This document shows, in pieces, positions 1 through 23,762 of a stretch of DNA of 23,762 nucleotides. The notes beneath the pieces were generated by a model. That model did not search any database and had not been told where the DNA came from. It was given only the letters and a program-made list of their open reading frames with translations. Made by a program: the position numbers and the translations under genes. The stretch is from Nitrospinota bacterium (GTDB lineage Bacteria; UBA8248): contig JASLZZ010000092.1 of assembly GCA_030754595.1 (NCBI GenBank), positions 1 to 23,762 on the forward strand, read 5' to 3'. Position 1 is the first letter of the stretch. Every line of letters starts with the position of its first letter.

Positions 1-85
1 CCGGCGGAGAACCACAGCATACCAAGTCATTTTGAGGTTATGAAATGACTTCTAATCCTCTCCCGCTGAAACGAAGGCTCTCGTT

Positions 86-129
86 AAAAAAAGAGGGCCC
101 CGGCATCCACCCTGGACGCCGGGGCCCTC
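86..129 (-). terminator. Rho-independent terminator of the Gfo/cupin/MaoC operon
   Basis: On the minus strand: GAGGGCCCCGGCGTCCA-GGG-TGGATGCCGGGGCCCTC (17-bp stem, one G.U) followed by T7, just downstream of the MaoC stop at 162. Confidence 0.9.
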
Positions 130-161
130 ATTTATTAACGCCCTACGAAAGCCGCCCGGCG

Positions 162-611
162 TTACTCCCCCGCCTGCCGGCGGACAAGTACCACACTCCG
201 CATGGTGAGAACGGCCGTATCGTCCTGATTGACCACCGTGAAATCCATCGTCAACACCCCCCGGCCGGGGTCCGACCCCGAGGGGCGCATCGCCGCCACC
301 TCAGCCTCGGTGCGAAGGATGTCGCCCGGCCGAACGGGCGCCAGCCAGCGAATCGCCTCGACGCCGGGCGAGCCCATCCCGCAATCGGCGAGCGCGCCGG
401 TGTCGATGAACAGGCGAAACCCGAATGAAAGGGTGTGAAACCCGCTGGCGATCAGACCCCCGTATGGAGACGCATTCGCCGCCTCGAGGTCGATGTGAAA
501 CGGCTGGGGGTCGTACCTCTGCGCGAACGCGACGATCTCCTCCTCGCTGATCGCCGCGCTTTCGCTTGAGAAGCGCTCACCCACGCTGAAGTCGTCAAAG
601 TATCTGGCCAT
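162..611 (-). CDS. MaoC-family (hot-dog fold) dehydratase
   Basis: Motifs YFDDFSVGE, FAQRYDPQPFHID, GGLIASGFHT and IRWLAPVRPGD. Confidence 0.9.
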   Translation of the reverse strand: MARYFDDFSVGERFSSESAAISEEEIVAFAQRYDPQPFHIDLEAANASPYGGLIASGFHTLSFGFRLFIDTGALADCGMGSPGVEAIRWLAPVRPGDILRTEAEVAAMRPSGSDPGRGVLTMDFTVVNQDDTAVLTMRSVVLVRRQAGE

Positions 612-635
612 GCGTCTTGGCCGAAACCAGCCCGG

Positions 636-1040
636 CTAGCTGGCTCCGTTTCCTCCCGGGAAGGATTTTTCGGCCTCCTCGGCGCCCTCGGCCATGTTGT
701 AGTCCTGATCGAGTTCCCCGTCCCCGCAAGGGCTCTTCACCGCGAAAAACACCGCCGAACCACCCACGGCCCGGCTCCTGTGATTGGTGTTCCGGGGAAT
801 ATGGATCAAATCGCCCTTTTCGACGGTTCGTTCCTCATCGCCCAGGATGTAGTGAAGCTTTCCTTCGAGAATCAGCGCGAATTGCTCTTCGTTGGGGTGC
901 ATGTGAAGGGGAGGACCCTCGCCCTCGAGCTTGGTCACGACACCGGCTTTCATCAACTCCCCGGCTACGGTTTTTCGGGTGATGGCGGCGTTAAGCTTGC
1001 TCTTCGATTCGGCCATCTCGGCCACTTGATAAAACGGCAT
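636..1040 (-). CDS. Cupin domain protein
   Basis: Cupin motifs PPLHMHPNEEQ..ILEG and GDLIHIPRNTNH; AAGGAG RBS upstream. Confidence 0.85.
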   Translation of the reverse strand: MPFYQVAEMAESKSKLNAAITRKTVAGELMKAGVVTKLEGEGPPLHMHPNEEQFALILEGKLHYILGDEERTVEKGDLIHIPRNTNHRSRAVGGSAVFFAVKSPCGDGELDQDYNMAEGAEEAEKSFPGGNGAS

Positions 1041-1074
1041 GTCGATCTCCTTTGATCACAGATTCAATTCAGAA

Positions 1075-2202
1075 TTAGCCCAGTTCGGCAACCAGCTCGG
1101 CCGGATCGACGGGCAGCTTAAGCGCCTCTCCGCGCTTTGCCGAAAGATCCATCGCCATCGTCATCATGAGATTGCGGTGTCCGTCGGCGGCGGTGGCATG
1201 GGGGGTGTCGAGTCCGACGTGCACCCGCTGGTACCAGGCGTTCGTCTCTTCGCGCATCGGTCCCCAGAGTTGATCGAAGGCGATGTCGCCGGGGGGATAG
1301 CTCGTGAGGAAGTCGACGTTGCGCGTGATCTCGGGTGTGTAGCCCGCGGGCTGGGCCCGCTCGCTCGCCAACACCATGTCGCGGTGGGTGTCGTCGATGG
1401 TGAGCACGCCCTCGGTCCCGACGATGCCGATCTCGAGGCTGTACACCGAGCCCGGCCAGACGACCGGAAGCGCCCAGCTAATGCTCATGCTCCAGATGGT
1501 TCCGTCCTCGAACGAGAAGATGCCGGTCGTGGCGTCCTTGGTCCCGTAGGAGGCGCCCAGTGCCCGGTCCACCGACCGCGCATAGAGCTCGACGGGCTTT
1601 TTACCCTCGAGAAGCCACATGCAGATGTCGAGGCTGTGGGTGCCCGACACCACCATCGGGGTCAGTTTGCCCCGGTGTTCGGTCTTCTCGACCGTGGCGA
1701 TGGGGACCAGACGGTTCATGAAGGCGCGGGTCGTCACCGTGGTGACGTCGCCGAGCGCGTTGTTCCGGAGCTTTTCCTTCACCACCAGGAATTTTCGGCG
1801 AAAGCGCAGGGTGTAGCCGACGACGGCGTCGATTCCTTCGCCCTCGATGGCCTTGACGATTTCGGCGGACTCTAGCGCGTTCGTGGCCAGCGGTTTTTCG
1901 ATGAAAAGATCGTGCCCCCTCTCGACCGAGTCCATGACCGGCCCGAAGTGCTCGTTCTCCTCGGTCGCGATAATGGCGGCGTTCACCTCGGACCGGGCGA
2001 GCAGCTCCTTCGAGTCGGTGGTGAAGAAATCGGCGCCCGTGTCCTCGGCGAGCTTCCGGCCCACCTTCTCGTCGATGTCGCACAGCCCGAGCCACTCGAC
2101 GCCGGGATAATCGCGCGCCAGTTCACCGCGGATTCGCCCGATCGTCCCGCAGCCGACGATAGCCAGACCGATTGGTTTTTTCTTGCCGTTTTCGTTGCTC
2201 AT
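1075..2202 (-). CDS. Gfo/Idh/MocA family NAD(P)-dependent oxidoreductase
   Basis: Rossmann motif AIVGCGTIG, the IEKPLA motif and GTHSLD; AAGGAG RBS. Confidence 0.92.
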   Translation of the reverse strand: MSNENGKKKPIGLAIVGCGTIGRIRGELARDYPGVEWLGLCDIDEKVGRKLAEDTGADFFTTDSKELLARSEVNAAIIATEENEHFGPVMDSVERGHDLFIEKPLATNALESAEIVKAIEGEGIDAVVGYTLRFRRKFLVVKEKLRNNALGDVTTVTTRAFMNRLVPIATVEKTEHRGKLTPMVVSGTHSLDICMWLLEGKKPVELYARSVDRALGASYGTKDATTGIFSFEDGTIWSMSISWALPVVWPGSVYSLEIGIVGTEGVLTIDDTHRDMVLASERAQPAGYTPEITRNVDFLTSYPPGDIAFDQLWGPMREETNAWYQRVHVGLDTPHATAADGHRNLMMTMAMDLSAKRGEALKLPVDPAELVAELG

Positions 2203-2423
2203 TCGAAACTCCTTGAGAGTAGCGTCTTTATATCGACCTTCGAAACAACACCGTCAGGCGCCAAACTCGTCCGGGTCAACTGGCGGGCGATGCGCTTCGC
2301 CCCGTTTCTCCGGCAAACCCATATATATAGCCGGATTCCGTAAATCGCCGGATTCCGGACATCGTCATCATCGGATCCCGCTCGTTTTCGGTCTTGAAAT
2401 CCTCGCTTCCCGGCCGCCGCGGC

Positions 2424-2792
2424 TCAAACTTTGATCTCCACCCGAATCGCGTCGAAGGCAAAGGTGTCGTGGTTTTCGAGCCAGTGGAGCCCCTCGGGCT
2501 CCACCCAAAAGGGCTCGCCGTCCTTGAGCTTGCCGCTTCTGGCGACGGTTTCGCCCTCCTCGTTATAGTAGTCCATGTCCAGGCTCGCGTTGATGACAAA
2601 AATGCTCGGCCGGGCGTGGGTGTGTTTCTTTTCGACGACGCCCGGCGGAATGTTGTCGCGAAGAACGCGAACATACTCGTTCTCGAAAAAGACGGTGTGA
2701 TTTTCCGGCGCGGCAGCGACGGCGTCGAGTTCCTCGGGGGTGCCCGGAATAAAGGGCGGCCGCTGCGGGATGTGATCAGAGTCCGAGGGCAT
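2424..2792 (-). CDS. Small cupin-like protein
   Basis: APENHTVFFENEYVRVL..IPPG...HTH and PEGLHWLEN match small cupin proteins. Start placed at ATG 2792, behind GAAGGAG. Confidence 0.75.
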   Translation of the reverse strand: MPSDSDHIPQRPPFIPGTPEELDAVAAAPENHTVFFENEYVRVLRDNIPPGVVEKKHTHARPSIFVINASLDMDYYNEEGETVARSGKLKDGEPFWVEPEGLHWLENHDTFAFDAIRVEIKV

Positions 2793-2933
2793 TTGATATC
2801 TCCTTCGACTAGGCTCGCGGTTAAATCCCATACAATCTCGAACCGGATGACCGCGAGATCGAAATCCCGGAAATTTTCGACTCGGTGGGCGCCATCGGTC
2901 TCTAGCCTTTAGAGCGCCTCCTCCCAGGGAAAT

Positions 2934-3869
2934 TCAGGCCAATACCGCCTTGGGCAGCATGGCGTGCACCCCCTTCACCCCGTTGACGATCTGGGTCACG
3001 TGAAGGTCCACGGCGAGGCTGCACAGCGTATAGGCGTCATCGCGGCTCATCCCCCTCGCCTCGCCCAGAAAATCAATCGTCTCTCTCAAAGCCATCTTCG
3101 CCGCGTTGTCGATCAAGGGGTCAAAACCCATCAGGATATGATGGGTCCCGGTTTCCGCCCGGGGGTGAGTGAGCTTCATATCCTTTCGAAGGCGAAGCTC
3201 CACCGTACCCGAAAGGGCGGTCTCGAGGGCCGAGGTGCAAGACTCTCCGTCGCCCTGACAACCGTGCCCGTCGCCGATGGAAAACATCGCGCCCTCGTTG
3301 AACACCGGAAAATACACGGTCGCCCCGGGCCCGAGCTCCTTGTTATCGAGGTTGCCCCCCCAAAAACCCGGCGGCGCCGAAGCGACTTGTCCCATCGCGG
3401 GTGGCGGGGCGACGCCGAAGTTTCCGAAAAACGGATCGAGGGGCACCTTTACGCCCGCGCCCCAGTCCGCCGTGCCCGCCGCATCGTCGATCTCCACGAC
3501 GACGGAGTGATGATAGGGAAAATCCTCGGGCAGACCGCCCCGGAGAGGCCGGAAAACATTCACCCCCCAGTCGTAACGTGGCCGGGCGTCGATGAAGCGC
3601 ACTTCGAGTACGTCTCCGGGCCGCGCTCCCTCGACGGCGACCGGGCCGATGAGCATGTGCCCCCCCGCGCCCTTCACGCAGGTCTCGATAATCGCGAGGA
3701 GCTCCTTCGAGACGCGGGAGCGGACCTTCTCCATGGCGTCCATGAACCCCGACTCGGTGTGGACTTGTAGGCGATCGCCCGAGGCAACGGTGAGGATCGG
3801 AGCCAGCGCGGCGTCGTAGTAGCCCCAGTGTACGGTCCCGGGCGATGCGATGAGCTCATGAATTACCAA
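2934..3869 (-). CDS. Acetamidase/formamidase (FmdA/AmdA) family protein, copy 1
   Basis: Motifs TVHWGYYD, GHMLIGPVAVEGARPGDVLEV, GGNLDNKEL and GDGHGCQGDGE. TTG start at 3869 behind AAAGGA, aligned with the start of the paralog. Confidence 0.92.
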   Translation of the reverse strand: MVIHELIASPGTVHWGYYDAALAPILTVASGDRLQVHTESGFMDAMEKVRSRVSKELLAIIETCVKGAGGHMLIGPVAVEGARPGDVLEVRFIDARPRYDWGVNVFRPLRGGLPEDFPYHHSVVVEIDDAAGTADWGAGVKVPLDPFFGNFGVAPPPAMGQVASAPPGFWGGNLDNKELGPGATVYFPVFNEGAMFSIGDGHGCQGDGESCTSALETALSGTVELRLRKDMKLTHPRAETGTHHILMGFDPLIDNAAKMALRETIDFLGEARGMSRDDAYTLCSLAVDLHVTQIVNGVKGVHAMLPKAVLA

Positions 3870-3891
3870 TCCGGGCGTCCTTTCCGGTCCG

Positions 3892-4827
3892 CTACTCGAA
3901 CAGCGACTTGGGCACCATGGCGTGGACACCCTTATAGCCGTTCACGATCTGGGTGACGTGAAGGTCCACGGCGAGGCTGCAAAGCGAGTATGCGTCGTCG
4001 CGGCTCATCCCCCTCAACTCGCCCAGGAAATCGATGGTCTCCCTCAAGGCCATCTTCGCCGAGTTGTCGAGAATGGGGTCGAATCCCCCGAGGATATAGT
4101 GGGTAGGCGTCTCCGCTCGGGGCACCTTGAGCGACATGTCCTTGCGGACGATCAACTCGAACGTGCCGTGCAGGCCCATTTCGATGCCGTTGATGTTCGC
4201 CTCGCCGTCGCCCTGGCAGCCGTGGCCGTCGCCCACCGAAAAAAGCGCGCCTTCGTTAAAGATGGGGATATAGACGGTCGCCCCCGCCGTGAACTCCTTG
4301 TTGTCGAAATTGCCTCCCCACTCGCCCGGAGGGGCGCTCGACACCCGGCCCATCGCCGGAGGCGGGGCGACGCCGAAATTCCCGAAAAACGGGGCAAGCG
4401 GTACTTTCACCCCGGCCCCCCAGTCGCCCGTTCCCGCCTCGGCGTCCACGTTCACGACGACCACCCGCAAATAGGGAAAATCCTCGGGCAGCCCGCCCGC
4501 CAACGGGCGAAAACCGTTATAGCCCCAGTCGTAGCGGGGCTGAATGTCCTTGATTCGGACCTCGAGCACATCGCCGGGCCGGGCGCCCTCGATGGCCACC
4601 GGGCCGGTCATGATGTGGGCGCCCTCCCCTTTTTTCACGGTGGAGAAGATATCGCGGACCGCCTTCGAGGCCCGGTCACCCAACTCATCGAGCAGATCGG
4701 CCCGGCCCGATTCGGTGTGGACGATGAGGGTATCGCCCGAGGCGATAGTCATCACGGGCTCGCCCGCGGGGTCGTAGTAGCCCCACTGGACAGTTTCAGG
4801 AGTGGCGGTCAGTTCGTGCGTGGCCAT
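3892..4827 (-). CDS. Acetamidase/formamidase (FmdA/AmdA) family protein, copy 2
   Basis: Same motifs (HIMTGPVAIEGARPGD, GGNFDNKE, GDGHGCQGDGE). ATG 4827 (MATHEL) behind AAGGGG; the ORF-track N-terminal extension is probably not real. Confidence 0.92.
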   Translation of the reverse strand: MATHELTATPETVQWGYYDPAGEPVMTIASGDTLIVHTESGRADLLDELGDRASKAVRDIFSTVKKGEGAHIMTGPVAIEGARPGDVLEVRIKDIQPRYDWGYNGFRPLAGGLPEDFPYLRVVVVNVDAEAGTGDWGAGVKVPLAPFFGNFGVAPPPAMGRVSSAPPGEWGGNFDNKEFTAGATVYIPIFNEGALFSVGDGHGCQGDGEANINGIEMGLHGTFELIVRKDMSLKVPRAETPTHYILGGFDPILDNSAKMALRETIDFLGELRGMSRDDAYSLCSLAVDLHVTQIVNGYKGVHAMVPKSLFE

Positions 4828-5078
4828 GGCTGGACCCCTTTTCGAGAATGCGTCGAGTCTTCGTGAGTATCTTAGTAAAATACCCCGCCCCGACCCCGGA
4901 GGCCGCCCCGGTCCCGGGGGCCGCCGCTCGCCGGAGAGCTTTTCTTGTCTATTACTAGACAGGGAGTGCCGACTTTCGCCGGAAACAGATTGGACTCTAT
5001 CATCCACCCCCAGTCTCTACCAACCACCCCCGAAGAGGTCAAAATATCGGCGATTCGCCCCCTTTTACCCCAAAACCG

Positions 5079-5903
5079 CTACCCCAAAACCGCGCCGGCG
5101 AGCGCCGGCAAAATCTCCCCCATCCGCCCCCGGAGGAGGGCGTGGGCGCTGCCGTCGAGACGGGTGGGCGAGTCGTTCACGATAATCAGACGGGCCCCGG
5201 CCATGAGCGCCTTCTCCGGCAGAGCGCCGGCGGGCCGGACAGCCATCGAGGAGCCCGCCACCAGAAACACCTGGGACGCTTCGGCGCCATCGACCGCCCG
5301 GCTCAGGCGCTCCGGAACGATGGGCTCCCCGAAAAACACCGCGTCCGGCTTGAGGAAACTACCGCAGCCGCCGCAAGCCGGGATCTTCTCGCCCCCTTGA
5401 ATCCGGGCCTGAACCTCGCGCCTCGGGACCCACTCCACGCAGCCCACGCAGACGCAGAAATGACTCGTCCCGTGAATTTCGACGATTTTCTTCGGCTCAT
5501 GACCGGCCTTTTGATGGAGGCCGTCCGTGTTCTGGGTGATCAGGAGGGAGAGTTTTCCGGCCCGGGAGAGCCGGGCGAGGGCATTGTGCCCCTCGGAGGA
5601 CTCGGCCTCGAGAACGCGCGGGTAGCTCTCCCGCGTGGCGGCCCAGTAGCGTCGACGAACCTCCTCGGAGGAGGTCCAGCGCCGGATGTCGAAATCCCTG
5701 GGGTCGAACCGAACCCACACCCCGCCCCCCGAGCGGAAATCGGGGATTCCGGATTCAGTGCTAATCCCCGCGCCGGTCAGGCAAACGGTGCGCTCCGACT
5801 CGCGGAGCCATTGAACGGCCCGGGGCATGTTCTCGCCTGCCGTGTTCTCGCCAGCCAACTTCTCGCCTGCCAACTTCTCGCCTGCCGTGTTTTCCGCGGG
5901 CAA
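5079..5903 (-). CDS. cobB: Sir2-family NAD-dependent protein deacylase
   Basis: GAGISTESGIPDFR, TQNTDGLHQKAG, catalytic HG, two CxxC Zn-binding pairs, KPDAVFFGE and GSS. Start is TTG 5903 or ATG 5828. Confidence 0.92.
   Translation of the reverse strand: MPAENTAGEKLAGEKLAGENTAGENMPRAVQWLRESERTVCLTGAGISTESGIPDFRSGGGVWVRFDPRDFDIRRWTSSEEVRRRYWAATRESYPRVLEAESSEGHNALARLSRAGKLSLLITQNTDGLHQKAGHEPKKIVEIHGTSHFCVCVGCVEWVPRREVQARIQGGEKIPACGGCGSFLKPDAVFFGEPIVPERLSRAVDGAEASQVFLVAGSSMAVRPAGALPEKALMAGARLIIVNDSPTRLDGSAHALLRGRMGEILPALAGAVLG
5830..5889. repeat. Four tandem 15-bp repeats (TTCTCGCCWGCC + GTG/AAC)
   Basis: Units are ttctcgcctgccgtg, ttctcgccagccaac, ttctcgcctgccaac and ttctcgcctgccgtg. They encode ENTAG/EKLAG pentapeptides at the 5' end of cobB. 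Confidence 0.9.
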
Positions 5904-6014
5904 TTTTTGGGCCTTTCATTTAAGCTACATGAACGGGCGGCGCGAGCCATTTTAATGAAAAACGCGGCAGGCGGGTCTCGCCCGCCCGGGACGAATGGCT
6001 GAGGATTCGCTTCG

Positions 6015-7373
6015 ATGATGAAAGCACGAATTCAACACTTTTTACCGGTGCTCGCGGTTATAGTGCTGGCCGCCGCGATGGGCGGGTGCGCCGAGTACGG
6101 ATTCAACACCTCGATCAGCTCCGCCGCCGCAAAGTCTCTGAAAGAATCCATTCAAAAGGAATTCGACCTCATGGTCCAGGACTTCGACGCCCTGGACGCA
6201 AAGGGCGAAGCAGAACTCTGCACCCCCCTCCGTTTCGCGGTGGCCCGGTTCGCCGTTTACCAGGCTATCGAGGAGGGAAGAAAAACCGGTATGGCGCAGA
6301 TGACCCGCTTCATCACGCGGGCGCGGCGCGCGCTGACCTCCACCGGCGAAAAACTGAAATCCCGAAAATGCGTGGACAGCGACGGCGACGGCCTGACCGA
6401 TCTGGCCGAGGTCCGCCGCTACAAGACGAATCCGAACAACGCCGACACCGACGCGGACGGCCTCGCCGACGGCCTGGAGGTTCGCCGCCACCGCACAAAT
6501 CCTCTTAACTTCGACACCGACGGCGACCTGCTGAGCGACGGGGAAGAAGCGATCTACTTCAAGGTGAGCCCGAACCACCCCGACAGCGATCGGGACGGCT
6601 ACACGGACGGCTTCGAGGTCACCCGCGGAACCGACCCGGGCGATCAGTGCTCGCGGCCTGCCCGGGGGCCCAGGGCGCCCGGCCCCTGGGCGAAATGCAA
6701 GCTTCAAAAAGAATTTGACCTCGTGGTCCGGGACTTTGACGCCCTGGACGGAAAGGGCGAACTCGAACTCTGCGCCCCCCTCCGCTTCGCGGTGGCCCGG
6801 TTCGCCGTTTACCAGGCCATCGAGGAGGGGAGAAAGTCCGGGATGGAGCAGATGACCAGGTTCATCCTGCAGGCGCGGCGCGCGCTGACCGCCGCCCGCG
6901 AAAAGCTGAAGTCCCGAAAATGCACGGACAGCGACGGCGACGGCCTGACCGATCTGGCCGAGGTCCGCCTCTACAAGACGAATCCGAACAACGCCGATAC
7001 CGACGCGGACGGCCTCGCCGACGGCCTGGAGGTTCGCCGCCACCGCACCAACCCTCTTAACTTCGACACCGACGGCGATCTTCTGAGCGACGGGGAAGAA
7101 GCGATCTACTTCAAGGTGAGCCCGAAACACCCCGACAGCGATCGGGACGGCTACACGGACGGCTTCGAGGTTACCCGCGGCACCGACCCGGGCGATCAAT
7201 GCTCGCGTCCCGTCCGGGGGCCCAGGGCGCCCGGCCCCTGGGCGAAATGCAAGCGGAGCCTGACGGGAAAGAGATATCGCCGGCGAAGGCGGGCGGTGCG
7301 GCGCCCTGTCCGCCGGGAGGGAGAGAACCCCCTCATCAACGAGAGCATCACACACAACCCCCTGAATCCCTGA
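6015..7373 (+). CDS. Predicted lipoprotein with two 184-aa tandem modules, each a helical domain plus bacterial TSP3-like Ca-binding repeats
   Basis: Basic N-terminus, hydrophobic stretch and a MGGC lipobox-like site. Repeats of DSDGDGLTD..E...TNP..DTD.DGL.DG.E; Arg-rich C-terminal tail. Confidence 0.8.
   Translation: MMKARIQHFLPVLAVIVLAAAMGGCAEYGFNTSISSAAAKSLKESIQKEFDLMVQDFDALDAKGEAELCTPLRFAVARFAVYQAIEEGRKTGMAQMTRFITRARRALTSTGEKLKSRKCVDSDGDGLTDLAEVRRYKTNPNNADTDADGLADGLEVRRHRTNPLNFDTDGDLLSDGEEAIYFKVSPNHPDSDRDGYTDGFEVTRGTDPGDQCSRPARGPRAPGPWAKCKLQKEFDLVVRDFDALDGKGELELCAPLRFAVARFAVYQAIEEGRKSGMEQMTRFILQARRALTAAREKLKSRKCTDSDGDGLTDLAEVRLYKTNPNNADTDADGLADGLEVRRHRTNPLNFDTDGDLLSDGEEAIYFKVSPKHPDSDRDGYTDGFEVTRGTDPGDQCSRPVRGPRAPGPWAKCKRSLTGKRYRRRRRAVRRPVRREGENPLINESITHNPLNP
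6153..7253 (+). repeat. Intragenic tandem duplication with a 552-bp period
   Basis: 6153-6701 and 6705-7253 both encode QKEFDL...GPWAKCK with very similar DNA. Confidence 0.95.
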
Positions 7374-7432
7374 ACCGAATCTTAAATTCGTGTCCCTGAT
7401 TCGCCCCTCCACCAAAAATCCCGATTGCGGAC

Positions 7433-9124
7433 TTACTCGTCCGTCACGCATCCCTCCGAGGCCGAGGAGACGCACCTGGCGTACTTGAAGAGCGTGCCCC
7501 GCTTCGCCCGAAGCGGCGGGGGGGTCCACTTGTTTCGTCTCGCCTCGATTTCCCCCTCGCTCAGGTCGAGGTTCAGCGTCCGGCTCACGGCGTCGATGGT
7601 GATCCTGTCGCCGTTTTCGATCAGTGCGAGCAGGCCTCCGGTCTGGGCCTCCGGCGTGACATGGCCGACGACGAAGCCGTGCGTCCCGCCCGAGAAGCGG
7701 CCGTCGGTGATGAGGGCGACATCGTTCCCGAGCCCCGCACCCATGATGGCCGAGCTCACGGTGAGCATCTCCCGCATGCCGGGGCCGCCCCTGGGTCCCT
7801 CGTAGCGGATGACGATGACATCTCCCTTTTGGATCTCACTGCGCTCGAGCCCCCTGAGGGTGTCCTCCTCGGAGTCGTAGACGCGCGCGGGACCCTCGAA
7901 GCGCTCGCCTTCCTTGCCGGTGATCTTCGCCACCGCGCCCTCGGGCGATAAATTTCCGTAGAGTATCTGAAGGTGCCCCTTCTTTTTGATCGGACTCGAA
8001 ACGGGCGAGATGATCTTTTGGCCTTCCTTGAGGTCCGGCACGGCCGCTAGGTTCTCGGCAAGCGTTTTTCCGGTCACCGTCAGGCAGCCTCCGTCGAGGA
8101 GGCCCTCCTTGAGCAGAAGTTTTTGAACGCCGGGAACGCCGCCGTTCTCGTGAAGGTCCTCCATCACGTATTGTCCGCTCGGCTTGAGGTCGGCGAGATA
8201 GGGGGTCCGGTCGCTGATTCGCTGAAAATCGTCGATATCGAGATCGACATCGACCGTTTTCGCCATCGCGACGAGGTGCATCACCGCGTTGGTCGAGCCC
8301 CCCAGCGCCATGATGATGGTAATCGCGTTCTCAAACGCCGCCTTCGTCATGATGTCGCTCGGTTTGATGTCGTTTTCGATGAGGTGGTATATCGCGGCGC
8401 CCACGTTCAGGCATTCGTTCCGCTTCTCTTCGCTCATGGCGGGGTTCGACGAGCTGTAGGGAAGACTCATCCCCAGCGTCTCGATGGACGAGGACATCGT
8501 GTTCGCCGTGTACATCCCGCCGCAAGCGCCCCCGCTCGGGCAGGCGTGGCGGATAATCGCCTTGAAGCGGTCCTCCTCGACTTTCCCGCTGAAAAGCTCG
8601 CCGTAGGCCTGGAAGGCGGAGACAATATCGAGTTTTTCATCGCCCAAAAAGCCCGGGCTGATCGTCCCGCCGTAGACCATCAGGCTGGGGCGGTTGAGCC
8701 TGCCCATCGCAATGAGCGAACCCGGCATATTCTTGTCGCACCCCGGCAGCGTCACCACCGCGTCGTACCACTGGGCGCTCACTACGGTCTCGATCGAATC
8801 GGCGATAATCTCCCTCGATTGGAGGGAGTACTTCATCCCCTCGGTGCCCATCGAGATGCCGTCGCTGACACCGATGGTGTTGAAGATGAGGCCGACCATC
8901 TTTTTATCGGCGTTGACGCTCTCCTTGACGAGATTCGCCAGTTGATTGAGGTGCATGTTGCACGAGTTTCCCTCCCACCACATGCTGGCGATTCCGACCT
9001 GGGGATTGTCCATGTCCTTCTCGTCCAGCCCGGCCCCGTAGAGCATCGCCTGAGACGCCGCCTGAGAGGGCGGCTGGGTCACGCGCTGGCTGTATTGGTT
9101 CAATCCTGATTTCCGTTCCGGCAT
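7433..9124 (-). CDS. ilvD: Dihydroxy-acid dehydratase
   Basis: Motifs [47 protein letters not shown] and [16 protein letters not shown]. Confidence 0.97.
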
Positions 9125-9203
9125 TTATATTGCCTCCCGACAAAATTTCCGGCCGCGCCGACCCTCTTACAGGAGAGTCGCTGGCGAACCGATCCACTTG
9201 ATT

Positions 9204-9250
9204 CTTAAATTCCAGACAACTTAATTTCAGAACAACTTAACTCCAGACAA
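9204..9250. repeat. Three imperfect 15-16 bp direct repeats upstream of ilvD
   Basis: cttaaattccagacaa, cttaatttcagaacaa and cttaactccagacaa in an AT-rich intergenic patch. Confidence 0.7.
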
Positions 9251-9279
9251 GAGGGCTCGGCGGGCGCCGCCCTTCCCAT

Positions 9280-9726
9280 TTATTTTTTGTCCAGATAATC
9301 CTGAAGAAATCCGGCCAGCGGCGTGCTCCGCCAGTCGAAACCGATTTCCCGCGCGGCCCGTTCGGTCTCATCGGCCGACATGCCGCTCTCCTCCGAAAGG
9401 TGCGCTAGCGAGCAAACCCCGGCCCGCCCTCCGCCTTTTCAGTGGACAAAGACCGAACCGTCGGCCTTGCCCTCCTGAATCGCCTTGCCGACACCGGCCA
9501 AGAGTTTATCGGTAAAATTCTTGAGCCCGGCCGGAATGTGAACATACTTCATACCGAGCTTTTCGGCCTCCGCCGCCGCCCGGTCGATGGGGAGCTCGGG
9601 CTGGTCTTCGCCCGGCAACCGGAGGTTGATAACCGTCTTCACCCCCCGCTCGGCCATTCCCCTGAGATCTTCCGGGGTGGGCTGTCCGCCGAAAAAAATA
9701 TCGTCCGAAGCTTGCTTGTAATCCAT
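9280..9726 (-). CDS. DUF442/Blh-like (PTP/rhodanese-type sulfurtransferase fold) protein, probable selenoprotein with Sec at codon 96
   Basis: ATG 9726 behind GAGGGGAG. GGQPT..DL, GVKTVINLR..GE and GMKYVHIP are typical of DUF442/Blh. VFVH-TGA(9441-9439)-KGGGRAG puts TGA at the Cys of the H-C-x-x-G-x-R loop. The frame continues 52 sense codons to TAA at 9282-9280. Confidence 0.85.
9396..9438 (-). promoter_or_regulatory. Candidate bacterial SECIS element
   Basis: Immediately 3' of the UGA: AAAGG...GGGCGGGC-CGGG-GUUUGCUC...CCUUU. The apical loop starts about 17 nt after the UGA and has G at position 2; the upper stem is rich in G.U pairs. Confidence 0.6.
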
Positions 9727-9761
9727 GAACTCTCCCCTCGGAATCACCCGAAGGCTCCCCG

Positions 9762-10604
9762 CTAGCCCCTTTGAATGATCTCCCTGTACCGCACGAGACG
9801 GCTGGAGCGTTCCTCGTCGCCCTCCCGATGATAGATTCCGATCAAGTTGTTGAGCATTCTCTCCACAATCCGCAGGTCCGGCGTCTCGTTTAAAAACCGC
9901 GGGTCGAAATGGTAACCCATCCCGCGCACGATATCGGTGCACTCCTCGGCGGAAACGACCTTTCCTCCGTCAAAGGGGTCGAGATAAACGGGCGTTCCGG
10001 GAACCTCGTACTTCAGGATGAAATGACCGGGCATCCCCACCCCGCGGAAAGGAAGGTCCATCCGCCTTCCGATCAGCATATAAACCGCCGCCAGCGAGAT
10101 CGGCATCCCCTCCCGGCGGTCGAGCACCCGGTTTAGATAGCAATTGTCCGGATCATAGTACTCCGTCCTCCCGCCCTTGAAGCCCAACTCTTCGTGAAGA
10201 TAATAGGCCGTGTGGCGGACGATCTCATCGGGGGCGCTCACGCCCTCCAGCCGGTAGCCAAGCTCCTTGGTCATCTGATCCAACTCGGCGACGCAACGGC
10301 CCAGATCCTCGAGCGGATAGCCGAACGAGGCGAGGAGAAAGACCCCTTCCTCGAGTTGAGGGCCGTCCGGTGCGGAGACCGCCCACTCCGAAAACGAGCG
10401 CTCAAGGCGCGAGTGATGAAAATCCACAAGGGCGGGCGGAGCGGATACCCTGCGGCCCTCGGTTCGCGTAAGCCGCTCCAGGATGCGCTCCAAATCCTCA
10501 TCGGCCATTGAGGCAATCTGCCGATCGAGTGCCTGGAAAGTGGCCTCCCGATCATCCTCCAGCAGCGTACAAATTGCATCGAGTTGCGTTTCGCTCAAAT
10601 TCAC
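9762..10604 (-). CDS. SirB1/transglutaminase-like domain protein
   Basis: YYDPDNCYLNRVLDRREGMPISL...GVGMPGHFIL, YLDPFDGG and RMLNNL. GTG start at 10604 behind GGGGAGAGG. Confidence 0.85.
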   Translation of the reverse strand: MNLSETQLDAICTLLEDDREATFQALDRQIASMADEDLERILERLTRTEGRRVSAPPALVDFHHSRLERSFSEWAVSAPDGPQLEEGVFLLASFGYPLEDLGRCVAELDQMTKELGYRLEGVSAPDEIVRHTAYYLHEELGFKGGRTEYYDPDNCYLNRVLDRREGMPISLAAVYMLIGRRMDLPFRGVGMPGHFILKYEVPGTPVYLDPFDGGKVVSAEECTDIVRGMGYHFDPRFLNETPDLRIVERMLNNLIGIYHREGDEERSSRLVRYREIIQRG

Positions 10605-10702
10605 GGCGCCTCTCCCCATTCCCGCCCGGGACAAGGAACATTCGGTAAAAAAACCTATCTCCCTATGCTATTCTCCCGCCGTGAATAGCTCAATCCCCCC
10701 CA

Positions 10703-12124
10703 TTAACCCCCTTTAGGGTCTTGGGCCGCCTCGGCCGCCCGAAATCCGCTCCGCACCGCCCCCTCGCAGGTCGCCGGGAGCCCGGTCGCGGTCCAGTCCC
10801 CGGCCAGAATCAACCCATCCACCGGGGTTTCCGCCGCCGTGCGGTGCGCCTGCTCCCCGGCCCCGTTCGCCCATGTGGCCGCCCTCTCCCGGACGACGAG
10901 AACCCGCCGCAGGCCGAAATCCGGCAGGAGCCTCCCCGCCGCCTCGCGGGCCGCCGATTCGATCTCGCTCCTCGGGGCCGAGGCGAGAGAATCCGCGCCG
11001 CCGCATAAAAAAGCGACCGGCGCATCAGGTTCTTTTTCCCCGGTCCTCAAGTCCCCGGCCTTCAAGCCCCCAGCTCCCGGGCGAAAGAGCCACTCCCACC
11101 GCTCGGCCACCAGGGCCTCATAGGCCGGGCCCGGGCAAGGATGATCGAGCCAAAGGTAGGCGGTTGCGATGGAAGCGGACCGGAGGCGGCCGAGATCGCG
11201 CCAGGGGCTTTTTCCCCCAAACGCCTCCGCCGGGAGGAGCCTGAGAAGAGCGGGCGGGGGGACGGCGGCGATCACCACAGACGCTTCGATCGACTCACCG
11301 CCCGAGAGAGTCACGCCGCGAACAGCGCCGCCCTCGATCCGAATCCTCCGGACGGGAGCGGCCATCTTCACCTCGCCTCCCGCCCGCCGGATCGCATCGA
11401 GGGCGCGATCCGCCCAAAAAGGCCCCAGCGCCTCCGCCGGCGCTCCCAGCGAAGCGCCCGCGAGCCCCGGCCCGAACGCTTCGCACATCACCCGGCGCAG
11501 CAGTTCACCGCTCCCCTCCCCGGCGGGCATGTTGAGCACCGCCCCCGAGAAAGGCTCCCAGAACCACTCGCGCTCTGAAGCGCCCTGTCCGAGACGGTCG
11601 AGCATTTGCTCAACCGTCTCACCCGCATTTTTCGATTCAGCGGCGGGCGGCCCCTCCTTTAGCACGCGTCGGAGACCCCGGGCGATCGATAAGCGCGCGG
11701 CGAGGCGGGGGCCGCGCCAGCGAAGAAGCGCGAGCAGCGAGGCCGGAGCGCCCCCCCGGGCGGGAAACGAGAGCCGCTCGTTTCGCACTCCGCCCCGGGC
11801 CGCTCCATCGGCCAGCCGGTAGGTGAGATCGAGCGAGGGCTCAAAGCGAAGAGAGGCCGAGGCGCCGATTCGGCCGAGAAATTCACGGAGGGCGGGATTC
11901 GCCTTCATGAAAAGGTGAGGTCCCCAGTCCAACTCGCGTCCGGACCGGGGGTCGGGAAAACTTCTGGCCCGGCCGCCGGGCGCCTTGGCCGCTTCGAGCA
12001 GGAGAACCGGCCGGCCGGCGTCGGCCAGCGTGAGCGCCGCCGAGGCTCCGGCGAAACCTGCCCCGATGACGATGACGGGCGCCTCCCCCCTGTGCGAGGA
12101 GCCCGGGTTCAAGATGCCGCTCAC
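10703..12124 (-). CDS. hpnE: Hydroxysqualene dehydroxylase HpnE (FAD-dependent)
   Basis: GAGFAG, GGRARSF, LDWGPH, ERAAT and LAGDWTATGLPATCEGAVRSG. Its GTG start overlaps the TGA of the hpnCD fusion (GTGA). Confidence 0.88.
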   Translation of the reverse strand: MSGILNPGSSHRGEAPVIVIGAGFAGASAALTLADAGRPVLLLEAAKAPGGRARSFPDPRSGRELDWGPHLFMKANPALREFLGRIGASASLRFEPSLDLTYRLADGAARGGVRNERLSFPARGGAPASLLALLRWRGPRLAARLSIARGLRRVLKEGPPAAESKNAGETVEQMLDRLGQGASEREWFWEPFSGAVLNMPAGEGSGELLRRVMCEAFGPGLAGASLGAPAEALGPFWADRALDAIRRAGGEVKMAAPVRRIRIEGGAVRGVTLSGGESIEASVVIAAVPPPALLRLLPAEAFGGKSPWRDLGRLRSASIATAYLWLDHPCPGPAYEALVAERWEWLFRPGAGGLKAGDLRTGEKEPDAPVAFLCGGADSLASAPRSEIESAAREAAGRLLPDFGLRRVLVVRERAATWANGAGEQAHRTAAETPVDGLILAGDWTATGLPATCEGAVRSGFRAAEAAQDPKGG

Positions 12125-14298
12125 CTTCCGATCAGGCAGAGAAGAGCTTCGCGGAGCTTCGCCCCTTTCGAAAGAGAGGCTTTCCAGCCCGGCCCCGGAA
12201 AGTCGGCCGCCACGATTCTCTCCAGAACCCTGCGGTAGACGCGGCCCATGAAACGAGCCGGGAACAATCGCCTGCGGCTCCTGCCGGGGATGAGTGCGTC
12301 CGCTTTTTGGAAAAACGCCTCGGCCCGCTCCGCCTCGAACCTCAATAGCGCGACCAACGCCTCGCTTCGCTCTCCCTTGAGGATGGATTCCTCAGACACC
12401 CCGAACCGGTTCAAATCCTCGAGCGGCAGATAAATCCGGTTGTCCTCGGCGTCCACCCATAAATCGCGCAGGATGTTCGTCAACTGAAGAGCGAGGCCCA
12501 GCGTCCGGCCATATTCGATGCCTGCCGGAGAATTTTCCCCGAACACTTTCAGGCAGGCCAACCCGACGGCGGAGGCGACTTTGTAGCAATACTCCCTGAG
12601 CTCATCGAACGTACGGTAGCGGTTCTGGTCCAGATCCATCGCCACCCCCCGGCAGACATCAATCAGATCGCCGGTCGAGACGCCGTAGGATTCGACGGCT
12701 GTTCTCAGTTCGCGGAGGACCGGATGATGGTGATCGCGCCCGGCGAGATTGGCCACCGCTTCCTCCCACCTGTTCAGCTGCCGCCGCTTTTCCTCCCGGT
12801 CGCCCGGGGTGTCGGCGATGTCGTCCACGGCGCGGCAGAATCCATAAATCGCCGAGAGGGCGCGGCGGCGAGCGGGAGGCAGCGACAAAAACGCGACATA
12901 AAAACTCGACCGGCTCGACCGGACAAACCACCGGCAATAATTCCAGTCCCCCCGGGCGGCCGCATCGCCGTCGACACGGCGTCCGAGGAAACCCGCCGGA
13001 AAAAACGCGGCGAGAACGCAGGCCGCCTTGTCGCGGCGATTCAGTCTGGGAGATCCTTTCAACACGTCGTAGTCCGCTCGCTCGACCGACTCCAAGGCGG
13101 CGGCTCCTCCCCGAAATATCGCCCGAATCTCCCGCCCCAGGGGGCCTTTCATCGATTCGATCAAAGGAAGCCCCTCGGCGAAGAGAGCGCGCGTCCGATT
13201 GATCTGAAAAGCCATCAACGCCCGGAGCGATGCCCCCGCGTTCTCGCCCGCGAGTTCACTCTCGGCGACTCCGAACGCCTCGAGTTCCGCCCGGGGGAGA
13301 TAGATCCTGCCGCGAAGAAAATCCTCTTTAACGTCCTGTAGGTGATTGGCGATTTGGAGGGCGGTGCAGATCGCGTCGGAGGCCCGTATCTCATCCTCAC
13401 CCCGTACACCGTGAAGCAGAAGGATGATGCGGCCCACGGGGTTTGCCGAAAGCCGGCAATAGCCAAGCAGATCGGCGTATTCCGGATAGCAGCGCACAGT
13501 CACGTCCTGTCGGAAGGCGGCGATCAGATCGCGGAAAGGCTGAAGGGGCAGATCGTGGGCGCGAATCGTATCGCCCAGGGCGATAAAAACGCTTCCCTCC
13601 CCGCGCCCCTCGCCCGCGGCTTCGAGCCGGCGCTCCCAGTCATCAAGGCGGGTCAGGCGTTCCTCCTCCGTACCCGGGCCGGGGTCCGAATCCGAGCCGG
13701 GAAGGTCGGCGAAATCATCGGCGCACCGCGCGAAGGCATAAACCGCCGCCACATGCCGCCGAACCTTCGCGGAAAGCATCCGAGAGGCGACGGGAAAATT
13801 CTCGTAGTGCGCCGCGGCCATGCGCGCGCATTCGCGGTAGGCCGCCTCGATATCACCGGAAGAGGCGCCCGTCCGGGCTTCCCACGGCTTCGCCGGGACG
13901 CCCTCCTTGAGCATTTCGATCAGCGGGGCGTCGGCGGGGAGGAATTCAAACTTCTCTAAATCACCGGGAAGCGCCCATTCATGGGCAGCGACACCCCGGT
14001 TTTTCGGCTCCCCCTCGGACCATGAACACTCGTAGAAGCGAAGGTTCACGTTCCGGTCCGGATAGGAATGGCTGACCGACCATTCCATCCGCCCCACCTC
14101 GATCCCGATATCGAGCTCTTCCCTAATTTCACGGACGAGGGCGCCCTCGGGGGATTCGCCCTCCTCGACCTTGCCGCCCGGAAATTCCCACTTGCCCGGA
14201 AGGTGGGCTCCCTCCGGCCGGCGGCAGATCAGGACGCGCCCCTCGTTTCGGATGATTCCGGCGACGACGTTAATGCTGGATTGGGATTCGGTTACCAT
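12121..14298 (-). CDS. Fusion of a MutT-like Nudix hydrolase, HpnC and HpnD (squalene/hopanoid precursor synthesis)
   Basis: N-terminal WEFPGGKVEEGESPEGALVREIREEL (Nudix box). Middle HYENFPVAS, YAFARCADDFAD and CTALQIANHLQD (HpnC). C-terminal SSFY, YGFCRAVDDIAD and GLALQLTNILRD (HpnD). One uninterrupted frame. Confidence 0.9.
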   Translation of the reverse strand: MVTESQSSINVVAGIIRNEGRVLICRRPEGAHLPGKWEFPGGKVEEGESPEGALVREIREELDIGIEVGRMEWSVSHSYPDRNVNLRFYECSWSEGEPKNRGVAAHEWALPGDLEKFEFLPADAPLIEMLKEGVPAKPWEARTGASSGDIEAAYRECARMAAAHYENFPVASRMLSAKVRRHVAAVYAFARCADDFADLPGSDSDPGPGTEEERLTRLDDWERRLEAAGEGRGEGSVFIALGDTIRAHDLPLQPFRDLIAAFRQDVTVRCYPEYADLLGYCRLSANPVGRIILLLHGVRGEDEIRASDAICTALQIANHLQDVKEDFLRGRIYLPRAELEAFGVAESELAGENAGASLRALMAFQINRTRALFAEGLPLIESMKGPLGREIRAIFRGGAAALESVERADYDVLKGSPRLNRRDKAACVLAAFFPAGFLGRRVDGDAAARGDWNYCRWFVRSSRSSFYVAFLSLPPARRRALSAIYGFCRAVDDIADTPGDREEKRRQLNRWEEAVANLAGRDHHHPVLRELRTAVESYGVSTGDLIDVCRGVAMDLDQNRYRTFDELREYCYKVASAVGLACLKVFGENSPAGIEYGRTLGLALQLTNILRDLWVDAEDNRIYLPLEDLNRFGVSEESILKGERSEALVALLRFEAERAEAFFQKADALIPGRSRRRLFPARFMGRVYRRVLERIVAADFPGPGWKASLSKGAKLREALLCLIGR

Positions 14299-14314
14299 TT
14301 TAATCCGCGATTTT

Positions 14315-15082
14315 TCAGGAAAGCGGCGTCAACCGGCTGATGAAAACGCCCGGCTCGGCCCGCTCCAGGGCCTCCTGAAATTCCTCTCCATTGGCGAAAC
14401 GCGTCCCGGGAATCGTGACCCCCGGAAACTGAAGCTCAAGGCTCTCCAGGTCAAACGGCCAGGGAGCTATTTCGAGGCCGTCGTCCGCCGTGGGACGGAC
14501 CTTCAGGCCGCACCTCGTCAACGGGTGAACCTGCCCCTCGGGGGGGCTGATCTCGGGCGCCCTGCAGGTCAGAAGCGACAGGGTGTCGCAGGTGCGGAGG
14601 AGAATCGAGGCGCTCTCCCCCTCCGCTTCCTCGATGGAGGAGAAATTTTTCCGGAGCGACTCCCGCCGCTTCGCCTCGGCGAGGACAAACGCCTGGAGCC
14701 GCCGGAGGACTTCGGGCGGGGCGCCGTGGCCACCGGCGTCGGCCAACTGGCCGAAATGAGCGCTCACCAGATAGCCCGAAAACGCATTAAACCCGGCGCA
14801 GGTGGCGATGCTCTCCGACCAAACCGCGGTCGCCTCGTCCGAGTCGGTGTTGAAAAAACTGAAGGGCAGCTTCGTCTCCGGATCGTAGCGCGGCGTTTCA
14901 TCCGACTTGCACCAGCCTACATCGTGATTGTCCACCGCGAAAAACACGGCTTCCTTCATGTCGGACGAAAGCGGCGAAAGCGTTTCCATCCCCGCCCAAT
15001 GGCGGACAAGAGAGCCCGCCGCGCGCGCATGGTCGTGCTGCGAGATGAGACGAACGCCATCTTCCATCGGACGGACAATCAT
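14315..15082 (-). CDS. DUF3891-family protein
   Basis: MIVR...LISQHDHARAAG.L..HW, AVDNHDVGW, LVSAH and CDTLSLL resemble DUF3891. Start is ATG 15082 (alternative GTG 15097). Confidence 0.7.
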   Translation of the reverse strand: MIVRPMEDGVRLISQHDHARAAGSLVRHWAGMETLSPLSSDMKEAVFFAVDNHDVGWCKSDETPRYDPETKLPFSFFNTDSDEATAVWSESIATCAGFNAFSGYLVSAHFGQLADAGGHGAPPEVLRRLQAFVLAEAKRRESLRKNFSSIEEAEGESASILLRTCDTLSLLTCRAPEISPPEGQVHPLTRCGLKVRPTADDGLEIAPWPFDLESLELQFPGVTIPGTRFANGEEFQEALERAEPGVFISRLTPLS

Positions 15083-15135
15083 CGAGGAGCGCTCCACTTG
15101 AAAAACGAAACGGCAAAAATACTATATTGACAAAA

Positions 15136-15352
15136 CCGGTCCAAAACAGGTGGTTCAGACGAATGTAGCAGTCCCACCCCCAAGGGCCAAGAGGGTCGCC
15201 AATTGGGCGGGGTTTGGAATAATTGAGACCTAACCCCCTTGGCATGGGCTGGAGCTCTTGATGGCGAGGGCAAAAGGGTGGAAAATCCGCCCTCTTGAGT
15301 AGATTTACTCCTTCTCTCCCGCTGGTTGGCTGTTTTCACCGGGCGAAAGCCT
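15136..15352. ncRNA. Candidate structured RNA in the divergent DUF3891/metX intergenic region (class not identified)
   Basis: Closing stem CCGGT.AAAACAG/CTGTTTT.ACCGG. Internal stems GCCAAGAGGGT/ACCCCCTTGGC, AGGGTGGA/TCCGCCCT and GAGTA/TACTC, plus GGC-GAAA-GCC. Confidence 0.45.
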
Positions 15353-15392
15353 TTTAACGGACGAAAATCAAGGGTTACCGAGGATTATTGGC

Positions 15393-16814
15393 TTGAACAC
15401 AGAATCCGGCTCAGTTGGCCTGACCGAAACGAAGACGCTCACCCTCCCGGAGCCGTTCACCACGGAATCGGGAAAGACGCTCTCGGGCGTCCGCGTCGCC
15501 TATGAAACCTACGGCGAGCTGAACAACGCCGGAGACAATGCCATCCTCGTCATCCACGCCCTTACGGGCGATGCCCATGCCGCGGGGTTCCACAGCGCGG
15601 ACGCCCCCCGGCCCGGCTGGTGGGACCCGATCATCGGCCCCGGAAAAGCGCTGGACACGGACCGCTATTTCGTCGTCTGCACAAACAACCTCGGCGGCTG
15701 CTCGGGAACGACAGGACCCACATCCGTCAACCCGGAGACCGGACGCCCCTACGGGACCAGCTTCCCGGTCGTGACGGTCGAGGACACCGTGCGCCTCCAG
15801 CGCGAATTCCTCGACGCCATCGGCGTGAAACGCCTCCGCTCGGTCATCGGGGGGTCGATGGCCGGCATGCAAACCCTGGAGTGGGGCCTTCGCTACAACG
15901 ATTTCTGCGATTCGGTCATCCCGGTCGCCGGCGCCGCCCGCCTGACCCCGATGGGGATCGCCTGGGACAAGATCGCCCGCTCGGCCATCATGGCCGATGC
16001 CGGCTGGGATGGGGGCGGCTACGAATCCGGCACTGGGCCGAAGAAGGGCCTCGGCGTGGCCCGCATGATCGCCCACATCACCTACCTCAGCGGCCCCATC
16101 ATGTGGGAAAAATTTGGCCGCCGCGTCCGCGACAAGGGCCGACTACTCGAGGAAATCACCGCCCGCTTCGAGGTGGAGAGCTATCTCGACCATCAGGGAG
16201 GAAAGTTCGTGGATCGCTTCGACGCGAACGCCTACCTCTACCTGTCGAGGATGATGGACCTTTACGACGCGTCCTCGGGCTACGCGGACCTCAAGGCCGC
16301 TCTCGAGCGCCTTCGGACCAAGTGCCTGCTCGTATGCTTCATATCGGATTGGCTCTTCCCGCCCCACGGCAGCATCGAGATCGCCGAGGCCCTTCAGTCG
16401 CTCGGCCGCGAGGTGGAGCTTCACAACGTCGAGTCCACCTACGGCCACGATGCGTTCCTCGTGCAAATAGCCCAGCTTACCCGGATCGTGGGCGATTTCC
16501 TGAGCCGCCTGGAAGAAGGCGGCCCCATCGGACTCGACGCGATGGCCGTTCCCGCCGATACGCGGCGGTTCGTCCTCACCTTCCCAGCCGTCGAGGTGCG
16601 AAAACCAGTCCTCTGGGAACTCGGGAAAAAATTCGGATTCGCCGTCAACATCATCCGCGGCGACGTGAGCAACGACTCGGGCTGGCAGGTGTGCGAATTC
16701 GAGGGCGGCTCCGGGGAGATCGCCGAGGCCGTCTCCTACCTCAGGAGCCGGGGCATCTGGGTAGACCCCGGCGGGGACGCACCCATCGACCACGATCGCG
16801 CCGAGGTCGTATAG
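15393..16814 (+). CDS. metX: Homoserine O-acyltransferase (MetX family) with a C-terminal NIL domain
   Basis: AYETYG, HALTGD, GWWD..IGPGKALDT, nucleophile GGSMAG, SDWLFP and YGHDAFL. An extra ~70 aa from 16563 (LTFP....KPVLWEL..KF..VNII.G.V....G) has the NIL pattern. TTG start behind GAGG. Confidence 0.93.
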   Translation: MNTESGSVGLTETKTLTLPEPFTTESGKTLSGVRVAYETYGELNNAGDNAILVIHALTGDAHAAGFHSADAPRPGWWDPIIGPGKALDTDRYFVVCTNNLGGCSGTTGPTSVNPETGRPYGTSFPVVTVEDTVRLQREFLDAIGVKRLRSVIGGSMAGMQTLEWGLRYNDFCDSVIPVAGAARLTPMGIAWDKIARSAIMADAGWDGGGYESGTGPKKGLGVARMIAHITYLSGPIMWEKFGRRVRDKGRLLEEITARFEVESYLDHQGGKFVDRFDANAYLYLSRMMDLYDASSGYADLKAALERLRTKCLLVCFISDWLFPPHGSIEIAEALQSLGREVELHNVESTYGHDAFLVQIAQLTRIVGDFLSRLEEGGPIGLDAMAVPADTRRFVLTFPAVEVRKPVLWELGKKFGFAVNIIRGDVSNDSGWQVCEFEGGSGEIAEAVSYLRSRGIWVDPGGDAPIDHDRAEVV

Positions 16815-16925
16815 ACAGAAACCGGATCTCAACCCGTTTTCGGGCTGAGCGGGAACGCTCAGGCAATTATTATTGGAAAAATTTCGTCCACCAGGCTAAT
16901 TAACCGAACCCAACGGAGGTTTCGA

Positions 16926-17561
16926 ATGAAAAAGTTGAATGAACCCATCGTCGTCGTTAAGTATTCGGATTACACCTGACCTTACTGCTACGTAGCCACC
17001 GTGGGTGGCAGCCCCGTTATCGAGGAAGACCCGGACGTCAGGGTCGAATGGGTCAGCTGGGAGGGTAGGCCCCCGGGCCAGGATTTCGCCGGCTACTCGC
17101 CGGAGGAAAAAAAAGAGAACTACGAGACGAATCACAAGCCCCTCGCCGATAAGTACGAAGTACCCCTCCGGCCGGCTGGCGGCGACTACAGGACGACAAA
17201 CGCCCATCTCGCCACTTTTTACGCACGCGACATGGACAAGTTCAGGGAGTTCCGCGACCGAATCTACAAAGCGCGCTGGGTCGACGATCTGGATCTCGAG
17301 AACCCCGACGTGCTCGCCCAGTGCGGCGAGGAAATTGGCCTCGACGGCGGGGAGATCAAAAAAGTCATCGCCGAGAAGCGATATCTCCCCCTGCTCCACA
17401 GCCAGCGGGCACAGGGCAAGAGCATGGGAATTTACGGGATACCCTCCTTTGCCGTCCAGGGGAAGATTTTCTGGGGCAAGGACGTCATCGACGATGTAAA
17501 GGCCGAGGTCGCGCGCTTGAAGGAAGAAAAGCTCGCCGAGCAGGAAAAACAGGAAAACTAG
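16926..17561 (+). CDS. DsbA/FrnE-like thiol-disulfide oxidoreductase, probable selenoprotein (UxxC, Sec at codon 18)
   Basis: GGAGGT RBS, then ATG 16926: MKKLNEPIVVVKYSDYT-TGA(16977-16979)-PYCY, in frame with the 17001-17561 ORF, which carries the cis-Pro motif GIYGIPSF. Matches the FrnE S-D-x-x-C-P-x-C-Y pattern with TGA at the first Cys. Confidence 0.9.
16987..17012 (+). promoter_or_regulatory. Candidate bacterial SECIS element
   Basis: GCCACC-GTG-GGTGGC (16995-17009) extended by GCT/AGC. The apical loop starts with G, 21 nt after the UGA. Confidence 0.65.
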
Positions 17562-17648
17562 GCAAAATCCTCCCGCACATAAAGCGGGAGACTTTATTAT
17601 ATTTGTTTTTGACGCCGCAGCATGGCACTAACACCGGGGGGAGCGAAT

Positions 17649-19394
17649 ATGTCCGGCTACAAAAGCGAGATTCGGGACGGGATGCGCATCGATTGGGACG
17701 TTCCGATCGAAATGGACGACGGGGTGGTTTTGCGCTGCGATGTATACCGGCCCATCGAGGAAGGAAATTACCCCGCCATATTGTCATACGGTCCTTACGC
17801 CAAGTGGCTACACCTCGCCGACGGCTACCCGGCCCAATGGAAAGTGCTGAGCGAAAAATACCCGGAGACACTCTCCGGCTCATCGAATAAATATCAGAAC
17901 TGGGAGCTGGCGGACCCGGAAAAGTGGGTTCCCGACGGCTTCGCCTGTGTGCGTGTGGACTCGCGCGGGGCGGGTCGTTCGCCTGGCTATATGGAAGTGT
18001 GGGCCCCGCGCGAGACGAAGGATTTCTACGACTGCATCGAGTGGACGGCCGATCAGTCCTGGTGCAACGGCAAGGTGGGCCTGAACGGTATCTCTTATTA
18101 CGGAATGAATCAGTGGATCGTGGCGACCCTTCAACCGCCCCACCTTGCGGCCATGTGCGTCTGGGAGGGGGCGGCCGATCTTTACCGCGACTTCAGCCAC
18201 CATGGCGGCATTTTATGTCTCTTTGGCGACCTTTGGTACAGAGATACTGTCACGCTACGCCAGCACGGCCGGGGAGAGCGCGACTGGCGGAGCCGGATTA
18301 ACGGAGAATGGAGCTCGGGCCCCGAGACCCTCACGGACGAGGAGCTGAACGCCAACCGCACCGACTTTGGAAACGACCTCCTCGAACACGCGCTTGTGGA
18401 CGATTACTGGAAGGCGCGGATTCCGGATTTTTCAAAGATCAAGACGCCGCTTCTCTCGGCTGGAAACTGGGGGGGCGTCGGGCTCCACCCGCGCGGGAAC
18501 GTCGAGGGGTATGTTCAGTCGGCATCTGAGGAAAAATGGCTCGAAATGCACGGCCTCGACCACTTCACACACTTTTACACCGACTACGGCGTGGCCCTTC
18601 AAAAACGCTTCTTCGGCCACTTCCTCAAGGGCGAGGACACCGGTTGGGACAAACAGCCCAAGGTTTCCCTCCAGGTTCGCCATCCGGGCGAGAAATTCGT
18701 CGAACGGGCCGAGAACGAATGGCCTCTCGCGCGGACGGAGTGGACCAAATACTATCTGCACTCGGGCACCCTCTCGCTCAAAACCAATCCCCAGTCCAAC
18801 GTGCGGGCCCGGCCCTACGACGCTCTCGGGAAGGGGCTGATTTATCTGACCCCGCCCCTCGACGAGGATAAGGAGATCACTGGCCCCGTCGCGGCGAAGG
18901 TTTACATCTCCTCGGATACCGAGGACGCCGACATTTTTCTCGTCCTGCGGGTGTTCGACCCCGACATGCGGGAGGTGACCTTCCAGGGCTCGAACGATCC
19001 GCACACCCCCGTCGGCCACGGCTGGCTCCGCGCCTCGCACCGGAAGCTCGACCCCAGGAAAACGCTCCCCTACCGGCCCTATCACACCCACGACGAGGTT
19101 CAGCCGCTCATGCCGGGCGAGATTTATGAGCTCGACGTGGAAATCTGGCCCACCAGCATCGTCGTTCCGGCGGGCCACCAGATTGGCTTGAGCGTGCGCG
19201 GCAAGGATTATGTCCATCCCGGATTCGAGCAGCCTCCGATGCCGGTCACCGGACGGATTTACTCCGGGGTGGGTCCGTTTAAGCACAACCATAAAAAGGA
19301 CCGCCCGCTCGAGGTTTTCGGCGGGAAAGTGTCGTTCCACACCGGACCCGATCATCCGGCGCATATCCTGTTACCGATCATTCCGGCCAAATAG
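17649..19394 (+). CDS. CocE/NonD family alpha/beta hydrolase (peptidase S15-like), copy 1
   Basis: DGVVLRCDVYRP, VDSRGAGRSPG, WCNGKVGLNGISYYG (nucleophile Ser), EITGP and GWLRASHR. ATG 17649 behind GGGGGAG. Confidence 0.92.
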   Translation: MSGYKSEIRDGMRIDWDVPIEMDDGVVLRCDVYRPIEEGNYPAILSYGPYAKWLHLADGYPAQWKVLSEKYPETLSGSSNKYQNWELADPEKWVPDGFACVRVDSRGAGRSPGYMEVWAPRETKDFYDCIEWTADQSWCNGKVGLNGISYYGMNQWIVATLQPPHLAAMCVWEGAADLYRDFSHHGGILCLFGDLWYRDTVTLRQHGRGERDWRSRINGEWSSGPETLTDEELNANRTDFGNDLLEHALVDDYWKARIPDFSKIKTPLLSAGNWGGVGLHPRGNVEGYVQSASEEKWLEMHGLDHFTHFYTDYGVALQKRFFGHFLKGEDTGWDKQPKVSLQVRHPGEKFVERAENEWPLARTEWTKYYLHSGTLSLKTNPQSNVRARPYDALGKGLIYLTPPLDEDKEITGPVAAKVYISSDTEDADIFLVLRVFDPDMREVTFQGSNDPHTPVGHGWLRASHRKLDPRKTLPYRPYHTHDEVQPLMPGEIYELDVEIWPTSIVVPAGHQIGLSVRGKDYVHPGFEQPPMPVTGRIYSGVGPFKHNHKKDRPLEVFGGKVSFHTGPDHPAHILLPIIPAK

Positions 19395-19546
19395 CCGGGA
19401 GGCGGGAGAATCGGGGTTCAAGGGAATCAAGATTCGGTGGAGAGCCTATGCCCAAGGGGGGGATGCGCCCCCGCCCCGGGCTCATCGAATCGTCGAAATG
19501 ATGTAGAATCGACGAAACCACATTTCATCTGATTCGAGGTTTCGCG

Positions 19547-20479
19547 ATGGCCAAAACCATTGGCTTTATCGGCCTGGGCAGGATGGGCGGAGCGATTGCG
19601 GCCAATCTTCTGGCGGCGGGCCATCCGGTTGTGGGCTGCGACATTACAAGAAAGCGCGTTCGTGAGCTGGAGGCCCTGGGCGGAGAGGGGGCCGCTTCAC
19701 CGGAAGAAGCCGCCACGCGATCGGACCTCCTCATGCTCTCCGTGCCCTGGGACGCGGACGTGGAAAAAGTCCTGCTGGGCGAAAAAGGGGCGCTACCTGT
19801 TCTTGGCTGCGGAGCAATGGTGGTGGATTTTTCCACCGTTCTCCCCGCGACCTCGCTGCGGATGTCGGCGGCCCTCAAGGAAGCCGGCGTTTTTTATCTC
19901 GACGCGCCCATCAGCGGCAACCGGGCCATCACGAGGGAGCGTGGGGGGACCATCATGGTGGGCGGCGACGAGCGCGCCTACAAACGGGTCCGGCCCGTTC
20001 TCCGCAAGACATCCCGCCGCCAGTACTACATGGGCGCGAGCGGCCGGGGGACGCTCACCAAACTCGTTGTGAACACCGTGAGCGAGCTCAACCGGACCGC
20101 CCTCGCCGAGGGCCTCACTTTCGGAATGACGGGGGGCATCGACGGTGCGCTGCTTCTCGAGGTCCTGGCCTCGGGTTCGGCCTACTCCAAGCAGATCGAC
20201 CACAAGGGTGGGCGCATGGTGAAAAGAGAATTCAGAGATCCCGAAGCCATCATCGAAATGTGTGTTAAGGACGCAGAATACATGCTCGAGGCGGGGCGGG
20301 AGATCGGGGCGCCGCTTCCGCTGACGGCGCTACGTTGCCAACTTTATCAGGCCGCGGCCAATTTGGGCCACGGCCAGGACGACCCCGCGAGCGTGATCGC
20401 CCTTTATCAGTCGCTCTCGGGGAAGAAGAAAAAAAATTCGGAAAAAACAAAAATCACGAAAAAGCGAAAAGCGAAATAA
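19547..20479 (+). CDS. NAD(P)-dependent beta-hydroxyacid dehydrogenase (3-hydroxyisobutyrate dehydrogenase family)
   Basis: GFIGLGRMG, LDAPISG, IMVGG and catalytic KLVVN; GAGGT RBS; Lys-rich tail. Confidence 0.9.
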   Translation: MAKTIGFIGLGRMGGAIAANLLAAGHPVVGCDITRKRVRELEALGGEGAASPEEAATRSDLLMLSVPWDADVEKVLLGEKGALPVLGCGAMVVDFSTVLPATSLRMSAALKEAGVFYLDAPISGNRAITRERGGTIMVGGDERAYKRVRPVLRKTSRRQYYMGASGRGTLTKLVVNTVSELNRTALAEGLTFGMTGGIDGALLLEVLASGSAYSKQIDHKGGRMVKREFRDPEAIIEMCVKDAEYMLEAGREIGAPLPLTALRCQLYQAAANLGHGQDDPASVIALYQSLSGKKKKNSEKTKITKKRKAK

Positions 20480-20692
20480 ATCTTGGCCGGTGGAGATTCG
20501 CTGCGGCACGCTACCCCCGCGGTGCGCGGAACACCCGGCAACCCGATGGAACGGGACGAGGTGGAAAAAAAGGCGCTCAATCTGCTCGAGCCCGTTCTCG
20601 GAGCGTCGAAGGCCAGAGAGTTGATCGATGCGGTGCGGCATATCGAAGGAGTGGAGGACGTGCGGGCCATGCGGCCCCTGCTGACGGTATAA
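20480..20692 (+). pseudogene. C-terminal remnant of an MmgE/PrpD-family gene
   Basis: VRGTPGNPMERDEVEKKA..LLEPVLG...ARELIDAV..IE...DVR.MRPLL resembles the last ~70 aa of MmgE/PrpD proteins. No RBS and no N-terminal portion. Confidence 0.7.
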
Positions 20693-20787
20693 TTTTTTGG
20701 CAATGCCGAATCTGTGTTTTTAGCGGGGAGTTCCCCAGCGCGGGGAATTCGGTTTCGAAACCCTAATTTCATGATGCAGAAGGAAAG

Positions 20788-22545
20788 ATGAGGGAAATCA
20801 TGGACGAGTATCATAAAATCGAAGATCGAGACGGAATGCGGATCGAATGGAACGTGCCCATCGAGGTGGACGACGGCACCGTCCTGCGCGCGGACATCTA
20901 CCGGCCCATCGAGGAGGGCAACTACCCTGCGATCCTGACCTACGGAGTCTACGCGAAGGGCGTGGCCTATCAGGATGGCTATCCGCATCAGTGGAACAAG
21001 ATGATCGAGGACTATCCCGAAATTCTCGAGATGTCGACCAACAAGTACCAGAACTGGGAGGTGACCGACCCCGAGTGCTGGATCCCGCACGGCTACGCCT
21101 GCGTGCGAGTGGACTCGCGGGGCGCGGGCTGGTCGGAGGCCTTCCTGGACGTGAACTGCCCGAGGGAGATCGACGACCTCTACGAGTGCATCGAGTGGGC
21201 GGGCACCCAGCCCTGGAGCAGCGGTAAGGTCGGGATGCTCGGCATCTCCTATTATTCCCGGAACCAGTGGCGCGTGGCGGCCAAGCGCCCGCCGCATCTG
21301 ACGGCCATCATTCCCTGGGAGGGCGGGAACGACCCCTACCGTGACTCGGGCTACCACGGCGGCATCCTGAGCCAGTTCTCAGAGATATGGTCCAAGGTGC
21401 AGGTGGCCCACGTCCAGTACGGATACGGGGAGAGAGGGAAAATCAGCCCCAACACGGGCTTGCCGGCCGCCGGACCCGTCAATCTATCCGACGAGGAATT
21501 GGCCAAGAACCGCGTCAACGCCTTCGAGGAGCTTAAAAAACACCCCCTCGACGACGAGTGGCACCAGTCGCGGCGGGCCGACTTCTCTAAGATCGAGGTT
21601 CCGCTTCTCTCGTGCGCCAACTGGGGCGGTCAGGGAATCCACCCCCGGGGCAACTTCAACGGCTACATGGAATCGGCCTCGAAGCAGAAGTGGCTCGAGG
21701 CCCACGGCGATTCCCACTGGGCGCTCTTTTCAAGCGGCTACGGGCTCGACCTCCAGAAAAGATTTTTCGATTTTTTCCTCAAGGATATCGACAACGGCTG
21801 GGACAAGACCTCTCCCGTCACGCTCAACATCCGCCACCCCGGCCCGAAGTTCGTCCCCCGGGAGGAGAGCGAGTGGCCAATCGCCCGGACCCAGTGGACC
21901 AAGTTTTTCCTCGACCTCGACAACAAGGCGCTCACCACCGAGCCGGCCGGGGAGAGTTCACTCGAGTACGACGGCCTCGGCGACGGCGCCACGTTCTGGA
22001 TGCCCGCGCTCGAAGAAGAGATGGAGATCACGGGGCCCATGGCCGCGAAGCTGTTCGTGTCGTCCTCGACCGAGGACGCCGACCTGTTCCTGATCGTCCG
22101 GGTGTTCGATCCGAACGGCGATGAGTTGACCTTCATGGGCTCGACCGACCCGAACACGCCCATCGCCTGCGGCTGGCTCCGCGCTTCGCACCGGGCGCTC
22201 GACCCGAAGAAGAGCCTGCCCTACCGCCCCTATCACCCGCACGACCGGGAAGAGAAGCTGACGCCCGGCGAGGTCTACGAGTGCGACGTGGAGATCGTCT
22301 CCTCGTGCATCGTCGTACCGGCCGGCTGGCGGGTGGCGCTCACCGTCCGGGGAAAGGACTACGAGTACGAGGGAGAGCTGAGCGATTTCGCGAAGAGTTT
22401 CCACTACGGAACCCGCGGAACCGGGGGCATGACCCACAACGACCCCGACAATCGGCCCGAGGAGGTATTCGGGGGCAAGGTGACGCTACACACCGGAGGC
22501 GGCCGGGACGCCTATGTGATGCTCCCGATCATACCGCCGAAATAG
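20788..22545 (+). CDS. CocE/NonD family alpha/beta hydrolase, copy 2
   Basis: DGTVLRADIYRP, VDSRGAG, WSSGKVGMLGISYYS, EITGP and GWLRASHR. Start is 20788 or 20800. Confidence 0.92.
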   Translation: MREIMDEYHKIEDRDGMRIEWNVPIEVDDGTVLRADIYRPIEEGNYPAILTYGVYAKGVAYQDGYPHQWNKMIEDYPEILEMSTNKYQNWEVTDPECWIPHGYACVRVDSRGAGWSEAFLDVNCPREIDDLYECIEWAGTQPWSSGKVGMLGISYYSRNQWRVAAKRPPHLTAIIPWEGGNDPYRDSGYHGGILSQFSEIWSKVQVAHVQYGYGERGKISPNTGLPAAGPVNLSDEELAKNRVNAFEELKKHPLDDEWHQSRRADFSKIEVPLLSCANWGGQGIHPRGNFNGYMESASKQKWLEAHGDSHWALFSSGYGLDLQKRFFDFFLKDIDNGWDKTSPVTLNIRHPGPKFVPREESEWPIARTQWTKFFLDLDNKALTTEPAGESSLEYDGLGDGATFWMPALEEEMEITGPMAAKLFVSSSTEDADLFLIVRVFDPNGDELTFMGSTDPNTPIACGWLRASHRALDPKKSLPYRPYHPHDREEKLTPGEVYECDVEIVSSCIVVPAGWRVALTVRGKDYEYEGELSDFAKSFHYGTRGTGGMTHNDPDNRPEEVFGGKVTLHTGGGRDAYVMLPIIPPK

Positions 22546-22584
22546 CGCGGTTGTTTTAGTGGCTCAAGAACCTTTTTCGAAGAG

Positions 22585-22986
22585 TTAGGCGCTTTTTTCC
22601 TGAATCAGGACAACCGCGTCGATCTCGACGATGTCGTCCTGATTCAGGGCGCGGACTTCGATGATGGTCCGGGTGGGGAGGTGTTCGCCGAAATATTCTT
22701 CGTACATGCGGTTGAGCGCCGGTCGGTGCGCCTTCATGTCGGTGACGTATACCGTGGTCGATAGGAAGGCGGCCATCGAACCTCCGGCCGACTCGGCGAT
22801 GGCCTTGAGATTCTCGAAGGTCCGCCGCGCCCGCGCCTCGATGGTGGGCTCGACCAGCTCACCCGTACCGGGGTCGATGCCGCGCTGGCCGGCGATGAAG
22901 AGAAGGTTCCCGGCGCGGCGGGCCTGGGCGAACGGACCCTTCGGGGCGGGAGCCCCGCCGGTCTGAATGGTTTCGGGCTCTGTCAA
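22585..22986 (-). CDS. RidA/YjgF/UK114 family protein
   Basis: APAPKGPFAQA, LFIAGQ, TTVYVTD, PTRT (conserved Arg) and VEIDAV; TTG start. Confidence 0.9.
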   Translation of the reverse strand: MTEPETIQTGGAPAPKGPFAQARRAGNLLFIAGQRGIDPGTGELVEPTIEARARRTFENLKAIAESAGGSMAAFLSTTVYVTDMKAHRPALNRMYEEYFGEHLPTRTIIEVRALNQDDIVEIDAVVLIQEKSA

Positions 22987-23088
22987 TTTGATTCCCTGAA
23001 AAAAACCGCCTCCTGAAATCGGAGAACGGGGATCGTGTCTTCCGGGCGAAAACCGCCCCCGGGGGAACGCCCATCTACCGGGCGGGCC

Positions 23089-23313
23089 CTATTTTTTCTT
23101 CTTTCCCTGAAGCTCGACGGGAAAAGCGATCTTGAGCCATTGCGCGGTCTTCGCCGTGGCCGCGCTCTCATCGCTACCGGGAATAAACGCGATGGGCTCC
23201 TTGGGCCGGCCGCCGTCCTTTTCGAGCATGAAAACATCGACGCCAAAGCCGTAGAGATCGTGCTCGCGCGTTTCGAGCTGATATTTCACCTCGTTGTGCG
23301 AAACTTCCACCAT
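23089..23313 (-). CDS. Small hypothetical protein (74 aa)
   Basis: ATG behind GAAAGGGAAG; protein-like composition; fills the gap upstream of ridA. No recognisable family. Confidence 0.55.
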   Translation of the reverse strand: MVEVSHNEVKYQLETREHDLYGFGVDVFMLEKDGGRPKEPIAFIPGSDESAATAKTAQWLKIAFPVELQGKKKK

Positions 23314-23475
23314 GGGTTGACTTCCCTTTCAATAGACCGCCGGGGCGGGACAAAATTTAGGGGCCTCCATCATAGCGAAACCCGCGATTCGCAGTAAACC
23401 CCGATGCCCTCCCGGTTCGGGGGAAGGCGTTTATTCTTGACCCCCGATTTCCGCTATGATAAAGCCTATGCTTCC

Positions 23476-23550
23476 GGGCCGTTAGCTCAGCGGGAGAGCG
23501 CTGCCTTCACACGGCAGAAGCCACTGGTTCGAACCCAGTACGGCCCACCA
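23476..23550 (+). tRNA. tRNA-Val (anticodon CAC)
   Basis: Acceptor stem GGGCCGT/ACGGCCC plus ACCA; D arm GCTC/GAGC; anticodon arm CTGCC-TTCACAC-GGCAG; T loop TTCGAAC. Confidence 0.97.
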
Positions 23551-23762
23551 GAAAAATCAACGGGTTGCGGCTCTTGGGCCGCGACCCGTTTTTTGTTGGT
23601 GTCCATATAGGTGTCCAGTCGATTGACTGCATCGAGTTTATGCTCGGGCGCAAGGTGTGCATACCGGAGGGTCATTTCAACGCTCTTGTGTCCCATGAGC
23701 TCCTTCACTGTGGTCAAATCAACGCCGCTCATGACCAGATGCGAAGCAAAGGTATGCCGGAG
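23487..23762 (-). CDS. Tyrosine recombinase/integrase, C-terminal part (truncated by the window edge)
   Basis: LRHTFASHLVMSGVDLTTVKELMGHKSVEMTLRYAH contains the RH, GH and catalytic Tyr motifs. The frame stops only at 23487, inside the tRNA on the opposite strand. Confidence 0.92.
   Translation of the reverse strand, partial: LRHTFASHLVMSGVDLTTVKELMGHKSVEMTLRYAHLAPEHKLDAVNRLDTYMDTNKKRVAAQEPQPVDFSGGPYWVRTSGFCRVKAALSR
23551..23762. mobile_element. Left boundary of an integrative element or prophage inserted at tRNA-Val
   Basis: Convergent integrase next to the tRNA 3' end, an IHF-consensus match (23555-23567), a GGTGTCCA direct repeat, and visibly lower GC than the flanking genes. Confidence 0.75.
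23559..23594 (+). terminator. Hairpin/terminator downstream of tRNA-Val
   Basis: AACGGGTTGCGGC-TCTTGG-GCCGCGACCCGTT followed by a T run. Confidence 0.75.

Follow-up and report, generated by a model that had tools for sequence, protein, structure and literature searches.

The locus and its reading frame

Our analysis covered a window consisting of the whole stretch of 23,762 nucleotides, and the gene considered here lies on its minus strand (Table 1). Translated with table 11, its frame ends at ...DGSVFVH-TGA; with TGA read as U, the frame continues as KGGGRAGVCSL...QDYLDKK-TAA, reaches a total of 148 residues and carries an active-site loop of the form H-U-K-G-G-G-R (H95-U96-K-G-G-G-R101). 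The earlier note on this DNA had reported an ORF halting at VFVH-TGA with the same frame open to 148 amino acids, and both of our translations match its text exactly. Every public gene call that we saw ends at residue 95, and such calls cut away the active site, which would make this a systematic annotation error.

Table 1. Positions of the gene, its internal elements and its surroundings in the window
Feature	Positions	Strand	Basis or remark
Complete CDS, putative Sec-containing DUF442 protein, 148 residues	9280..9726	minus	Translation with TGA=U; start ATG at 9726-9724, stop TAA at 9282-9280
UGA codon 96, putatively read as selenocysteine	9439..9441	minus	Replaces the catalytic Cys of the H-C-x4-R loop
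SECIS-like hairpin, stem GGCGGGC / GCUCGCU, loop CGGGGUUU	9407..9428	minus	Inside codons 100-107; RNAalifold consensus
Purine-rich, Shine-Dalgarno-like stretch GAGGGGAG	9732..9739	minus	Visible in the sequence itself, 5 nt ahead of the ATG
Terminator-like stem and T-rich tail, between the Sec gene and ilvD	9149..9161	minus	Consensus scan only
Transglut_core2 / SirB1-like gene, upstream	9762..10634	minus	PF13369, 157 bits; 35 nt from the ATG

The upstream neighbour scores 41 bits with the SirB1 model NF008188, below the cut-off, and 28 of 50 loci have a homologue of this neighbour on the upstream side, in the same orientation. A consensus scan found no terminator-like site in the gap between the SirB1-like gene and the ATG, and the two genes are probably co-transcribed. 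The terminator scan gave 4 sites against 2.0 expected, and the one on the ilvD side is weak evidence. In 21 of the 50 loci the gene directly follows that of an OsmC-like selenoprotein (NF041052, 86 bits for the part past the OsmC-like gene's own TGA). It is the second paralogue that has this neighbour; the window's own copy is without it, and its neighbours (the SirB1-like gene, ilvD and squalene-synthesis genes) give no pointer to sulfur. These counts come from targeted blastp of named neighbours; single-linkage clustering of flanking ORFs was dropped because antisense ORFs of the GC-rich DNA polluted the clusters.

Conservation of the TGA and Cys-type relatives

A first homologue search returned 47 full-length homologues (47 of 52 rows), every one with an in-frame TGA. 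The TGA is codon 96 in all 47 of the aligned proteins, which are of the same length and 41-95% identical to the window protein, and all 47 have the loop [H/Y]-U-x4-R-A-G, with H in 46 and Y in one. A profile search of 51 genomes of the phylum gave an in-frame TGA in 57 of 57 full-length matches (57 of 60 rows), with identities reaching as low as about 40%; the family has such matches in 35 of its 42 genomes, and none came up in 9 genomes of three other families. Among 13 Cys-type relatives H95 and C96 are invariant, and across 154 full-length DUF442 domains column 96 holds C in 145, S in 7 and D in 2. The TGA pattern lies far beyond chance. The earlier note had asked whether homologues share the TGA or have Cys at this column, and the answer is that every full-length homologue found in the phylum has TGA and the distant ones have Cys.

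The Sec forms share the signature G-R-A-G-[IV]-C-S-L together with W132. In the tree, one Cys form, P0045, is nested inside the Sec clade (49 tips, support 99).

A divergent protein of 94 residues, P0104, stops at ...FVH; it may represent the Sec type in a different lineage. When metagenome contigs were searched for its DNA, 4 loci were found, and both of the two that were translated are distant Cys forms.

Sequence beyond the TGA

In all 47 copies the frame runs on past the TGA for 52-59 codons without a stop; the other two frames are open in 6 of 47 and 13 of 47. Entropy at the three codon positions is 0.84/0.77/1.25 after the TGA versus 0.80/0.60/1.34 before it. The median dN/dS of the region after the TGA is 0.36, with 239 of 410 pairs below 0.5 over 39 codons. 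Coding constraint past the TGA, on which the earlier note had made its proposal depend, is thus seen in the retained frame and codon periodicity, with a dN/dS that is only moderately low.

Nor is the TGA a sequencing error. An independent DNA run, one that was not flagged as a possible source, spans it with no differences, and so does an RNA-library contig (two runs, one sample), so that the TGC or TGT that a read check might have brought up is TGA in both kinds of data. Coverage by RNA-library contigs is limited to 9274-9493 (one sample) and 9291-9462 (a second study), and DNA carry-over in such libraries is possible. Of the words sampled from the stretch, half or more occur in each of 16 DNA runs.

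A hairpin downstream of the UGA

A conserved hairpin with a 7-bp stem and a G-rich 8-nt loop begins 10 nt past the UGA; the earlier note was right that a hairpin is present but had placed it directly at the TGA. All 7 stem pairs are intact in 38 of 38 distinct sequences, the only changes being G-U to A-U (RNAalifold). Compensatory changes affect 0 of 7 pairs, and the covariation score does not exceed that of controls, so the covariation test gives no statistical support. What distinguishes the element is codon usage. Across codons 100-106 a single codon is used at each of six positions (GGG in 44 of 44; GCC, GGG, TGC and TCG in 47 of 47 each; ATT in 36 of 37), and Arg101 uses CGG or CGA only. 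The control residues G13, P16, G28, G58, G90 and L107 are equally invariant and use four codons each. The synonymous sites of the hairpin codons are frozen, as they would be by an RNA element overlapping the coding sequence. The invariance on which the candidate hairpin stands is explained in part by the conserved peptide G-R-A-G-[IV]-C-S-L.

The spacing and the G-rich loop resemble those after the Sec codons of selD and the OsmC-like genes of the same genome: counted from the U of the UGA, the G residues of the loop are at 21-23 nt here, at 20-21 nt in selD and at 22-23 nt in an OsmC-like selenoprotein gene. With Rfam, the region 9200-9800 gave only two chance-level matches at E up to 10 and no SECIS family. 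As a separate candidate signal we considered the fold of the window sequence alone that includes the UGA (76 nt, -29.8 kcal/mol), and it was rejected as being no better than shuffles (z = -0.51; 58 of 200 shuffles fold as well).

Selenium machinery of the genome

As the earlier note had proposed to confirm, the genome encodes the complete Sec machinery. Matches to selB (364 bits), selA (552 bits) and selD (345 bits) are all over their cut-offs, and selD has an in-frame TGA of its own and is itself Sec-containing. A tRNA-Sec scores 73.6 bits, also over the cut-off, and ARAGORN calls it tRNA-SeC with anticodon TCA. Other genes with an in-frame TGA are two OsmC-like and one SelW-like, with a third OsmC-like match below the model cut-off; a Sec-type formate dehydrogenase over cut-off was not found in the genome. 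TGA also terminates 4 of 10 neighbouring Pfam-supported ORFs and 10 of the 47 homologues, and it has therefore not been reassigned genome-wide. The lineage has look-alike genomes that carry the labels Nitrospinota or Tectomicrobia; its selenoproteome would gain a member with this gene, and BSepDB ranks MAGs with labels of this type among the most selenoprotein-rich bacteria.

Family and predicted fold

The window protein matches PF04273 (DUF442 / BLH_phosphatase) over residues 3-104 with 35.2 bits against a cut-off of 26.1. The AlphaFold model has a pLDDT of 94.4, and its top Foldseek matches are the DUF442 structures 3gxh and 2f46. Scores with two NCBIfam models are below cut-off, namely 46.2 against a curated 85.85 for TIGR01244 and 58.3 against 625 for the Blh model NF040641, of which only profile positions 2-129 of 423 are matched and the MBL domain is missing. 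These scores identify the protein as a relative within DUF442 and not as a Blh orthologue, so that of the DUF442/Blh assignment made in the earlier note the first half holds, on PF04273 and the predicted fold, and the second does not. In the model the central strand spans residues 91-95 and Sec96 follows it, where the loop H95-U96-x4-R101-A-G begins; a helix (100-114) comes next. Arg at +5 from Sec in 47 of 47 makes the loop of the C-x4-R type and not C-x5-R. No match to the rhodanese domain PF00581 was found in the window protein at E up to 0.1.

Interpretation

The apparent stop almost certainly stands for an active-site Sec in an enzyme with a phosphatase fold and a likeness to sulfur transferases, and that the gene encodes a genuine selenoprotein we consider highly probable. 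The earlier note had suggested a TGA read as Sec in place of the catalytic Cys, and every check by which it could have been refuted favors this: the conservation of the TGA, the Cys homologues, the machinery, the TGA letters in independent DNA and RNA-library data, and the retained frame with its codon periodicity. In the mechanism that we propose from the standard bacterial one, the hairpin 10 nt past UGA-96 would recruit SelB and Sec-tRNA(Sec), and the ribosome would by this means insert selenocysteine instead of stopping. The product would be a 148-residue protein with a tyrosine-phosphatase fold of the DUF442 subtype, in which Sec96 would occupy the place of the catalytic cysteine of the Cys-type relatives.

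There is precedent for sulfur chemistry in this family. The DUF442 domain of Blh has been assayed and has thiosulfate:cyanide sulfur-transferase activity, according to the part of the source available (PMC5823870). Among the close Cys relatives, P0048 is fused to two rhodanese domains and P0051 to an MBL domain and rhodaneses, and the Cys relative P0094 is fused to a Blh-type dioxygenase domain (435 bits to NF040641). On the basis of the assayed domain and of these fusions to rhodanese and sulfur-dioxygenase domains, sulfane-sulfur transfer of the kind carried out by the Blh DUF442 domain would be the most likely function, at about even odds. With thiosulfate, a persulfide or a polysulfide as the donor, the selenolate would accept sulfane sulfur to form an Se-S adduct, and the adduct would hand the sulfur to a thiol acceptor. 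To the explanation as a whole, which takes in the selenoprotein, its synthesis, its structure, the sulfur-transfer function and co-transcription, we give a probability of roughly 0.55.

A genuine selenoprotein could also act in redox chemistry, with a peroxide, arsenate or an oxidised partner (for instance the neighbouring OsmC-like selenoprotein) oxidising Sec96, after which either the clade-specific Cys105 or a thiol from outside would resolve it. The OsmC-like selenoprotein gene directly in front of the second paralogue points to peroxide or redox chemistry, and every one of the 47 Sec forms has Cys105, as does P0045, the Cys form nested among them, whereas only 8 of 154 DUF442 domains have Cys there. 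Furthermore, most catalogued selenoproteins are redox proteins in the available part of a 2026 review (PMC13188914). Nevertheless, we think this role unlikely, although it comes closest to the one that we prefer. The window's own copy has no OsmC neighbour, neither a UxxC nor a CxxU motif is present, and among the 154 domains column 105 is usually taken up by hydrophobic residues within a helix (F in 49, L in 38, M in 30). In addition, the TGC codon of Cys105 straddles the loop-stem junction of the hairpin, so that the RNA alone could fix this residue.

A somewhat less likely role is that of a phosphatase, in which Sec96 would attack a phosphate ester (phosphotyrosine, a phosphorylated sugar or inositol) and form a seleno-phosphate intermediate, as Cys does in the same fold. 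The predicted structure matches the archaeal and dual-specificity phosphatases Tk-PTP, SsoPTP and VHR with TM of about 0.7-0.77; PF22741 (32.4 bits, cut-off 27) and other PTP-type Pfam models match as well; and H95 and R101 of the phosphate-binding loop are conserved. PDB entries 2f46 and 3gxh are both titled 'putative phosphatase', and 2f46, a solved DUF442 protein, is reported to be a phosphatase. The C-x4-R loop, however, is shorter by one residue than that of true phosphatases (C-x5-R). The loop of residues 64-73 is where a general acid would be expected, and no conserved acidic residue is apparent there when judged from the aligned sequences and not from a superposition (no column is above 66% D/E, and Pro stands at the best column in 15 of 47). 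Moreover, the fusion partners of the nearest Cys relatives are rhodanese and sulfur-dioxygenase domains, not kinase or signalling domains.

That the gene encodes no selenoprotein, the TGA being either a real stop, or the product of gene decay or wrong assembly, with a 95-residue fragment as the outcome, or else a codon for some other amino acid genome-wide, would suit the public gene calls and a hairpin lacking covariation support and an Rfam match, but it is very improbable given a stop that all 57 copies would have had to retain at the catalytic codon, inside a fold that is intact elsewhere, and that is followed by open, periodic codons, letters confirmed in independent DNA and RNA-library contigs, TGA in normal use as a terminator, a complete Sec machinery, and a truncated product that would miss the catalytic loop and three helices of the model.

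Novelty and significance

We return to the preferred reading, a Sec-containing enzyme of sulfane-sulfur transfer. The earlier note had suspected an undescribed family, and literature searches back this: the DUF442 type is absent from the available part of a 2026 table of 119 prokaryotic selenoprotein families (PMC13188914), and it is a kind of selenoprotein not listed in current catalogues as far as the available part of that source extends. A wider proposal, which we advance tentatively and hold to be somewhat less probable than the sulfur-transfer function, is that Sec-type DUF442 proteins form an uncatalogued family, the first natural selenoenzymes on the tyrosine-phosphatase fold, with two conserved paralogues in a marine, sponge and groundwater lineage. 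One paralogue would work with the SirB1-like protein and the other with the OsmC-like selenoprotein, and together they would relay sulfane sulfur, or oxidising equivalents derived from peroxide, by means of selenium.

If the reading is true, the natural selenoproteins would gain a further family and, with the PTP fold carrying a C-x4-R loop, a new fold. The Sec and Cys forms would also provide a natural pair for studying the benefit of selenium in sulfur-transfer or phosphatase-type chemistry, and the tight pairing with the SirB1-like gene is a testable lead for a poorly understood family.

Comparison with known systems

The best sequence and structure matches in the PDB are Cys-type DUF442 (PF04273) proteins, a group that includes Blh of Xylella and Agrobacterium, 2f46 (Neisseria NMA1982) and 3gxh (Shewanella). 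They share the fold and the H-C-x4-R loop; the difference is that here Sec replaces Cys and that the Sec forms make up a clade of their own with its peptide signature and W132. Unlike Blh, the Sec protein stands alone, without a dioxygenase domain. With the classical PTP/DSP enzymes (Tk-PTP 5z5a, SsoPTP 2dxp, VHR 1vhr) it has in common the overall fold and a nucleophile located after the central strand and before a helix, but it differs from them in having C-x4-R in place of C-x5-R, no conserved general acid, and Sec in place of Cys.

At E up to 0.1, the window protein has no NCBIfam match to either of the arsenate-reductase models TIGR00014, which has the glutaredoxin-coupled ArsC fold and not a phosphatase fold, and NF041106. 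Sec arsenate reductases (TIGR00014 with UxxS; ArsC-like NF041106 with UxxC) are catalogued in the part of the 2026 table available (PMC13188914) and are likewise small proteins in which a Sec nucleophile acts on an oxyanion. The nearest catalogued functional analogues are the rhodanese-like selenoproteins (PF00581 forms 1-5, in the available part of Table 1 of PMC13188914). Their fold and family are different and their Sec motifs as given there are UxxS, UxxG, CxU and UxxxxU, versus H-U-x4-R here, but in both cases Sec stands in for the nucleophilic Cys in a short, Arg-containing loop of a presumed sulfur-transfer enzyme.

Gene structure and family assignment

The earlier note had read an annotated ORF ending ...VFVH-TGA as continuing in frame to a TAA, giving a 148-residue domain. 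This observation was accurate, as the frame itself (see table), the read-through product and its Pfam match agree. With TGA read as U, the product has 148 residues, carries the loop H95-U96-K-G-G-G-R101-A-G and, with 35.2 bits, exceeds the cut-off of PF04273 (BLH_phosphatase/DUF442), which is 26.1; other PTP-fold Pfam families match it more weakly. The sole NCBIfam responders, both under cut-off, were the model for Blh, a sulfur transferase/dioxygenase with a DUF442 domain (58.3 bits, cut-off 625), and TIGR01244 (46.2 bits, cut-off 85.85), and no selenoprotein-specific NCBIfam model responded. In public protein collections the nearest relatives are present only as fragments of 72-102 residues, most of them 95, that break off at the Sec codon, and one carries the label 'uncharacterized protein (TIGR01244 family)'; annotation everywhere wrongly cuts the gene down to a 95-residue fragment.

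Features of the Sec gene and its flanks, in window coordinates
Feature	Position	Strand	Remark
Purine-rich GAGGGGAG	just upstream of ATG 9726	minus	read from sequence
Start codon ATG	9726	minus	opens frame reaching ...DGSVFVH
In-frame TGA	9441-9439	minus	follows ...DGSVFVH
SECIS-like hairpin	9428-9407	minus	consensus stem-loop, starts 10 nt past UGA
Stop TAA	9282-9280	minus	ends same frame, 52 codons beyond TGA
Terminator-like site	9161-9149	minus	after Sec gene

Conservation of the TGA and of the sequence beyond it

When 61 related genomes were searched in six frames with the read-through protein, 52 rows came back, 47 of them full-length, and exactly one in-frame TGA was found in each of the 47. 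On alignment (41-95% identity to the window protein, lengths of 148-155 residues) the TGA is codon 96 in all 47, within the motif [H/Y]-U-x4-R-A-G, where H occurs in 46 copies and Y in one. A profile search of 51 genomes of the phylum gave 60 rows, and all 57 full-length matches have the in-frame TGA (two rows register one extra stop, which we took as the gene's own stop at the match end). These 57 are spread over 35 of 42 genomes of one family, with two paralogues per genome in 22 of the 23 genomes of one genus; there was no match in nine genomes of three other families of the phylum, nor in two genera of the same family (0/4 and 0/2 genomes). The homologues with TGA or Cys at this column to which the earlier note had looked both exist, the Cys forms being more distant: H95 and C96 are invariant in 13 of them (28-40% identity), and of 154 full-length DUF442 domains 145 have C at column 96, 7 have S and 2 have D.

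The region past the TGA is coding, as had been supposed. Its frame is open for 52-59 codons in 47/47 copies, the other two frames being open in 6 and 13, and codon periodicity is kept: mean column entropies at the three codon positions are 0.84/0.77/1.25 in residues 108-146, past the TGA, compared with 0.80/0.60/1.34 upstream of it. Pairwise dN/dS makes a weaker case (median 0.36 after the TGA versus 0.235 before), falling below 0.5 after the TGA in 239 of 410 usable pairs over only 39 codons. R101, A102, G103, C105, S106, L107 and W132, all past the TGA, are invariant among the 47 homologues. AlphaFold2, given the 47-row alignment, folds all 148 residues (pLDDT 94.4, pTM 0.89) and places three helices beyond the Sec position; on this model a 95-residue product would be without the active-site loop and the three helices. 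The comparative evidence makes this almost certainly a real, conserved selenoprotein gene, whose product would contain selenium.

The RNA element after the UGA

Taken alone, the window's copy of the gene gives a predicted fold including the UGA that is no better than shuffles (z = -0.51). The consensus over 38 distinct 60-nt stretches is a 7-bp stem (GGCGRGC / GCUCGCU) with an 8-nt loop, CGGGNUNU. A hairpin after the TGA, proposed in the earlier note, is thus conserved, with all seven pairs formed in 38/38 sequences, although it does not begin directly at the TGA. The sole variation is G-U to A-U (17 cases), and since no pair is changed on both sides in the 38 sequences, covariation gives the hairpin no support. 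Support comes instead from constraint on synonymous sites: codons 100-106 are fixed (GGG 44/44, GCC 47/47, GGG 47/47, ATT 36/37, TGC 47/47, TCG 47/47), Arg101 is limited to CGG or CGA, and third-position entropy is 0.23 in this stretch versus 1.25-1.34 elsewhere. Equally invariant residues outside it (G13, P16, G28, G58, G90 and L107) use four codons each. Such frozen synonymous sites are the signature of a putative functional RNA overlapping the coding sequence. Rfam gave no match to the hairpin region. Counted from the U of the UGA, the G residues of the loop are 21-23 nt away. In the same genome the Sec codons of selD and of the OsmC-like genes are likewise followed by apical loops containing G, at distances of 20-21 and 22-23 nt. 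In the E. coli fdhF element the spacing is about 11 nt and the apical loop requires G/U.

Sec machinery and error controls

The Sec machinery is encoded in the source genome, which is 96.9% complete at 3.55 Mb in 138 contigs: selA (552 bits) and selB (364 bits) share one contig, selD (345 bits) itself has an in-frame TGA, and the tRNA-Sec (73.6 bits) is called by ARAGORN as tRNA-SeC with anticodon TCA. Further in-frame-TGA genes of accepted selenoprotein kinds are two OsmC-like genes over cut-off and one SelW-like gene; a third OsmC-like match, under cut-off, also has an in-frame TGA. On the genome's contigs these lie, in the order selD, three OsmC-like and SelW-like, at C16:24543-25505, C45:9969-10394, C131:5518-5910, C50:28151-28324 and C45:6523-6747. 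No Sec-type formate dehydrogenase over cut-off was found in the source genome, where the Sec trait is maintained by other genes.

The genetic code is standard, since in the window 4 of 10 neighbouring ORFs with Pfam support end in TGA, as do 10 of the 47 homologues. The codon is not a misread TGC or TGT either. The stretch or part of it is present in 20 public runs from 11 studies, with at least half of its sampled words in 16 DNA runs; a DNA run unflagged as a possible source covers 9307-10000, and an RNA-library contig (two runs, one sample) bridges the TGA over 9274-9493, both with zero differences. An RNA-library contig from a second study covers 9291-9462, but its overhang on one side of the TGA is just 21 nt. 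As RNA libraries can contain DNA, these contigs show presence and not proven transcription of a gene that looks expressed. They reach only the 3' part, extending from some 6-9 nt beyond the stop codon to a point 21-52 nt ahead of the TGA, with word depths of 44 and 19.8 in one sample (9274-9493); this may reflect a stable fragment of RNA, the limits of assembly or carried-over DNA.

Genomic context

Two arrangements account for all but one of 50 loci. In 28, the window included, a Transglut_core2/SirB1-like gene lies upstream on the same strand, usually ending about 24-36 nt ahead of the start codon (an FAD oxidase gene is interposed in two, and the neighbour is truncated by the contig end in three), and ilvD lies downstream in either orientation. 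The window has no terminator-like site between the SirB1-like and Sec genes. The other 21 loci hold the second paralogue, directly after an OsmC-like gene, with MBL/ODP-like and methylmalonyl-CoA-epimerase-like genes nearby. At all 21 (for example L079:2682-2975) this upstream neighbour is itself a selenoprotein gene; past its own TGA, the L079 ORF matches the OsmC-related selenoprotein model NF041052 at positions 58-144 (86 bits). Two selenoprotein genes therefore stand in tandem, about 25 nt apart.

Elsewhere in the window, a minus-strand region (10703-14298) encodes a 725-residue ORF with NUDIX and two squalene/phytoene-synthase domains, followed by a flavin amine oxidase, and resembles a squalene-synthesis cluster of the HpnC/D/E type in which the NUDIX fusion is unusual. 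A plus-strand ORF (6015-7373) encodes a 452-residue protein with bacterial TSP3 repeats and a weak calcium-binding-domain match; TSP3-repeat ORFs also occur beyond ilvD at two distant loci, L091 and L111. Two adjacent minus-strand ORFs of 331 and 371 residues (2934-5007) both show similarity to the C-terminal portion of acetamidase/formamidase family proteins.

Function

In a fold search the model came closest to two crystal structures of DUF442 proteins, 3gxh from Shewanella and 2f46 from Neisseria; archaeal and dual-specificity tyrosine phosphatases ranked next. A PDB-sequence profile search concurs (2f46, E = 1e-9). The one assayed DUF442 domain found, in the literature text available, is that of Xylella Blh, which has thiosulfate:cyanide sulfur-transferase activity (PMC5823870). 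Among 1.84 billion representatives, a profile search brought up 7552 relatives with E-values of at most 0.001, 11 of them at or below 1e-30. The closest Cys forms include metagenome proteins in which DUF442 is joined to a pair of rhodanese domains (P0048), to rhodaneses and an MBL domain (P0051) or to a dioxygenase domain of the Blh type (P0094, scoring 435 bits with the Blh model NF040641); DUF442 is C-terminal in all three, a domain order the reverse of that in Blh.

We favor sulfane-sulfur transfer through a Se-S adduct, with a probability of about 0.5, by analogy with the assayed Blh and given the DUF442 fold, the rhodanese and dioxygenase fusions, the C-x4-R loop common to the Sec protein and DUF442, and the lack of a conserved general acid within residues 64-73. 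That the protein has a redox role instead seems unlikely. Less likely still is that it works as a phosphatase, despite the tyrosine phosphatases in the next fold-search ranks, because its loop is one residue shorter than the C-x5-R of phosphatases and no general acid is kept in residues 64-73.

Cys105 is invariant across the Sec clade, whereas column 105 elsewhere is mostly F, L or M (154 DUF442 domains). Its role may be that of a resolving cysteine; alternatively the RNA may keep it fixed, as its TGC codon straddles the loop-stem junction of the hairpin. The clade of 49 tips contains one Cys form, the 162-residue P0045/P0194, which retains Cys105; as P0045 comes from metagenome gene calls, its Cys codon is a true one. 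It nests within the clade (support 99, exact placement weakly supported) and may be a Sec-to-Cys reversion.

Lineage and relation to known selenoproteins

The peptide pattern G-R-A-G-[IV]-C-S-L-x-H found 49 look-alike loci in 185,579 species genomes, all in MAGs labelled Nitrospinota, Nitrospinaceae, Candidatus Tectomicrobia or plain 'bacterium'. The earlier note's suspicion that the family is undescribed fits the catalogues, as far as their available text goes. Table 1 of a May 2026 prokaryotic selenoproteome review, with 119 families or subfamilies, has no DUF442, PF04273 or phosphatase-fold family, and the available main text does not mention phosphatase, DUF442, PF04273, TIGR01244 or tyrosine (PMC13188914). 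For BSepDB (111 families), the supplementary text available has no phosphatase, PF04273, DUF442, TIGR01244 or 'sulfur transferase' (PMC13326102), and the available main text of the deep-Sep paper mentions no such family. Full-text literature searches gave no paper on a DUF442 or tyrosine/dual specificity phosphatase selenoprotein, the matches being unrelated by title or opening of the abstract, and those for new selenoprotein families named since 2023 gave nothing beyond the papers already compared. What appears as a 'phosphatase' in the 2008 GOS paper is a PP2C domain in fusion with a peroxiredoxin.

On these searches, which took in few subscription journals, no publication describes the Sec-type DUF442 family. 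For the catalogues, both the family and the use of its fold in selenium chemistry are new; mechanistically the family would be ordinary, with Sec in place of the catalytic Cys and a putative SECIS downstream.
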